DNA of 64,000 nt from an uncultured Spirochaetota bacterium (GCA_963845535.1 CAWJSK010000012.1:722339-786338), one strand, 5' to 3'. Shown: positions 1-64,000, numbered from the stretch's first letter. Numbers and translations: made by a program. Notes: a model not told the origin generated them from the sequence alone.

Positions 1-342
1 CGCGAACTGGTTTTCGAGCTTCTTGTACTGGGCAACGGTCAAGGACGGCTTCCGCCTTTCATTCTTACGTTCCTCTATCTTGTATCGTTATTATCGGCGC
101 GATATTCGCCATGAATGGGCCATGAATATCTCATAATTTTCTGTTATACGCGACATTGCGTGCAGAGCCGTTGCGAGTCAAGCCCTGTACTCGGACCTCT
201 TGAGCTCCGGGGCACGTGTGAAAAGCCTTCGCAGAAAAGCGGCGGCGTGAAAATATTGCACAGCGGAAAACCCGCACGTACGCGTTTTTGCCGAGAACTG
301 CCCTGAATTTGGTCTCGAAGTGGTCGATTTCTATCCCAACCC

Positions 343-358
343 TGGCACGGTCCTTGCA
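343..358 (+). promoter_or_regulatory. sigma54 (RpoN) -24/-12 promoter for the gene starting at 392
   Basis: TGGCAC-ggtcc-TTGCA (343-348 / 354-358) is an exact match to TGGCAC-N5-TTGCA with GG-N10-GC spacing. AGGAGG 381-386 and ATG 392 lie just downstream. A sigma54 activator gene sits at 2363-3679. Confidence 0.8.
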
Positions 359-391
359 TTACTTGCTAGCAACAAATGCAAGGAGGCCACT

Positions 392-944
392 ATGGCTAAG
401 AAACTTATCATGGTCCTTATGGCGCTCTCACTGGCAACCGCGGCTTTTGCCAACGGCCAGAACGAGCAGGGCCCGGGCGGGGCATTCCATGGCGACAAGG
501 TCACCCTCAAGGGCACCGTGTCCCTTCAGAGCTTCCCGCAGACAATCCTCAAGGTGGGAGACAAGGAATACCTGTTGATGGTTCCACCCTATCTGGTCGA
601 ACAGTCCGGAGTGAAGGAAGGGGCACAGGTAACAGTGCAGGGCTACCAGATGAACTACCTCCCGCGGTACGGATCGTCGGCGAACGACAAGAACCTGACC
701 GGCCTTTTCGTCACCCATGGCCACGGTTGGGGGAAAAGACTATGACTTGTCCAACTACGGCCCAGGGTACGGCCCCCGCGGGTATGGCCCGGGTTACGGG
801 ATGATGGGCGGCTACGGACAGGGCTATGGCCCTGGCTACGGAATGATGGGCGGCTACGGACCCGGCGGTGGTTATGGCCGAGGCTACGGGATGATGGGCG
901 GTTATGGGGCGGGCTATGGCCCCGGCGCATGGTGCTGGGATTGA
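392..944 (+). pseudogene. Secreted small protein with a Gly/Tyr/Met-rich repeat tail; reading frame changes near 715-725 (frameshift, assembly error or recoding)
   Basis: RBS AGGAGG plus ATG 392, then signal peptide MAKKLIMVLMALSLATAAFA. ORF 320..745 stops at 745. Overlapping ORF 717..944 has no RBS or signal peptide and continues the same strand pattern (KVGDKEYLL earlier, TVGGKDYDL after the shift). A terminator follows at 978-1003. Confidence 0.6.
780..911 (+). repeat. Three in-frame tandem repeats of about 42-48 nt encoding GYG(P/R)GYGMMGGYGx
   Basis: Translation of 717..944 reads GYGPGYGMMGGYGQ / GYGPGYGMMGGYGPGG / GYGRGYGMMGGYGA, with partial units on both sides. Confidence 0.85.
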
Positions 945-977
945 TTCCCCGCTCCTCGCCCAAAGCGATTCTCTTCA

Positions 978-1003
978 GGGCCAGCGCGTGCTGGCCCTTT
1001 TTT
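978..1003 (+). terminator. Rho-independent terminator
   Basis: Stem-loop GGGCCAGC-gcgt-GCTGGCCC (978-997) followed by TTTTTT (998-1003). Confidence 0.8.
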
Positions 1004-1028
1004 GTTCAGGGAGATATCCTTGTCGCGA

Positions 1029-2366
1029 ATGAATGCATCCTCTCGTGAAACGAGATTCCTCGTTGCAGCATTCCTGGCGCTCTTCGTGGGCCTGGGCATT
1101 CTCTCCGTCTTTTTATTGACCGGGGAATCCGGCAAGGCCCAGATACTCGTGGAATACGAGGCTGACCGAATTGCGTCGACTTTGGCGGACTCCTATCGCG
1201 CGGATGGCTCGCTTGACCAGGACAAACTCGATCCGAGGATCAGGGGGTTCGGATTATATGATCCCAACGGCGACTCCCTGGCTCGCGTCGGAGACGCCCC
1301 CGCTTCGTTCGACCTGGGAGACCCGCGTCCTGGGTTCAGCTACAACTCTGCACAGGAGCTTCTCACGCTCCAGCGAATCTTCGGCATGGGCCCCGGGATG
1401 ATGGGGCCGGATCCAGAGCAAGGCCCGGAGGCCCCCATGATGGGCAGCGGCATGATGGGCCGCATGATGGGCGGCTCTCACGGGCCGTGGTCGTCAGGGC
1501 AATCGCGGCTGTTCGGGCAACCGCCCCACGGAATGCTTCACGGGCCGGCCGGGGCGCTTTTCCTCACCATGGACATCTCCGCGTACTATCGTTCCCAGCT
1601 CCTTTACAAAACCGCGGCCGTGGCGGCGCCGCTTTTGGTTGCCGGAATTGCCTCGCTGTTCTTCTTCCTCTTGTTCAGCAATCTCCGTCAAAGACGCCGA
1701 ACACAGGAACAGGAGACCCTGGCCAGGCTGGGGGAGAGCGCGCGGACCCTCGCCCATGAGATCAGAAACCCCCTCAGTGCCATTCGGATCCAGTCCGGAC
1801 TCCTGCGCAGGAAGATGCCCGGCGAAGCTTCCGCCCAGCTTGACGCAATCGATGAGGAAGTGGAAAGGCTTTCGCTTCTGTCTCGCCGGGTGGGTGACTT
1901 CCTGAAGAACCCTCGAGGCGACCCTCAGAGGATCTTCCTGCATGAGTTCCTGGCGGAGTTGGCGGAGAAGTTGCCCATGCCCGTGGCATATTCCGCGGGA
2001 GCCGGGGTCCAGGAGTTGACGGTGAGCTTTGACCGCGACCTTCTGCGCTCCGCCGTGGAAAATCTGGTTCGTAACGCGCAGGAGAGCTACCCGGATGAGG
2101 ACGGCGGCCGCGACGTGGAGCTTGCGCTCCTGCGGGAAAAGGCATCGACCGTCATTGCGATACGGGACCGCGGGAAAGGAATCCCTCCTGAGCTGCGGGA
2201 GAAAGTGTTCGACCCGTTTTTCACCGACAAGGTGCATGGCTCGGGCGTCGGGCTGTCCCTTTCACGCAGGCTTATCGAAGCTGCCGGCGGCACCCTCACT
2301 CTCGTTGCCCGAAACGGGGGCGGCACCGAAGCCCGCATAACCTTCCCGGCGCGGATTGCAGCATGA
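1029..2366 (+). CDS. Membrane sensor histidine kinase (ZraS/AtoS-like) with a Met/Gly-rich periplasmic loop
   Basis: N-terminal TM helix, periplasmic region and second TM helix. H-box LAHEIRNPLSAI; ATPase boxes DRGKGIP and GSGVGLSLSRRLIEAAGG. The first ATG is 1029; the ORF-track start 1002 is a TTG inside the terminator T-run. Confidence 0.85.
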   Translation: MNASSRETRFLVAAFLALFVGLGILSVFLLTGESGKAQILVEYEADRIASTLADSYRADGSLDQDKLDPRIRGFGLYDPNGDSLARVGDAPASFDLGDPRPGFSYNSAQELLTLQRIFGMGPGMMGPDPEQGPEAPMMGSGMMGRMMGGSHGPWSSGQSRLFGQPPHGMLHGPAGALFLTMDISAYYRSQLLYKTAAVAAPLLVAGIASLFFFLLFSNLRQRRRTQEQETLARLGESARTLAHEIRNPLSAIRIQSGLLRRKMPGEASAQLDAIDEEVERLSLLSRRVGDFLKNPRGDPQRIFLHEFLAELAEKLPMPVAYSAGAGVQELTVSFDRDLLRSAVENLVRNAQESYPDEDGGRDVELALLREKASTVIAIRDRGKGIPPELREKVFDPFFTDKVHGSGVGLSLSRRLIEAAGGTLTLVARNGGGTEARITFPARIAA

Positions 2367-3679
2367 GAGTCCTCATCGCGGATGATGAAAAGAACATCCG
2401 GGATTCGATTGCGGCCTTCATCGCCTCAGAAGGCTTGGAGACAGCCGTTGCCGCTGACGGCGCGGAAGCCAGGGCGCTGCTTGAAAATGAGGCATTCGAT
2501 TGTCTGATCCTCGACCTGCGAATGCCGAAAATGGACGGCCTCGCGGTCCTGGCGTGGCTGCAGGAAGCCGGGCCGCGGATGCCGGTGATCGTCATTTCCG
2601 CCTACGGGGACGTGCGGGACGCAGTCCAAGCCATGAAGCTCGGCGCAAAAGACTACCTGGTCAAGCCGTTCGACCCTGAGGAGCTGGTCCTGCGGGTGCG
2701 TCGCGCGCTGTCGGAGAACGCCCTCGCCGGGCAGGCTGAGGCAGGGCGGCGCGCAATGGCCGCGGGAAGCTGGATCGGCGAGGACGAAAAGATGAAAGCC
2801 GTCCGCTCCCTCGCGGAGAAGGTGGCGCCCACCTCCTCCACCGTGCTGATCACGGGAGAAAGCGGCACCGGAAAGGAAGTGGTGGCCCGCCTGCTGCACG
2901 CGCTCTCCGCCAACCCTGACGGACCGTTTGTCGCCATCAACGTCGGCGGCGTGCCGGAGGCCCTGCTGGAATCGGAGCTGTTCGGCCACGAAAAAGGGGC
3001 GTTCACCGGGGCCACTGAGCGCAAACGCGGCATGTTCGAGCTTGCCTCATCAGGGACGCTTTTTCTCGATGAGATCGGCGACATGCCCATGCACCTGCAG
3101 GTCAAGCTTCTGCGCGTGCTGCAGGAGAGGAAAGTCCAGCACCTGGGCAGCACGCAGGCAATCCCCATCAACGCGCGGATCATCGCCGCGACGAACAGGG
3201 AGCTGGAGAAGCAGCTCTCCGAGGGCACCTTCCGCGAGGACCTGTACTACCGCCTCAACGTGATCCGCATCGACGTACCGCCCCTGCGGGAAAGGCGCGG
3301 TGACATCCCGGCCCTTGCGGGTTTCTTTGTGGAGAAGCTCAACCGCCAGGTGGGGCGCAAAATGCGCGGGTTCGAGCCGGAAGCGCTGGCCCGCCTCTCA
3401 GCGTACAGTTTCCCGGGGAATGTGCGCGAGCTGGAGAACGCAGTCGAACGGGCGTACATCCTGAGCTCGGGAGAGCTCATCAGCGCGCGGGACCTGGGCG
3501 CGCCGTTCTCCCGCGCCGAGCGCGTTCCAAAAACCGGCAAGCTGCGGGACCAGGAGAGGGAGCTCATCGAAAAGACCCTTGCCCGCCACGGCGGGAACCG
3601 CACTCACGCCGCGCAGGAGCTGGGAATCAGCCGCAGGACCCTCATCAACAAGATCAAGGAAGCCGGCCTGGAGGGCTGA
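2363..3679 (+). CDS. Sigma54-dependent response regulator (NtrC/ZraR family)
   Basis: REC domain (RVLIADDE, LILDLRMPKMDG). AAA+ domain with GESGTGKE Walker A and the ESELFGHEKGAFTGA sigma54-contact loop. C-terminal Fis-type HTH AAQELGISRRTLINKIK. The start overlaps the kinase stop. Confidence 0.92.
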   Translation: MRVLIADDEKNIRDSIAAFIASEGLETAVAADGAEARALLENEAFDCLILDLRMPKMDGLAVLAWLQEAGPRMPVIVISAYGDVRDAVQAMKLGAKDYLVKPFDPEELVLRVRRALSENALAGQAEAGRRAMAAGSWIGEDEKMKAVRSLAEKVAPTSSTVLITGESGTGKEVVARLLHALSANPDGPFVAINVGGVPEALLESELFGHEKGAFTGATERKRGMFELASSGTLFLDEIGDMPMHLQVKLLRVLQERKVQHLGSTQAIPINARIIAATNRELEKQLSEGTFREDLYYRLNVIRIDVPPLRERRGDIPALAGFFVEKLNRQVGRKMRGFEPEALARLSAYSFPGNVRELENAVERAYILSSGELISARDLGAPFSRAERVPKTGKLRDQERELIEKTLARHGGNRTHAAQELGISRRTLINKIKEAGLEG

Positions 3680-3744
3680 GGCTCGCACGCCGCATTGGAG
3701 TGGAAGGCCGCGTCGCCCACGGCGCAGGTTCCTCCTCCGTGGCG

Positions 3745-4164
3745 TCAGCCCTCGCGGATGGTGATCTTCGTCTCTATAGGTCCCGCGTTCCGCACGGTGG
3801 CCGCAACAGAGCAATACTTGGTCTGGCTCAGCTCCACCGCCCGCTCCACGGCTTCACGGTCAATCCCCTTGCCCGTCACGATGTACTCGATTTCAAACCG
3901 TGTAAGGGATCGGGGGTGCTCCTCCGCCTGGTCGCCATGGGTCTTCACCTCGAATGCGGTGACCTGTTGGCGTTTCTTTTCCAGGATGGAGATCACGTCC
4001 ATTGCCGTGCAGCCCGCCAGTCCCACCAGGACCAGCTCCAGGGGCCGAAACCCGTCGTTATCACCGCCCACCTTGGGGCTGGCGCCCAAGGGAAGGGAGA
4101 AATTGCTCGTGAGCCCTGTGCCGGTAAAGCTCATCCCTTTCTTCCACACCACAGACGCATCCAT
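3745..4164 (-). CDS. osmC: OsmC/Ohr family peroxiredoxin-like protein
   Basis: GFRPLELVLVGLAGCTAMDV and KYCSVAATV supply the two conserved Cys. ATG at 4164 overlaps the upstream stop (TGATG). Confidence 0.8.
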   Translation of the reverse strand: MDASVVWKKGMSFTGTGLTSNFSLPLGASPKVGGDNDGFRPLELVLVGLAGCTAMDVISILEKKRQQVTAFEVKTHGDQAEEHPRSLTRFEIEYIVTGKGIDREAVERAVELSQTKYCSVAATVRNAGPIETKITIREG

Positions 4165-4730
4165 CACGGAGCCTCCGTTTCCTCGTTGAGGTAATCCCCC
4201 ACTGTCCCCCCGGTGATCGAGACGAGCTGGTCGAAGGTCATCGGGACTCCCGAACAATCCGTTCCCGCGGCGGGGTAGATCATCTTGTACTGCGACAGAC
4301 CTGAGTCGATGAAAATGCGGATTGCGCCGTCAATCCCGAATGGGCAGACGCCGCCGGGCCCGAAGCCGGTTGCGGCAAGGGCTTCGTCCGCGCTCGCCAT
4401 CCGGGACTTGACCCCCGTGACTGCCTTGAGCTTTGCGGAGGAAAGACGGCGGTCTCCGGGAGCTATGACCATGAAGACCTTGCCGTTCTTGCCCATGAAC
4501 AGGAGGGATTTTGCGATCTGCCCCACCGACACGCCGAGCTGCTGCGCCGCAAGAACTGAGGTGGCGGTGCTGCCTGCCTCGAACTCAGTCGCTCGCAACC
4601 CGTGCGCGTCGAGCACGGCGCGAACCTTGTCTGGAATCATGATTGAGTCTACGAGAGACACCCCCGGATCGTCAACATCCGGCATCTCACCAAAGTCCGG
4701 CATCTGATTTGACTGAATGCCGGTGAACAC
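4164..4730 (-). CDS. YbaK/EbsC-type aminoacyl-tRNA deacylase domain protein
   Basis: QIAKSLLFMGKNGKVFMVIAPGDRRLSSAKL and GGVCPFG motifs. Start uncertain: GTG 4730 or ATG 4640. Confidence 0.7.
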   Translation of the reverse strand: MFTGIQSNQMPDFGEMPDVDDPGVSLVDSIMIPDKVRAVLDAHGLRATEFEAGSTATSVLAAQQLGVSVGQIAKSLLFMGKNGKVFMVIAPGDRRLSSAKLKAVTGVKSRMASADEALAATGFGPGGVCPFGIDGAIRIFIDSGLSQYKMIYPAAGTDCSGVPMTFDQLVSITGGTVGDYLNEETEAP

Positions 4731-4775
4731 ATACCTTTGTCAGTCGAGGGCAGCAACAACAAGAAAGGACCCAGC

Positions 4776-5498
4776 ATGGCAAGCCTGATCGAGCCCACGT
4801 GCGACAAGAAAGTGACGAAGGAAGAACTCTTGAAGAAGATGAAAGGCAAGCCTGACTTCATCCTTGAGGATCACTACTGCAAAGGAGTGGGCGCCTACTG
4901 CCTGGACGATGACCTGTGCGTGCAGATGGTGGCAAGCGCCAAGCTTCCGACGCGCTTCGGCACCTTCACGCTGTACGGGTTCTTCGACAGTCGGGATGAG
5001 AAGGAGCACACGGCTATCGTGCAAGGCGACGTATCCGGAAAAGAGCGGGTGCCGCTTCGCGTGCATTCCGAGTGCCATACCGGCGACGTGTGGGGATCCC
5101 TGCGCTGCGACTGCCGCGACCAGCTTGAAGCCGCAACGAAGTTCATCTCACGCCAGCCCTTCGGCGCGGTGATCTACCTCAAGCAGGAAGGCCGCGGCAT
5201 CGGCCTTCTGAACAAGATCAAGGCCTATCAGCTCCAGGACCTCGGGCTGGACACCGTGGAGGCCAACCAGTTCCTGAACATGCCCGTGGATGCGCGCGAC
5301 TACAAAGTTGCCGCCAGGATCATCCAGCTCCTGAAGATCCGATCCGTCTCGCTTCTCACGAACAACCCTGACAAGATCGAGCAGCTCAAGGCGGAGGGGA
5401 TAGACGTGGCGGACAGGATCCCCATCGTGATCCCTTCCAACAGCTATGATGAGGACTACCTGGACGTGAAGAAACGCAAGATGGGACACCTAATCTGA
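4776..5498 (+). CDS. ribA: GTP cyclohydrolase II
   Basis: RVHSECHTGDVWGSLRCDCRDQL and YLKQEGRGIGLLNKIKAYQLQDLGLDTVEAN. First ATG at 4776 with AAAGGA upstream. Confidence 0.9.
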   Translation: MASLIEPTCDKKVTKEELLKKMKGKPDFILEDHYCKGVGAYCLDDDLCVQMVASAKLPTRFGTFTLYGFFDSRDEKEHTAIVQGDVSGKERVPLRVHSECHTGDVWGSLRCDCRDQLEAATKFISRQPFGAVIYLKQEGRGIGLLNKIKAYQLQDLGLDTVEANQFLNMPVDARDYKVAARIIQLLKIRSVSLLTNNPDKIEQLKAEGIDVADRIPIVIPSNSYDEDYLDVKKRKMGHLI

Positions 5499-6731
5499 AG
5501 GCTGAAGCTCCCCTGCCGCCTTTGCAATCCTCTCCATGGCTTCTTCGGTGAGCTCCCGCGTGTTGAAGGCGCTCATGCGGACGTAGCCTTCTCCGCACCT
5601 CCCGAAGCCGCTTCCCGGCGTGATCACCACCGCGGCTTTTGCGAGCAGCCTGTCGAAGAAGCTCCACGAATCTCCGCCTACCATTGCCCAGACGTACGGG
5701 GAGTTTTCCCCTCCAATGCAGGGAAACCCGAGCGCGTCCATCTTCTGGCGGATGAGACGGGCGTTGCCGAGGTAATAGTCCGAGAGGCCGCGCGTCTCCT
5801 TCTTGCCCTCCGGGGTGAAGACAGCCGCGGCGGCGCGCTGCACGGGATAGGAGACCCCGTTGAGCTTGGTGGACTGGCGGCGTGACCACATGGCGTGGAG
5901 GGAGTGCTCCTTCCCGTCCGAATCCCAGGCCATGCACGTTTTGGGCACCACCGTGTAGGCGCAACGCGTCCCGGTAAAGCCGGCGGTCTTGGAGAAGCTT
6001 CGAAACTCGATTGCGCACTCCCGAGCGCCAGGGATTTCATAGATGGAATGCGGGATGGATTCGTCCCGAATGAAGGAGACATACGCTGCGTCGTACAGGA
6101 TGAGAGCCTTCGCCGCCCGGGCGTAGTCCACCCACGCGGCAAGCCGCGCGCGGTCAATGGTCGCCCCGGTGGGGTTATTGGGGAAGCACAGGTAGATCAA
6201 GTCCACGCGGGACTTGGGCGGATCAGGGATGAACCCGTTGTCTTCCGTGCAGTCGAGGTAGATCAGCCCGGAATACCTGCCGTCCCGGTAGGCTCCCGTG
6301 CGGCCTGCCATGACGTTGGTGTCCACGTAAACCGGGTATACCGGGTCAGGGATGGCAATCCTGATGTCGCCGGCAAAAAGCTCCTGGATATTGGCCGTGT
6401 CGGACTTGGCCCCGTCACTGATCGCTATCTCATCAGCGCTGATGTCCGCGCCGCGCGCCTTGAAGTCGTTCTCCGCGATTGCCGCACGCAGAAAATCGAA
6501 CCCGAGGTCGGGCGGATAACCGCGAAAAGTCTGTGCGCTTCCCAGCTCCTCCACCGCCTGGCGGAATGCCTTCACGATGGCGGGCGTCAGAGGAAGCGTC
6601 ACGTCGCCGACCCCCAGGCTTATCACCTTCGCGTCCGCCCGCTGCTCCTTGAACGCCGCGACCCGCCGGGAGATCTCGCTGAAAAGATACGATGAGGACA
6701 GCTTCGGGTAGTTGGGGTTGATCCGGATCAT
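5490..6731 (-). CDS. dapL: LL-diaminopimelate aminotransferase
   Basis: N-terminus MIRINPNYPKLSSSYLFSEI; PLP-lysine context SFSKTAGFTGTRCAY; 413 aa. Confidence 0.88.
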   Translation of the reverse strand: MIRINPNYPKLSSSYLFSEISRRVAAFKEQRADAKVISLGVGDVTLPLTPAIVKAFRQAVEELGSAQTFRGYPPDLGFDFLRAAIAENDFKARGADISADEIAISDGAKSDTANIQELFAGDIRIAIPDPVYPVYVDTNVMAGRTGAYRDGRYSGLIYLDCTEDNGFIPDPPKSRVDLIYLCFPNNPTGATIDRARLAAWVDYARAAKALILYDAAYVSFIRDESIPHSIYEIPGARECAIEFRSFSKTAGFTGTRCAYTVVPKTCMAWDSDGKEHSLHAMWSRRQSTKLNGVSYPVQRAAAAVFTPEGKKETRGLSDYYLGNARLIRQKMDALGFPCIGGENSPYVWAMVGGDSWSFFDRLLAKAAVVITPGSGFGRCGEGYVRMSAFNTRELTEEAMERIAKAAGELQPSD

Positions 6732-6817
6732 GCAACCTTATACCCGCCGCGTTCCCGCGGTGTCAAGGAAAGGATGGCGGGTTGAGGGCAGGGCGAGTTT
6801 TGTGTACCTTATATACC

Positions 6818-7342
6818 ATGGAAAAACTCCGCTACCCAATAGGGAAGTTCAGCTTCGATGCCGACATCACCCCTGAAAAAAGATCAGCGTGGATACGGGA
6901 TATCGAGAACCTTCCCCGGGAGCTGCGCCGCGCTTTGTCCGGCCTGTCCCCTTCCCAGCTCGACACCCCCTACCGCGACGGCGGGTGGACCGTTCGGCAG
7001 CTTGCGCACCACATTGCCGACAGCCATATGAACGCCTTCATCCGCTGGAAGCTCGCTTTGACGGAGTCCAGCCCCACCATCAAGCCATACGACCAGGATG
7101 AGTGGGTGACCACCGCGGACGTGACAAGCGCGGACGTCGAGCCGTCCCTTGCCCTCCTGGAAGGGCTTCATGCCCGGTGGGTCCGCCTCGTTGCCTCCCT
7201 TTCGCCTTCGGACTTCGCGCGGGCCTTCAACCACCCCGAAAGCGGGATGCAGACGCTGGACCGCCAGCTTCAGCTCTACGCCTGGCACTGCCGTCATCAC
7301 GTTGCGCACATCGTTTCCCTGAGAGAAAGAAAGGACTGGTAA
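6818..7342 (+). CDS. DinB/YfiT family metal-dependent protein
   Basis: VRQLAHHIADSHMNAF and YAWHCRHHVAHI form the His triad pattern of the DinB fold. Confidence 0.75.
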   Translation: MEKLRYPIGKFSFDADITPEKRSAWIRDIENLPRELRRALSGLSPSQLDTPYRDGGWTVRQLAHHIADSHMNAFIRWKLALTESSPTIKPYDQDEWVTTADVTSADVEPSLALLEGLHARWVRLVASLSPSDFARAFNHPESGMQTLDRQLQLYAWHCRHHVAHIVSLRERKDW

Positions 7343-7354
7343 CTTCACATCCAT

Positions 7355-8266
7355 ATGAAATCACCCAAACAAGTCGGACTTGAAAACGAGATCCGCTCCC
7401 GCCTGAGCGGCGTCCCAAGAGCGGCCGCGGACATCCTCCTGGATGACCAGGAGGTCCAGCATCTTCAGGAATATGCGAACGTCGTCTCCATAAAAAGGCT
7501 GGGATACAACGACCACGGACCGGTGCACATGCGCACCGTCGTGCTCAACGCCCTCGTCATGGCGGAGCTGATGCACGGCGCGGGCATCCCTCTCAGCCTG
7601 GAGTCGGATGACGCGGGCACCTACGAGGACAGCCTTGTGGCCCTCCTCCTGGCGGGCATGCTGCATGACGTCGGCATGTCCATTGGCCGCGCCGATCATG
7701 AGCACGACGGAGTGTGGATTTCCCTCCCCATCATGGACAGGGTCCTTGCCCGGCTCTATGGGGATGACGTGGGGCGCCGCGTCGTGGTGCGCTCCCTGGC
7801 GGTGGAGTGCATTGTGGGCCATATGGCCACCCAGCGGGTCCACTCCCTGGAGGCGGGCCTGATCCTCATTGCTGACGGATGTGACATGGAGAAAGGCCGC
7901 GCCCGAATTCCCATGATGATCGCAACCGAATCTCGAGTGGGTGACATCCACAAGTACTCGGCTTCCGCCATCGAGAACGTCAGCATTGAGCGGGGGGCCG
8001 AGCGGCCCATCCGCATCACCGTGGAAATGAAAGCCACCGTGGGCTTCTTCCAGGTGGAGGAAGTGCTCCTGCACAAGATCGACTGGAGCCCGGCAAAACC
8101 GTTCATCGAGCTGTACGCGGGAATCATCGGAAAGAAGCTCAAGTGCTACCTGGGGTGCGCTGGGGCGGGCGCCGGAGGCCATGCGGGTGCAGGCGCCGGG
8201 GCCCATGCCGCAAAAGCTGGGAACGGCGCGCCTCAAAACGCTAGGCGCGCGGCAGGGAGATCGTGA
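7355..8266 (+). CDS. HD-domain phosphohydrolase
   Basis: GPVHMRTV and LLAGMLHDVGMS (HD motif). The Gly/Ala-rich C-terminal tail overlaps the convergent gene. Confidence 0.7.
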   Translation: MKSPKQVGLENEIRSRLSGVPRAAADILLDDQEVQHLQEYANVVSIKRLGYNDHGPVHMRTVVLNALVMAELMHGAGIPLSLESDDAGTYEDSLVALLLAGMLHDVGMSIGRADHEHDGVWISLPIMDRVLARLYGDDVGRRVVVRSLAVECIVGHMATQRVHSLEAGLILIADGCDMEKGRARIPMMIATESRVGDIHKYSASAIENVSIERGAERPIRITVEMKATVGFFQVEEVLLHKIDWSPAKPFIELYAGIIGKKLKCYLGCAGAGAGGHAGAGAGAHAAKAGNGAPQNARRAAGRS

Positions 8267-9302
8267 TCACGGTCCCGCCGCCGGGCCGCGCGTGCGCCTC
8301 CACCTGCCCGCCGCTCTGATGGACAATCCCGAAGACGGTTGCAAGCTCGAGGCCTGCGCCCACGACACCCGCGCGGCTCGCGAAATACGGCTCGAACGCG
8401 CGTGAGCACGCAGCGGGGCTCATCCCGCACCCCGTGTCGCTGACTGACAGCACCACCCTCTCGGCCGACGTGCTCGCCTCCACGTCGAGAGAACCGCCCG
8501 AAGGCATGGCTTCCCGGGCGTTCAGAGCCATTGCAAGGATCGCCTCTTCCAGATGCGCGGGATCAGCAGAGACGTACGCCGCGCTCGGGTCCAGCCGCAG
8601 CGCGACTCTTGTACCGCGGCCCATGAGGTCCTGAAGCCGGCCCCGCATCCCCTCCACCAGAGCGTTCAGGTCGACGCGTTTCATGACCCGCTGCCGGCGC
8701 CCGCTGAAGGTCAGCAGCTTATAGACGATCCGCGCGGCCCGCTCCGCCGCCTGATCGATTTCCCGCACGGCATGCCGGTCATCCGCGGCGAGCTGCCGCG
8801 ACTCCAGCAACTGCGCGTTCCCGATGATCGCGGTGAGCAGGTTGTTGAAGTCGTGGGCAACCCCGCCGGCCAGACGGGCCACTGCCTCCTGCGTCCGAGA
8901 TCGCTCCGCCAGCTCCGTCAGCTCTGCTTGCTCCGTGAGCCGCGTCGGCCGCGCGGCCGCCCGGTCCACGGATTCCCGAAGCGGGCTGACGGTGAGCTGA
9001 ACCGTTTGCGGTGCCTCCCACTCCGCGCGCGCCAGGCTCGCGTGAGAGTCGAACAGGACGCCGTCGAAACATCGCAGGCGCACTTCGAAGGCCTGGGGCC
9101 AGCCCTCGCGGGCGGCCTGGGCGCGCCAGGCCATCTCGAGCCGTGAATCACTCCCGTCGGGCTGGCGGGCGGGAAGGATCTGGTTCAGGAGAGCGCCGGC
9201 AGACGGATCAGCGCTTCGAAAGAGCGCGGCAGCCGCAGGGTTGAACCTCACCGATCCCTGCGGACCGATAAGAACAATCGGCTGGAGCGCTGATTCGAAC
9301 AT
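8241..9302 (-). CDS. Cytoplasmic PAS-domain histidine kinase
   Basis: H-box VAHDFNNLLTAIIGNAQLL; ATPase boxes DTGCGMS and GAGLELATVFGIVHQSGG. No TM segment. First ATG is M30 of ORF 8241..9389. Confidence 0.85.
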   Translation of the reverse strand: MFESALQPIVLIGPQGSVRFNPAAAALFRSADPSAGALLNQILPARQPDGSDSRLEMAWRAQAAREGWPQAFEVRLRCFDGVLFDSHASLARAEWEAPQTVQLTVSPLRESVDRAAARPTRLTEQAELTELAERSRTQEAVARLAGGVAHDFNNLLTAIIGNAQLLESRQLAADDRHAVREIDQAAERAARIVYKLLTFSGRRQRVMKRVDLNALVEGMRGRLQDLMGRGTRVALRLDPSAAYVSADPAHLEEAILAMALNAREAMPSGGSLDVEASTSAERVVLSVSDTGCGMSPAACSRAFEPYFASRAGVVGAGLELATVFGIVHQSGGQVEAHARPGGGTVITISLPRA

Positions 9303-9452
9303 CGATCGATATTTCGCGCGCGGGCCTCTCCGTGCGCGTCCTGATGCGTCCGCATGACGAGCACTCCCCACCCGGTGCCCCAACCTCACCTGACCAGCTC
9401 CAGCTTCTTCACTTTGCCATCGCCGTTACTGTTCCCGCTGTGGCCGTTGCCG

Positions 9453-11593
9453 CTAGTTGCCATTGCCGTTCGCCCCGTGGCCGTTGCCGTTCCCTTCTAT
9501 CTGGACTTTCACGATGTGGGGCGTCGGCGCGCCGGGAAGGGCGACCCCGTTGTCACCGTCGGCCTTGATCTTGAATTGCGCGGTCATGCGCTGCAGCTCC
9601 TGCGCCATGCTGGAAAGCTGCTCGGTGGAGGAGGACATCTCTTCCGCTGATGATGCCGCCGACTGTGTCAGCTCGTTCACGCTCTCGACGGCCTTGGACA
9701 CCTGCTTCGAGTTCGCGCTCTGCTGTTCGGTGGCGGCTGAGATGCTCTGGCTCATCTCGCTGACGTTCTCCAGCGCCTTGGCCAGCTCCTTGATGGCGCC
9801 AACCTGCTGCTGCATGCTGTCGGTGAGCTCGGCAATCATGTCCTTCACCTTTTGAGAAGCGCCGCGGATCTGCTCCATGGCGCCCTGGGAGCCGTTGGCA
9901 ATCTCCACGCCCCTGGTCACGTTCTTTACGCTTTCCCTGATGAGCCCTTCTATCTCCTTGGTTGAAGAAGAGGACCGGTCCGCCAGCTTGCTCACCTCGT
10001 CTGCAACCACCGCGAACCCGCGACCGTGCTCCCCTGCCCTCGCCGCCTCGATGGAAGCGTTCAACGCCAGGAGGTTCGTCTGGTCGGCGATATCGGAGAT
10101 GACGTTTATGATCCCGCCGATCTTCTCGGAGCTTTCGGCGATCAGCGTGATCCCCCGCACCACTTCCGTGACGGCCCGCGCCCCTTCCTGTGCATTCTCC
10201 ACGGACTTCGCCGCAAGCCCCGAGATCTCGGTGAGACTGTGTGAGATGTCGTCAATGGACTTCTGCACCTGCGCCATGGAGCTTGCTCCCTGCTCCACCG
10301 CCGCCGCCTGCGACTGTGCGTTCTCACTGACCTGGTCAACGGAGGCGGACAGCTCTTCCACGGAAGCTGATGTCTCCTCGAGCGTCGAGGCCTGGCTCTG
10401 CGCCCCTTCGGCAAGGGACATGGAGCTGGCGGAGATCTCCTCGCTGGAGGCTGCCACTTGCTCTGCGCTTTCCTGGATGGTGGCAACCATGCCTCTCAGT
10501 CTCACCGACATGGAGTTGAGCGCATCGGCGAGCTTCCCCACTTCGTCGCGCTGATGGATGGGGAGCTGTTGAGTGAAATCCCCCCCGGCTACAAGCTGCG
10601 CGAACTCGACCCCGCGGCGTATGGGGATTCGTGATGCCGCGCGAAAACAGCAGGAAGACAAGGAAAGCGAGAATGACCGCCGCCAAACCCGACGAGCATG
10701 ACGAGGTTTCGCACCTCGTAGATCGTTCCGAGGTACTCGGCGTCCGGAAGCGTAAAGCCGACGCTCCATCCCGTGGAAGCCACGGGCGCGTACCCTGCGG
10801 TCTTCGCCACTCCCTGGAACACGTAGTGATCGACCCCGGCTTCTCCGTTGACCATCTTGGCGGCAAAGCCTTCCGAGCCTTTCTGTTCGAGCAGGTTCAT
10901 CTTGAGGATATTCTCCGCGTTCGGATGCGCGATGATGATGCCGGAACGGTCAACCACATAGGCATACCCGGTCTTTCCGATCGTCTCCTTGACGATCATG
11001 TCGTTCAGGAAGCCGATGTCCACGATCAACGTGGCCACGCCGACGACCCGATCCCCATCCTTCACGGGCATGGCCACGGGAGACACAGGTTTGCCGGAAA
11101 CCTTGCTTTGTACCACCATTCCAATGCTGGGTTTTCCTGCCAGCCCGTCTTTCACGTACTGCCTCTCGCGCAGATCGAGCCCGACGTCGCTGTTGTCGGA
11201 GCTGGTGATGACCAATCCGCTCGAGCCGACGAGGGTGACCCTTTCATAGGCCCCGCCCAACTGCGGGTTGTCGTGGAACGTCGAAAGCTTGCGAAAAGCC
11301 GCCGCGAGCTCCTTCTGTGACTTTGCCGCGCCTTTGTCTGCTTCTGCCGCGGCCGCCGCCACGATGGTCGGGTCAGTTGCAAGGCTCAGGGCAATGCGGC
11401 TTTCCTCGGCGAAGACCCTGTCGACCACCTGGGCGGTATCCTTGGCCCGTGCTCCAAGCTGTTCACGTTCGATTGCCGTGAGCCCTGTCGTGGAACGGGC
11501 GACGCTGAAGAACGCCACGATCAGCAGAGGGATGATCATGATGATCGTTCCGACCGTAATGAGCTTGGCCCCGATTCGAATGTTCTTTAGCAT
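9453..11593 (-). pseudogene. Methyl-accepting chemotaxis protein (dCache sensor + HAMP + MCP signalling domain), interrupted by two frame changes around TM2
   Basis: ORF 10589..11611 encodes TM1 plus the Cache domain. TM2 ([16 protein letters not shown]) is readable only in the third frame (ORF 10336..10866). HAMP and the signalling domain ([28 protein letters not shown]) are in ORF 9453..10769. RBS AGGAGG precedes ATG 11593. Confidence 0.85.
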
Positions 11594-11635
11594 CTGTTGC
11601 CTCCTAGCCACGCCTGCTCGCGGCTAAGGACAGAA

Positions 11636-11651
11636 TGCAAGTGGCAGGCCA
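11636..11651 (-). promoter_or_regulatory. Sigma54 -24/-12 promoter upstream of the chemoreceptor gene
   Basis: The minus strand reads TGGCCT-gccac-TTGCA with the invariant GG and GC at GG-N10-GC spacing, about 43 nt upstream of ATG 11593. The activator gene lies immediately upstream. Confidence 0.65.
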
Positions 11652-11810
11652 AACAGGGGTTCAGCCAACAAGAATTATCAGAACTCCTAATTGTTTTTTC
11701 ACAAAGAGAATAGAGCGTGCACTTCAAAGAGGCGCGGCGCTGTTGCTTTGGAAGCCAACGCTGTTCGGTGTTGTAGAACTATGACACCGTTGCAAAAAGA
11801 CTACGCTTTT

Positions 11811-13214
11811 TCAATCCGGGGTTTCCCTGCTCAGGCCGTGCTTTTTCAGCTTTTCGTAAAGGTTCGGCCTGGGAATTTCGGATATCCGAGCCGCCTGTGA
11901 GATGTTTCCGCCCGCCTGCGCCAGAAGAGCTTTCAAATATTCGCGCTCGAAATCGTCCTTGGCGGCTGCAAACGGCTTGACCAGGCTGTCCGCCAGGGGG
12001 CCAGGGCTGGCGGGAAGGTCCCGCAGGTTGGCCGGCAGGTCCTTCGGGAGTAGCTCGGTCCCCTCGGTGACGGCCACGGCGCGCTCCACCACGTTCTCGA
12101 GCTCTCGGATGTTGCCGTCCCATCTGTAGCGAAGGAACGCGTTCATAACCTCAGAAGAAATCCCTTTCACGTCCTTCTGGAACTCCAGCGCGTAACGGCG
12201 AAGGAAGTGATACGCCAGGAGCGACACGTCTTCCGTGCGTTCTCGAAGCGGCGGCACGTGGACCGTGATGACGTTGATACGATAGTACAGGTCTTTGCGG
12301 AATCTGCCTTCCTGGACTTCCTGCTCCAATTCCCGGTTGGTGGATGCAATGACGCGCACGTCGTTCGCGATGTCCTCCGTGCCGCCCAGGCGCTGGAAAC
12401 TGTGCTCCTGCAGGACGCGGAGCAGCTTCACCTGCAGCTCCCCGGACATCTCGCTGATCTCATCGAGGAAGATCGTGCCGCCGTCCGCGGCTTCGAAATA
12501 GCCGATCTTGCGGCTGTCAGCGCCCGTGAACGCGCCGCGCTCGTAGCCGAACAGCTCGCTTTCAAGCAGGTTCACCGGGATCACCCCGCAGTTGATGCCG
12601 ACGAACCTTTTCCCGGCCCTCGGGCTCTTCTCGTGGATGGACCTGGCCAGGAGCTCCTTGCCCGTCCCGCTTTCCCCCTGCAGCAGCACGGTGCTTCGAA
12701 GCGGCGCCACCTTCTCCACGAGCTGGAAGATGTCGAGCATCTTCTTGCTCCTGGCAATGATGGCCCCGCCGCCGCCCGAAAGGGCAAGGGACTCCCGCAG
12801 CGCGTTGTATTCACGCTTGAGCCTGCGGTACTCGAGGATCCTCTTGATGATCAACCCGAAAGCTTCGAGCTGCAGGGGCTTCAGCATGTACTCCTCAGCC
12901 CCGAGCTTCATTGCCTCCACGGCGGTCTTCACCGCGCCGTAGGCCGTCAGGATGATGACGGATGCGCTCTCATCGATCTTCCTGATCTCCTGCAGCACGC
13001 TGAGCCCGTCCATCTCCGGCATCTTCAGGTCGAGCACGATCAGGTCGTAGCTTGTTTTCTGCGCGAGCGTTATGGCCGTTGACCCGCGGGTTGTGGCGTC
13101 GACGGCGCACCCCATGCGCTGGAGAAACATCGAAAGCACGTCGAGGATGGCTTTCTCATCATCGACGATGAGGACCCGGCAGACAAGCTCGGCTGCAGCG
13201 GGAGTGCCGCTCAT
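11811..13214 (-). CDS. Sigma54-dependent response regulator (NtrC family)
   Basis: REC domain (RVLIVDDEK, LIVLDLKMPEMDG). AAA+ domain (GESGTGKE, ESELFGYERGAFTGA). C-terminal HTH (AARISEIPRPNLYEKLKK). The true start is M214 of the 680-aa ORF. Confidence 0.9.
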   Translation of the reverse strand: MSGTPAAAELVCRVLIVDDEKAILDVLSMFLQRMGCAVDATTRGSTAITLAQKTSYDLIVLDLKMPEMDGLSVLQEIRKIDESASVIILTAYGAVKTAVEAMKLGAEEYMLKPLQLEAFGLIIKRILEYRRLKREYNALRESLALSGGGGAIIARSKKMLDIFQLVEKVAPLRSTVLLQGESGTGKELLARSIHEKSPRAGKRFVGINCGVIPVNLLESELFGYERGAFTGADSRKIGYFEAADGGTIFLDEISEMSGELQVKLLRVLQEHSFQRLGGTEDIANDVRVIASTNRELEQEVQEGRFRKDLYYRINVITVHVPPLRERTEDVSLLAYHFLRRYALEFQKDVKGISSEVMNAFLRYRWDGNIRELENVVERAVAVTEGTELLPKDLPANLRDLPASPGPLADSLVKPFAAAKDDFEREYLKALLAQAGGNISQAARISEIPRPNLYEKLKKHGLSRETPD

Positions 13215-13304
13215 TTCTTCCACAGTAATCCATCCTCGGCGCGCGCGCAAGAACTGCGCGGCGCCTTGCAATTCCCGCGCTGAATGGGCATCCTGGGCGG
13301 ACAC

Positions 13305-14201
13305 ATGACAGCCCTCGCGCCAACTACCGGGAACCAGAGAGGCAAGGCGCTTCTCGCCCTGACCGCGTGCGCGCTCCTCTGGAGCACCGGGGGCCTCCTC
13401 ATCAAAATCGTTGACTGGAACCCGTTCGCCATCGCCGGGACGCGCAGCCTGATTGGCGGCCTCCTCATCCTTGCCGTGATCCGGCGGCCCCGGTTCACGT
13501 GGTCTTTCGCGCAGGTCGCCGGCGCCGTCACGTACGCCGGCTGCATGGTGTGCTTTGTGGCCGCCAACAAGCTGACCACCGCGGCAAACGCCATCCTGCT
13601 CCAATACACCGCCCCTCTGTACGCCGCGATCCTTGGCTGGGTTTTCCTCCGGGAGAAGGCCACCGCCATAGACTGGGCCACCATCGTCGTGGTGCTGGGC
13701 GGAATGGTGCTGTTCTTCCTGGACAAGCTCGGGGCCGGGGGAATGGCAGGCAACCTGCTTGCCATCGTGAGCGGCGTGTTCTTCGCAGGGACCATGGTGG
13801 CGCTTCGCAAGCAGAAGGACGGCTCTCCGCTCGAGTCGCTCCTGCTGAGCCACGCCATCACGTTCGTCATCGCCATCCCCTTCCTTTGGGGGCCGGCCCC
13901 GAGCCTCCCCTCCGCGGCAGGGCTCGCCCTGCTCGGAGTGGTCCAGATCGGAATCCCTTCATTTCTTCTCATCTACGGAGTCAGGCGCGTGACGGCCCTT
14001 CAGACGATCCTGACCTCCGTGCTCGAGCCGATCTTCAATCCGATCTGGGTGTTCCTGTTCCTTGGAGAGAGGCCCGGACCTCGCGCGCTCCTGGGCGGCG
14101 CCATCATCCTGGTTGCCGTGACGGCGCGCTCGGTGGTCAGCCTTCGATTGGCGGTCCGGCCGGCTGGTGTCGGCTCACAAGCAGAACACCGGCAAGGATG
14201 A
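13305..14201 (+). CDS. EamA/DMT family transporter
   Basis: About ten hydrophobic helices in two EamA-like halves (LLWSTGGLLIK, LLQYTAPLYAAILG). Confidence 0.8.
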   Translation: MTALAPTTGNQRGKALLALTACALLWSTGGLLIKIVDWNPFAIAGTRSLIGGLLILAVIRRPRFTWSFAQVAGAVTYAGCMVCFVAANKLTTAANAILLQYTAPLYAAILGWVFLREKATAIDWATIVVVLGGMVLFFLDKLGAGGMAGNLLAIVSGVFFAGTMVALRKQKDGSPLESLLLSHAITFVIAIPFLWGPAPSLPSAAGLALLGVVQIGIPSFLLIYGVRRVTALQTILTSVLEPIFNPIWVFLFLGERPGPRALLGGAIILVAVTARSVVSLRLAVRPAGVGSQAEHRQG

Positions 14202-15071
14202 TCACCCCTCCCACCACCTGGATCCACACGATGCTCTCCCCCAGCAGCGCCACGCCGCCCAGCACCCCGACCACGGGGATGAGGTTCACGTACGGGCTGA
14301 CGGAGATGGGTCCTAGCCTTGAGAGCGCGTACACGTAGAGGAAGTTGGAGAGGGCTGAACAGAAGACAGCAAGGTACGCAAGGCTGAACCAGGCCGCCGC
14401 GGTGATGGTGACCCACTGCCCGCGTTCCAGGAGACAGAAAGGAATCAGGAAGATGGTCCCGAACAGGGACTGGTAGGCCGTGATGGCGATGTCGGACAGC
14501 CGCGTGTGCAGGTTCTTGCTCAGGATGATATAGGCCACCCATGCGGCACACGCGCCGAACATGAACAGGTCCCCCGCGGGAGAGAAAGCTCCGGCGTTTC
14601 CGGCCCCGGACGGCCCACCACGAACGCCACGCCTACCACGGAAAGGGCAATCCCGGCAACGACCATCCACGAGACGCGCGTGCGAAAGAAGATGGCTTCC
14701 GCGGCCACGGTGACCACCGGGATGACCGCGATGATGAGCGAAGCGTGGGAAGCAGAGGTGAGCTTGATCCCGCGGGACTCGAAGAAGAAATAGATTGTCA
14801 CGCCGCACAGCCCGCTCGCCAGGAGCGGCAGGATGTCTTTGCGGCGCAGGCGCGCGCTCGGGTCGAACTTTCGAAGAAAAACGTTGAGTATGACCGTGGC
14901 CGCGAGGAATCGGATAGTGACCATGGTCATGGGCGGGACGCCCGCGTTGAGGATGGTCTTGGAGGCCACGAACGAGAGGCCCCAGAAGATCACGGTCCCC
15001 CAGACTGCGAGCAGGGCGGGAGCGCGAGAGGGTGCTTGGATGGCGGCATGTGTGCGCATGGTTTTGTGCAA
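14137..15071 (-). pseudogene. EamA/DMT family transporter with one frame change near 14605-14622
   Basis: ORF 14520..15071 (N-terminal half, VIFWGLSFVASK) and ORF 14137..14808 (C-terminal half) join at VVGVAFVV / GPSGAGNAGAFSPAGDLFMFGAC across cggcccaccac. Confidence 0.75.
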
Positions 15072-15128
15072 CGCTACCAGAATGGATAAATCACCGCAAC
15101 ACTTCGAAGGGTAGGACCGTCATGAAGT

Positions 15129-16115
15129 CTACTGCTTACAAAGGGCGGTTGGAGCGTTTTTGTCGATAAACTCTTTATGTGCAGCGGGCAACGGAAAAAG
15201 GGCTTCCGGCTTATTGAGATCCAAGACCAACGTCCCGGCGCAGCATTTACGATTCTCGCGCCCCTCAGAATATAAATCGACCAAATGTTTCGGTTCAGTC
15301 CTCGGTATCATCTTCGCGCAATGTTCTGAAAGCTGAGTACATACGATGCGGAAGTTTTTCAGATTCTTGTGCAGTTCTTTGAATATGATTGGCAATGGAT
15401 GCTTCGCTCTACCCCTAGCAACGGAGAAGACAATAGTCGAAGGGCTCACGGCAGCGCAAAGCTTTCGAACAAACGATTCTATTGGTGTTCCCGTTCCACC
15501 GCCATGATGAGGGAAAACCAGCAAAGGGGCACTGGCGTCGGCACCGTCAGCGAGCAAGTCGTCGAGCCCAATCTCATCCAAATCGCCGGGCAAAAGAGCC
15601 AAAGGCTTTCCGTCCAGCAGAAGACGTACTACGACACTCAGAGAGTTGCTTCGTATTTTGCGCTTGAAGCGTTCCTTGCCGTTTACTCCCTTTCCAACGA
15701 GGTATTTGCTAGGCCCAAGGATCTGAACTTGAACGGAGCCCTGATTGTACTTACCAAAGTCGTCGCGTGCGATAGATGTTTCGAGAACTATTCTGCCTTT
15801 GAGAGATTCCTGATTAAGAACAAATAGCAGATCATCCCAAACCTCAGTTCCTTTGGAGGCATCGCCGTTGAGGCAAACTCGGGCTATATCAACAGTTTTT
15901 GCGGCCAATAGGGCCACAAGCCCTCCGATGTGATCTTTGTCCGCATGCGAAAGAAGTAATACATCTATTTGTTTGATTTCTTGGGTTTCGAGGAATTCTA
16001 ACAAGGCGCTTCCGGCTCCCGAATCGATTACTACAACACCCCCTGAGTCGCTCAGCACCGCGCTGTTACCGTGGCCGACGTCAAGTACCGCTAGACTCGG
16101 CCTTTTGTAATGCAT
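15129..16115 (-). CDS. Stand-alone ComEC/Rec2-type metallo-beta-lactamase fold hydrolase (candidate nuclease effector)
   Basis: LAVLDVGHGNSAVL, LLLSHADKDHIGG (15930-15947), NSLSVVVRL, LLPGDLDE, LVFPHHGGG and AKHPLP, in ComEC MBL-domain order. ATG 16115 lies 1 nt after the upstream TAA. Confidence 0.75.
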   Translation of the reverse strand: MHYKRPSLAVLDVGHGNSAVLSDSGGVVVIDSGAGSALLEFLETQEIKQIDVLLLSHADKDHIGGLVALLAAKTVDIARVCLNGDASKGTEVWDDLLFVLNQESLKGRIVLETSIARDDFGKYNQGSVQVQILGPSKYLVGKGVNGKERFKRKIRSNSLSVVVRLLLDGKPLALLPGDLDEIGLDDLLADGADASAPLLVFPHHGGGTGTPIESFVRKLCAAVSPSTIVFSVARGRAKHPLPIIFKELHKNLKNFRIVCTQLSEHCAKMIPRTEPKHLVDLYSEGRENRKCCAGTLVLDLNKPEALFPLPAAHKEFIDKNAPTALCKQ

Positions 16116-16116
16116 A

Positions 16117-16779
16117 TTACTGAACTTCCCATTCACATACATAGAGCTCGTCTGCACTATCCGCGCCAATGTTCACTTGCGCGTAGAAACGCATATCAGT
16201 TTCTATTTTGCCTGATAGCAATGGCGGCAAATCCGCAAAATAGATTCGGATCTTTTGATCGGCATTCCACCCCGGCACCACGATGTAGAAGTACTCCCCT
16301 GATTCATCCACTTGGGTTATGCGCACAAGAGTTCTCCAAGGCTTTCGACTCGGGTTGTATTTGCCCGCACTTTCTTTGAGACAACGTTCAAAACCTCTGA
16401 CAATAGTATCTGGATTGTATGTCGATGGTCTCAATAGTATTGGGATGAATCGACGCTTGCTTCGAAGGAGCGTTATGTCAGCATCATCGTAAGTTGTGCA
16501 AAGTAAAGCGGGAAAGCGCCCGATATTTGATAAGGCAACAAGTTGGTCACCATCAAAGGGCGAATAGCTCCTTATTCGCAGGTGATAATCGCAAATAATC
16601 GCATCAGCTTTCGCATGGATTTCCTTTAGAGATGATTCGAGATTCCGCAAGGGGCCAAGCTCGAATACCGGTGCTAGTCCCATATCTTCAATAGAGTAGC
16701 CATAGCTTTCCCGGGATTCTTTCTCGTCGTCTACAATAGCTACGCGCTCGATTTTTCGCCCTTCAATAGTCAGCGCCAT
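16117..16779 (-). CDS. Receiver (REC) domain protein with an unassigned ~80-aa C-terminal domain
   Basis: VAIVDDEK (acidic pair D17/D18), AIICDYHL (D64, codon 16588-16590), LLCTTY (T95/T96), and FIPILLRP where Arg replaces the usual Lys. The C-terminal beta-rich segment WRTLVRITQVDESGEYFYIVVPGW has no motif I recognise. Confidence 0.7.
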   Translation of the reverse strand: MALTIEGRKIERVAIVDDEKESRESYGYSIEDMGLAPVFELGPLRNLESSLKEIHAKADAIICDYHLRIRSYSPFDGDQLVALSNIGRFPALLCTTYDDADITLLRSKRRFIPILLRPSTYNPDTIVRGFERCLKESAGKYNPSRKPWRTLVRITQVDESGEYFYIVVPGWNADQKIRIYFADLPPLLSGKIETDMRFYAQVNIGADSADELYVCEWEVQ

Positions 16780-16781
16780 TT

Positions 16782-18845
16782 CTATTTCCCCAATACAGGC
16801 AATCTGATTATCATTTCCGCGCCTCCCAATAAGCTGTGCTCAACTGCGTCGACCTCCCCGCCAAGATCGGAAACACTGTCTCTTACTATCGCCAAGCCCA
16901 AGCCCGTTCCATTCCTTCTGGTCGTTTCACCTGGCAGCCAAATATCCCGCTTCGAGATGCCAATTATGCCCGGACCGTTGTCTTGCACGTTCAGCGAGAA
17001 CAAGCCACTTTCTACGCTGGTCTGAATATGAATAATGCGTCTCCCAACGGTAGATTCCTCGAGAGCAGCCAAGGAATTGTTCAAGAGATTGGTAACAATG
17101 GACTCGATTGCAGCTTCACTTCCTCGCAAATAGGGAGAACCTTCGCAGTAGGTTGCTAATACTTCAACATCGCGGCCTTCTGTGAAAGGCTTGAAAGTCT
17201 CCAGCACGCCGCGGATAACTTGATTCAGTTCGACTCGCGTAAGTCTACGTTTTTCGTGATCGAGCAACTTCGAAGTAACCGCACTAAGAACCGAAAGCCT
17301 CTCTGTAGCCCTGACGATCGTTTGGACTGGCCTTTCTAGCTGTTGTGAATAGGCGACGCCCAGTGCAGCACGGGCTCTCCGCTCAATCGCATCAACTGCT
17401 ATGGTGATTGCTTTTAGGGGGTTCCCTTTCGATTCGTGTGCAAAAGTCGCTGCGGTTATTCCTGCGGTGCTAAGAGTCCGGTAGAGTTGGATTTCTCGTC
17501 GGAGTTTGTCTTTGTCTGATTCTTGAGCGCGCTCATACGCTTCTGCGGCTTTCTTGATTTGCTCGCGGGCCGGCTCATGAGCCCTTTCAATTGCTTCAAA
17601 TAGCTTCTTCTTAGTTGGCTTTTCCGCCTCCAAGGCGACCGATCTTTCTTTTGCCCGCCGCGCTTGAGCGACGTCAAGGCGTCTACGCGCCATCCACTCA
17701 CATGTATCTTGCGCAAACCGTCGTAATTCCCGAAAACTCTCGGTTTCGATAAAACCAGACCGATCAGTCTTTTGAAGGAGGACGGCGCTTCTGTCAAAAG
17801 CGACGACGCGCCCAATCACAGTATTTGTGCTAGGTCGTTCCTCAGGGCTACGTACACGAGCGAGGTTGAGCTCAAGCCAATCATTTCCTGGATCTCCGTA
17901 TGGCGAAACCCGCAACTCGTTTTGATATAGATGGACCCCTCCGAAAACATCAAGCCACCGTCGGACCTCGCCAATTGTTGAACTCCGAGTTGAGAAAGTC
18001 GTACTGTCAAGTATAAAAACCCAGAGATCGAATTTTGCGGAAGGGCAACGATAATGCTGATTGCTTCCTTGGGTCAATTCATCGTGAGTAGTTACAAAAA
18101 TCTGCTTCCCTTTCCAATCAACAATGGAAGCATTTGCTCGACCATTTTTATCCACAGTCGCGATAAGATGATATTCAGCATCATCAAAATAGCGTTGCTG
18201 AACAAGTTTCTCAAATTCGGCAAACTCAGGCGCAATTAGGACAGGCCTAAATCCCTCTGGGCTATCGCCAAAGGGATCTGCGAGAAGGATTAGCTCCCGC
18301 GCTAGTCTTCTAACGTCAGACCGAGTGATCTCCGTTGTCAGATCTTCTAGATAGATCGTCGTTCCGTGGGAATCATTTTCTTTTCGTTGAGAGGACTCAA
18401 TTGTTAGATTTACTTCCTCTACTATCTCCGCCCGTTCAAAATCCTTCCAGTCAATAAGCAGGTTATGCTCTTGCCTCGAATCTTCTTTTGGCCTGGTCGT
18501 CAGCAACGCTCGACTCCCAAGACGTAAGGCAGCAAGTCGTCCCAGCCCCTTGCTTCCGGATGGAGTTCTGCCCAAAATGGTTCGTTCAGCCACTAGCTTC
18601 CCGGAACGCCCCAACACAAGCCAGCCAGTGATGATTTCGTCAACACCCATTCCACTTCCATCATCGCTTACAGTAATAGTTCCGCCAGCTCTCTCGGTAT
18701 TCGTCAGGAGTATAGTGCAAGAGTGTGCGTCGGCGTCGTAAGCATTCTTTGCAAGCTCCAGAATTCCTCTATCCGGATGAGGGTTTAACTCCTCCCCAAG
18801 GCGACGCAAAATGTCTGGAGCAAATCGGAACTGTGCTTTGATCAT
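16782..18845 (-). CDS. Dual-GHKL protein: N-terminal MORC/Hsp90-like ATPase fused to a C-terminal histidine-kinase core
   Basis: N-terminal Bergerat boxes: ELAKNAYDA, VSDDGSGMG, GSKGLGRLA. A coiled-coil-like K/E/R-rich stretch spans about aa 390-455. H-box TFAHESKGNPL (His470 codon 17436-17438); N-box NLLNNSLAAL; G1 VQDNGPGI; G2 GTGLGLAIV. Confidence 0.8.
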   Translation of the reverse strand: MIKAQFRFAPDILRRLGEELNPHPDRGILELAKNAYDADAHSCTILLTNTERAGGTITVSDDGSGMGVDEIITGWLVLGRSGKLVAERTILGRTPSGSKGLGRLAALRLGSRALLTTRPKEDSRQEHNLLIDWKDFERAEIVEEVNLTIESSQRKENDSHGTTIYLEDLTTEITRSDVRRLARELILLADPFGDSPEGFRPVLIAPEFAEFEKLVQQRYFDDAEYHLIATVDKNGRANASIVDWKGKQIFVTTHDELTQGSNQHYRCPSAKFDLWVFILDSTTFSTRSSTIGEVRRWLDVFGGVHLYQNELRVSPYGDPGNDWLELNLARVRSPEERPSTNTVIGRVVAFDRSAVLLQKTDRSGFIETESFRELRRFAQDTCEWMARRRLDVAQARRAKERSVALEAEKPTKKKLFEAIERAHEPAREQIKKAAEAYERAQESDKDKLRREIQLYRTLSTAGITAATFAHESKGNPLKAITIAVDAIERRARAALGVAYSQQLERPVQTIVRATERLSVLSAVTSKLLDHEKRRLTRVELNQVIRGVLETFKPFTEGRDVEVLATYCEGSPYLRGSEAAIESIVTNLLNNSLAALEESTVGRRIIHIQTSVESGLFSLNVQDNGPGIIGISKRDIWLPGETTRRNGTGLGLAIVRDSVSDLGGEVDAVEHSLLGGAEMIIRLPVLGK

Positions 18846-18846
18846 G

Positions 18847-20136
18847 CTACTTATCCCACCAAGGGGTCTCCCTTATTGCCGCAACCGTAAGGTGCCGGCA
18901 TCTAATACGTGAATTGAGCCAATCGCTAGTCCTCGATCTTTTCATTCTTTGAATCAATTGACGACACGTCTTCACCTGCCCATTACGAGGACTGCACACA
19001 ATCAAGTGATTCTCGACCGCGACGGGTCGCGCTCCCGTAATTAGTGTACATATCGCCCTGTGACCATCTTCAGGTCTAGACGTTCGGCGGATTACGACAA
19101 ATGGCGGCTCGAAAAGGCGTCCTTTAAAACGCCGCCTCTCTCTGATTCGTTTGACTTGACTCCAACTAGGAACCGATCGTGCATGGAGGTACGCCACCAC
19201 AAAACCTCTTTGTGGATGGCGATGGGGAACGACCGATCCGACGTGCACGTCGAACAAATCGCCGACAAGGATTTGCCCTTTGTTTGGCCTGCCAAACCAA
19301 AGCTGGTTTTGAGATTTCTTTGGAAATGGCTTCTTTTTCGTATCAAGGATGAATACGTCAATATCAGCCCAAGGATCAAAAAGCCCACAAGATCGGACAC
19401 TTCCTACAGAACTATTTTCGGAAACCATATCTCGCCATCTCTCGAAGCGGCTTCCAGAGCGCAGCACGTCCGGCAGGATTGCTGTAATTCGTGTTCCGGC
19501 AGATGAATTAATAAGACTCGCCTCAAGGAAGACTGCTGCCGCCGTTAGCTTGCCAGCCGCCCAATTGCATCCTTTGGGCGCTTTTACGAAGCCATAAGGT
19601 GGATTCATAATGACCCAAGAGGCTCTTACGAACAGATCAGTGGCAGTAAGCCCGTTATCGACTCGGATGAGAGGAAATAGCAAATTCAGTTCTGAGATCT
19701 CGCACCTTACGGAATCTCCCGTTCGTTGTCGCGCCATCATGAGTAGCCTTGCCTTGGCCGCTCTCACAAACTCTTTATTGGTGTCGCACCCCGTTAAATG
19801 AGAACCCCAAAAATCAAGGGTAGCAACGAGACTGGGAAGGACGGGCAGACGCTGAGCGGCAGCTAGCAACAGGTCGCCGGCGCCGCAGGTAGGATCAAAG
19901 AATACAGGCATCAGGGTTGAACTGTCGAAATGTGGAACAGCTCGCCTTGCGAGAGTTCTTCCAGTAAAAAATGCGCCAATCCTGCGACGCGTTTTGAGAC
20001 TCAGAACACCTGCGAGTTGGCGACCAGGCTCCCCGTCAAGTGCAAGGGCAACGCTCTTTGTCCAATCATTTCCTTCGATTGCGGGCTGAGTCGCCATACT
20101 TTCTAGCTGTTCAACATAGGGCCGAAAAGCTTTCAT
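18847..20136 (-). CDS. Gamma-class N6-adenine DNA methyltransferase with a TaqI-like C-terminal target-recognition domain
   Basis: GAFFTG (motif X-like), FFDPTCGAGDLL (motif I, 19873-19896), IMNPPYG (motif IV, NPPY at 19594-19605). RBS AAGGTGG lies upstream of ATG 20136. Confidence 0.85.
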   Translation of the reverse strand: MKAFRPYVEQLESMATQPAIEGNDWTKSVALALDGEPGRQLAGVLSLKTRRRIGAFFTGRTLARRAVPHFDSSTLMPVFFDPTCGAGDLLLAAAQRLPVLPSLVATLDFWGSHLTGCDTNKEFVRAAKARLLMMARQRTGDSVRCEISELNLLFPLIRVDNGLTATDLFVRASWVIMNPPYGFVKAPKGCNWAAGKLTAAAVFLEASLINSSAGTRITAILPDVLRSGSRFERWRDMVSENSSVGSVRSCGLFDPWADIDVFILDTKKKPFPKKSQNQLWFGRPNKGQILVGDLFDVHVGSVVPHRHPQRGFVVAYLHARSVPSWSQVKRIRERRRFKGRLFEPPFVVIRRTSRPEDGHRAICTLITGARPVAVENHLIVCSPRNGQVKTCRQLIQRMKRSRTSDWLNSRIRCRHLTVAAIRETPWWDK

Positions 20137-20350
20137 TTTTCCACCTTGGGATGATAACAGAAACCCGCCGTGAAATGAAATGCCAATTCCAGCACTCCCC
20201 TGTCGGACATACTCGCAGCCTTCTGAGATTTGTTACAGAGAGTCACGCCAGGGCAAAAACCCGGGCACGTAATCGTTTACAATTGCGGATGACATTTATT
20301 AATATAGTGACACGTCACGTAACCATTTGTTAGGGAGCTTGTCAACCAAA

Positions 20351-21169
20351 ATGAGTGTAATCCGCGGCACAACCATCCTTCTCACGGGCGCCACGGGCGG
20401 GATTGGCCTGGCCTGCGCGCGCGCCCTTGCAAGCTCGGGCGCCAGGCTGCTCCTTCATGGGCGGGACACGGGGAAACTCCGCTCCGCGGCGGAAGAGGCA
20501 GCCAGGCTTGGCGCAAGCGTGGATACGTTCGTCGCTGACCTGTCCTCCCTGAAGGAAACCGCGACCCTGGCCCGTGAGGCGGCGCGGGCGGGCCCGCTTG
20601 ACGTCCTCATCAACAACGCCGGCGTCGGTTTCGGGCGGGACGGCAACAGGCGGGAGCTGAGCAGGGACGGGCACGAGCTGCGTTTCGCGGTGAACTACCT
20701 GGCCCCGTTTCTCCTCACGGAGGAGCTGCTGGCCCGGGGCATGCCGAAGCTCGCGGTAATCAACGTGGCTTCCGCCGGCCAGGAGGCCCTGGATTTCGAC
20801 GACCTCCTGAGTGAGCGCGGTTACAGCGGCGTACGGGCATACTGTCGGAGCAAGCTCGCCCTGATCATGATGAGCTTCGACCTGGCCGCGCTCCATCCGA
20901 CGCTCCAGGTCCAGGCGCTGCACCCCGGGACCTACCTCGACACGGGCATGGTGCGTGAAGCGGGTATCACGCCGCTGGGGCCGGTCAGCCAGGGCGTGGA
21001 GTCCATCCTCGCCGTCCTGACGACGGCTCTCACCGGCGGAGCATCAGGGGGCTACTTCGACCGGGCCAGGCCCGCGCGCGCACTCGCGCAGGCGTACAAC
21101 ATAGCAGCCCGGCAGAGGTTGAGGGAGGCAAGTCTGAAGCTCATCAACCCCTGGCGCTCCGAGCTCTAA
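20351..21169 (+). CDS. Short-chain dehydrogenase/reductase (SDR)
   Basis: TGATGGIG cofactor motif and the catalytic YCRSK. Confidence 0.85.
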   Translation: MSVIRGTTILLTGATGGIGLACARALASSGARLLLHGRDTGKLRSAAEEAARLGASVDTFVADLSSLKETATLAREAARAGPLDVLINNAGVGFGRDGNRRELSRDGHELRFAVNYLAPFLLTEELLARGMPKLAVINVASAGQEALDFDDLLSERGYSGVRAYCRSKLALIMMSFDLAALHPTLQVQALHPGTYLDTGMVREAGITPLGPVSQGVESILAVLTTALTGGASGGYFDRARPARALAQAYNIAARQRLREASLKLINPWRSEL

Positions 21170-21504
21170 AAGCTCACCATCAAGCCGACCCCATAAAGGC
21201 AGTCGGGCCCGGCGGAGCAGTCCTGAAAGAGGACCCCGACGTGAGCGGGCAAATCTTTGCTTATGGAACGAGTCGAAAGCAGAGGGAGATACCCTGAGGT
21301 AAAACCCTCAGACGAAAGGATCGGAGGGGAGACCAGGCTGGCGTGACTGCCTAGAACGCCTGCTCCGGGGCTTCCGCTCGAAAGCTCGATCGGACTGCCC
21401 TTCGTGTCGTCCCGTTGGTCAGTCACACGAGGATTGGCCCAGAGCGGAATGCAGGATGCGAGCAGCACGATACAGAGCAAAGGGAGAAGGTATTTGCTAC
21501 CCAT
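21166..21504 (-). CDS. Small putative lipoprotein
   Basis: Signal peptide with lipobox MGSKYLLPLLCIVLLAS-C. No recognisable domain. Confidence 0.5.
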   Translation of the reverse strand: MGSKYLLPLLCIVLLASCIPLWANPRVTDQRDDTKGSPIELSSGSPGAGVLGSHASLVSPPILSSEGFTSGYLPLLSTRSISKDLPAHVGVLFQDCSAGPDCLYGVGLMVSF

Positions 21505-21562
21505 ACTCTTCCACCTCCGTATGTTGCTACGGCAAATTTAAACAAAAACCGGGCAGCCGTCT

Positions 21563-22090
21563 CTATTCCAGCTTGAGCTTGCGAAGCTTGGGCGTTATGA
21601 CCACCCGGCAGTATCCGGCGCTCGTGTGGGTGTTGTAGTAGTTCTGATGATAGTCTTCGGCTTTCCAGAAAGTTTCCAGCGGACGTATCTCCGTCACAAT
21701 GGGATCATGCCAGTTCTTTTGCTCTTTCTTCCGGGAGGCTTCCGCGACGCTCTTTTGCTTCTCTCCCATAGTGACGATGATGGAACGGTACTGGGTCCCC
21801 ACGTCCGCCCCCTGCCGGTTCGGCGTCGTGGGGTCATGGGCGTGCCAGAACACATCGAGCAGCTCCTCGTAGCTGATGAGCTGCGGGTCGAACTCGACGC
21901 GCACCACTTCCGCGTGGCCGGTCTCTCCCGTGCAAACCTGCTCATAGGTCGGCTCGGGGGCGGAGCCTCCGGCATATCCCGAGGTCACCGACACCACGCC
22001 TTCGATCCGCTGGAGCACCGCCTCCAGGCACCAGAAACAGCCGCCGCCGAACGTTGCCGTTTCATGACGGCTGGGCTGACCTCCATCCAT
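21563..22090 (-). CDS. msrA: Peptide methionine (S)-S-oxide reductase
   Basis: Active-site GGGCFWCLEAV, then HAEVVRVEFDP and HDPTTPNRQG. Confidence 0.92.
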   Translation of the reverse strand: MDGGQPSRHETATFGGGCFWCLEAVLQRIEGVVSVTSGYAGGSAPEPTYEQVCTGETGHAEVVRVEFDPQLISYEELLDVFWHAHDPTTPNRQGADVGTQYRSIIVTMGEKQKSVAEASRKKEQKNWHDPIVTEIRPLETFWKAEDYHQNYYNTHTSAGYCRVVITPKLRKLKLE

Positions 22091-22155
22091 CTCGGCCTCC
22101 CAGGGGAGAATCTACATAGGAAAGAGTTGGTCGGACAGCAGGCGGTGGCGCGGGC

Positions 22156-23880
22156 TCAGCGCGCGGCTTCCGCGAACAGGTAGCGCTTTACCTTGCGCGT
22201 GGAGGTCTTGGGCAGCTCCACCGCGGATAGCTCGAAGCTCTGCGGGATCTTGTAGCGGGCCGCGCCCGCGGTGCATTTCTGAATCTCCGCGCGCACGATC
22301 CCGCGCAGCTCCTCATCACTCAGGCTCTTCCCGGGCCGCAGGGACGCCAGCACTTCGGGGTCGGGGTAGATGATGGCATGGGGATACTCGCCGCCCTCGG
22401 CGTCCAGCTTCCCAACCACCACGACCTCGGAGAGCAGCGGGCTTGCCTGGAGAAGGTTCTCGATCTCCTCGGGGTAGATGTTCTTCCCGCCCTTGGTGAC
22501 GATGATGTTCTTCAATCGTCCCGTGATGTACAGGTAGCCGTCCTCATCGAGCTTGCCGATGTCGCCGGTGTGAAGCCAGCCCTCCGCGTCTATGACCTCA
22601 GCCGTCTTCTCGGGCATTCCGTAGTATCCGAGCATCACGTTGGAGCCGCGCGCAAGGATCTCTCCGTTGCCGTTGTGGTCCGGACCGTCGATGCGCACCT
22701 CGACGTTGGACAGGGGCAGCCCCACGGATCCGGGCTTGTTGTGCGCAGGGCAGGTGTTGGAGATCACCGGCGAGGTCTCGGTGAGGCCGTACCCCTGGAA
22801 CGTCACGAGGCCCAGGGCATCCATCCCGTCGATAACGTCCTTGGCAATCGGCCCGCCGCCGGAGACGAAGAAGCGCAGCTTCGAGACTCCCAGCTCACGG
22901 GCCACCGATGCGAAGAGCAGCTTCCCCAGCCTGACATGCAGCACCTTGAAGAAGAACGAGCTCACGGCGAACAGGAGGCGGAACAGGACCCGTACGAGCG
23001 CCCCCTTTGCTTTCACGTTTGCCAGGATCCCTTTGTAGATCTTTTCCACCAGGAGGGGCATGGCAGGCACGCAGGTGGCACCGGTGTCCTTCATGATCCC
23101 GATGAGCACGTTCGTCTTCATGGAGGGGACGCTGGTGATCCTTCCGTAACTGAGAAGAGGAGTAAACACACCAAGGCTCGTGGGATAGGTGTGGTGGAAG
23201 GGCAGGACGATGATCCAGTTGTCTCCCGGTCCCAGCGGCGTGGTCATCTGCACGCCGTCTCCGTTCTCCACGAGGTTCCTGTGGGAAAGCATCACGCCCT
23301 TGGGGGTGCCCGTGGTGCCGGACGTGAAGATGAGGGCGGCAAGATCATCCGGAGCCACCTCGGCGCGGGCGTACGCGCTGTCTCCGGCTGACATCAGTCT
23401 CCTGCCGTTCTGCGCCAGGGATGCAAACGTCTCGGGTGCGCCGGGCACGTCATCGAAGAAGACGAGGCGCTTCACTGCGTCCCCCGCGGCGTTCCGCACC
23501 TTCTCCTGGTATTCGGCCGACGTGAAGATGATCCGTGCTTCACTTGCCCGGATGATGGAAGCCAGCTCCTCGGTCTTCAACAATATGTCATAGGGAACGA
23601 TCACCGCGCCGACGGCGGTCACGGCAAGGTACGTGATGACCCATTCGCTTCTGTTCTCCGAGATGAGGCCCACCTTGTCGGCCTTACTGACCCCTGATGC
23701 AAGCAGCGCGGTTGCCAGGGCGCGGATGTGCTCCTGCAGCTCCCCATAGGTAATGGTCCAGTATCCGGTCTCCCGCTTCATTGTCAGCGCGGGGACGCCC
23801 AGCATGGATTCACTGAAGCGCTCGATCATCTCCCGGATCGAGTGGACGTTGCGGGATTCCGCCACCTTGTTGACCTGCAT
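22156..23880 (-). CDS. Long-chain fatty acid-CoA ligase (AMP-dependent synthetase)
   Basis: AMP-binding motif TSGTTGTPKGVMLSHRN, then GYGLTE, GWLHTGDIG and GKNIYPEEIE; 574 aa. Confidence 0.88.
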   Translation of the reverse strand: MQVNKVAESRNVHSIREMIERFSESMLGVPALTMKRETGYWTITYGELQEHIRALATALLASGVSKADKVGLISENRSEWVITYLAVTAVGAVIVPYDILLKTEELASIIRASEARIIFTSAEYQEKVRNAAGDAVKRLVFFDDVPGAPETFASLAQNGRRLMSAGDSAYARAEVAPDDLAALIFTSGTTGTPKGVMLSHRNLVENGDGVQMTTPLGPGDNWIIVLPFHHTYPTSLGVFTPLLSYGRITSVPSMKTNVLIGIMKDTGATCVPAMPLLVEKIYKGILANVKAKGALVRVLFRLLFAVSSFFFKVLHVRLGKLLFASVARELGVSKLRFFVSGGGPIAKDVIDGMDALGLVTFQGYGLTETSPVISNTCPAHNKPGSVGLPLSNVEVRIDGPDHNGNGEILARGSNVMLGYYGMPEKTAEVIDAEGWLHTGDIGKLDEDGYLYITGRLKNIIVTKGGKNIYPEEIENLLQASPLLSEVVVVGKLDAEGGEYPHAIIYPDPEVLASLRPGKSLSDEELRGIVRAEIQKCTAGAARYKIPQSFELSAVELPKTSTRKVKRYLFAEAAR

Positions 23881-23889
23881 GGCCGACTC

Positions 23890-24402
23890 CTACCTCACCA
23901 CGAGCTTTCCGAAGACCGCCGCCGCCTGCACAACGAGCGCCGGGGCGCCGTCCTTGTACGAGGGGGAGGTATACACGGTGTCCCCGAAGGAGACCGAGCG
24001 GCCGTCAGGCCCCTCCACCGTGCCGAACGCAGCGGACATGTCGATGCGCACCGGCAGCGCCGGGTCGATCTTCAGGACTCCGCTCCCGAAGACGACATTC
24101 ACGTGGGTGCGCAGGTCCCCCGCGCCCAGCCTCACGTCGGTAAGGTCCACGTCCCCGCTTCCGAAGATGATGTTGTAGTCCCTGTCCCACCCTGCCGTGT
24201 ATCTCTGGTGGGATTCGAGAAAGGGCTGGGGACGGTTCATGAACGGCCCGCCCACCAGGACACGGATCCCCACGTACACGAACAGGACGGCAACGATGAG
24301 CCGAACTACCGGGACATGGAAAGGGACGAAACGCCGCAGGATGAACCACACCCCGACGGCAATGAGGAGGACCCCCCAGAAGATCCCATCGATCAGAGGC
24401 AT
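23890..24402 (-). CDS. LiaF-like membrane protein
   Basis: Two N-terminal TM helices. The C-terminal repeats IIFGSGDVDL / VVFGSGVLKI / AAFGTVEGP resemble the LiaF C-terminal domain. Confidence 0.55.
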   Translation of the reverse strand: MPLIDGIFWGVLLIAVGVWFILRRFVPFHVPVVRLIVAVLFVYVGIRVLVGGPFMNRPQPFLESHQRYTAGWDRDYNIIFGSGDVDLTDVRLGAGDLRTHVNVVFGSGVLKIDPALPVRIDMSAAFGTVEGPDGRSVSFGDTVYTSPSYKDGAPALVVQAAAVFGKLVVR

Positions 24403-24500
24403 AGGCGTTTCTCCTTGGACTCACCCATTTAAAAACGGCCTGATGGTGGTGTCAAGCATTGGGGCGCAGGGAACGGGTACCGGGGCTGCGTAGCGAAGCG

Positions 24501-25865
24501 CTACTCCTTCAGTCGGCGGATTTCCGCATTGATCCTGTCCCGCATCCATTCCTGCTCCCGCCCGGACAAGGATTCTCCGAACCTCACCGTACGCGCTCCG
24601 AGGTCCATGAGGAGGTACGAGCGGGATCTGTACTCCCGTTCATACCCGGAGCGTCGGTAGTATGATCGGCCCTCCTGTACAGTGCACTGTCCAACGTCGT
24701 CAAGCCGGAGTTTCGTCTCACGGCGAAAGAAGAGGAACTTCCGCGCGTAGGTGAGCCCGTCCGCCTCGATGGTGATACCCACCTTGCCGAAGAAGGTGAA
24801 AAGGGACCGGGAAACGATGAGGGCTCCCACGATCCAGAAGGGCAGCGAGAAAAGTCGAAAGCCCAGAGGCGCCCCGGCGCTCGTCGCGGTATACGTCCAG
24901 AACGCCACCATACCAAGCCAGAATATCCCAAACCCTCCGAAGGCTGACCGCCTGCTCCCGCGTTCGGGGATCTCGAGGTGCAACCGCTCATCCCGCTCAT
25001 CCAGGCTGATCCGGGAACCGTGCGGCAAAGGCTGCGGCAGCTTCTGGGCGTCAGCCGCGGCAACCTTTTCGCCTCGAAGGAGCGCCGCGGCGGCAGGGAC
25101 GGGAAGCGTGCGACGCGCCTCATCAGGTTCGAGCCAGTTCCCGAGCACGCGCGCAAGACCAGGAGAAGAGATCTCCGCCACGGAGCGGACGTCAATCTTC
25201 ATGTCGCGCGTGGGAAGGTCCGCGGGGTTCCTGTGCGTAAGAAGGAAGAGGAGCGTGGCCGCCGCCGCGTAGAGGTCGGAGCGTACGGTTGCGCGGCCAG
25301 TGAACTGTTCCAGCGGAGTGTAGCCCGGAGTGCCGATGATCGTTGAGCTTGCCACCCCGGAAACGCGGATGGCATCCTGGACGCCGCCGAAGTCCAGCAG
25401 GAAGACTTCCCCGTCATCGCGCTGAATGATGTTTCGCGGATTGATGTCCCGGTGGATCACCGGGGGACGCACGGAATGGATGTAATCCACGACGGAAAGC
25501 AGTCGGACGCCAAGGTCGCAAATCTCTTTTTCCGTTGCGCGCCAGCCCGCCTCCACTTTTTCCTGGAGGCATTTCCCCTCCACGAACTCCCGCACAAGGA
25601 CAAACCGCGCCGTGCCCTCCAGCTCCGCGCGGAAGAAGTCCTTGTAGGCGGGGATGCGCTCGTGATGGAGCGCCTTGAGCACCGCCGCCTCCCTCTCGAA
25701 AAGCTCGACGGCTTTCCAGTCCGAAAGCAGGTCGAGATGGAGGAGCTTGGCCACGGCCGAGGAGCCGTCCTTTGTGTCCCTGACAAGGTAGGTGATGCCC
25801 GCGCCGCCTCTGCCCAGCTCGCGCTCGATCCTGTACCTGTCCGCCAGCAAGTCCCCGACCCTCAT
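24501..25865 (-). CDS. Ser/Thr protein kinase with a C-terminal two-TM domain
   Basis: Hanks motifs GRGGAGITYLV, AVAK, HRDINPRNII, DFG and GTPGYTPLE. First ATG at 25865; the ORF-track start 25883 is a TTG. Confidence 0.88.
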   Translation of the reverse strand: MRVGDLLADRYRIERELGRGGAGITYLVRDTKDGSSAVAKLLHLDLLSDWKAVELFEREAAVLKALHHERIPAYKDFFRAELEGTARFVLVREFVEGKCLQEKVEAGWRATEKEICDLGVRLLSVVDYIHSVRPPVIHRDINPRNIIQRDDGEVFLLDFGGVQDAIRVSGVASSTIIGTPGYTPLEQFTGRATVRSDLYAAAATLLFLLTHRNPADLPTRDMKIDVRSVAEISSPGLARVLGNWLEPDEARRTLPVPAAAALLRGEKVAAADAQKLPQPLPHGSRISLDERDERLHLEIPERGSRRSAFGGFGIFWLGMVAFWTYTATSAGAPLGFRLFSLPFWIVGALIVSRSLFTFFGKVGITIEADGLTYARKFLFFRRETKLRLDDVGQCTVQEGRSYYRRSGYEREYRSRSYLLMDLGARTVRFGESLSGREQEWMRDRINAEIRRLKE

Positions 25866-25953
25866 GGCTTGCCATGGTAGCAAAGAAGTTCTTTCGGGTC
25901 AAAGAAACGTCGACGGGATATGCCGAGTATATAAGAGGGGGGAAGGAGACGAA

Positions 25954-26181
25954 ATGGCTCGACACAAGAGGATGAGACTGGCAACGTGGCTCGTATCCCA
26001 CAACCTCATGACGCTTGACCAGGCGCACGAGGTCATGCGGGAGCAGAAAGAGCAGACCGGCCACATCCGCGAACGCTTTGGCAGAATTGCAGTCAAAAAG
26101 GGCTTTATCTCGGAGGAAGCCCTTACGCGCGCATATCTCGAAAAAGAAAGAGAAGAAGCCCTGCTCAGACCCGTCATGTAG
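25954..26181 (+). CDS. Small stand-alone T2SSE_N/MshEN-like protein (75 aa)
   Basis: GGAAGGAG RBS 25941-25948 plus ATG 25954. Two half-motifs, RLATWLVSHNLMTLDQAHEVMREQ and RFGRIAVKKGFISEEALTRAYLEKE, resemble the RLGxxLLxxGLIxxxxLxxAL repeat. Confidence 0.55.
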   Translation: MARHKRMRLATWLVSHNLMTLDQAHEVMREQKEQTGHIRERFGRIAVKKGFISEEALTRAYLEKEREEALLRPVM

Positions 26182-26188
26182 GCTGGTC

Positions 26189-26842
26189 TCAGATCCTCGA
26201 TTTTACCCAGGGATAGGCTTCTTCGAAGCTGGAGAACCGCAGATCCGCGAGCCGAGCGTTGTCCCGGGAGGCGAGCTCTGACACGAAAGCAACCGCCACG
26301 CCCGCCCGGCGGGCCGCCTCTATTCCGGCAGGAGAGTCTTCAAACACAAGCGCCTCAGGCGCCTGCGCTTTCAGCTCGTGGAGCGCCTTGAGGAAGCCCT
26401 CGGGGTCCGGCTTGCCGCGGGAACAGTCCTCATCCGTCAGGATAAGGTCCACGTTGTCGGCGCGCAGGCCGGCATTGTCCATCATCACCTCGATCTCGGC
26501 CTTCGTTGATCCGCTGACAATGGCCTGGGGCACCGGGAGGGAGAGCATCCTGTCGAAGCCCCGCGCCACGCGCAGTTTCCTCCCCTTGAGAAACTCGATT
26601 TTCTTTTGCACGAACGTCCGCCAGACTTCCGAAAGCGGCGTGTGGAAGCCGCGGTTCACGGAGAGCCATTCGAACACGCCGCTCCAGGAGAAGCCGTAGA
26701 GCAAGTCCAGCTCGGCCTGACTGAGCTCGATGGAGTAGTCCCGGCGGAGAAGGTCGGAGAACAGCGCGTCGTTGATGCGCTCGCTTTCGACGATGGTGTC
26801 GTCGAAGTCGTAGATGATGGCGCGGATCCTGTCGGGCTCCAT
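26189..26842 (-). CDS. HAD superfamily hydrolase
   Basis: DxDxT motif IIYDFDDTIV; SGS; GKPDPEGF; FEDSPAGIEAARRAG. Confidence 0.85.
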   Translation of the reverse strand: MEPDRIRAIIYDFDDTIVESERINDALFSDLLRRDYSIELSQAELDLLYGFSWSGVFEWLSVNRGFHTPLSEVWRTFVQKKIEFLKGRKLRVARGFDRMLSLPVPQAIVSGSTKAEIEVMMDNAGLRADNVDLILTDEDCSRGKPDPEGFLKALHELKAQAPEALVFEDSPAGIEAARRAGVAVAFVSELASRDNARLADLRFSSFEEAYPWVKSRI

Positions 26843-26923
26843 GGCGCGGCAGTATAAATCGCCTCGAAATACTGGGAAAGCCCCCACGGGAGTGGTACAT
26901 TTCAGGCAAAAGGATCAATCGCC

Positions 26924-27643
26924 ATGCGCCTGAAGAATTATAATGAGGATCTCGTCCTCGAAACGGTGAAGGTGGTGCTGAAGGACAGGGCGGACGTGCG
27001 TCCCAGCCGCTCCTTCATTTTGGACGTGGCTGCGTACGTGCTCAACAGGACGCCCCCCAAGTACATCACGAGCGAGCGAGGTTTCACCCACGAGGTCCTG
27101 CAGGCCGCGGGCGGGGATGGGACGGAGGAGCAGCGCCTCGTGAACGTGATCGAGCTGATCACGCATATCAATCAGGCCATCGAGGTGGTTGCGCGGCGGC
27201 GGCGCAACGGGGCCTCGGTGGGCCAGAAGAGACCTCCCCGCTCGTCAGCCTCGGAGGACGGCGCCCGGCAGCTTCTCTACTACTACAACATGCCCCACAT
27301 CTTCGGACGGATCGTGGATGCACAGGATGGAAAGCCCGTGATCTCGGCGCAAGCCACCCTCTGGATCAATGACCAGGTGTCGCCGCCCGCTGAAAGCGGC
27401 TGGCGCAATCCCTATCTGACCAACGAACAGACGAGCGGCTACTTCAGCTTCTGGCCGCGCGTGGAGACCGGTGACTCCGACAGCGTGCGGATGCAGGTGA
27501 CAATCGGCTTCGAGCACGAAAGGTATGAGCCCTTGACGTTCCGGAAAAGCTTGAAAGTGCCGGGGGAGTTCTTCCTGTACGACTACATCCGCGGCGACAA
27601 ACTCCTCGACGTCGGGACCCTCGCCATGCAGCCGGCCGGATAG
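26924..27643 (+). CDS. ComFB-domain protein with a C-terminal carboxypeptidase-regulatory-like beta domain
   Basis: KNYNEDLVLETV and ILDVAAYVLNRTPPKYITSERG match the ComFB pattern. The C-terminal GRIVDAQDGKPVISAQATLWIN resembles CarboxypepD_reg. Confidence 0.65.
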   Translation: MRLKNYNEDLVLETVKVVLKDRADVRPSRSFILDVAAYVLNRTPPKYITSERGFTHEVLQAAGGDGTEEQRLVNVIELITHINQAIEVVARRRRNGASVGQKRPPRSSASEDGARQLLYYYNMPHIFGRIVDAQDGKPVISAQATLWINDQVSPPAESGWRNPYLTNEQTSGYFSFWPRVETGDSDSVRMQVTIGFEHERYEPLTFRKSLKVPGEFFLYDYIRGDKLLDVGTLAMQPAG

Positions 27644-27780
27644 GGCGGTGCGTTGCGCGGCCGCACGACAACCCGCCATACGTCAGCGCGAAGTTCTACG
27701 GACGTGACTCTCGAATTTGCCTTCCCCGGGAGGTGATGCTATTATGAACCCATGGGTGAAAGTCAGATGGAGGGCACACT

Positions 27781-28062
27781 ATGGGACCAAGGAAGATCAC
27801 CTCTGATGCTCTGAAGCGTGTGTTCACCGATCTGCGCACCGGCGACGAGAAGGCAATCGGCACCTGGTTGTTCAAGGGATACAGGCTCCAGGTGAGCCGC
27901 TACCAGTCCTCGGGAACGGAGCGCTCTGCTCTCCTTTACCGCAAGAGAAGGGACCAGGGCCTGTGCGTGAGATGCGGCGCACGAGTCACGCGGAAGAACC
28001 CCCTGACGGGAATGTTGTACAGGTTGTGCGACGCCCACAGGAAAGAGATAGATAGAAAGTAA
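27781..28062 (+). CDS. Small hypothetical protein with a Cys/His zinc-ribbon-like motif
   Basis: 93-aa ORF containing CVRCG...LCDAH. No other evidence. Confidence 0.4.
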   Translation: MGPRKITSDALKRVFTDLRTGDEKAIGTWLFKGYRLQVSRYQSSGTERSALLYRKRRDQGLCVRCGARVTRKNPLTGMLYRLCDAHRKEIDRK

Positions 28063-28068
28063 GGCGGC

Positions 28069-29022
28069 TTACAGCCCGGGTTCCGTGGGGACCGGCATCT
28101 GAATGGCCGCCGTGGGCTGACGGGGCGCGGAAGGCTGGGTGGCCGCACCGGACGCCGAAGGCTGGCTGGGCGCCGCGGCGGAGGGAGGCGGCGGAACGGG
28201 CATCTGCTGGAACTGCTGCGGAGAGCCGCCCTGGTCCGGCAGTTCAAGAGGCGGCCCAGGCTCCGTGGGCTCGGCCTGCGGATCAGGGAACCGGTTGAGA
28301 AGATAATCGTAGCGTTCCCGCATCTGCCTGCTTTTCTCGAATGTGTTTACGTTGTACCTCACCGGATTCGTGATGATCGTTACAAGACGGCGCAGCTCGT
28401 CCAGGGAAAGGCTCGCCACGCTTGTGCCATAGTAATGGTAGGAAGCGGCGCCAATCCCATAGATCCCTTTCCCCCACTCGATGCAGTTCAGGTACAGCTC
28501 GAGGATCCGGTTTTTCGGCATGAAAAGATCCATCTCGATTGCAATGAGCGCCTCGCTGTACTTGCGCAGGTATGTCTTGCGGGGGGTGAGGAAAAGGTTC
28601 CGAGCGAGCTGCTGGGGAATGGTGCTCCCGCCGTACAGCGGGTAGCCGATCGACTTGTCGATGAGGTAGGCGTCCCTGATGGCTCCCAGGTCGATCCCAA
28701 TGTGGTTGTAGAAGTGGTAGTCCTCCAGCCTGATCACCATTCTCCTGGCCACGAGCGGGATGTGATACAACGGAACGAAGTGGACTTGCTGGGCTTTCTG
28801 GTGGGCGGTCACCCCCCTCCAGACCATGAGAGCGGTGACCTGGGGGTTGAGGCGGAGAAGCGCCATGCTTGCCAGGAGAACGAGGAAAAAAAGAACGACA
28901 TGCGCAATGACAAAGCCGGCGACGAGGAACCGGGCAAGCTTTCCCGCTATCCGGGAAGGCTTCACGACGTCCCTCAGCAAGGCCATCCGAAGCGCAAAGG
29001 TCTCGGTAATGCGGGCGTTCAT
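28069..29022 (-). CDS. mtgA: Monofunctional peptidoglycan glycosyltransferase (GT51)
   Basis: RLEDYHFYNHIGID and GGSTIPQQLARNLFL; N-terminal TM anchor; Pro/Ala/Gln-rich C-terminal tail. Confidence 0.85.
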   Translation of the reverse strand: MNARITETFALRMALLRDVVKPSRIAGKLARFLVAGFVIAHVVLFFLVLLASMALLRLNPQVTALMVWRGVTAHQKAQQVHFVPLYHIPLVARRMVIRLEDYHFYNHIGIDLGAIRDAYLIDKSIGYPLYGGSTIPQQLARNLFLTPRKTYLRKYSEALIAIEMDLFMPKNRILELYLNCIEWGKGIYGIGAASYHYYGTSVASLSLDELRRLVTIITNPVRYNVNTFEKSRQMRERYDYLLNRFPDPQAEPTEPGPPLELPDQGGSPQQFQQMPVPPPPSAAAPSQPSASGAATQPSAPRQPTAAIQMPVPTEPGL

Positions 29023-29098
29023 ATGAAATGCTCGATCAAAACGTTACGGGAGCACGGCGTGAAAGTCAAGACTCGCGCACATGTGATAGTCTGGCGGC

Positions 29099-30057
29099 GT
29101 GGGATTGGCTAAAACGGCATCGATTGGCGAGGCGCGCCAGCGCCTTCCGCGCGAGTTCCTCGAAAACCTCCAGCAGACGTTCCCTCAGGCCGTGTCACAA
29201 GCGATCATCCGTGGGATGTGCGCCCGGCGCCCCACGACATTCCGCGTGAACACGCTCCAGGCGGACCCGCGTGAGATCGTCGGGTTCCTGCGGGAAACCG
29301 GGGTGAAGTTCCGCGCGGTGCCCTGGAGCCGCCACGCGTTCATCCTCTCCGAGCTGCGGGAGCGGGACGTCGAACAATGGGACTGGTATCGCGAGGGGCG
29401 CCTGTATCTTCAGAGCCTCTCGAGCATGGTCCCCGCCATCGCCCTGGCGCCGCGCCCGGGAGAGCGCGTGCTGGACCTTGCCGCCGCCCCGGGCGGCAAG
29501 ACAACACAGATGGCCGCGCTGATGGAAAACAGCGGCTCCATCCTGGCGGTCGAGCCCGACGAAGTACGACTGAGCCGACTTTCCTACAACGTGGCGCTCC
29601 AGGGATGCCGCAACGTGGAGGTGAGGAAAGCCCGGGGGAAAGAATCGGAGGCGAGATGCCGGGCGCATTCGACCGGGTCCTTCTCGACGTCCCCTGCTCT
29701 GGAGAGGGCAGGTTCATTGTCGGCGCTCCCGGCACCTCACGGGCTTGGTCGCGGAAGCTGATTGCTGATCGCGCCCGGCTTCAGCGCAAGCTCTTCGAAA
29801 GCGGGTTTCACGCGGTCCGGCCGGGAGGGGTCCTCGTATACTCTACGTGCACTCTCAATCTCGAAGAGAACGAAAAGGTCATCCATTGGGCGCTGGAAAG
29901 CTTTGCGCTGGAGACCGAAAAGCTTCCGCTCTCCATCCCCGGATCATGGTCGGGCATCTCCCGGGGGTTGCATCCGGGAGTCTCGAACGCGCTTCGGCTT
30001 TTTCCCGACGCAGAGAAGGAGGGCTTCTTCATCTGTCGGCTGCGTCGGGTCGAGTAA
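29099..30057 (+). pseudogene. RsmB/RsmF (NOL1/NOP2/Sun) family rRNA m5C methyltransferase with a frame change at 29630-29640
   Basis: ORF 29099..29761 carries LDLAAAPGGKT. ORF 29377..30057 carries FDRVLLDVPCSGEG and YSTCT. They join across gcccgggggaaag (a G5 run). Confidence 0.8.
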
Positions 30058-30120
30058 TCCGCGTTAGCGCGGTAGTCCGTTAGCCCGGTAATCCGTGCTA
30101 ACACGGTAATCCGCGCGGCA
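30054..30120. repeat. Four degenerate direct copies of GTA(A/G)TCC at 16-18 nt spacing, with small hairpins, between convergent genes
   Basis: GTAATCC at 30054, GTAGTCC at 30072, GTAATCC at 30088 and GTAATCC at 30106. Embedded hairpins cgcg-ttag-cgcg and ccgtg-ctaa-cacgg. Confidence 0.6.
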
Positions 30121-31261
30121 GCGGGCCGAACCACTGGTAGAGGTAGCACTGCATGTTGCCGTTGTACAGCTTGCGGTTCTTGGAGAATGGCGTGCCGAAA
30201 AGCCTCGGGAAATCCGTGCTCGCGGTGAGGATAAAGAAGGACCACGTCTCAAGCTTCCGGTACAGGTCACCCATTTCCCGCGAAAGCGCGTCCACGTCCC
30301 GCCGCTCACCCAGGCGTTCACCGTATGGCGGGTTGGAGACGATGCAGCCGTAGCCTTGCTCCGCCTGGAACGCGCCAAGCGGCGCGCACCGAAAGCGCAC
30401 GCTGTCTGAGACTCCCGCCTTCGCGGCATTCCTGGTGGCGGCCTCCACCATTGCGGGGTCCTTGTCCGAGGCCGCGACGGTGACCCCCGCCTCACGGCGC
30501 TCTGAGTCGCGCGACTCCTGACGGGCATCCTGCCAGATGCGGGCGGGCAGCGCGGGCCATTCCTCCGCGGCAAAGCGGCGCCTGATTCCCGGCGCCGCGC
30601 CGCGGGCAATCAGCGCGGCCTCTATGGCGATGGTGCCTGAGCCGCACAGCGGATCGGCAAACGGCCGCGAGGCGTCCCAGCGGGATAGCAGCACCAGGGC
30701 GGCCGCCAGGTTCTCCCGCAGCGGCGCGGCGCCGGTCTCCGTCCTGTAGCCGCGCTTGTGCAGCCCCGGGCCGCTCGTGTCCAGGCAGACCGTGGCGCGG
30801 TCCCGCAGCAGGGAGACCTCGACGGTGTACAGCGGCCCGCTCTCCTCCGCGCGCTGACCGCCCTGATGTCCCCGCGCGCCCAGGAGCGCGTCCACGATGG
30901 CTTTCTTGGAGACGGATTGGAGGGTGGGCACGGAGGCAAGCCGCGAACGGGTGGACCGCGCCTTGACCACGACGGCGGCCGTGCGCGGGACCAGCTCGCT
31001 CCAGGGGGCCTGGCGGACCCCTTCGTAGAGGTCATCGAAATCCGTGGCGGGGAAGTCCGCCATCCGCAGCCACACCCGGTCCGCGGTCCGCAGCCTGATG
31101 TTGCACCGCGCCATGTCCGCCGGCGTCCCCTCGAAGAGCACGCGCCTGTCCATCGTGCTCGTGACGGATATTCCCAGCGCGAGCAGCTCGTCCCGGACCA
31201 CGGCCTCCAGCCCGAACGTCGCCGCGGCCTCCAGGAGGAGGCTCCCGCCGCTTGTTTTCAT
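30098..31261 (-). CDS. THUMP-domain class I SAM-dependent RNA methyltransferase (RlmL/K N-terminal-like)
   Basis: DPLCGSGTIAIEAAL (SAM motif I) and VSNPPYGERLG (motif IV), with an N-terminal THUMP-like region. Confidence 0.8.
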   Translation of the reverse strand: MKTSGGSLLLEAAATFGLEAVVRDELLALGISVTSTMDRRVLFEGTPADMARCNIRLRTADRVWLRMADFPATDFDDLYEGVRQAPWSELVPRTAAVVVKARSTRSRLASVPTLQSVSKKAIVDALLGARGHQGGQRAEESGPLYTVEVSLLRDRATVCLDTSGPGLHKRGYRTETGAAPLRENLAAALVLLSRWDASRPFADPLCGSGTIAIEAALIARGAAPGIRRRFAAEEWPALPARIWQDARQESRDSERREAGVTVAASDKDPAMVEAATRNAAKAGVSDSVRFRCAPLGAFQAEQGYGCIVSNPPYGERLGERRDVDALSREMGDLYRKLETWSFFILTASTDFPRLFGTPFSKNRKLYNGNMQCYLYQWFGPLPRGLPC

Positions 31262-31300
31262 GATCTCCCCTTCCTGCTAATAATACATAGGAGGCTGGGT

Positions 31301-32095
31301 ATGAAAAGTCTTTCATCACTGGTCGTCATCTCTCTCGCGCTGGCGTTGGCCGTGGCGCCGGTGGCCTCCGCGGAACAGCCGGAGATTGTCGTTTCGGCGG
31401 CAGCCAGCCTCACGGACGTCCTCACAAGTCTCTCGTCCCCGGCGGAGCAATTCATCGGGGCGAAGCTCCTTTTCAATTTCGGGGCCTCCGGAGCGCTTCG
31501 ACGCCAGATCGAGGAGGGAGCGCCCGTGGATGTGTTCTTTTCCGCCTCCTCGGAGGACGTCGACAAGCTCCTTGCCAAAAGCCTCCTGGTTGCCGGCACG
31601 CGCAAAGACCTCCTCTCCAACAGGGTCGTCCTGATCGGGGGCCCGCACGCCTCGCCCCTGCGCGCGGCGGAAACGGAGACGGCCGTGAGCGCCCTGAAAG
31701 CGCTCCTTTCCGGCGCAAGCCTCGTGGCCGTGGGCAATCCGGACACCGTGCCGGCCGGCCGTTACGCGGTGCGCGCCTTGACGACGTACGGCCTCTACCC
31801 GATCGTGAAGTCGAAGCTGGTCCTCGGCGGGAACGTCCGTGAAGTGCTCCAGTACGTGCAGAATGGATCAGCGCCCCTGGGGATCGTTTTCCTGACGGAT
31901 GCTCTCACCGTATCACCGGGCAGCATACAACGGCTGTTCGAGTTCCCTGATGACGCCGTCGGGATTCCCATCCTCTATCCGGTGGCGGTGGTGAGCGCCT
32001 CGAAGCACAAGGATAAGGCCGAAAAACTGATCGAGTTCTTCCAGGGGGACGCGGCGCGGAACGTATTTCGAAGCGCGGGGTTCATCCTGAGATGA
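31301..32095 (+). CDS. modA: Molybdate ABC transporter substrate-binding protein
   Basis: TAGGAGG RBS plus ATG 31301; signal peptide MKSLSSLVVISLALALAVAPVASA; SAAASLTDV, FNFGASGAL and NPDTVPAGRYA. Confidence 0.88.
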   Translation: MKSLSSLVVISLALALAVAPVASAEQPEIVVSAAASLTDVLTSLSSPAEQFIGAKLLFNFGASGALRRQIEEGAPVDVFFSASSEDVDKLLAKSLLVAGTRKDLLSNRVVLIGGPHASPLRAAETETAVSALKALLSGASLVAVGNPDTVPAGRYAVRALTTYGLYPIVKSKLVLGGNVREVLQYVQNGSAPLGIVFLTDALTVSPGSIQRLFEFPDDAVGIPILYPVAVVSASKHKDKAEKLIEFFQGDAARNVFRSAGFILR

Positions 32096-32793
32096 ACCTC
32101 CTTTTCCCCATCCTGCTTTCCCTTCGCGTTGCCGTGGTCGCCACCGCGTTCACGTTGGTGATTGGGCTGGGCCTGGCAAAGCTCTTTGCCTCCCGCGCCG
32201 TGCGCCTCCGGCGGGTCTGGGAGTCCCTCATCCTTTTGCCCATGGTGTTTCCTCCCACCATTACCGGCTATCTCCTCCTTGTTCTCTTCGGGAAAAGGAG
32301 CCCCGTCGGCGCCCTCCTGGCCCAGCTCGGGCTTTCCGTTGTCTTCACCTGGGCGGCCGCCGTGATTGCCTCCTTCGTCGTGTCCCTTCCCCTGATGTTC
32401 CAGAACTGCAAGGCCGCCCTGCGCAGCGTGGACACGCAGCTGGAAAACGCGGCGCGCACCCTCGGGCTCAGGGAAGGCAGAGTTTTCCTTCGCGTCACGC
32501 TTCCCCTGGCAACGCCGGGGATCCTGAGCGGAACGGCGCTGTCCTTTGCCAGGGCCCTCGGGGAGTTCGGCGCAACGCTCATGATTGCCGGCAACATACC
32601 CGGCAGGACGCAGACCATCCCGCTGGCCCTCTATTCCGCGGTGGAAAGCGGACGGCAGGCGGAAGCGAACATACTCCTTGCCGTTACGGTTGCGCTCTCC
32701 TTCGCCGTCGTGATCGTGGTGAGCTTCTATGAGAGGCTCGGGGCCGGCGAACGCGCGGGACGGACCGGGGGAAGGGTTCCGCCACGACGCTGA
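32092..32793 (+). CDS. modB: Molybdate ABC transporter permease
   Basis: EAA-type loop ENAARTLGLREGRVFLRVTLPLATPGI and five TM helices. The start overlaps the modA stop. Confidence 0.88.
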   Translation: MNLLFPILLSLRVAVVATAFTLVIGLGLAKLFASRAVRLRRVWESLILLPMVFPPTITGYLLLVLFGKRSPVGALLAQLGLSVVFTWAAAVIASFVVSLPLMFQNCKAALRSVDTQLENAARTLGLREGRVFLRVTLPLATPGILSGTALSFARALGEFGATLMIAGNIPGRTQTIPLALYSAVESGRQAEANILLAVTVALSFAVVIVVSFYERLGAGERAGRTGGRVPPRR

Positions 32794-32840
32794 TCAACTT
32801 CGAGAAGGAGCTTGCCCTCTTCACGCTCAAGGCTGCGTTC

Positions 32841-33413
32841 ATGCTGGAAAAAAACATGACCGCAATCCTGTGGGGCGAATCCGGGGCTGGCAAGACGACG
32901 GTGCTCAACTGCATTGCAGGGCTCCTGGACCCTGATCGAGGTGAGATCCTCGTGGAAGGCAAGACGGTGTTTTCATCCACGCGCGGGATCAGCCTTCCTC
33001 CGCGTGAGCGGAACGTGGGTTTCGTCTTCCAGAGCTATGCGCTCTTTCCCCACCTCAGCGCGGAGGAGAACGTGGCCCTGGCAATGCCGCGCGCCAAGAG
33101 GCGCGACGCGGTGGAGTACCTGGAGAGGTTCCATATCGAGCGCATGAGGAAATCGAAGCCGCCGTACCTCTCGGGAGGGGAGCGCCAGAGGCTGGCCCTG
33201 GCCAGGGCGCTCGCAACGAAACCCCGCCTGCTCCTCCTCGATGAGCCTTTCAGCGCGCTGGACACGCGGACGCGGGAAGAGACTCATCGGGAGTTTCTTG
33301 CCCTTCGGGATGAGCTTTCCATGAGCGTCATCCTCGTGACGCATGACCGAAGCGAAGCCAGGCTCCTGGGCCACAGGATCTACGAGCTTCGTGACGGCGA
33401 GGTCTTGGAATAG
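32841..33413 (+). CDS. modC: ABC transporter ATP-binding protein (ModC-like, no TOBE domain)
   Basis: Walker A GESGAGKTT, signature LSGGERQRLALARAL, Walker B LLLLDEPFSALD. The first ATG leaves only 11 aa before Walker A, so the true start may be CTG 32790 or ATC 32793. Confidence 0.8.
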   Translation: MLEKNMTAILWGESGAGKTTVLNCIAGLLDPDRGEILVEGKTVFSSTRGISLPPRERNVGFVFQSYALFPHLSAEENVALAMPRAKRRDAVEYLERFHIERMRKSKPPYLSGGERQRLALARALATKPRLLLLDEPFSALDTRTREETHREFLALRDELSMSVILVTHDRSEARLLGHRIYELRDGEVLE

Positions 33414-33423
33414 GACGGGAAGC

Positions 33424-34173
33424 ATGGCGGACCTCGAAGCGTTCGTGAAAAAGCTCTTCCTCCCCGGCGCTGTCTACACATTTGTGGGAGCCGGCGGAAA
33501 ATCCACGGCAATGCGCCGAGTCGCGCGCATCCTCGCCCGGAGCGGGTTGCGCCCGCGCATGACAACGACCACCCGCGTGGGGATCGAGGAGTTCTCGGGC
33601 TTCCCCGTTTTCTTTGCGCCGGCCGCGCGGGATCTCAGGGAGGCATGCGGCGGTCGTGAGCCCGTCCGGCTCATCGTTTCCTCCGCGCTCGCCGGGCAGG
33701 GGAAATACGCGGGGGTCGACCCCGCCCTTTTCGACGGGATGGAGGTCGGCGACGACTCGGTTCTCCTCGTGGAAGGGGACGGGTCGCGCCGCAAGCCTCT
33801 GAAGGTACCCACGAGCCGGGAGCCCGTCATTCCCGCCTGCACCGCGCTTGTCTTCGCTCTCATGGGGGCATCCGGTTTTGGCGAGCCCATCGACGAGGAG
33901 CACTGCTATAACCACCAGGCGGTTTCCGGCATCGTGCCACCGGGCACACGGAGCTTCGACGCGGCCTCCCTGGCAGCCATTGCAGCCCATCCTGCCGGAT
34001 GTCGCAAAGGAGTCGTGCGCGGGATGGGATTTCACGTAGTCATGAACCAGGGAGACCTGCCGGCCAAACGACCCATCGGGGCCGAGGCTTTGGGTATCCT
34101 CAAAGCCCAGGGGATCGATGGCAGCCTGGTTTCCTTGCAGCAGGAGGTCGTGTACGAAACCCCCGGCCTCTGA
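33424..34173 (+). CDS. yqeC: Selenium-dependent hydroxylase accessory protein YqeC family
   Basis: VYTFVGAGGKSTAMRRVA (P-loop-like) then RMTTTTRVG, the pattern typical of YqeC. Confidence 0.75.
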   Translation: MADLEAFVKKLFLPGAVYTFVGAGGKSTAMRRVARILARSGLRPRMTTTTRVGIEEFSGFPVFFAPAARDLREACGGREPVRLIVSSALAGQGKYAGVDPALFDGMEVGDDSVLLVEGDGSRRKPLKVPTSREPVIPACTALVFALMGASGFGEPIDEEHCYNHQAVSGIVPPGTRSFDAASLAAIAAHPAGCRKGVVRGMGFHVVMNQGDLPAKRPIGAEALGILKAQGIDGSLVSLQQEVVYETPGL

Positions 34174-34174
34174 G

Positions 34175-35059
34175 ATGCTGCTCGCGCTCGTCAAGGGCGG
34201 AGGAGACCTGGCCACGGGGGTCGCCCTTTCCCTGCACCGGGCGGGATTCGGCGTCGTGATGACCGAGATTGCCCAGCCGACTGCCATTCGGCTGACGGTG
34301 TCATTCGCCCAAGCCGTCTACGAGGGCGGCCACACCGTCGAAGGCGTGCGGGCCGTGCGGACGGATGCGGAGGGATGGCGGGCCGTGGTGGAGGCAGGCG
34401 CCGTTGCCGTTCTCGTGGACCCGCGGGCAGCCATCCTGTCGCGCGTGTCCACGCACCTCGTCGTGGACGCAATCATGGCAAAGCGGAACACGGGCACGGG
34501 TCGCGCGGAGCGCAGCGTGGTGATCGGCCTGGGCCCGGGGTTCACCGCCGGCGCGGACGCGGGAGCGGACGTGGACGCCGTGATCGAGACCGCGCGCGGG
34601 CACGAGCTGGGACGCGTCATCCGCGCGGGGGTTGCGCGGGAAGACAGCGGCGTGCCCGGGGAGATCGGGGGCCGCGGCGCCGAACGCGTGCTGCGCGCCC
34701 CCGCGGACGGGAACGTGATCCACGTGAAGGAGATCGGGGCCATCGTCAGGAAAGGGGAGCCGGTGGCGCGCGTGGGTGACCTGACGGTGACGGCGCCGTT
34801 CGACGGGTGCCTGCGGGGCCTCATCCACCATGGGCTTGCCGTGCGCCGGGGGATGAAAATCGGGGACGTTGACCCGCGCGGGGAAGCGCAATATGCATCC
34901 ACCGTGTCGGACAAAGCCCGGGCCCTCGGGCGGGCCGTGCTGGAGGCGGCTCTCCTCCTTGGCCGGGAAAGGGGCCTTTTCCAGCTCGAGCCTCGCGCTT
35001 CGGGCGGCGCGCTCAGGAGACCGTCACAACGTCCCCCGGACCGAGAAACTTCTCCGTGA
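34175..35059 (+). CDS. yqeB: Selenium-dependent molybdenum hydroxylase system protein YqeB family
   Basis: MLLALVKGGGDLATGVALSLHRAGFGVVMTEIAQPTAIRLTVSFAQAVYEG. ATG 34175 sits 1 nt after the yqeC stop (TGAGATG). Confidence 0.75.
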   Translation: MLLALVKGGGDLATGVALSLHRAGFGVVMTEIAQPTAIRLTVSFAQAVYEGGHTVEGVRAVRTDAEGWRAVVEAGAVAVLVDPRAAILSRVSTHLVVDAIMAKRNTGTGRAERSVVIGLGPGFTAGADAGADVDAVIETARGHELGRVIRAGVAREDSGVPGEIGGRGAERVLRAPADGNVIHVKEIGAIVRKGEPVARVGDLTVTAPFDGCLRGLIHHGLAVRRGMKIGDVDPRGEAQYASTVSDKARALGRAVLEAALLLGRERGLFQLEPRASGGALRRPSQRPPDRETSP

Positions 35060-35654
35060 TCTCGTACATGTTGGAGACACGGCCTGCGCGGAGCTTGTCC
35101 AGCAGGTGAAAGTAGTCCAGGCAGGTGCCGCAGACCAGGACTTCCACGCCGCGTGACTCGATCTTTCGAAGAAGCTCGATCGTCTCCTCCTGCTCGGCTG
35201 CCAGACGCACGCCCGAGTTCATCAGAACGAGAGCGCGCGGCGGCCTGTCCAGCTCGCCAATGGTGTGAAGGAGCCCGCGCACCAGGAGCCTTCCCAGCGC
35301 TTCGTCCCCGCGTCCGATCTGATCCGAGGAAAGGAAGATTGTCTTCCCCGCAAACTGGCGGTCGGGAGCCGCGGCGGGCGGCTCTTCATCACAAGAAGGA
35401 TTGGCGCCGCCGCCGCGGGCTTTCTCACGCATGGCGTCAGTTACCAGGGCCGAGATTGCATGAACCCTGCCGCGGCTGGCCGTCACCGGTTCGGCGGCGC
35501 CGGTGAACTTCAGGAATCGTATGACATTCTGCCGGGCCGCCTCGTTGTCCACAACGACCTCGATCTCATCCAGACCGGCTTCCACCATCGCCTTTCTGCA
35601 GAGGATCACCGGCTGGGGGCACGCCAGCCCCTTCGCGTCGATCGATCTCTTCAT
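35013..35654 (-). CDS. yedF: YedF-type selenium metabolism protein (TusA/SirA-like + DsrE-like domains)
   Basis: IDAKGLACPQPVILCRKAM (CPxP motif). Strong GGAGGA RBS before ATG 35654. Confidence 0.8.
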   Translation of the reverse strand: MKRSIDAKGLACPQPVILCRKAMVEAGLDEIEVVVDNEAARQNVIRFLKFTGAAEPVTASRGRVHAISALVTDAMREKARGGGANPSCDEEPPAAAPDRQFAGKTIFLSSDQIGRGDEALGRLLVRGLLHTIGELDRPPRALVLMNSGVRLAAEQEETIELLRKIESRGVEVLVCGTCLDYFHLLDKLRAGRVSNMYEITEKFLGPGDVVTVS

Positions 35655-35886
35655 ATTTCCTCCGTCCTTCCCGCATGACAACGCGATACAGCACGGCCGG
35701 CAGACCCAGCGCTTCCCACCACGGAGGCTTCTCCCGCTTCTCAGCGCCTGCGAGAAGCGAGAAGCCGCAGCCGGTCTTCACTACGGGCGGCGTCGGCACG
35801 AGGGTCACCGCAACGCCCTGGCGTTTCAACGTCTGCTCGGCGCTCAAAGTCTGGTGAATCCCCGGCAGAACGACAAGAAGCTCCAC
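35566..35886 (-). CDS. DUF3343-like small protein (putative Se/S carrier)
   Basis: LVVLPGIHQTLSAEQTLKRQGVAVTLVPTPPVVKTGCGFSLL. GTG 35886 follows the selD stop. The 3' end overlaps the yedF start by about 90 nt, so the end is uncertain. Confidence 0.5.
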   Translation of the reverse strand: MELLVVLPGIHQTLSAEQTLKRQGVAVTLVPTPPVVKTGCGFSLLAGAEKREKPPWWEALGLPAVLYRVVMREGRRKYEEIDRREGAGVPPAGDPLQKGDGGSRSG

Positions 35887-35893
35887 GCTGCTT

Positions 35894-36919
35894 TCAGGCA
35901 AGCTCCACCATCCCCTTGCCGGGAACGGTCTCACCGATGATGGCCGCCAAAACGCCGGCAGCCCGAAGCTCTGCAAGCGCGGCGTCAGCGTCCGCTGAAT
36001 CCACCGCGGCAAGGAGGCCACCGGAGGTCTGCGGATCGAAGAGTACATTCAACAGGTCATCGTCCATCCCGGCTGCTGTGACGACAAACGGCATGCGGAA
36101 GCTCCTGTTTCGGTACGTGCCCTCCGGCACCAGGCCCATGGCCGCGTATTGCCTCACTGACGGGAGGAGCGGCACCGAGGCGGCGGAGACGCGTACGTTG
36201 CACGATGAACCGGCCGCCATCTCGCATGCGTGGCCAAGGAGCCCGAAGCCCGTCACGTCGGTGCAGGCTCGAACGGCATGGCGGGAAAAGATATCGCATG
36301 CGACGCGGTTCAGCGCGCTCATGCCATCGATTGCGGCGCCAAGAGCCTGCGGGGAAGCGAGCCCGGCCTTTTCGGCGGTCGTGATGAGCCCGGTCCCGAT
36401 CGATTTCGTAAGGATGAGCCGCTCCGCGTCTCGGATCGAATTGTTCAGCCACACGCGCTCGGGATGAACAATCCCGGTGACTGCGTACCCGAGCTTCAGC
36501 TCCTTGTCGTCTACGCTGTGCCCGCCCACCAGCGGGCAGCCCGCCTCTTCCAGCGCCGTCAGCCCGCCCTCCATCATCTTCTGGAGGATCGAGACGTCAA
36601 GATTCTCCACGGGGAAGCCTACAATGCACGCGGCCGTGGTGGGCCGTCCGCCCATGGCGTACACGTCCGACAGCGCGTTGGCGGCGGCAATCCGGCCGAA
36701 CTGGAACGCGTCATCCACGATGGGCGGGAAGAAGTCCACCGTGTGGATCAGCGCCTGCGTCTCGTTGATCCTGAGCACGCCGGCGTCCTCGCTGTGACGG
36801 AAGTCGGCAATCAGGTCGGGGTAGGAGGGTTGGCTCAGTCCGCACAGCGCCTTGTCGAGGAGCCCCGGACCGAGCTTCGCGCCGCAGCCGGCGAAACGGG
36901 AGAGGGAAGTCAGCTTCAT
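35894..36919 (-). CDS. selD: Selenide, water dikinase (Cys-type)
   Basis: N-terminal [11 protein letters not shown] (catalytic Cys/Lys loop) with AIR-synthase-like fold motifs; 341 aa. Confidence 0.9.
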
Positions 36920-38064
36920 GATTCAGCTCCGATCCGGCGCAGCGCTTCGAGAGTCTGGTCGACGTCGGCTTGCGTGGTGAACGGTCCGGGAGAGAGGCGG
37001 ACCGTGCCGCCCGTCCGGAGCGTCCCGATGGCCGCGTGCGCGGCAGGCGCGCAGTGAAGCCCATGCCGGCAGGCAATGCCCAGCTCATCGAGCTTCCGTG
37101 CCAGCTCATCGAGCGGAATGCGCGCATGTGTCAGGGAAAGAATGGAGAGCCTCTCCTCGGTCTCCTGCGGACCGTGAACGCGGAAACCGGGCATTTCCGC
37201 AAGGCCGCGCCGCAGGCATTCCGCCGCCTGTTTTCTCCTGGCTGCCAGGGCGGCCACTCCAGTCTCCCGAATGTAGCGCACCGCGGCAAGCAGGCCGGCG
37301 ATTGCCGGAAGGTTCTGCGTGCCGCTCTCATAGCGGTCCGGGAGAAACGACGGCTGCTCCGCGGACTCCGAGTCGCTTCCCGTGCCGCCGTAGATGAGCG
37401 GCTCGGGCGCGGCGCGGGGGCCCAGGAACAGCAGCCCCAATCCGGCGGGGCCGAGAAGGCCCTTATGCGCGGAGACGCAAAAAAAATCGAACGGGAAGGA
37501 GCCGAGGTCAACGGGGACTTCCCCGGCGCTTTGCGCCGCATCTATTGCGACCAGCGTGTCGGGAGACATGTGCAGGGCGTCCCGCGCCATCTGCGCAAAA
37601 GGGAAGGTCGCGCCCGTCACGTTGCTGGCGGAAGTGAAGACGAGGAGATCCGGTCTCTCCCTGAGCGCCTCCCGGAACGAGCCGTTGTCCTTGAAAATGC
37701 GAGCGCGCAGCCCGAGCTCCTTGTGCAGGGCGCGCAGGGGCCGCATGACGGCGTTGTGCTCCATCGCGGAGAGCGCAACGAGGGCGCCCGGGCGCAGGGT
37801 CCCGCGGAGGACGAGGTTCAAAGATGCGGTGGTTCCCGGGGTGAAGATCAGCCGGGCCGGGTCCGCGAAACAGAACAGCTCGGCGGCCGCGCTACGCGCC
37901 TCGAAGACCAGCCTGTCGGCGGAAACCGCCCCCGCGTGTGTCCCCCGGCCGGGGCTCCCCAACGGCTCCGTGAGGGACCGCGCAACCGCTTCGGCAACGC
38001 CCGGGGCCTTGGGCCAGCTGGTTGCCGCGTTGTCCATGTAAACGAACGGAGCCCGGTCCGCCAT
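36916..38064 (-). CDS. Class V aminotransferase: cysteine desulfurase / selenocysteine lyase-like
   Basis: [25 protein letters not shown] (PLP Lys) and [10 protein letters not shown] (active-site Cys loop). Start is M53 of the ORF. The stop overlaps the selD start. Confidence 0.85.
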
Positions 38065-38181
38065 GAGAGAAATAATACCAGATCGTACACCTGCCGTCCC
38101 CCCGCGCAGGGAGACCCTCCGCACCGCGCGCCGGCATCTCGCGCAGCGACCCCTTGCGTCGCCCCCTGCATCGCCCTTTGC

Positions 38182-38211
38182 TTGACCCTCCCTCTCCCCT
38201 GTCAGTATCAT
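38182..38211 (+). promoter_or_regulatory. Sigma70-type promoter candidate for leuS (possibly a leaderless transcript)
   Basis: TTGACC (38182-38187), an 18-nt spacer, then TATCAT (38206-38211). ATG 38219 is 7 nt after the -10 element and no SD is visible. Confidence 0.4.
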
Positions 38212-38218
38212 CCCGTGC

Positions 38219-40639
38219 ATGACTGGCTATCCGTTCAGCGACATCGAAAAGAAGTGGCAGGCGTATTGGGCAAAGAACAAGACCTTCCGGGCCAGGGAAG
38301 ACCCGAAAGTGCCCCGTGAGAAGAGGAAGTACATCCTCGACATGTTCCCCTATCCGTCCGCCGCGGGCCTCCACGTGGGCCACCCCGAAGGCTACATCGC
38401 CACGGACATCTACTGCCGCTACCTGCGCATGAACGGCTTCAATGTGCTGCATCCCATGGGCTTCGACTCTTTCGGACTGCCCGCGGAAAACTACGCCATC
38501 AAGACCGGCACGCACCCCCGCATGTCCACGGAGCAGAACATCGCCCGCTTCACCTCCCAGATCAAATCCCTGGGCTTCTCCTATGACTGGGACAGGGTGA
38601 TCTCCACGTGCGAGCCGGAGTATTACCGGTGGACCCAGTGGATTTTCCTGAAGATGTGGGAGAAGGGACTGGCGTACGAGGCGGAGGTGCCCATCAACTG
38701 GTGTCCTTCCTGTCTGACGGGGCTGGCCAATGAGGAAGTGAAGGACGGATTGTGCGACCGATGCGGCACCCCGGTCACCCGGCGCAACCTGCGCCAGTGG
38801 ATCATGAAGATCACCGCCTACGCGGAAAGGCTGCTCGCTGACCTGGACAAGCTCCAGTGGTCCGAGTCCTTGAAGCTGATGCAGAGGAACTGGATTGGCC
38901 GCAGTGAAGGCGCCAATGTCCGCTTCGCCCTGGCCGCCGGAGGCGGGGAAATCGAGGTCTACACGACACGTCCGGACACGCTTTTTGGCGCAACCTACAT
39001 GGTGCTGGCACCAGAGCATCCCCTGGTGGCCCGGATCACCACGCCCGCTCAGAAGACGTCCGTGCAGGACTACATATCCGCTGCCGCCATGAAGTCAGAC
39101 CTGGAGCGCACCGAACTGGCCAAGGAGAAGACCGGCGTCTTCACCGGAGCTTACGCCATCAACCCCATGAACGGAAACAAGATCCCCGTGTGGATCTCGG
39201 ACTATATCCTGATCTCCTACGGGACCGGGGCCATCATGGCGGTGCCCGGGCATGATGAACGTGACTTCGAGTTTGCGAAGAAGTTCCGTCTCCCCATTGT
39301 CCAAGTGGTTTCCCGTGACGGCTCCACCTATCCCCTGGAAACCGCGGAGCCAATGGAAGGGATTGCCGTCAACTCGGGGGAGTTCAATGGGATTTCCACC
39401 GCGGAGTTCGAGAAGAAGATCATTGAGTGGCTGCAAAAGAAAGGGATAGGCAGCAGCGCGGTGAACTACAAGCTGCGGGACTGGATATTCTCCCGCCAGA
39501 GGTACTGGGGGGAACCCATCCCCCTCATCCACTGCCCCAAGGACGGCACCGTGGCAGTCCCGTATGACCAGCTTCCCCTGAAGCTCCCCGAGGTGGCAAC
39601 CTACAAGCCCACCGGAACGGGGGAAAGCCCGCTGGCGGCAATGACGGACTGGGTGAACACCACGTGCCCGAAGTGCGGCGGCCCTGCCAAGAGGGAAACG
39701 AACACGATGCCCCAGTGGGCAGGGTCCTGCTGGTATTACATGCGCTACCTGGACCCGCACAACGACAAGGAGTTCGCCTCCCGGGAGAAGCTCGAATACT
39801 GGATGCCCGTGGACCTGTACGTGGGCGGCGCGGAGCATGCCGTGCTTCACCTCCTGTACTCCCGGTTCTGGCACAAGTTCCTGTTCGACATCGGCGCCGT
39901 GGGCTCGGATGAGCCGTTCATGCGCCTCATCAACCAGGGCATGATCCTGGGAGAAGGCGGCGTGAAGATGTCCAAGAGCCTTGGGAACGTCATCAATCCG
40001 GATGACATCATCACGAGCTTCGGCGCTGACACCATGCGCGTCTACGAGATGTTCATGGGCCCGCTGGAAGTGTCCAAGCCCTGGTCCACGCGCGGAATTG
40101 CCGGGGTGAAGCGCTTCCTGGAAAAGATATGGCGCGCCGCGGAGCTTCCCCTGAATGATGAGGAGCCCTCGGAGTCCCTCCTGCGGCTGCTCCACAAGAC
40201 AATCAAGAAGGTCAGCCAGGACACGGGAAAGCTGGAGTTCAATACCGCCATCGCCCAGATGATGATCTTCATGAATGAGGTTACCGGCCTTTCCGCCGTG
40301 CCCCGCACGCTGTGGCAACCTTTCATCCTCCTCCTGGCTCCGTACGCTCCGCACCTGGCGGAAGAGCTGTGGGAAAAGACCGGCGGGGCCGCGTCGGTTG
40401 GCGCCCAGGCCTGGCCTCGCTGGGATGAGGCGCTGACGGTTGAGGAAATGGTGGAGGTGGTTTTCCAGATCAACGGCAAGATCCGTGCAAAGGAGAGCCT
40501 CCCGGCCGGACTCGGAGAAGCCGAAACAAAGGAGAAAGCCCTGGGCAACGCGAGGATGAAGGAGCTCCTGGACGGGAAGGAGATCCGCAAGGTCATCGTT
40601 GTTCCCGGCAAGCTGGTAAACGTCGTTGCCTCCGTCTGA
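38219..40639 (+). CDS. leuS: Leucine--tRNA ligase
   Basis: 806 aa. HVGHPEGY (HIGH-type), KMSKSLGN (KMSKS) and the CP1 editing region. Confidence 0.97.
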
Positions 40640-41778
40640 GCTGGCGCGGCAGGCGTTTCGGCAGCGCCAGGCGCTGTTCTCCTCCTGGCTCGCTGAGTCG
40701 GGGATCTTTGCCTGCGTGCTGGACGATTTCGAGGGCTTGCGCGCAAGCTCCGTGCGTTGGCTCTGCGGCCACCCCATGGATGCAATCCTCTTCGTTTTTG
40801 CGGACGCGCGCACCGTCCTCGTCCCGTGGGACTTGAATCTGGCCCGAGAGATGTCCACCGTTGACGAGATCGTCCCCTACACGGACTTCAAGCGGTCCTT
40901 CCGTGAAGCGGTGATCACCGTGCTGAACGAGCGCGGCGGCGGATCCGGCGGACGCAAAGTGGAGTTCGGCGGCCATACCACGTTCCTTCGACACCGCGAG
41001 CTGCTCGAGGACCTCCCCGACCACGAAATCATCATCAGGCCGGACGGCGCGGACGCGCGCCTGGGCGCGCTTCGCGCAAGAAAAGACGCGGAGGAGCTGG
41101 CGGCGCTGGAGAAGGCGTCGCGGATAACGGATGAAGTTTCCGTACTGGCGGCGGACTACCTGCGCTCCGCTTCCAACCGCGGGGTCACCGAGCATGAGAT
41201 GGCGGAGCTCCTGGAACGCGAGGCCGTTGCGCGCGGTGCCGAGGGCATGGGGTTCGAGACGCTCGCAGCAGGGCCGGGCCGAAGCTGGGGCATCCACCCG
41301 TTCCCCGCCTCCACGCGGGGAGCCTTTCGGAGGAGACGGACTTTCCATCCTGGACTTCGGCGTCAAGGTGGATGGCTACACGAGCGATGTGACGATGACG
41401 TTTGCCCGCGGAAAGCTCACGGTAGAGCAGGAGCTCATGATCGAGCTCGTGGAGAAAGCGTACGCCGCGGCGCTCCAGGCGGCGCGGCCCAACGTCTCCC
41501 CCCGCGAGCCGGCCGTGAAGGCGGATGACGTTTTCCAGGCTGCGGGCTGGCGGATGCCACACGCTCTGGGCCACGGGATTGGATTGGATGCGCACGAACG
41601 GCCGCTTCTTCACGTGCAAGGAAGCGGCGCGGACTCGGAGCTCAGTCCCGGCATCGTTTTCACCATTGAGCCGGGCCTCTACCATCCCCGCCACGGGGGG
41701 GTCCGCTGGGAAAACGACGTCCTGATGACTGAAGCCGGACCGAAGGTCCTCACGAACGCCAGGATCATCCGGTTCTGA
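40626..41778 (+). pseudogene. M24 family Xaa-Pro aminopeptidase with a frame change near 41300-41325
   Basis: ORF 40626..41528 encodes the N-terminal domain through GIHPFPAS. ORF 41131..41778 encodes LDFGVKVDGYTSDVTMTF, HALGHGIGLDAHE, FTIEPGLY and VRWENDV. The join lies at ttccccgcctccacgcgggg. Confidence 0.8.
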
Positions 41779-41787
41779 AGACGCGGC

Positions 41788-42621
41788 CTATTCAAGCGGC
41801 CTTGTCACGGTTTCCCGCTCCCCGACGCAGATGCGGAACGCTCCGCCGCGCGTGGAGAAAAGCGCGTGCATTCCCACGCTGAGCGCCGGCAGTGTCATGC
41901 TCTCCACCGTGATGATCAGGTTGGTTGAAGCGAACGGGCTTTCCAGGAACCATTCGCCGGCGCCGGGGCTCAGGGTCACGTCCCGCGCCGGAAGCAGGTC
42001 TATGTCATAGGCGCTGAAGTCACCTTGGGCGAGCTTCTGCGCCACTGCGTCGAGGTCCAGGCTCCAGGGATCTGCATGCCTCCCGAAGCAGGAAGCGAGC
42101 CTCCCGGCGTTGACCAGAGAAGTGTCGAACCCGCGCTCGGCAAGCAGCTTGAAGACATATGCCAGGCATCCGTCACCCCACGAAAGTGTGATCTCGGAGT
42201 TGCCGCTGCCGTCAACGCAGTCCTCTGGGTAAAGCCCGCCCGCCGGCCGCAGGTATCCCGCGGCGCGCGCCGCGGTTGGATACGCCAGCACAGGTGTGTT
42301 GCCGGCTTTCCAGCATGACACCACGGGCGCCTGGCTTCTGTCCGTGACGGTCACCGTCCGCCAGGTTCCGCTTCCGTCCCGGAAGACCAGGCTGAAGCCG
42401 AGGTCAGCGAACGCGCGAGACCACTGCTCGGGCGGCTCGGGAAGCCTGACGCGAAGGTCGGTTCGAGGTCCGAACAACGCGCACGAAGCGGGAAAAACGA
42501 TTGACAGCAGGGCAGCAAAGCGCAGCGGTTTCACCACGCTGGGAATCAACGCCCGAAACTGCGCGCTGCTTGCAGGCCCGCCTCCAAGAGAGGCCGGCTG
42601 GTTGCTTGATTCCACCGGCAA
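41788..42621 (-). CDS. Hypothetical secreted or lipoprotein
   Basis: 277-aa ORF with a hydrophobic leader ending in FPAS-C. No recognisable domain. Confidence 0.5.
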   Translation of the reverse strand: MPVESSNQPASLGGGPASSAQFRALIPSVVKPLRFAALLSIVFPASCALFGPRTDLRVRLPEPPEQWSRAFADLGFSLVFRDGSGTWRTVTVTDRSQAPVVSCWKAGNTPVLAYPTAARAAGYLRPAGGLYPEDCVDGSGNSEITLSWGDGCLAYVFKLLAERGFDTSLVNAGRLASCFGRHADPWSLDLDAVAQKLAQGDFSAYDIDLLPARDVTLSPGAGEWFLESPFASTNLIITVESMTLPALSVGMHALFSTRGGAFRICVGERETVTRPLE

Positions 42622-42643
42622 AGCGAAGACGGTTCGCCAGCCC

Positions 42644-43174
42644 TCAGGAATGGGCGTGCGTTTGCGCCTTGTACAACCCTCGAATCTCGTTGAGGACGTG
42701 AAGGTATTCTGGTGAGCGGTAGTCAGGGTACGTCCACTCGAGCGGGCGAAAGCTTCCTTTGTGGAAGAGGAGCGTGATCTCCGCGTGGATCCCGCCCGAG
42801 AGAGGGATGCGGTGGGCGCTCTCTTTGGTTGTCACGAGGATGAACCTGCTGAGGCACAAGAGGCCAGGGTCGATGTTGACTTTCCGCCCCCCTGCCTCGC
42901 GGAACTGTTCCTCCACCCGATTGGTCTGGAGCTTGATCTCAGCAATCATTGAGGGATCCACGAGGCGGCGGAAGGAAACGAAAAAGCGCTGGATATCCGG
43001 TCCCATCTCGGCGTCATAGTAGTCGGTGTAGGAGAACGGCATGAGCTGGCTGCAAAAATCGCTGGGTCCCCACGTCCTGTCGAAGATGCCAAGGAGCTCC
43101 TGCTCCGTCTGCGGCCGCGAGATGAGGACGGCCATGACCAGCTTTTCCGGCAGGAATTGCGTTGCCTCACCCAT
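42644..43174 (-). CDS. DUF4416 family protein
   Basis: NIDPGLLCLSRFILVTTKESAHRIPLSGGIHAEITLLF and WTYPDYRSPEY. AGGAGGAGGG RBS before ATG 43174. Confidence 0.7.
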   Translation of the reverse strand: MGEATQFLPEKLVMAVLISRPQTEQELLGIFDRTWGPSDFCSQLMPFSYTDYYDAEMGPDIQRFFVSFRRLVDPSMIAEIKLQTNRVEEQFREAGGRKVNIDPGLLCLSRFILVTTKESAHRIPLSGGIHAEITLLFHKGSFRPLEWTYPDYRSPEYLHVLNEIRGLYKAQTHAHS

Positions 43175-43241
43175 TCCCGCCCTCCTCCTGTGGCAGCGGC
43201 TGCATTGCGTCACCTCTGACTTTACCTTATAATTGCGGAGA

Positions 43242-44676
43242 ATGGAAGGTTCAGCGGCATTCCTTCAGCAGCTCACTGATGCACTCTCCCGACGCGGCCA
43301 GTGGCTGGAGGGAACGCAGATTCCGCGCCTCCGGGAAGCCATCCAGAGCTACCAGACCCTTTTCGAAAGCATCATGGGGATGCTGATCAGGAAAGGTCTC
43401 CTTCGGGAAGATCCGTACAACTACGAACAGACCCAGACGGACATCGTTGTCCCCAGTGACGCCCCGCTGCCTGATTTCGAGAACGCTGATGAGACAAGTT
43501 ATCGCCTTGCCGCTTTTCGGCGTCAGCTCAAGTTCGTGTTGGAGTCCGTCTTCACGCTGGGCGAACTGAAGCTCGGGAGGCTGAAGAAGCTGGCCGCCCT
43601 CGTCAGCTACATCAATTGGGGGGAGCTTGCGGAGACGTCCGGCAGCCCTGTCACGCGCTCCTTTGCGCGCGCCTTCATGAAGATTCTCCTGGGACCGGAC
43701 GCAATGTCGGCGCAGATCCTCAAGGACCAGGAGATGCAGATCGAACGGGCTTTCCAGGATTGCCGCTCCATCATCGCCGACGTTGTGACGTACCACAGGG
43801 AATCCTGGAAAGCGGAGCTGCGCCGCGTCGCACTTCCCCATCTCTCGCTGGAACCGGGAGCGTCGGGAAAGAAGGATGAAACGGTACGTCTCATGCGAAA
43901 GATCTTCAGCAAGGAAATGGAGGGTCGGCCGTGGTATCCGGCGCTCGCGCAGGAGCTGTTCGCGGAGGAGACGGAAAGCGACGCAGAGTCCCGCAAGGCG
44001 CGATTGCTTGCCTCGCTTTCCATCCCGGAAGCGCAACCCGCCCAGAAGAGCGAGGTCCGGCGCGAAGGCAAGCCCATCCTGATGGAGGCCGTGAGAATCC
44101 TCTCCCGCCCGTATGAGGAACTGGTCACGGCAATCGAATCTCTTTCAGAGACGGAACGGCTTCTCCTGCCCCGCGAGGGCGGTTTCGGACAGACCCTGCG
44201 GCGCCTGTTCGGGATGGGAGCGCGGGCAAAGACGGATTCTCACACGTATGAGATCACATTCACGGAACCGGCTCGCCGGCACCACCAAGGCGGAGAAGCT
44301 GAGCTTCCCGCAGTTCGCGCAGGAAGCCCGCAAGAAGGCTACTCTTCTGGCCGCCATTTCCGCGGGGACCGGTCCTGCGTACAAGCGGCTGGAAGGGACG
44401 TCGGAGACCTCCCTTGCCGCGTTTCTGGACAAGCAACTGAACGAGCTTCTCCTGATCCACCGCCGTCTTGCCGGGTTCAATGCTCTTTTTCAGTCGAAGG
44501 CTGCAACGGCGGGAAAGCAAGGCGTACGGGGAATCAAGCTGGAGCTGCTCGCCATTCGCAACAGCCTCGTGAAAGCGAATCAGCGGCGGCATGAGTTCGG
44601 GACCAGGGCGGAAGCCGGGACGGAGAAGCAGCGAAACGGCGCGCGCGCGGAGACAACCCAGAAGTCGCCTGCCTGA
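43242..44676 (+). pseudogene. Conserved-looking hypothetical protein with a frame change near 44262-44285
   Basis: ORF 43233..44594 turns into Arg/Gly-rich nonsense after HTYEITFTEPA. ORF 44113..44676 resumes sensible sequence at TTKAEKLSFPQFAQEARKK. Confidence 0.55.
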
Positions 44677-44689
44677 TCCCGGATTATCG

Positions 44690-45304
44690 ATGAGTGACGG
44701 GTATTTCCGCCAGATTCTTGGTGTTCCTCCCCAGGCTGACAGGGCTCAGATCCGTCAGGCGTATCGGCGACTGGTCATGGAAAACCATCCCGACCGGTTC
44801 CCGCCGGAGAAAAAACCGCTTCAAGATCTGGCCATTATCACGCTGACGGAAGCTTACACGGCGCTCATGGGCGCTGCGGTGTCGCAAGGGCCAGCGCCGC
44901 CCGCGTCCGCATCGGGGGGACCGGCACCAGGACCGGCACCAGGACCCGCATCGGGTGCATCTGCGTCCGCGTTCGAGCACTCGGCCATCGCTGCTCATGG
45001 AGACCCTTCGTACGCCTATTACAAGCAGGGCTTCATCAACTTCTCGCTCGCCATCCACGGAATCGCCGAGATAAACCGAAAGATCGCCGCGGGGCGCGTG
45101 CCGCGCTTCACGCGGAGATATACGGCCAAAGAGGATATTGCGAGCAGCCTCGCGTTCCTCCGCGCCGCGCACGGGTATTTTTCCCGCGTGGTGGAAGAGC
45201 ACTCCCGAAGCGTCTGGAGCGCTGACGCGCGCGCCAAGCTCCGGAGGATCGAAAGGTTCACAAAACTCTACAGGCGGATCCTCGCCAACCTGAGCAGGCG
45301 CTGA
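44690..45304 (+). CDS. J-domain (DnaJ-like) protein
   Basis: YFRQILGVPPQADRAQIRQAYRRLVMENHPDRF (HPD motif), followed by a Pro/Ala/Gly-rich linker. Confidence 0.8.
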   Translation: MSDGYFRQILGVPPQADRAQIRQAYRRLVMENHPDRFPPEKKPLQDLAIITLTEAYTALMGAAVSQGPAPPASASGGPAPGPAPGPASGASASAFEHSAIAAHGDPSYAYYKQGFINFSLAIHGIAEINRKIAAGRVPRFTRRYTAKEDIASSLAFLRAAHGYFSRVVEEHSRSVWSADARAKLRRIERFTKLYRRILANLSRR

Positions 45305-45309
45305 CTGCG

Positions 45310-45335
45310 GCGCGGCTTCGACGCGCGGCTTCGAC
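45310..45335. repeat. Perfect 13-bp tandem duplication (GCGCGGCTTCGAC x2)
   Basis: Read directly at 45310-45322 and 45323-45335, in the intergenic gap between convergent genes. Confidence 0.9.
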
Positions 45336-45359
45336 GCGAGACTCCGCCGAGGGCTCCGG

Positions 45360-46187
45360 CTACCCTGCCCGGTAGGTCCCCAGCACGCGCAGGTCCTCCG
45401 TAACGCCTTTCAACTCTCCCATGCACGCGCCGAACACGGACGGGTCTGACGGCAGGTCCACATCGATATAGAACAGATACTGCCAAGGCTTGCCGAGGAT
45501 AGGACGGGACTCGAGTTTCTTCATGTTCAGTCCTTTTTCCGCCAGGACCTGGAGGGCGCGGAACAGCGCGCCGGGCTTGTCCGCAACGGAGAAGCAGAAC
45601 GACCCCTTGCCCTTCTCCCGCAGCTCGGATGCATTCGGCTCCTCCGTCTCCCGCGCAATCACGAAGAACCGCGTGTAGTTCTGGACGTTCGTTTCGAGGC
45701 CTTGCTTGAGGACGGCAAGACCGTAGACCTCGGCCGCCTCCGCGCTTGCTATGGCGGCATTTTCCAGGGACTTCTTCTCCGCAACAAAGCGAGCGGCGCC
45801 CGCCGTATCATAGAACGCCACGGGCTCCCAATCCGGGTGGCCCTCGAGGAACCTCCCGCATTGCGCAAGCCCCTGGGGATGGGAATATACGCGCTTGATG
45901 CTCGAAAGCGATGCCCCGGGAAGGGCGATCAGCTTGTGCTCGATTCGGATCTTCTGTTCCCCGATGATCCTGATGTCCGGATACTGCAGCAGAAGGTCAT
46001 AGTTCTGGTGGATGGAGCCGGTAAGCGAGTTTTCGATTGGCACCATCCCGAAACCCGCCCTGCCCTCCAGCACCGCCTCGAACACTGACGGGAACTCGGG
46101 GACGGGAAGGGGTTTCACCTCGCCCGCGAACCAATGGCGGATGGCCTTTTCTCCATACGCCCCGCGTTCACCCTGGTAGGCCACCAC
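45360..46187 (-). CDS. pheA: Prephenate dehydratase (PDT + ACT domains)
   Basis: VAYQGERGAYGE, IENSLTGSIHQNYDLL and LESRPILGKPWQYLFYID. The GTG start is uncertain and the frame stays open upstream. Confidence 0.85.
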   Translation of the reverse strand: MVAYQGERGAYGEKAIRHWFAGEVKPLPVPEFPSVFEAVLEGRAGFGMVPIENSLTGSIHQNYDLLLQYPDIRIIGEQKIRIEHKLIALPGASLSSIKRVYSHPQGLAQCGRFLEGHPDWEPVAFYDTAGAARFVAEKKSLENAAIASAEAAEVYGLAVLKQGLETNVQNYTRFFVIARETEEPNASELREKGKGSFCFSVADKPGALFRALQVLAEKGLNMKKLESRPILGKPWQYLFYIDVDLPSDPSVFGACMGELKGVTEDLRVLGTYRAG

Positions 46188-47359
46188 GGCGCCGTCGGTG
46201 CGCGCGGCCAGCCCAGCGGCGGGCCCGCCAGCCTTGCCTGGCTTGACGGCGCCCGGCCCACTTCCACCGCGCCGCGACCGTGCGCGCCACGGCTCGAAGC
46301 GGTCACCTTCCCGGCGGCAGTCGGTTCCGGCAACCGCGCCAGCTCCTTGCCGAGCACGGGAGCCATGGCCTCGATGTCCCTCATCAGCTTCTCGAACTGC
46401 TCGGGGTAAAGGGACTGGGGCCCATCGGACAGGGCTTTCTCCGGGTCAACGTGGACCTCAACCGTGATCCCGTCCGCGCCGGCGGCAATCGCGGCAAGCG
46501 CCATGGGCGGCACCTTGGCCCTGATCCCGGTCCCGTGGCTCGGGTCGACGATGATGGGAAGGTGGCTCAGCTTCTTCACGACGGGGATGGCGGAAAGGTC
46601 CAGCGTGTTGCGGGTGGAGGTCTCGAAGGTCCGGATGCCGCGCTCGCAGAGGATCACGTCGTCGGTGCCGGCGGCAAGGAGATATTCCGCGGACATGAGA
46701 AGGTCCTGGATGGTGGCGGCAAGCCCGCGCTTGAGCAGCACGGGCTTGCCCAGGCTGCCCACGCGCTTGAGCAGCTCGAAGTTCTGCATGTTACGCGCGC
46801 CGATCTGCAGCACGTCCACGTAGTCCCTCATCAGGTCCGCATGCTCCGGGGTGACGATCTCAGAAACGACCGACATCCCGTACGCCTCACCGGCCTCCTT
46901 GAGGTGCTTCAGTCCCTCCTCACCGAGACCCTGAAACGCGTAGGGGGAAGTGCGCGGCTTCCACGCGCCCCCACGGAAGAGCACGGCTCCGGATTCCCTG
47001 ACTGCTGCCGCGCATTCCATGGTCTGTTCGCGGCTTTCCACGGCGCACGGACCGGCAATGGCGATGATCCGAAGCCCGCCAATGCGCACAATCCCCGCGG
47101 GACCGCGGATGGAGATGACGGTGTCCTCTTTGCGGAACTCGCGGGAGGCAAGCTTGTAGGGCGAGCTGATGGGGATGACGCGGGCAACGCCCGGGAGCAG
47201 CTCAACCTCTCGGAGGTCCATCCCGGATGTTCCCACCGCGCCCAGGATGGTCTCCTCCTGACCCACGATCTCGCGGATGGTATATCCGCGGGCGGTCAGG
47301 AACTCCCTGATGTGATTCTTGTCCTGATCCCGGATTGTGCGCTCGAGTACAATGACCAT
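46115..47359 (-). CDS. 3-deoxy-7-phosphoheptulonate (DAHP) synthase, type I-beta, with an N-terminal regulatory domain
   Basis: IIAIAGPCAVES, KPRTSPYAFQGLG and IIVDPSHGTG. The last ~75 aa are low-complexity and overlap pheA by 73 nt, so the 3' end is uncertain. Confidence 0.85.
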   Translation of the reverse strand: MVIVLERTIRDQDKNHIREFLTARGYTIREIVGQEETILGAVGTSGMDLREVELLPGVARVIPISSPYKLASREFRKEDTVISIRGPAGIVRIGGLRIIAIAGPCAVESREQTMECAAAVRESGAVLFRGGAWKPRTSPYAFQGLGEEGLKHLKEAGEAYGMSVVSEIVTPEHADLMRDYVDVLQIGARNMQNFELLKRVGSLGKPVLLKRGLAATIQDLLMSAEYLLAAGTDDVILCERGIRTFETSTRNTLDLSAIPVVKKLSHLPIIVDPSHGTGIRAKVPPMALAAIAAGADGITVEVHVDPEKALSDGPQSLYPEQFEKLMRDIEAMAPVLGKELARLPEPTAAGKVTASSRGAHGRGAVEVGRAPSSQARLAGPPLGWPRAPTAPWWPTRVNAGRMEKRPSAIGSRAR

Positions 47360-47390
47360 TGCGGATGTTCCTTTGTGGTCCCCGCGCGCC

Positions 47391-48449
47391 TTACCCCGAG
47401 CGGGGCGCTCCGACGGTCACGCGGTTCCTGCCTTTCTCCTTGGATTGGTAGAGGGCCCGGTCAGCCTCACGGACGACCTCTGACGGGGCGTACTCCGTCT
47501 CCGGATCGAACTCCGTCACACCGACGGAGACGGTGACGTGCAGGGACGGCCCTCCGTTCGAGCTGGGAAAGGCGAAAGTCTCGATCTTTCTCCGTATCCT
47601 CTCGGCAACCACAACCGCGCCCTTGATGTCGACCGCCGGGAGGATGATGGCGAACTCCTCCCCTCCGTAGCGCGCCGGGAAATCCACCTGGCGGATGGAC
47701 CGCGCGAGCTGCCGCGCAATCTCGCGGATGATCCTGTCCCCCTGGAGATGTCCGTAGATGTCGTTGAAGTCCTTGAAGTGGTCTATGTCGAACATGAGGA
47801 GGCAGAAGGTTGACTTGTAGCGCCGCGCGCGCTCCAGCTCCTCGTCCAGCGTCTTCTCGAAGAAGTGATGGGAGAACAGTCCCGTCATGCGGTCCGTGGT
47901 GGCCTGGCGGAAGAGGCTCGCGTTCTCAATGGCAATGGAGGCGAAGCGGACAATGCGGGTGACGTACTGCAGGTCCGAAAGGCCGTAGGGGGAGCCCGTC
48001 CCGCTGCCGGGCAGGAGCAGGATGCCGATGGAGCCTTTGTCCGTGCGCAGGGGCACAATCATGTCGATCCCCATGGCCGCAAATCTCTCCACGACGACCT
48101 TGTCGGGGAAGCTCTCCCGGAAATAGGAGAAAGGGATCTGGCTGTACTCATCCTTGTCCAGGAACGCAAGAAGGGGGACCACGGACGGCAAATCGATGGA
48201 CAAGTCCTCCCGCTTCACCCCGCGATAGAAAATGACCTGGGGGGCGCTTTCCTCCATCTCACCAGGAAGAAGCACGGTGACGGTTTCCATCTGGAACTTG
48301 GACACGAAGCTCCAGACCACATTCTTGATGACGTTCTCGATGTCGAGCTGTGCAGTGATCTGAAAGGCGATCTCGATGATCTCCTTCAGGTCCTGATTCT
48401 CCCTGTCGAGCGGCACCTCGTGAAGCTCATCGACAAGTCCGCTTTCCAT
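47391..48449 (-). CDS. GAF-GGDEF diguanylate cyclase
   Basis: Active site RYGGEEFAIILP with an RQVD I-site 5 aa upstream. The N-terminal region is GAF-like. Start is M67 of the ORF. Confidence 0.88.
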   Translation of the reverse strand: MESGLVDELHEVPLDRENQDLKEIIEIAFQITAQLDIENVIKNVVWSFVSKFQMETVTVLLPGEMEESAPQVIFYRGVKREDLSIDLPSVVPLLAFLDKDEYSQIPFSYFRESFPDKVVVERFAAMGIDMIVPLRTDKGSIGILLLPGSGTGSPYGLSDLQYVTRIVRFASIAIENASLFRQATTDRMTGLFSHHFFEKTLDEELERARRYKSTFCLLMFDIDHFKDFNDIYGHLQGDRIIREIARQLARSIRQVDFPARYGGEEFAIILPAVDIKGAVVVAERIRRKIETFAFPSSNGGPSLHVTVSVGVTEFDPETEYAPSEVVREADRALYQSKEKGRNRVTVGAPRSG

Positions 48450-48555
48450 TGAATGGGCAGTATACCCCAGCCAGGGGTTCCTTGCCAAGTTTTCCCCGGG
48501 CGGGTGTTGGGCAGGTGTCAACGCGCCGGAATGGCGGATGCGCCCCTGGGTTGCC

Positions 48556-49908
48556 TCAGAAAGCCATGGGATAGAACACGAGGCCTGAGACGGGCTTGGG
48601 ATAGAAGTACGTCGACTTCCGCGGCATGCGCTCGTTGTTCTCCGCAATCGCCAGAACGTCCCCGAGGCTGGTGGAGTTCAGGACAAGGGCCACGTCCATG
48701 TCTCCGGCGTGGACCCTGGCGACGGCCTCATCCACGTCCTTGGTGTAGGCGATATTGGTGGCGAGATTGAGCTGCTCCTCGGTTATCCCGAGGATCTGAT
48801 CCAGGATCAGCGTATTGAGGATGTTCACGTCGAGCAGTTTCCACACGGAAGAGAAATCCAGCCGGACGAGCTCTTCGTACGCCTCCTCATCCCGCAGCGT
48901 GAGCAGATAATACCCGACCGTGTTCACGACGTACGCGCCGAACTTATGCTCCCCCGGCGCCACGTTTTTCAGGTCCCGCAGCCAGCGGCTTCGCACCTCC
49001 AGCTCGTTGTCCTCGCGAAAAGGGTACTTCTTCACGTGGAAGTGCTCCAGGATGGAAACGCCGAGCTGGTAGAGGTCCTCCACCTTGATCCCGTGCAGCA
49101 TGCGGTGGGTCGGGAGAATGGCAAGGTCCTCGTGCTCGGAGTTGACGAGGAACATCATGATGTATTCCCAGGGAGCATCCGGACCGGCATCCGGATGGCG
49201 CGCGCGCATTCGATCACGGACGGTGAGCATGGTCTGGTAGCGATGGTGGCCGTCCGCGATGTAGATCATCTGCCGGGCCATGGTGCGCTGAATGACATCA
49301 CAGCGCTCGGGGTCCGTCATGCGCCACATGCGATGGCGCACGCCAATAGGCTGCTCCAGGAAGTCCACGATGGGAGCATCCTTCGTCTGGTCGCAGATGA
49401 CGGTGTCGATGCTGGCGCCCTTGTCCCGATACAGGCCCACGATGTACTCGAACTGGGTGGCCGTGGTCTCCGTCAGCCTGATCCGGTCCTCCAGCGGCCC
49501 TTTGATCACCTTCTCATGGGGGAGGATCCGGCGCTCCTCATAATCGCGGAGCTTCACCAGGCCAATGAAGCCCCGGATCCGCCTCCTGCCCTCATCCGGG
49601 AGGTCGAACTCCTGGTCGTAGACCCAGAAGGAAGGGCGCACCGTGCGGCGCAAGGTTCCGTCCCCAAGCCACCGGGCAAGGAAGTCACGCGCGCGGGTGT
49701 AGCGGTTCTCCGCATCGTTGTCCCCCGGCTCGGTCTTGCCCAGGATGAGCCGCACCACGTTGTGCGGGTCCTGGCGGTAATACGCGTGCTGGAGGGCCGG
49801 GGAGATTACGTCGTAGGGTTGGGACAAGCACAGTCCGACGTCGGGGACAACAGTCGGATCATAATGGAGCGCTCGGAAAGGTCGTACATCGTTGATCGCG
49901 TCTGCCAT
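48556..49908 (-). CDS. DUF1015 family protein
   Basis: N-terminus VRPFRALHYDP and the size (450 aa) are typical of DUF1015. Confidence 0.7.
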   Translation of the reverse strand: MADAINDVRPFRALHYDPTVVPDVGLCLSQPYDVISPALQHAYYRQDPHNVVRLILGKTEPGDNDAENRYTRARDFLARWLGDGTLRRTVRPSFWVYDQEFDLPDEGRRRIRGFIGLVKLRDYEERRILPHEKVIKGPLEDRIRLTETTATQFEYIVGLYRDKGASIDTVICDQTKDAPIVDFLEQPIGVRHRMWRMTDPERCDVIQRTMARQMIYIADGHHRYQTMLTVRDRMRARHPDAGPDAPWEYIMMFLVNSEHEDLAILPTHRMLHGIKVEDLYQLGVSILEHFHVKKYPFREDNELEVRSRWLRDLKNVAPGEHKFGAYVVNTVGYYLLTLRDEEAYEELVRLDFSSVWKLLDVNILNTLILDQILGITEEQLNLATNIAYTKDVDEAVARVHAGDMDVALVLNSTSLGDVLAIAENNERMPRKSTYFYPKPVSGLVFYPMAF

Positions 49909-50033
49909 CTCACGGACGTTAGATCAGAAGCCGGCTCGGGTCAAGCGCGCCGCTGCCGCCGCGCCTTCCGCGCCAGCGTCGCCGCCGCGCCGCCCCCTGC
50001 GCACCCACCCGTGCCGCGCCGGCGTTGCCCGCC

Positions 50034-50591
50034 TTACCAGGCCGCGTTGAACGACCCCCAGGAGAGCCGCATGCCCACCACGGGCGAATAGGTTCCCAGC
50101 CGCGTCCCGATCCCGCTGTGCGGATCGATGTCGGCAAGGCCCTGCATGCCGGCATACGCGGAGAGCTGCATCCACGGCGTGACGGCAATTCCCAGCTCGA
50201 GGTTCGCTTCACCGAACAGCACGGCGAGCCCGGACTGCGTCCCCGCAAAAGTCGCTGAGACGCCTCCGAGACCCGTCCAGAGGTTGACTGCGAAGGTGAA
50301 CGGCCCCGCGCGGACCTCCTGGCCGATGATGGCGCCTCCGACTCCCCCGACAACGGACCCCGTCCCTTGCGGCGAATAGATGGCGTACCCAAACCCTCCG
50401 GTGCGCTGGCCGCCGCTGCTGACGCCGTACCCGAATCCCCCCACCTCGCTTGCGGAAAACGTCGAGTTGCTGAACCCCTCGACGTAGTGCTGGTCGCTCC
50501 ATGTCACGCCGCCCGCGCCCCTGGCAAAAGCGCCGCCAAGGGGAAGAGTCATGGCGGCGAGCGCGAAAATGACGATTCTTGCGTTGCTCAT
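50034..50591 (-). CDS. Small Gly-rich outer-membrane beta-barrel-like protein
   Basis: Signal peptide MSNARIVIFALAAMTLPLGGAFA, alternating Gly/aromatic strands and a C-terminal aromatic residue (NAAW). Confidence 0.55.
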   Translation of the reverse strand: MSNARIVIFALAAMTLPLGGAFARGAGGVTWSDQHYVEGFSNSTFSASEVGGFGYGVSSGGQRTGGFGYAIYSPQGTGSVVGGVGGAIIGQEVRAGPFTFAVNLWTGLGGVSATFAGTQSGLAVLFGEANLELGIAVTPWMQLSAYAGMQGLADIDPHSGIGTRLGTYSPVVGMRLSWGSFNAAW

Positions 50592-50695
50592 GACTATCCA
50601 ACCCCGCGGTTTTCCGCGGGCGTCACCATCGACGGCTCGGCGGCCCTTCTTGGTTTTCAACCGACGGCTTCAATCGGCGGCTTTAACCGGTGACT

Positions 50696-53170
50696 TCAGT
50701 CGAGAAGCGGATTGCCCTTGTGCGGGATCGGTGGGTTCGTATCAGGGGCCGGCACATCGATGGGAGGCTTCGCGGCGCCTGCGCCGGCCATGTCGGTGTC
50801 GATGAGAGACCTTCGGAGGTTCTCCTCGATCGTCTCGGCGCGGCTGGCATTGTATTCATCCACCTCGTCGAAGGTCTTCGGCTCCGTGCCGGCAAGGAAT
50901 ATCTCGTCAATCGTTTTCTTCGTGTACGCCGTGGGGAGGAGACCAGAGGTTGCGCTGACCTCCATGTCCACGAGCCCCGTCGGGGGCCGGTCGAACTGCC
51001 TGATCGGCAGGCCCTGATGGACCGCCTTCATGAACTTTGCCCAGGTCGGACCCGCGATGGCCGCGCCGGTAAGCTCCGTTCCCAGAGACCTGTTTCCCTC
51101 GTCGAAGCCGTACCACACGGCCGTGCACAGATAGGGGGAGAAACCGACTGTCCATGCGTCGGACCAGTTCTGCGTCGTTCCCGTCTTGCCGGCGTACGGC
51201 TGGCTCTTGCCGCTCCATATGTCCAGCAGGTTGCCCACGCCGCCAAGTGAGCCTTCCTTGATGACGCTCTGCAGCATGCTCGTCATGATGTACGCCGTCT
51301 GCGGGCTCATGATCTGCGCGGCGTCTCCTTTGCGCGCCTCCTGTTCCAGGACCTTCTTCGCCGGCTCGAGGATGACCTTGCCGTTCCTGTCCTCCACGTA
51401 GCGGATTGCCACGGGCACGACCTCGCGGCCCCCGTTGGCAAAGACGGAGTACGCCCGCGCCATCTGAAGCGGGGACACGCTGACAACGCCCAGCCCCAGG
51501 GGATAGTAACGCGGGAAAGTCTTCTCGATCTCCGCCGGATCAGTGATCCCCAGCATGCGGCTTGCCCGCTGGATGGCGGCGTCGAATCCAATCCCGTCCA
51601 GGATCTTCAGGGACGGCACATTCATGGACTCGGCAAGCGCGTCACGCATCAGGACGCGCCCGTGCCACTCCCCCTTGTAGTTCAGCGGCTCGTACAGCGT
51701 GCCGTCCGGGTTGGTGAATACAACGGGAGCGTCCAGGATCATTGTGGCCGGGGTGAACATGCGTGAATCGATGGCCGCGGAGTAATACAGCGGCTTGAAC
51801 GCGGAGCCGGGCTCCACGCGCGCTTGCGTTGCCCGGTTGAACTGGTCCACGCCGAAATCCTTGCCGCCCACCATGGCCATGATGTACCCGTTGCTCGGAT
51901 CGATGCTGATGAGGGCCCCCTGCACCTGCGTCCGGCGGGCCACGTTGAACGCGGCCGCATCCCCGGCGGCGACAATGCCCTGGGGGCGGTCCAGGGAGAA
52001 CATCGACGTGGCAAGCTCCACGACGGGATTGATGCTCGTTGCGTACTGGCGCTTCGCGCTCGCGGAGACGTTGCGGTCCCGGTTCAAAAGCTCGTCGATG
52101 TTGTAGGACAGACCCAGCATGTCCATCACCGGGAGAAGCGCCGCGCTCGCCTGGGCCGTGCGCTGCTTCGTCAGGTCGAGGTAGCGGTTGTTGACCGCTT
52201 CGATATCCTCCGCCATGCGCTCCTGCGCTACTTTCTGGTAGTCGAGATCGAGAGTTGTGTGAACAACGAGTCCGTCAGTGAGGATGTCGTAGGAGCCGCC
52301 GAGCATGTCCTCGAGCTGGCTTCGAATGTATTCGCTGAACCAGGGCGCCTTGTCCTCACGCTCATAGTAGGCGGTGGAATTGGGTCGGGTGTAATCGTAT
52401 TTCGACCAGTAGTCGCTGAAGGAGGAGTCCGCGTCCTGCTGCGTCACGTATCCCAGGCCCACCATCTGATCCAGCACGAGTCGCTGCAGCTTCTGCGCGC
52501 GCTGCGGGTTCTTGATGGGAGAATAGAGGCCGGGCTTGGCGAGCTGGATCACGAGCATCACGGACTCCGCCAGCGTGTCCTCCTGGACGGGATGCCGGAA
52601 GAAGAACTTGCTGGCGGCTTGCACGCCCTGCGTGTTGTGCCCGAAAGGCATCTCGTTGAGGTACATCTGGAGGATCTCCTGCTTGGTGTACCTGCGCTCC
52701 ATCTGGATTGCCCACCACAGCTCCACGAGCTTGCGCCGGATGGAAATGTCGGACCTGTTCGCGTATAGGCGTCCTGCCAGTTGCTGCGTCAGCGTGCTTG
52801 CCCCCGAGACGTAGCGCCCGGTCACGATGTTGAAAAGCGCGCGCGCCATGCCCCGGAGGCTGAAGCCGTGATGGGAAAAAAAATCGCGGTCTTCCCGCGT
52901 GAGGAGGGCGTCGATGAGGTAGCGCGGCACCTGGTCAAGGGTGACCAACTCCCGGTTCTGGTCTCCGAAGAACTCCGTGATCACCCTGTCATGGATGTCG
53001 AGGACCTTCGTGGGGAGAGCCATGGCGCGGTCAGCGAACATCTCTTTTTCGGAGATATTTCTCGTGGCGGCCAGGGCCAGCCCGAGAGCAGCCCCCAGGA
53101 GCAGCGCGGAAACACTGGCGGCGGTTAGCAGTCGCCGGAAAAGGGTACTCGCGGGGGGGACGCCAGGCAC
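50696..53170 (-). CDS. mrcA: Penicillin-binding protein 1A (bifunctional glycosyltransferase/transpeptidase)
   Basis: GT51 motifs EDRDFFSHHGF and GASTLTQQLA. Transpeptidase motifs SAFKP (SxxK) and KTGTT. 824 aa. Confidence 0.93.
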   Translation of the reverse strand: MPGVPPASTLFRRLLTAASVSALLLGAALGLALAATRNISEKEMFADRAMALPTKVLDIHDRVITEFFGDQNRELVTLDQVPRYLIDALLTREDRDFFSHHGFSLRGMARALFNIVTGRYVSGASTLTQQLAGRLYANRSDISIRRKLVELWWAIQMERRYTKQEILQMYLNEMPFGHNTQGVQAASKFFFRHPVQEDTLAESVMLVIQLAKPGLYSPIKNPQRAQKLQRLVLDQMVGLGYVTQQDADSSFSDYWSKYDYTRPNSTAYYEREDKAPWFSEYIRSQLEDMLGGSYDILTDGLVVHTTLDLDYQKVAQERMAEDIEAVNNRYLDLTKQRTAQASAALLPVMDMLGLSYNIDELLNRDRNVSASAKRQYATSINPVVELATSMFSLDRPQGIVAAGDAAAFNVARRTQVQGALISIDPSNGYIMAMVGGKDFGVDQFNRATQARVEPGSAFKPLYYSAAIDSRMFTPATMILDAPVVFTNPDGTLYEPLNYKGEWHGRVLMRDALAESMNVPSLKILDGIGFDAAIQRASRMLGITDPAEIEKTFPRYYPLGLGVVSVSPLQMARAYSVFANGGREVVPVAIRYVEDRNGKVILEPAKKVLEQEARKGDAAQIMSPQTAYIMTSMLQSVIKEGSLGGVGNLLDIWSGKSQPYAGKTGTTQNWSDAWTVGFSPYLCTAVWYGFDEGNRSLGTELTGAAIAGPTWAKFMKAVHQGLPIRQFDRPPTGLVDMEVSATSGLLPTAYTKKTIDEIFLAGTEPKTFDEVDEYNASRAETIEENLRRSLIDTDMAGAGAAKPPIDVPAPDTNPPIPHKGNPLLD

Positions 53171-53221
53171 AAGGAAAAGATACGTAACCGGAAACCCATG
53201 GTCAAAGCCAGGTGGGCAGCG

Positions 53222-54364
53222 TCACGCCAACGCCTTGATTCCCTTTTCATAGACCCGGTACGTCTTTACGCGGTCCAGCCCAAGTTTCTCCAGCGCGTTC
53301 CTGATCCTGAGGTTGTCCTCCAGGATATAATTTGCCTCCAGCCTCCGTATCTTCGGCGAGAGGGCTCGAAATATCTGGAGATAGAGAAGCACATCCAGGC
53401 CTTTGCCCTGGTAGCGCGGCAGAACGGCCAGGGCGAACAAACGGTAGTCCGGAAGCTTTTTGACCCCCGTGAGGAGCCTGAGAAACCCGAGGGGGAAGAG
53501 GCGACCATCCACTTTCTTCAGTATCATGTTGAGGTCGGGGAACCCGAGGGCGAAACCCACCGGCTTTCCTTCATCCAGCACGAACCAGACCGCATCAGGG
53601 TCCGCAATGGGACGCAGCTTTCGGAACATCTCCTGGAACTCGTCGCGCTCCAGAGGCACATAGCCCCAATTGTCCTTGAGGGCGACATTGGAGATATCCA
53701 TGATGGCATCAGCGTCACGGGCGAGGTTGCGCATGGAGATTCGCCGGACGGTCAGGTTGGGGTTGCGGGCGAGCAGCCTGTCGGCGAAGTCCCGAAACCT
53801 GCGCGGGATGTCGTAGCCTCGATCAGTGCTTGCCTCGTACGCAAGGAGATCCTTTGCTTTCGAGTAGCCGAGAGACATCATGAAATCGTTGTAATAGGGG
53901 GGATTGTAAGGCGCCATGAAAACCGGAGCGGCCTGGAAGCCCTCGGAGAGGAACCCCCAGCTTTCAGAGATGGGATGGATGGGCCCGCGCACCGTCTGCA
54001 TTCCCCGCCGGGAAAGCCAGGCAACGGCCGCCTCATCAAGCGCGGAGGCGATTGACAGGTCCTCCACGCATTCAAAGGCGCCGAAGAATCCGGTCCTGGC
54101 GCCGTAGAACGCGTTGAAGTTATTGTCGATGTAGACGAGGCTCCTTCCCAGGACGTCCCTGCCGTCCTCCGCCAGGACGAGCGTAAAATCGGAATGCGAA
54201 AGGATGGCGTTCTTTCGAGGAGTGTAGGCGCTCTTTTCATCCACCCACAAAGGCGGAGCCCAGAACGGATCCTCCCGGTACAAACGCCGGGGGAACGAAA
54301 CGAACCGCCTGAGGTCTGCTTTCGAAGCGACTTCGCGGATGCGCATGCGGGTTTTCAGCTTCAC
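53222..54364 (-). CDS. GNAT-like N-acetyltransferase family protein
   Basis: FVSFPRRLYREDPFWAPPLWVDE N-terminal pattern and a C-terminal acetyl-CoA-like motif LPRYQGKGLDVLLY. Confidence 0.65.
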   Translation of the reverse strand: MKLKTRMRIREVASKADLRRFVSFPRRLYREDPFWAPPLWVDEKSAYTPRKNAILSHSDFTLVLAEDGRDVLGRSLVYIDNNFNAFYGARTGFFGAFECVEDLSIASALDEAAVAWLSRRGMQTVRGPIHPISESWGFLSEGFQAAPVFMAPYNPPYYNDFMMSLGYSKAKDLLAYEASTDRGYDIPRRFRDFADRLLARNPNLTVRRISMRNLARDADAIMDISNVALKDNWGYVPLERDEFQEMFRKLRPIADPDAVWFVLDEGKPVGFALGFPDLNMILKKVDGRLFPLGFLRLLTGVKKLPDYRLFALAVLPRYQGKGLDVLLYLQIFRALSPKIRRLEANYILEDNLRIRNALEKLGLDRVKTYRVYEKGIKALA

Positions 54365-54446
54365 GCCATGATATGGCCTGAAGCCTCTTCCTGCAAGCGA
54401 GCGGATGCGGCGCGCGTCCCTGGATCAACGTACCCGATCTGAAGAC

Positions 54447-54728
54447 CTACCAGATCTCGAAAAGAAGGGGCTGGGCGCCGAGGCTGGAAACGAGCACGGG
54501 GTGTCGCGAGCGCGAGAGGCCCACACAGGCCCCCCGGTCCGCCACTACATCCCGGACGCATTCGCTGATCCAGGCAGTGCCTGACAGCACGTGCACGTGT
54601 CTGCGGGCGCGCGGTATGCGGAGCAGCTCTCCGGGCAAGAGCGCCAGTCGGAGCACGGGCCGCGCTTCTTTTGCGGCCACCCCTCTGGCGGCATTCTGAA
54701 AGATCATGCTGATATCGGCGCCGCTCAT
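54447..54728 (-). CDS. Small hypothetical protein (possibly DUF2917-like)
   Basis: 93-aa ORF overlapping the upstream Lrp gene stop by 4 nt, with a VHVLSGTAWISE pattern. Confidence 0.4.
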   Translation of the reverse strand: MSGADISMIFQNAARGVAAKEARPVLRLALLPGELLRIPRARRHVHVLSGTAWISECVRDVVADRGACVGLSRSRHPVLVSSLGAQPLLFEIW

Positions 54729-55204
54729 GATAAGCTCCCTTCTTCCATCTCTGCCCTTGCCGGCTCGACGTAATTTGTTTCCTTGTACGACGAAAGGACA
54801 ATGTTCGTTACTGACCTGATCGAATCCGACCTGCTCTTGATTGCCATGAGGAGCCGCTCAAGCTGCTTCGGCCCTTCCGCCCTGATCTTCAGGATGTAGC
54901 AGTCCTCTCCCGCCACATTGTGGCATTCCAGGATGTCGGGTTCCGCCGCGCACAGCTTCTGGATGGCCGCGTTGATGGTCTGGTTCGTCGCGTTCACTCG
55001 GACAAACGCGAGCATGGGCTTGCCCAGCATGTCGGCGTTCACGATGGCCACGTAGCGCTTGAGGATTCCCTTTTTCTCCAGCTTCTTGACGCGCTCATGC
55101 ACGGAGGAAGCGGTGAGGCCCACCTTGTCGGCAATCTCCGCGTTCGAGAGGCGCGCATTTTCCTGGAGGATACTGATGATCTTTTTGTCTGTTGCATCGA
55201 TCAT
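54725..55204 (-). CDS. Lrp/AsnC family transcriptional regulator
   Basis: HTH ARLSNAEIADKVGLTASSVHERVKKLEKKGIL plus a RAM-type C-terminal domain. Confidence 0.92.
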   Translation of the reverse strand: MIDATDKKIISILQENARLSNAEIADKVGLTASSVHERVKKLEKKGILKRYVAIVNADMLGKPMLAFVRVNATNQTINAAIQKLCAAEPDILECHNVAGEDCYILKIRAEGPKQLERLLMAIKSRSDSIRSVTNIVLSSYKETNYVEPARAEMEEGSLS

Positions 55205-55341
55205 GCATATATCATACTGCCAATTGAGTATTATGTCAAATGGTATTTGGCAAATATATCAATTTGCCAAATAATATTCGGAAGCATAGCCTGATACACG
55301 TCGCCTTGCGCTCACCCTGCGCTCTCAGCTACACTCCCTCC

Positions 55342-55890
55342 ATGAGAAAGCTCATCCAGCAGTATGCGAAGGACCTTACCTCAGGTCGCCTCGAATCGGG
55401 ATACGAGCACTCCTTTCGGGTCTACCATCTCACCCGTGAGATAGGAGAGGAAGCGAGCTATGATGACGACGTTCTGCACGCCGCATGCTTCCTCCACGAC
55501 ATCGAGATGTCGAAAGGCCACCCCCGCAGCTCCGCGGAAAAGGCGGAGGCAATCCTCCATGAGACGGGGTTCGTCCCCGACAAGATCCCGCTGGTGATCG
55601 ACGCAATCCTCAACCACATGCCGGATGGCTCCCCCTCCACAACGGAGGCCATGCTTCTCTTCGACGCCAACCTGCTGGATTCCATCGGCGCGGTGGGCTT
55701 TGCCCGCCTGGCCGCCGGCGCGGTGGTGTGGTACCACTACTCGACAATGAAGGAAGTCCTGGACTACATCACCCGCGAGCTTTCCTTCACGCAGAAACTC
55801 CACTTCGACACGAGCCGCAGGCTCGCGGAGGACAAGATCGCCTTCACAAAGAAGGCAATCGAACAGTTCGCCAAAGAGCTGCACCTGTAG
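55342..55890 (+). CDS. HD-domain protein
   Basis: HSFRVYHLT and AACFLHDIEM (HD motif). Confidence 0.75.
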   Translation: MRKLIQQYAKDLTSGRLESGYEHSFRVYHLTREIGEEASYDDDVLHAACFLHDIEMSKGHPRSSAEKAEAILHETGFVPDKIPLVIDAILNHMPDGSPSTTEAMLLFDANLLDSIGAVGFARLAAGAVVWYHYSTMKEVLDYITRELSFTQKLHFDTSRRLAEDKIAFTKKAIEQFAKELHL

Positions 55891-55899
55891 GCTGAAGCC

Positions 55900-57117
55900 A
55901 TGCCTCAGGGTACGGCGCGGCGGTTTCTCGCCGAAGGGCACCTGATCGACTCCGGGCTTCTCACCCGGATGCTCAACCTCATTGTCGACTCTGGCGCCGA
56001 CTACGAAGTCGTCACCTTCCACATGGGCAAAGTCCGCACGGACCCCTCCCGTCTCGAGCTCGAGGTGAAATGCGCCAGCGACGAGCAGCTCGCCTCTCTC
56101 ACCGGCCTCCTCGTCTCCCAGGGCTGTTACGAAAAATCCGTCGGGGAGGCGCTCCTGCGCCTGGCAGCAAAGGATTCGTGCGTCCCCGAGGACTTCTATG
56201 CCACCACCAACCGGCGGACACAGGTCTTCCGGGAAGGAGCCTGGCAGGACGTTACCGAGATGCGCATGGACGGGGTGATCGTTGCCGAAAGCCTTGGGCT
56301 GCGCTGCCGCTTGATCCGTGACGTGAAGGAAGGGGATCGGATCGTCTGCACCAGCCGTTCCGTTCGGGTTTTCCCCCTGTTTCGAGACGAAGAAAGCGAA
56401 GAGTTCGGTTTCATGACGAGCGACGTTTCCTCCGAGAGAAGCGTGGATGTCGCCGTCTCCAAGGTTGCGAAGGAGCTGGCCCGGCAAAGGCGGGACGGAG
56501 GAAAAGTCATCATCGTCGGAGGGCCGGTTGTCATCCACACCGGTGGCGGCCCCGCGCTGGCGTCCCTCATCAGCCAGGGCTACGTGTCGGGCCTCCTGGC
56601 CGGCAACGCGCTTGCCGTGCATGACGTCGAAAGCGCCCTGTTCGGAACGTCACTCGGAATCGACCTGACCACGGGAAAACCGGTTCATGAAGGGCACCGC
56701 AACCACATCAGGGCAATCAACGCCATTTTTCGTCATGGCTCCATCCGCGGCGCGGTGGAGGCGGGCGCCATCACCGAAGGCGTGATGTTTGCCTGCGTGA
56801 AGGCGGGCGTGCCCTTCTTCCTTGCCGGGTCACTCCGTGACGACGGCCCGCTGCCCGAGACGGAGATGGACATGCTGCGCGCCCAGCGGCAGTACATGGA
56901 CATGGCGCGGGGAGCGTCCCTCGTCATCATGCTCTCCAGCATGCTGCACTCCATAGCCACCGGAAACATGATCCCCGCGTGGGTCAAGACGATATGCGTT
57001 GACATCAACCCCGCGGTCGTGACAAAACTCTCAGACAGAGGCTCCGGCCAGACCATCGGGATCGTCACCGACGTCGGCCTTTTCCTCAGATCCCTCGCGG
57101 AAAAACTCCAGAGGTAA
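55900..57117 (+). CDS. TIGR00300 / LOR-SDH conserved-region family protein (ornithine cyclodeaminase-like)
   Basis: AEGHLIDSGLLTRMLNLIVDSGADYEVVTFHMGK N-terminal pattern; 405 aa. Confidence 0.65.
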   Translation: MPQGTARRFLAEGHLIDSGLLTRMLNLIVDSGADYEVVTFHMGKVRTDPSRLELEVKCASDEQLASLTGLLVSQGCYEKSVGEALLRLAAKDSCVPEDFYATTNRRTQVFREGAWQDVTEMRMDGVIVAESLGLRCRLIRDVKEGDRIVCTSRSVRVFPLFRDEESEEFGFMTSDVSSERSVDVAVSKVAKELARQRRDGGKVIIVGGPVVIHTGGGPALASLISQGYVSGLLAGNALAVHDVESALFGTSLGIDLTTGKPVHEGHRNHIRAINAIFRHGSIRGAVEAGAITEGVMFACVKAGVPFFLAGSLRDDGPLPETEMDMLRAQRQYMDMARGASLVIMLSSMLHSIATGNMIPAWVKTICVDINPAVVTKLSDRGSGQTIGIVTDVGLFLRSLAEKLQR

Positions 57118-57124
57118 GACGTCA

Positions 57125-58699
57125 ATGGACACACAGAGCGCGAACGCGCGCAATGCATCTCCTCCCGCCCGTGAACTGCATCCCCTGGAGGTGAAGGTTC
57201 TTCTGCACGCCGCGGAGGGCGCGGAGGTAACCCAGGCCAGCCTCATAGCGGAGCTCTCGTACAACATCGGGCAGGCCAACCAGGCGCTGAGCTGGCTGGC
57301 GGCAAAAGGGTTCGCGGCGGAGAAGTCCCGCGCCACCCGGGTGCTCTACGAGATCACGGACTTCGGCAGGGAATGCCTGGAAAAAGGCACCTATGAGGAG
57401 CGGATCATCAGGCTCCTTTCCGCGGAGGGGCCGCAGAGCCTCCCTGAGATCGCAAAGAAGCTCGGGCTGGACCCCAAGGACGTGGGTTCCGCTTTCGGCG
57501 GGCTGTCAAAGGAAAAAGTCCTCAGCATGGACGGGGAGAAGCGCGCCGCCGTTGCCCCGGGGTCTGGCGCCACCGGCTCCGTGGACGCCGTGCGCGCGCT
57601 CCTGGCCAAGGCTGCCCACGCCGGCGCGCTGGACGAACGGACGCTTTCCCCCCGGGAAAAGGAGCTCGCTTCTTCTCTTGCAAAAAAAAGAGGAAGCGCT
57701 ACCAGCCTCTTCCGCCTGGTGGAGCGGGAGGAAGTGTCCTACGTCATCACCCCCTCGGGCGCGGAGGCGCGCGTTCAGCTTCAGAAGGCGGGGACAACGG
57801 GAGAAGAGGTGGGTAACCTCACCCCCGACATGCTGAGGACGGAAGCCTGGAAGAACGCGCATTTTCGCCGCTACAACATCGACGTTCCCCCCACGCGGGT
57901 GCTGCCCGGCAGGAGCAACCCCTACTGCGTGTTCCTCGAGCGTCTCAAGGACAAGCTCTCCTCTCTTGGCTTCGAGGAGTTCGATGGTCCGCTCGTTGAA
58001 ACAGAGTTCTGGAACGGGGACGCGCTCTTCATGCCGCAGTTCCACTCCGCGCGGGACATCCACGACGTCTACTCCATGAAGGACCCCACGCACGCAAAGG
58101 AGATCGAGCAGCCCTGGCTGGACCAGGTGGCGGCAACGCATGAGAGCGGCTGGAAGACGGGCAGCAGGGGCTGGGGATACGGGTTTGACCGGGAGTTCAC
58201 CCGAAGGCTCATCCTCCGCAGCCAGGGAACGGTGCTGTCCGCCAAGACGCTTCCGCACGCGAAGGTGCCGGGGAAATACTTCGGCGTGGTTCGCTGCTTC
58301 CGATACGACAAGGTGGATGCCACTCACCTCGCGGACTTCTACCAGACCGAGGGGATCGTCCTGGGTGAAGAGGTCAACCTTCGCACGCTCCTGGGCCTCC
58401 TCAAGATGTTCGCGGAAGAGGTGGCCATGGCAAAGGAAGTGAAATACGTGCCCGGCTTCTTCCCGTTCACCGAGCCTTCCGTGGAGGTGCACATCAAGCA
58501 TCCCACGCTCGGCTGGTTCGAGCTGGGCGGGTCGGGGATCTTCCGGCCCGAGGTGACCGAGCCGCTGGGCGTGAAGGTCCCCGTGCTCGCATGGGGCCTG
58601 GGGATCGACAGGATGGCATTGACATCCATGGGGCTGCATGACATCCGGGACCTGTTCTCGAGCTCCATTGAGGACGTGCGCACCAGGAGGATGGGCTGA
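57125..58699 (+). CDS. pheS: Phenylalanine--tRNA ligase alpha subunit, archaeal/eukaryal type
   Basis: 524 aa with a long N-terminal winged-helix region. Class II core motifs FMPQFHSARD, VVRCFRYDKVDATHLADFYQTEG and GGSGIFRPEV. Confidence 0.93.
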   Translation: MDTQSANARNASPPARELHPLEVKVLLHAAEGAEVTQASLIAELSYNIGQANQALSWLAAKGFAAEKSRATRVLYEITDFGRECLEKGTYEERIIRLLSAEGPQSLPEIAKKLGLDPKDVGSAFGGLSKEKVLSMDGEKRAAVAPGSGATGSVDAVRALLAKAAHAGALDERTLSPREKELASSLAKKRGSATSLFRLVEREEVSYVITPSGAEARVQLQKAGTTGEEVGNLTPDMLRTEAWKNAHFRRYNIDVPPTRVLPGRSNPYCVFLERLKDKLSSLGFEEFDGPLVETEFWNGDALFMPQFHSARDIHDVYSMKDPTHAKEIEQPWLDQVAATHESGWKTGSRGWGYGFDREFTRRLILRSQGTVLSAKTLPHAKVPGKYFGVVRCFRYDKVDATHLADFYQTEGIVLGEEVNLRTLLGLLKMFAEEVAMAKEVKYVPGFFPFTEPSVEVHIKHPTLGWFELGGSGIFRPEVTEPLGVKVPVLAWGLGIDRMALTSMGLHDIRDLFSSSIEDVRTRRMG

Positions 58700-58703
58700 C
58701 ACC

Positions 58704-60404
58704 ATGCCGAAAATCGACGTCAACGAAAAGCTTTTCTTCCGCGCGCTCGGGAAAAGGTTCACCAAAGAGGAGCTTACGGAGCTTCTCACCGCGGCCAAGG
58801 CGGAGCTGGATGACTGGCCGGAGGGAGAGGGCGTCCTTCGCATCGAGCTGAATGACACGAACAGGCCGGACCTGTGGTCTACCATGGGCCTTGCGCGCCA
58901 GCTTTCCATCTATCGCGGCGGCAAGATTCCCGCGTATCCGTTCTTCTCCCGGGAAGGCAAGATCCAGAAGACGGATGACCGGAGCGTGGTTGTGGACGCC
59001 GGACTGAAAGAGATCAGGCCGTATATCGCGTCATTCGTGGCGGAGGGGCAGGAGGTCACGGACGCGCTCCTTCGGGAGATCATCCAGTCCCAGGAGAAGC
59101 TCTGCGGCAACTTCGGTCGGAAGCGGAAGACCATAGCCATGGGCGTCTCCCGCGCGGACCTCATCCACTGGCCGGTGCGCTACGACGCGGCTGATCCGGA
59201 TGCAACGAAGTTCGTCCCGCTGGACTTCCAGAAACCCCTCTCAATGCGGGAGATCCTTTCCCAGCACCCCAAGGGCCGGGAGTACGGCCCGCTTGTTGCG
59301 GGCTTCCCGAAGTTTCCGCTTCTCTCTGACGGCACGGGTGAGGTCCTCACGTTCCCGCCCGTCATCAACTCCGCCCTCATTGGCGGCGTGCGCATTGGAG
59401 ACAGCAGGCTATTCATCGACCTGACCGGTCCTGACCTGGACACCATCCTCATGGCGGCTTCGGTCACCGCGTGCGACTTCGCAGACATGGGCTTCACGGT
59501 CATGCCGGTGGCGGTCCAGTATCCATTCGACACCCCCTACGGCCGCACAATCGTCACTCCGTTCTATTTTCAAAAGGCCACCACGGTGGAGGTGGCGGAC
59601 GCTGAGAAGCGGCTCGGCCAGAAGTTCTCCCCGTTGGAAGCCGCGGGACACGTCAGGAAGATGGGCAACACGGTGAAAGTGGACGGCGCAAAGCTCATCG
59701 TCTCCCCGCCGGAGTACCGCAATGATTTTCTCCATCCCGTGGACGTGATAGAGGAGATCATGATCGGGCGCGGAATGGAGACCTTCGAGCCCGTCATGCC
59801 CCGGGACTTCACGGTGGGCCGGATTTCCGAGGCGGAATGGCACGCGCGCAGCGTGAGGGAAACGATGATCGGCCTCGGATACCAGGAGATGATCTACGGG
59901 TATCTGGGGGCGCGCAAGGATTTTGTCGAACGGATGGGCATTGACGGGCGGGACGTCATCGAGATCTCCAACCCCATGACGGAAAGCTACGACATTGTCC
60001 GAAACTCAATCCTCCCGAACCTCCTCACCTCGGAATCCGTTTCCGCGCACGCCGCCTACCCGCACCGCATCTTCGAGGTGGGCAAGGTCGTGGTGCGTGA
60101 CCCGAAAGAGAACTACGGGTCCCGCACGCACAACACGCTGGCATTCCTCGTGGCGGACCGGGAGACAGGCTTCAACGAAGTGGATGCGCACCTGCTGGCG
60201 CTCTTCTATTACATGTCCCTGGAGCCGCAGCTTTCACCCCTGGAGGACCCGCGTTTCATCCCCGGCAGGGCTGCGGAGATTCGCGTCAAGGGAAAAAAAG
60301 TCGGAATCATGGGGGAGCTTCATCCGCAGTGTCTCGAGAACTGGGGCATCCAGATGCCGTGCGCCGCGGTTGAGCTTTCCCTGGACCTCATGCGGGAGGA
60401 GTAG
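58704..60404 (+). CDS. pheT: Phenylalanine--tRNA ligase beta subunit, archaeal type
   Basis: MPKIDVNEKLFFRALGKRFTKEEL N-terminus; 566 aa, shorter than the ~800-aa bacterial type. ATG 58704 is 4 nt after the pheS stop. Confidence 0.9.
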   Translation: MPKIDVNEKLFFRALGKRFTKEELTELLTAAKAELDDWPEGEGVLRIELNDTNRPDLWSTMGLARQLSIYRGGKIPAYPFFSREGKIQKTDDRSVVVDAGLKEIRPYIASFVAEGQEVTDALLREIIQSQEKLCGNFGRKRKTIAMGVSRADLIHWPVRYDAADPDATKFVPLDFQKPLSMREILSQHPKGREYGPLVAGFPKFPLLSDGTGEVLTFPPVINSALIGGVRIGDSRLFIDLTGPDLDTILMAASVTACDFADMGFTVMPVAVQYPFDTPYGRTIVTPFYFQKATTVEVADAEKRLGQKFSPLEAAGHVRKMGNTVKVDGAKLIVSPPEYRNDFLHPVDVIEEIMIGRGMETFEPVMPRDFTVGRISEAEWHARSVRETMIGLGYQEMIYGYLGARKDFVERMGIDGRDVIEISNPMTESYDIVRNSILPNLLTSESVSAHAAYPHRIFEVGKVVVRDPKENYGSRTHNTLAFLVADRETGFNEVDAHLLALFYYMSLEPQLSPLEDPRFIPGRAAEIRVKGKKVGIMGELHPQCLENWGIQMPCAAVELSLDLMREE

Positions 60405-60407
60405 GCC

Positions 60408-60896
60408 ATGGACGTGAACGTCACCTCGGTTGCCGTCACATTCCCGGAAGGCGCCAACATCATCGTCGGCCAGTCTCACTTCATAAAGACCGCTGAAGAC
60501 ATCGCGGAGATCATGAGCTCTTCGGTGCCGGGAGCGAAATTCGGCCTGGCATTCTGCGAGGCTTCCGGTCCGTGCCTGATCAGGACTGAAGGCAATGATG
60601 AAACCCTCGTTGCGGAAGCGGTCCGCGCCGCGGAGGCGGTGGGCGCCGGCCACTCTTTTTTCCTGATCATCCGTGACTCGTATCCCATCAACGTCCTCAA
60701 CCAGATCAAGTCATGTCAGGAAGTGTGCCGCATCTTCTGCGCCACGGCGAACCCTCTCCAAGTGCTCGTGGGCGGCACCGGGCAGGGCAAGGGGATCATG
60801 GGCGTCGTGGACGGGTTTTCGCCGAAGGGCGTGGAGAAGGACAAAGACAGGATGGATCGAAGGTCCATGCTGCGAAAGTTCGGCTACAAGTTCTAG
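60408..60896 (+). CDS. Adenosine-specific kinase family (PF04008-like) protein
   Basis: IVGQSHFIKTAEDI, FGLAFCEASG, GAGHSFFLII, PINVLNQIK and FCATANPLQVLV. Confidence 0.7.
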   Translation: MDVNVTSVAVTFPEGANIIVGQSHFIKTAEDIAEIMSSSVPGAKFGLAFCEASGPCLIRTEGNDETLVAEAVRAAEAVGAGHSFFLIIRDSYPINVLNQIKSCQEVCRIFCATANPLQVLVGGTGQGKGIMGVVDGFSPKGVEKDKDRMDRRSMLRKFGYKF

Positions 60897-60906
60897 GAGG
60901 TTCGTC

Positions 60907-61719
60907 ATGAAGCGGTTCGCTCTTTTGGCAGGCCTGGCTGCAGCCCTGATGGGTTGCGCGAGCCAGCGTCCCATGGTCACCGTGCAGCCCACCGTGAGCG
61001 TCAGCAATTTCGAATCACTCTCGTTCTCCCCGCAACGAATCGAGTTCGACGCGACAGTCCTCATCCAGAACAACGCGCCGGTGGACCTCGATGTGCAGAA
61101 GGTGGACTGGGCCGCCGACATGTATGACCAGCAGTTGTTCACCGACTCTTTGACCGGATTCAATCAAACGAACGCCCACGGAAGCCGGACCATCTCCCTC
61201 CCGTTTCACATCGCCATGAAGGACGTGATGGCGCAGGCGCCAGACCTCCTGGCGGAAGGGCGGTTGAAGGTGACAATTCGCGGCCAGGTATTCACCGCCG
61301 CGCGTTACGGGCTGGAGCCCGTGCCCTTCACTCAGACACTGGAGATCCCGATCATCAAGCTGCCTGACGTGGCATACGTCGGGTCAGACGGTGAGCCTTT
61401 TTCAAATGCGTTCAGGCTCAACTTCAAGCTCACGAACACGAACGACTTCCCAATCACGCTGTTGTCCGTCAGGACTTTCCTTGCCATAAACGAAAAGAAA
61501 TACTCCCTGCTGCACACGCAAGGCTCCGTCGACATACCGCCGGGGCAGACGCTGCCCGTTGCGCTCCAGATGGAGAACTCTCCGGGAAAGACCTTGAGCA
61601 TGGCGCTCAATCTCGCTCAGCATCCGAACCCGAGCTTCTCCGTCAACGGAACCGCGACGTTCAAGACTCCCTATGGGTTCATCTACATCCCGTTGAGCCT
61701 CGAAGAAATCCTTCAGTGA
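60907..61719 (+). CDS. Lipoprotein with tandem LEA_2 (water-stress/NDR1-HIN1-like) domains
   Basis: Lipobox LAAALMG-C and two beta-sandwich-like halves (FDATVLIQNNAPVDL, FKLTNTNDFPITL). Confidence 0.6.
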   Translation: MKRFALLAGLAAALMGCASQRPMVTVQPTVSVSNFESLSFSPQRIEFDATVLIQNNAPVDLDVQKVDWAADMYDQQLFTDSLTGFNQTNAHGSRTISLPFHIAMKDVMAQAPDLLAEGRLKVTIRGQVFTAARYGLEPVPFTQTLEIPIIKLPDVAYVGSDGEPFSNAFRLNFKLTNTNDFPITLLSVRTFLAINEKKYSLLHTQGSVDIPPGQTLPVALQMENSPGKTLSMALNLAQHPNPSFSVNGTATFKTPYGFIYIPLSLEEILQ

Positions 61720-62576
61720 GACGAGTTATCGGGCATCCAGGCCTTGGCCCGATCCTTCAGGAGCTTGCTGAATGACATGCGCGGCACAGCCTGCGGAGGG
61801 CGGGCGGCAATCGTGATCTTCTGGCCTGTAGCAGGGTTGACGCCCACACGGGCTTTTCGAGGGGGCTGCTCCCGCAGAAACAGCCTTCCGAGTCTCCCCA
61901 GCCTGACTCTCTGCCCCAGGAGCATTCCCGCCTGCAGGAGCATGTGGTAGTCCTCGATGAGCTGCCGCGCCTGCCGCTTGCTCAAGGCGTTTTTCTCCGC
62001 CAGGTAGGCGATCATGGATTTCGTCGTCATGAGCTCCGGAAAACCCGTCCCCGGCGCCGCGACGGTCCGGTTGATCTTCACAAAGCCGCTGGTGAGATAG
62101 ATCGTGGCCTCGCGGATCCGCCTGGCCTGCTCATCCGGGGGAAGGCCGGGATCACAGGCCGCGATCTTCAGGAGCGCGGAAGTCCTTTTCAAGGGCCCCG
62201 CGGAAAACTCCGCTTCCCGGTCCACGGCAAGCCCCTGGGGGAAGTCCACGCGGTTCAGGAGAAGCACGTGAGGGACGTCCGTGCGCATCTCGACGCTCGC
62301 GTACTCCCCGCGCCTCCCTTCCGAGCCCGAAGGCTCAAGGCTGACCAGAGAGCCCGACCACGTAAGCAGGAGGACGCCGCGAGAGTCGCCCGCGGCAAGA
62401 GAGGCAAGCTCCTGCATGTCCAGGGCGCGGGCCTGATCCTCGAACATCCGCCTCTTCGAAAGCCACGCGGCTCCCATGCGCTGGAGGGACTCCTCGGTGT
62501 CGGGAAGACCCGAGCTTCGGACAAGCGCAACGAGGTGCTCGCGAATAGGCTTGCTGATACCTGCCACATCATCCAT
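61713..62576 (-). CDS. HU/IHF-fold DNA-binding domain fused to a ~190-aa unknown N-terminal domain
   Basis: The C-terminal MIAYLAEKNALSKRQARQLIEDYHMLLQAGMLLGQRVRLGRLGRLFLREQPPRKARVGVNPATGQKITIAARP matches the HU pattern. AGAGGAGG RBS before ATG 62576. Confidence 0.7.
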   Translation of the reverse strand: MDDVAGISKPIREHLVALVRSSGLPDTEESLQRMGAAWLSKRRMFEDQARALDMQELASLAAGDSRGVLLLTWSGSLVSLEPSGSEGRRGEYASVEMRTDVPHVLLLNRVDFPQGLAVDREAEFSAGPLKRTSALLKIAACDPGLPPDEQARRIREATIYLTSGFVKINRTVAAPGTGFPELMTTKSMIAYLAEKNALSKRQARQLIEDYHMLLQAGMLLGQRVRLGRLGRLFLREQPPRKARVGVNPATGQKITIAARPPQAVPRMSFSKLLKDRAKAWMPDNSSH

Positions 62577-62631
62577 AGAACGGCCTCCTCTTGAAAAACG
62601 TAGTGCTCCCCGGGCAAAATCACAACCTGAC

Positions 62632-63468
62632 ATGACGACACTTGAATTGAGCGCCATTCTGGCAGCGGCCTCAGTATGCGCGGGGTTTCTTGGCTCCCTC
62701 ACGGGCCTGGGGGGCGGAGTAGTCATCATCCCGCTCTTGACCCTGGGGCTCGGGATCGACATCCGTTACGCCATTGGCGCTTCGCTCGTCTCGGTCATCG
62801 CAACCTCATCGGGCGCCGCGGCCGCCTACGTCAGGGAAGGTTTCAGCAACATCAGGATCGGCATGTTCCTCGAGGTCGCCACGACGCTCGGCGCCCTGGG
62901 AGGGGCGGCAATCGCCCTGCGCGTGGCCCCGTCGGTCATCGCCGTGATCTTCGGCTGCGTCCTCTTGTACTCGGCATACCAGACTTTCCGCGCGCCTCCG
63001 GCCGACCATGAGAACGTCCCTGAAGACCGCCTGGCGACGCGCCTGGGAATGAACGGGACGTTCCCCACCCCTTCCGGAATCCGCTCGTACAACGTCCGAT
63101 CAGTCCCCGCGGGCTTCGGGCTCATGGCGGTGGCGGGAGTCCTCTCAGGGCTTCTCGGGATCGGCTCAGGCGCCTTGAAGGTCATAGCAATGGACCGTGT
63201 GATGAAAATCCCGTTCAAGGTCTCAACGACCACGAGCAACTTCATGATCGGGGTGACCGCGGCCGCAAGCGCGGGCGTCTACCTCAACCGCGGCTACATC
63301 GACCCCGGGCTCGCCATGCCCATCATGCTCGGCGTGCTCGGCGGCTCCGTGCTGGGCGCGCGCTTCCTGGCCGGGGCCCGCACACAGGTGCTTCGCATCG
63401 TCTTCGCGCTGACCATCGCCGCGCTTGGGGCGGAGATGATCTACAAGGGCGTGGGGGGCGGGCTTTAG
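62632..63468 (+). CDS. TauE/SafE family sulfite/anion exporter
   Basis: GFLGSLTGLGGGVVIIPLL with a repeated second half; about eight TM helices. Confidence 0.85.
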   Translation: MTTLELSAILAAASVCAGFLGSLTGLGGGVVIIPLLTLGLGIDIRYAIGASLVSVIATSSGAAAAYVREGFSNIRIGMFLEVATTLGALGGAAIALRVAPSVIAVIFGCVLLYSAYQTFRAPPADHENVPEDRLATRLGMNGTFPTPSGIRSYNVRSVPAGFGLMAVAGVLSGLLGIGSGALKVIAMDRVMKIPFKVSTTTSNFMIGVTAAASAGVYLNRGYIDPGLAMPIMLGVLGGSVLGARFLAGARTQVLRIVFALTIAALGAEMIYKGVGGGL

Positions 63469-63470
63469 GA

Positions 63471-63857
63471 ATGCGTGAAAAACCGACCTTGAGCGATCAT
63501 CGCGTGGAAAACATCATCGGCAACCTGCTCAGGATAGGCGTGATCGTCGCTGCCAGCATCGTCGCCGCGGGGGGAGCTTTTTACCTGTATCGGCGCGCCG
63601 GCGTCATCTCGAACTATGGATCGTTCCGGGGGGAGCCTGCTTTCCTCGAGCACATCGGGTCGGTTCTGGCTGCCGCAACGAGCCTGCGCGCCGACGCGGT
63701 GATCCAGCTCGGCCTCCTCGTCCTGATTGCCGTCCCCATCTTCCGGGTGGCTGTGTCGATCATCGCCTTCCTGCTGAAGCGCGACTGGCTCTACAGCGTG
63801 GTGACGGCAATCGTGCTGGCGGTCCTCCTGTTCGCTCTCCTGGGGGGCATGGTCTAA
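63471..63857 (+). CDS. DUF1634 membrane protein
   Basis: VENIIGNLLRIGVIVAASIVAAGG with four TM helices. This is the usual partner downstream of TauE. Confidence 0.7.
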   Translation: MREKPTLSDHRVENIIGNLLRIGVIVAASIVAAGGAFYLYRRAGVISNYGSFRGEPAFLEHIGSVLAAATSLRADAVIQLGLLVLIAVPIFRVAVSIIAFLLKRDWLYSVVTAIVLAVLLFALLGGMV

Positions 63858-63871
63858 GCATGCGGCAACGC

Positions 63872-64000
63872 TCAGCCTTCTTCCCGGCCGTCTTTCCTCC
63901 AGATCTCCGCCGCGCTCGCAAAATGGCTGCGGAGGAGACCGACGGCGCGTGACGGATCCTTTTGCAGGCAGGAGAGCACGTCCGCGTGCATCTCCGCCCA
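63872..64000 (-). CDS. 3' end of a gene running off the window (possibly the FCD/GntR-type C-terminal domain)
   Basis: The minus-strand frame from 64000 reads WAEMHADVLSCLQKDPSRAVGLLRSHFASAAEIWRKDGREEG and stops at TGA 63872-63874. Only 42 aa are visible. Confidence 0.35.
   Translation of the reverse strand, partial: WAEMHADVLSCLQKDPSRAVGLLRSHFASAAEIWRKDGREEG

Follow-up and report, generated by a model that had tools for sequence, protein, structure and literature searches.

Ambrosia, an anti-phage system of Pseudomonas aeruginosa, consists of the XRE protein AbrR, the methylase AbrA, the kinase AbrB, the receiver AbrC, and the HNH protein AbrD (van den Berg et al., bioRxiv 10.1101/2025.09.30.679545). 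Its anti-phage activity was validated in a single preprint of 2025, in which substitution of the N-box Asn of AbrB (N40A) or of the aspartate D60 of AbrC (D60A) abolished defense. Because of the effect of N40A, the N-terminal GHKL module can be considered functionally required in AbrB, a protein of 747 aa that is listed with HATPase_c_3 and HATPase_c in Table S1 of the same work. An Ambrosia reporter was also induced on infection, and the authors proposed a transcriptional scheme. Kinases combining HATPase_c_3, DHp, and HATPase_c, encoded beside divergent receivers and R-M genes, had already been catalogued in 2021 (Bellieny-Rabelo et al., PMC8011034). The paraMORC GHKL+S5 ATPases, in turn, share R-M operons with methylases and nucleases (Iyer, Abhiman & Aravind 2008, PMC2292703).

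The window analyzed here, a stretch of 64,000 nucleotides from an uncultured Spirochaetota bacterium (GCA_963845535.1 CAWJSK010000012.1:722339-786338), carries a four-gene operon in the order N6-adenine methyltransferase, dual-GHKL kinase, divergent receiver, and ComEC-type metallo-beta-lactamase-fold (MBL) hydrolase. By BLASTP, the methylase is 37% identical to AbrA over 345 aa (E = 7e-69), and FFT, DPxCGxG, and NPP motifs are common to both proteins. The kinase is homologous to AbrB through its GHKL and middle domains, with an hhalign probability of 99.85% and E = 1e-30 when the family profile was compared with the first 399 of the 747 residues of AbrB; AbrB N40 aligns with N34 of the window kinase. 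The receiver domain is homologous to that of AbrC (hhalign probability 90.5%), with D64 aligned to D60, whereas the receiver C-termini, beta-rich in the window protein and helical/wHTH in AbrC, do not align. The fourth genes differ as well, encoding the MBL hydrolase (328 aa) in the window and the type IV-like HNH protein AbrD (213 aa) in Ambrosia. No HNH or XRE ORF was found within the island that holds the operon, and counterparts of AbrD and AbrR are missing from it.

The kinase gene, the second of the operon, is an ATG-to-stop ORF of 687 aa at 16782-18845. A sequence-only reading had given this position and had named no strand; the gene lies on the minus strand. Its main observation, two GHKL/Bergerat modules in one polypeptide, was confirmed by Pfam, by a PDB profile search, and by conservation, with every catalytic residue of the two modules invariant among 44 homologs. 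Its statement that a TM helix and PAS, GAF, or Cache domains are absent also held: the 19-residue Kyte-Doolittle mean peaks at 1.06, and none of the three domains was detected by Pfam even at E <= 10. Judged from its sequence, the kinase is a soluble protein with two intact Bergerat-fold modules and without a conventional sensor domain. It should be noted that the AF2 model used below is of moderate quality, with a pLDDT of 76.5 overall and of less than 50 around His470.

Residues 1-165 of the kinase (18351-18845, minus strand) correspond to a MORC/MutL-type GHKL ATPase domain with an N-box (E30/N34), a G1 box (D61-G65), and a G2 box (G97-G102). In the translation, the motifs ELAKNAYDA, DDGSGMG, and GSKGLGRLA begin at E30, D61, and G97, respectively, where the sequence-only reading had placed them (aa 30-105). 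Pfam assigned HATPase_c_3 to aa 28-162 (E = 5e-21; 75.5 bits versus a cut-off of 25), and in the PDB profile search aa 28-121 matched MORC2 (E = 2e-5), MORC3 (E = 1e-4), and MutL. The N-terminal GHKL fold, which that reading had proposed to check by profile searches, was thus recovered in both. E30, N34, D37, D61, G63, G65, G97, K99, G100, and G102 are invariant in the 44 homologs. Relatives of the module fall into 5278 clusters (50% identity, E <= 1e-3), the best-scoring of which are mostly 680 to 750 aa long. The N-terminal region of the restriction enzymes BbrUII/HgiDII matches aa 28-185 in NCBIfam (E = 1e-18), and matches to REase_II of PADLOC are confined to aa 8-176. A BbrUII/HgiDII-type enzyme of a classical type II R-M system was rejected as the identity of the kinase: the match covers the GHKL region at aa 28-185 only and scores 67 bits, where the cut-off is 550.

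The following ~200 aa had been left unassigned. We tentatively assign aa 166-368 (17742-18350, minus strand) to a middle alpha/beta domain resembling the MORC transducer/S5-type region, on the basis of Foldseek and hhalign and with approximate borders taken from AF2 secondary structure. When structure prediction and Foldseek were applied to the N-terminal part, as the sequence-only reading had suggested, GHKL and middle domains superposed together on the DNA-bound MORC2 ATPase module 9cdh_B: the N-terminal ~470 residues aligned over 470 columns with E = 8e-11, at a TMt of only 0.46 and on the pLDDT-76.5 model. The middle domain has the invariant motifs PYG-x-PGNDWL...RxxSPEERPSTN...QKTDRSGF and recurs in AbrB and in kinases encoded on Campylobacter and Bacteroides plasmids (hhalign probability 99.8-100%).

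The charged, coiled-coil-like linker noted earlier is real. It occupies aa 369-455 (17481-17741, minus strand) and is predicted by AF2 to form helices at 369-406, 409-420, and 424-471, the last of which continues into His470 and makes the linker continuous with DHp helix 1. Among the 76 residues at aa 385-460, 21 are K/R and 14 are D/E. The DHp and CA domains span aa 456-687 (16785-17480, minus strand), with the H-box FAH470ES, N586/N590, D622-G626, and G646-G650. His470 lies in the motif TFAHESKGNPL, which starts at T467, and is encoded by CAC at 17436-17438. The claim of a complete DHp and CA core around this residue was borne out by several searches. Pfam placed HATPase_c at aa 577-684 (E = 7e-17; 62.4 bits versus a cut-off of 26.4), aa ~440-685 aligned in NCBIfam to the DHp and CA domains of AtoS, ZraS, NifL, and others, and aa 446-685 matched ZraS in the PDB profile search (E = 9e-16). 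Foldseek matched the core to ZraS, CpxA, and HK853 at E ~1e-12. Ten positions are invariant in the 44 homologs (H470, E471, N586, N590, D622, G624, G626, G646, G648, and G650). The elements of a two-component kinase were found together: a DHp hairpin with a conserved phosphoacceptor His, the N, G1, and G2 boxes of a CA domain, and, encoded nearby, a receiver with an acidic pocket and an Asp.

This receiver-like protein of 220 aa (16117-16779, minus strand) comprises a divergent REC domain at aa ~10-137 and a small beta-rich C-terminal domain at aa ~145-220. It carries the acidic residues D17/D18, a putative phosphoacceptor, D64 (codon 16588-16590), and T95. Receiver homologs all retain D18 and D64; conservation of D17 and T95 is at least 90%, and the position of the conserved Lys, occupied by Arg in the window protein, is variable across the family. 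No Pfam match exceeded the threshold (Response_reg, E = 0.085). The AF2 model, with a pLDDT of 90.7, matched many receiver domains in the PDB by Foldseek at a TMt of ~0.7 and an rmsd of ~3.5 A. The receiver fold and the invariant D18/D64 make this protein a plausible phosphoacceptor, in line with the phosphotransfer partner that the sequence-only reading had pointed to at 16117-16779. The C-terminal domain has no HTH in the AF2 model. It yielded nothing in Pfam, PHROGs, or PDB sequence searches, its PDB Foldseek matches were mostly receiver domains, and the only other similarities were weak matches to S1/eIF-1A OB folds in BFVD (E ~0.03). This domain might act as a DNA-binding regulator. The absence of an HTH from the beta-rich C-terminus and the fact that receiver and MBL genes adjoin or overlap in all homologs both fit an output at the protein level.

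Upstream of the kinase gene, an AbrA-like N6-adenine DNA methyltransferase of 429 aa is encoded at 18847-20136 (minus strand). Its motif I (DPTCGAGD, D81-G87) and motif IV (NPPY, N178-P180) are at least 95% conserved among 19 orthologs, and it has weak matches to MTase_II/mad2 of PADLOC and to N6_Mtase/Eco57I of Pfam. Downstream of the receiver gene, the MBL hydrolase of 328 aa, counted from the ATG at 16115, is encoded at 15129-16115 (minus strand). It matches Lactamase_B of Pfam (E = 1e-11), and its best solved relatives are ComEC beta-lactamase-like domains (9ic4, E = 8e-11; 30bt, E = 3e-10). In the numbering of the 346-aa ORF that starts at TTG, H75-x-D77-x-D79-H80, H221/H222, and a C-terminal Cys/His cluster are at least 95% conserved among 30 orthologs. 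The protein is presumed to be the nuclease effector. Searches of PADLOC and NCBIfam with the cassette proteins gave no named defense system, only partial or weak matches and no full MADS. PDC-M48B, LmuA, RTasMBL, Avs1a, and 6A-MBL were rejected as identities of the MBL protein, all scores being far below the cut-offs.

The four genes are tightly packed, with the junctions TAG-C-ATG, TAG-AA-ATG, and TAA-T-ATG: the methylase stop codon lies 1 nt ahead of the kinase ATG, and the MBL ATG lies 1 nt past the receiver stop codon. A promoter/terminator scan performed no better than on shuffled sequence. The cassette and its intergenic flanks form a low-GC island of 5.2 kb (15082-20358) amid metabolic genes. 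Its GC content is 49.6% versus 62-63% in the flanks, and its GC3 is 45-50% versus 83% in the adjoining SDR gene. An independent metagenome contig (L061, 5285 bp) is 99.4% identical to window positions 15082-20358 and ends at the island borders. No convincing direct or inverted repeats were found flanking the island, and the island-sized contigs showed neither terminal overlap nor inverted ends. The island was horizontally acquired.

The gene order of the cassette is shared, with unrelated flanks, by ~30 genomes that represent at least 12 bacterial phyla. The cassette also occurs on a conjugative Burkholderia megaplasmid and on three IMG/VR contigs, in one of which it follows straight after tail, endolysin, and spanin genes in a prophage-like setting. 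In some other genomes its neighbors are known or candidate defense genes, namely, HEC-02A/B, HEC-03B, an HmaA/BrxH/DrmD-like helicase, and toxin-antitoxin pairs. Cyanobacterial cassettes lack the methylase and consist of kinase, receiver, and MBL genes, so methylation is not essential to this three-gene core. More distant relatives adjoin dcm, Vsr, or HNH together with an N6 methylase, and clinically relevant plasmids, Campylobacter pTet among them, carry members of the kinase family. The sequence-only reading missed the genomic context, which proved decisive. The low-GC mobile island, the AbrA-like methyltransferase upstream, and the presumed MBL nuclease downstream mark the cassette as immune or R-M-like and not as a two-component system for regulation.

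On balance, we favor the view that the four genes form a mobile immune cassette of the Ambrosia family, with this protein as its AbrB-type sensor kinase, and that the cassette would act by a proposed phosphorelay to the MBL nuclease. A putative anti-phage role of the cassette is supported indirectly by its mobility, its defense-gene neighbors, and its carriage by a prophage. In the proposed mechanism, the kinase would be a soluble dimer held together via its DHp helices. The N-terminal GHKL and transducer domains would form a MORC/MutL-like, ATP-driven clamp that binds nucleic acid or some other cue of infection, and that possibly tells apart DNA without the mark of the cassette methylase. ATP-dependent closure of the clamp would be transmitted through the coiled-coil linker to the DHp domain, upon which the CA domain would autophosphorylate His470; clamping on DNA may thus drive autophosphorylation, as the sequence-only reading had envisaged. 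The phosphoryl group would then pass to Asp64 of the cotranslated receiver protein, and the phosphorylated receiver would activate the MBL nuclease via its small beta-rich C-terminal domain, leading to degradation of invading DNA. What we infer within this scheme is what the signal is, that it runs from MORC module to kinase, that phosphate is transferred from His470 to Asp64, and that the MBL protein is activated by a post-translational rather than a transcriptional route.

A more specific form of this proposal can be put forward only tentatively. Here the MORC-like clamp would read invading DNA or its methylation, and the signal would run from His470 to Asp64 and to the OB-like domain, which would directly license the ComEC-type MBL DNase. 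Such a phosphorelay-gated nuclease would differ from the transcription-based model of Ambrosia and would constitute the ancestral, most widespread form, with occurrence in at least 12 phyla and a three-gene core of kinase, receiver, and MBL hydrolase.

Control of the cassette through transcription appears unlikely. As in the model for Ambrosia, the kinase would respond to infection by phosphorylating the receiver, which would bind DNA through its C-terminus and induce the operon; methylase and MBL hydrolase would then work together as an R-M-like unit under induction, without direct contact between receiver and nuclease. Beta-rich DNA-binding output domains do occur in response regulators, for example, LytTR, and the weak OB-fold matches suggest that the receiver C-terminus may bind nucleic acid. 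The homology of methylase, kinase, and receiver domain to AbrA, AbrB, and AbrC speaks for this route as well, and so does the infection-driven reporter induction from which the Ambrosia authors arrived at the same scheme (bioRxiv 10.1101/2025.09.30.679545). However, the receiver C-terminus is unlike the helical one of AbrC and is devoid of an HTH, the island holds no XRE/AbrR gene, and kinase and receiver are encoded inside the very operon that would be induced. Nor did any promoter signal rise above that of shuffled controls.

It is improbable that the MORC-like module serves as a DNA-manipulating ATPase, which would loop or compact DNA and recruit the nuclease, instead of as a sensor, with the His-Asp relay reduced to a regulator or timer. 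The unbroken helix that leads from the middle domain into the DHp domain in the AF2 model has the geometry of a sensor-to-kinase signaling helix, and both the kinase core and the receiver Asp are invariant, although the N-terminus matches the BbrUII/HgiDII N-terminal region (E = 1e-18) and REase_II of PADLOC, and Foldseek aligned it with DNA-bound MORC2. Such a role in DNA manipulation has been proposed for the paraMORC GHKL+S5 proteins, whose R-M operons also encode methylases and nucleases (PMC2292703). An effector function of this kind and the sensor kinase that we favor are not mutually exclusive. A conventional housekeeping two-component system whose cytoplasmic sensor happens to be unusual, and which would regulate host genes and have no role in defense, was the implicit framing of the sequence-only reading and agrees with the database names ("sensor histidine kinase" and "response regulator") and with the surrounding metabolic genes, but we regard it as very improbable and reject it on genomic context and base composition, given the low-GC island (GC3 of 45-50% versus 83% in the adjoining gene), the linkage to the MBL hydrolase always and to a DNA methylase usually across phyla, plasmids, and prophage, the homology to a validated anti-phage system, and a receiver without an HTH output.

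How MORC-type ATPases convert engagement of nucleic acid into a downstream signal is a question common to bacteria and eukaryotes. A histidine kinase offers the output that is most readily measured, since its phosphorylation can be monitored without detours. The kinase family is large, comprising thousands of sequence clusters, and experimental work on it amounts to one preprint on a system with another effector, Ambrosia. With no obvious transcription-factor output and with a three-gene core that dispenses with the methylase, the MBL variant can serve as a compact test system for His-Asp gating of an immune nuclease. It would also clarify the contribution of the methylase in hybrids of R-M and two-component systems. 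If a phosphorelay-gated nuclease is realized, it would represent post-translational immune signaling in which a GHKL ATPase senses DNA and a nuclease receives the signal. If the cassette is only another inducible R-M-like system, its value would be incremental and lie in a new exchange of effectors within a known family.

Compared with the described kinases, the dual-ATPase design is not new. The sequence-only reading regarded a GHKL module as an unusual input for a two-component kinase. However, the 2021 catalog already describes HEF_HK/Response_reg_2 pairs with the same architecture, in which a Glu follows the DHp His and the kinase is soluble (PMC8011034), and the N-terminal module alone has relatives in thousands of clusters, as given above. 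Like the window kinase, the kinases of these pairs adjoin a divergent receiver without a known output domain and are associated with methylases and nucleases. The study puts its emphasis on C5 methylases, HNH_2, and Vsr as neighbors, mostly in Proteobacteria, and an MBL partner is not listed in the passages considered here. The window proteins matched neither PF19191 nor PF19192 even at E <= 10. This negative result is uninformative, because clear full-length relatives used as controls, from Campylobacter, Enterobacter, Bacteroides, and Burkholderia plasmids, fail to match as well; the models may be too narrow.

The paraMORC proteins and eukaryotic MORC2/3 resemble the N-terminal ~370-470 aa of the window kinase in GHKL motifs and in a MORC-like fold. 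The R-M operons of paraMORC are, like the window cassette, mobile and linked to methylases and nucleases; the C-terminal extensions described there are nuclease, TIR, or uncharacterized domains, with no histidine-kinase core among them (PMC2292703). In the window kinase, by contrast, the MORC-like module is fused via a coiled coil to a histidine-kinase core.

Detocs, which is said to have been described by Rousset et al. in Cell in 2023, reportedly consists of the TPR sensor kinase DtcA, the buffer receiver DtcB, and DtcC, a receiver-PNP effector that cleaves ATP. Its cytoplasmic kinase reportedly responds to infection by phosphorylating a receiver, through which an immune effector is controlled at the post-translational level. 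The scheme proposed for the window follows the same concept, from a cytoplasmic infection-sensing kinase through a receiver to post-translational control of an effector. The window cassette differs from Detocs in its GHKL ATPase sensor, its separate MBL effector, and the presence of a methylase. Identity with Detocs was ruled out, since the four proteins match no Dtc model in PADLOC and contain neither TPR nor a PNP domain.

Ambrosia and the window cassette are both four-enzyme hybrids of an R-M and a two-component system. Ambrosia has been reported in Gammaproteobacteria only, whereas the MBL cassette of the window type occurs in at least 12 phyla. The comparison of the encoded proteins characterizes the window cassette as an Ambrosia-related variant with a different nuclease and a different receiver C-terminus and without an XRE gene.

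The gene at 16782-18845 on the minus strand is a single ORF from ATG to stop that encodes 687 aa. The four motifs that the sequence-only reading had placed in its product were all verified at the residues claimed, namely, ELAKNAYDA from E30, DDGSGMG from D61, GSKGLGRLA from G97, and TFAHESKGNPL from T467, with its histidine at position 470; the codons of N34, E30, and H470 were verified in the DNA. Two ATPase modules in one polypeptide, as had been proposed, were assigned by Pfam as HATPase_c_3 (aa 28 to 162, E = 5e-21) and HATPase_c (aa 577 to 684, E = 7e-17), both far over the curated cutoffs. Comparison of a 44-homologue profile with PDB sequences matched aa 28 to 121 to MORC2 (E = 2e-5) and MORC3 (E = 1e-4), as well as to MutL, and aa 446 to 685 to ZraS (E = 9e-16). 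Within the 44-homologue alignment, no variation occurs at any catalytic residue of either ATPase module or at the His-Glu pair of the H-box. The claim of a complete DHp and CA core was borne out by NCBIfam, where the region from aa ~440 to the C terminus aligned to AtoS, ZraS, NifL, CpxA, and other models, and by Foldseek, which superposed the C-terminal third on DHp plus CA of ZraS, CpxA, and HK853 (E of ~1e-12). Likewise, the protein was rightly described as lacking a transmembrane helix and a PAS, GAF, or Cache domain: the highest Kyte-Doolittle mean of any 19-mer was 1.06, and none of the three sensor domains gave a match even at E ≤ 10. The AlphaFold2 model (pLDDT, 76.5) contains three long helices, 369 to 406, 409 to 420, and 424 to 471, the last of which continues directly into His470. 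The middle region had been called unassigned, which did not hold: in Foldseek, DNA-bound human MORC2 (9cdh_B) aligned with the first ~470 residues of the protein (E = 8e-11, TMt = 0.46). The dual-module kinase is confirmed.

The kinase gene is the second of four genes that run in the same direction with near-zero gaps (junctions TAG-C-ATG, TAG-AA-ATG, and TAA-T-ATG). Upstream lies a 429-aa N6-adenine DNA methyltransferase with DPTCGAGD and NPPY motifs (18847-20136, minus strand). The gene downstream (16117-16779, minus strand) encodes a 220-aa protein without a Pfam match, in which the AlphaFold2 model (pLDDT, 90.7) shows a receiver fold at aa ~1 to 137, followed by a small beta-rich domain; with Foldseek, the former resembled dozens of receiver domains (TMt of ~0.7). 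In this family, D18 and D64 never vary, and D17 and T95 hardly do. Residue 117 corresponds to the position at which CheY-like domains universally conserve Lys; it is Arg in the window protein and K, R, T, S, or A across the family, while R106, R110, and P113 nearby are almost invariant. The phosphorylation-coupled switch of this family may differ from that of canonical receivers.

The last gene (15129-16115, minus strand) encodes a protein of metallo-beta-lactamase (MBL) fold. Mechanical calling gave a 346-aa ORF with a TTG start at 16169 and a 53-nt overlap with the receiver gene. Since homology among orthologues starts near residue 23 of that ORF, and an ATG at 16115 is located 1 nt past the receiver stop, the true start is probably 16115, giving 328 aa. 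The nearest solved relatives are the beta-lactamase-like nuclease domains of ComEC (E = 8e-11 and 3e-10). In 30 orthologues, conservation reaches at least 95% for the H-x-D-x-D-H motif, for a His-His pair, and for a C-terminal Cys/His cluster. This cluster lies in the C-terminal third, outside the MBL core (C277, C284, C309, C310, H331, and C344 in the numbering of the 346-aa ORF), and may form an additional metal-binding module.

These four genes fill a low-GC island (15082-20358; 49.6% GC versus 62 to 63% on either side), and their GC3 is 45 to 50%, compared with 83% in the adjoining dehydrogenase gene. An independent metagenome contig of 5,285 bp (L061) matches the island over its full length at 99.4% identity, stops at the borders where high-GC host genes start, and has neither terminal repeats nor a terminal overlap. 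A 5,283-bp contig from another sample (L060) carries nothing but the four genes of a homologue with 65% identity. These stand-alone contigs of ~5.28 kb suggest that the island is a discrete unit that members of the population may carry or lack, or else that the assemblies broke where the GC content changes. A sigma-54 activator (11811-13853, minus strand; receiver, AAA+, and Fis-type HTH), encoded in DNA of host GC ~1.3 kb away from the island, has ~225 residues without assignment before its receiver domain. It is probably unrelated to the cassette.

More than 2,500 relatives of the kinase were found in the database, and nearly all of the best 120 are ~685 to 715 aa long with the same two Pfam domains. 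A search with its N-terminal 440 residues alone gave 5,278 clusters (50% identity) at E ≤ 1e-3, 3,045 at E ≤ 1e-10, and 452 at E ≤ 1e-30, the best-scoring being mostly 680 to 750 aa long. Among contigs from one genome per species, the order methylase-kinase-receiver-MBL recurs amid unrelated flanks in Verrucomicrobia, Latescibacterota, Planctomycetes (Phycisphaerae and Brocadiaceae), Spirochaetes, Bacteroidota, Pseudomonadales, Acidobacteria, Gemmatimonadetes, Actinobacteria (Acidimicrobiales and Schaalia), Chloroflexota, and Geobacteraceae. All cyanobacterial copies (loci L017, L019, L022 to L030, L032, and L034) and one spirochaete copy (L033) lack the methylase and have unrelated genes upstream, such as an EF-G-like GTPase or ribosomal-protein neighbours. 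Because these copies keep kinase, receiver, and MBL protein, the triad represents the core, and the methylase is therefore either dispensable for it or supplied in trans. A conjugative Burkholderia megaplasmid carries the full cassette beside ParDE, under the RefSeq names "type I R-M subunit M," "ATP-binding protein," "response regulator," and "MBL fold metallo-hydrolase." The cassette is also present on three IMG/VR contigs; in one (L057, 291-8753) it directly follows genes for a tail protein, an endolysin, and an Rz-like spanin, together with a phage DNA methyltransferase gene distinct from its own, a placement typical of the accessory (moron) genes that prophages carry. At other loci, the neighbours include HEC-02A/B (E = 1e-118 and 2e-64), HEC-03B, an HmaA/BrxH/DrmD-like helicase, and PIN/RHH toxin-antitoxin genes. 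Fragmented copies in a Nostoc (L036, 6001-8520) and a Vicinamibacterales MAG (L037, 6001-7723), in which the kinase is broken up and the MBL gene is shortened, look like decaying cassettes.

Distant full-length kinase homologues on plasmids share 23 to 27% identity (hhalign probability of 100%, E = 1e-39 to 1e-41). A Bacteroides plasmid combines one with a 209-aa receiver-like protein, an HNH protein, and an N6 methylase. Campylobacter pTet plasmids combine one with a 331-aa receiver protein and dcm (Campylobacter coli locus L053, 6001-10431; 41 Campylobacter plasmids matched). On these conjugative C. jejuni and C. coli plasmids, the 331-aa protein has no known output domain and the dcm methylase is convergent. 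Bellieny-Rabelo et al. (2021, PMC8011034) described soluble proteins combining HATPase_c_3, a DHp-like "HEF_HK," and HATPase_c (174 of 222 sequences), 91.6% of them linked to a divergent receiver, "Response_reg_2"; they are overrepresented close to R-M genes and are relatives of paraMORCs, the GHKL plus S5 ATPases located in R-M operons (Iyer et al. 2008, PMC2292703). PF19191 and PF19192 matched none of the window proteins, which carries no weight since the Campylobacter and Bacteroides plasmid relatives fail to match as well.

Ambrosia, an anti-phage system validated in P. aeruginosa (10.1101/2025.09.30.679545, 2025 preprint), comprises AbrR (XRE), AbrA (N6 methylase), AbrB (histidine kinase/HSP90-like ATPase), AbrC (receiver), and AbrD (HNH), all five of which are needed for defence. 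AbrA, AbrC, AbrD, and residues 1 to 399 of AbrB were taken from its Table S1 for comparison. AbrA is 37% identical to the window methylase over 345 aa (E = 7e-69). The AbrB segment matched the kinase family profile (probability of 99.85%, E = 1e-30, 354 columns), including the middle-domain motifs PYG-DP-x-DWL and RRV-x-PE. AbrC matched the receiver profile across the receiver domain (probability of 90.5%), its D60 aligning with D64. The N40A substitution in AbrB abolishes defence in the same preprint; N40, within ELVKNAYDADA, corresponds to N34 and is the Asn that binds Mg in the N-terminal GHKL module. Placing the GHKL module where a sensor would stand is reasonable and indirectly supported by N40A, but the idea is not new, the architecture having been described in 2021 (PMC8011034).

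Most likely, the MORC-like GHKL and transducer module would act as an ATP-dependent input clamp, its change would be passed by the coiled coil to the DHp, His470 would autophosphorylate and pass the phosphate to Asp64, and the phospho-receiver would switch on the MBL nuclease. The first three steps draw on domain anatomy, on residues found to be invariant, and on the phenotypes of N40A and D60A in Ambrosia; the last we infer from the lack of an HTH, from receiver and MBL genes that abut or overlap, and from weak hints of an OB fold in the receiver C terminus. In ComEC, an MBL nuclease domain of this type is accompanied by an OB fold, which makes an analogous pairing of an OB-like adaptor with the MBL protein an attractive possibility. 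The main rival is transcriptional induction, as the Ambrosia authors propose for their system, with the receiver, here devoid of an HTH, inducing the operon. Second, the MORC module, with its DNA-bound MORC2 match, could be a DNA-handling machine and not a sensor. A housekeeping role is unlikely. Although the surprise for specialists is modest, the MBL variant offers a tractable way to learn how signalling by a MORC-type ATPase works.

No description of the MBL-bearing cassette was found in the literature, and this very widespread variant with an MBL effector, like the core of three genes within it, appears to be undescribed so far. The methylase is required in Ambrosia, where AbrA methylation does not protect the phage (10.1101/2025.09.30.679545), yet it is missing from the cyanobacterial copies of the window cassette. 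Whereas Ambrosia employs the HNH protein AbrD as effector, the window cassette has a ComEC-type MBL hydrolase; the output domain of its receiver has a different, beta-rich fold from that of AbrC, and the XRE gene AbrR is without a counterpart. Judged by sequence comparison, the gene encodes the AbrB-type kinase in a cassette that belongs to the Ambrosia family but has a swapped effector, a swapped output fold, and no XRE gene.
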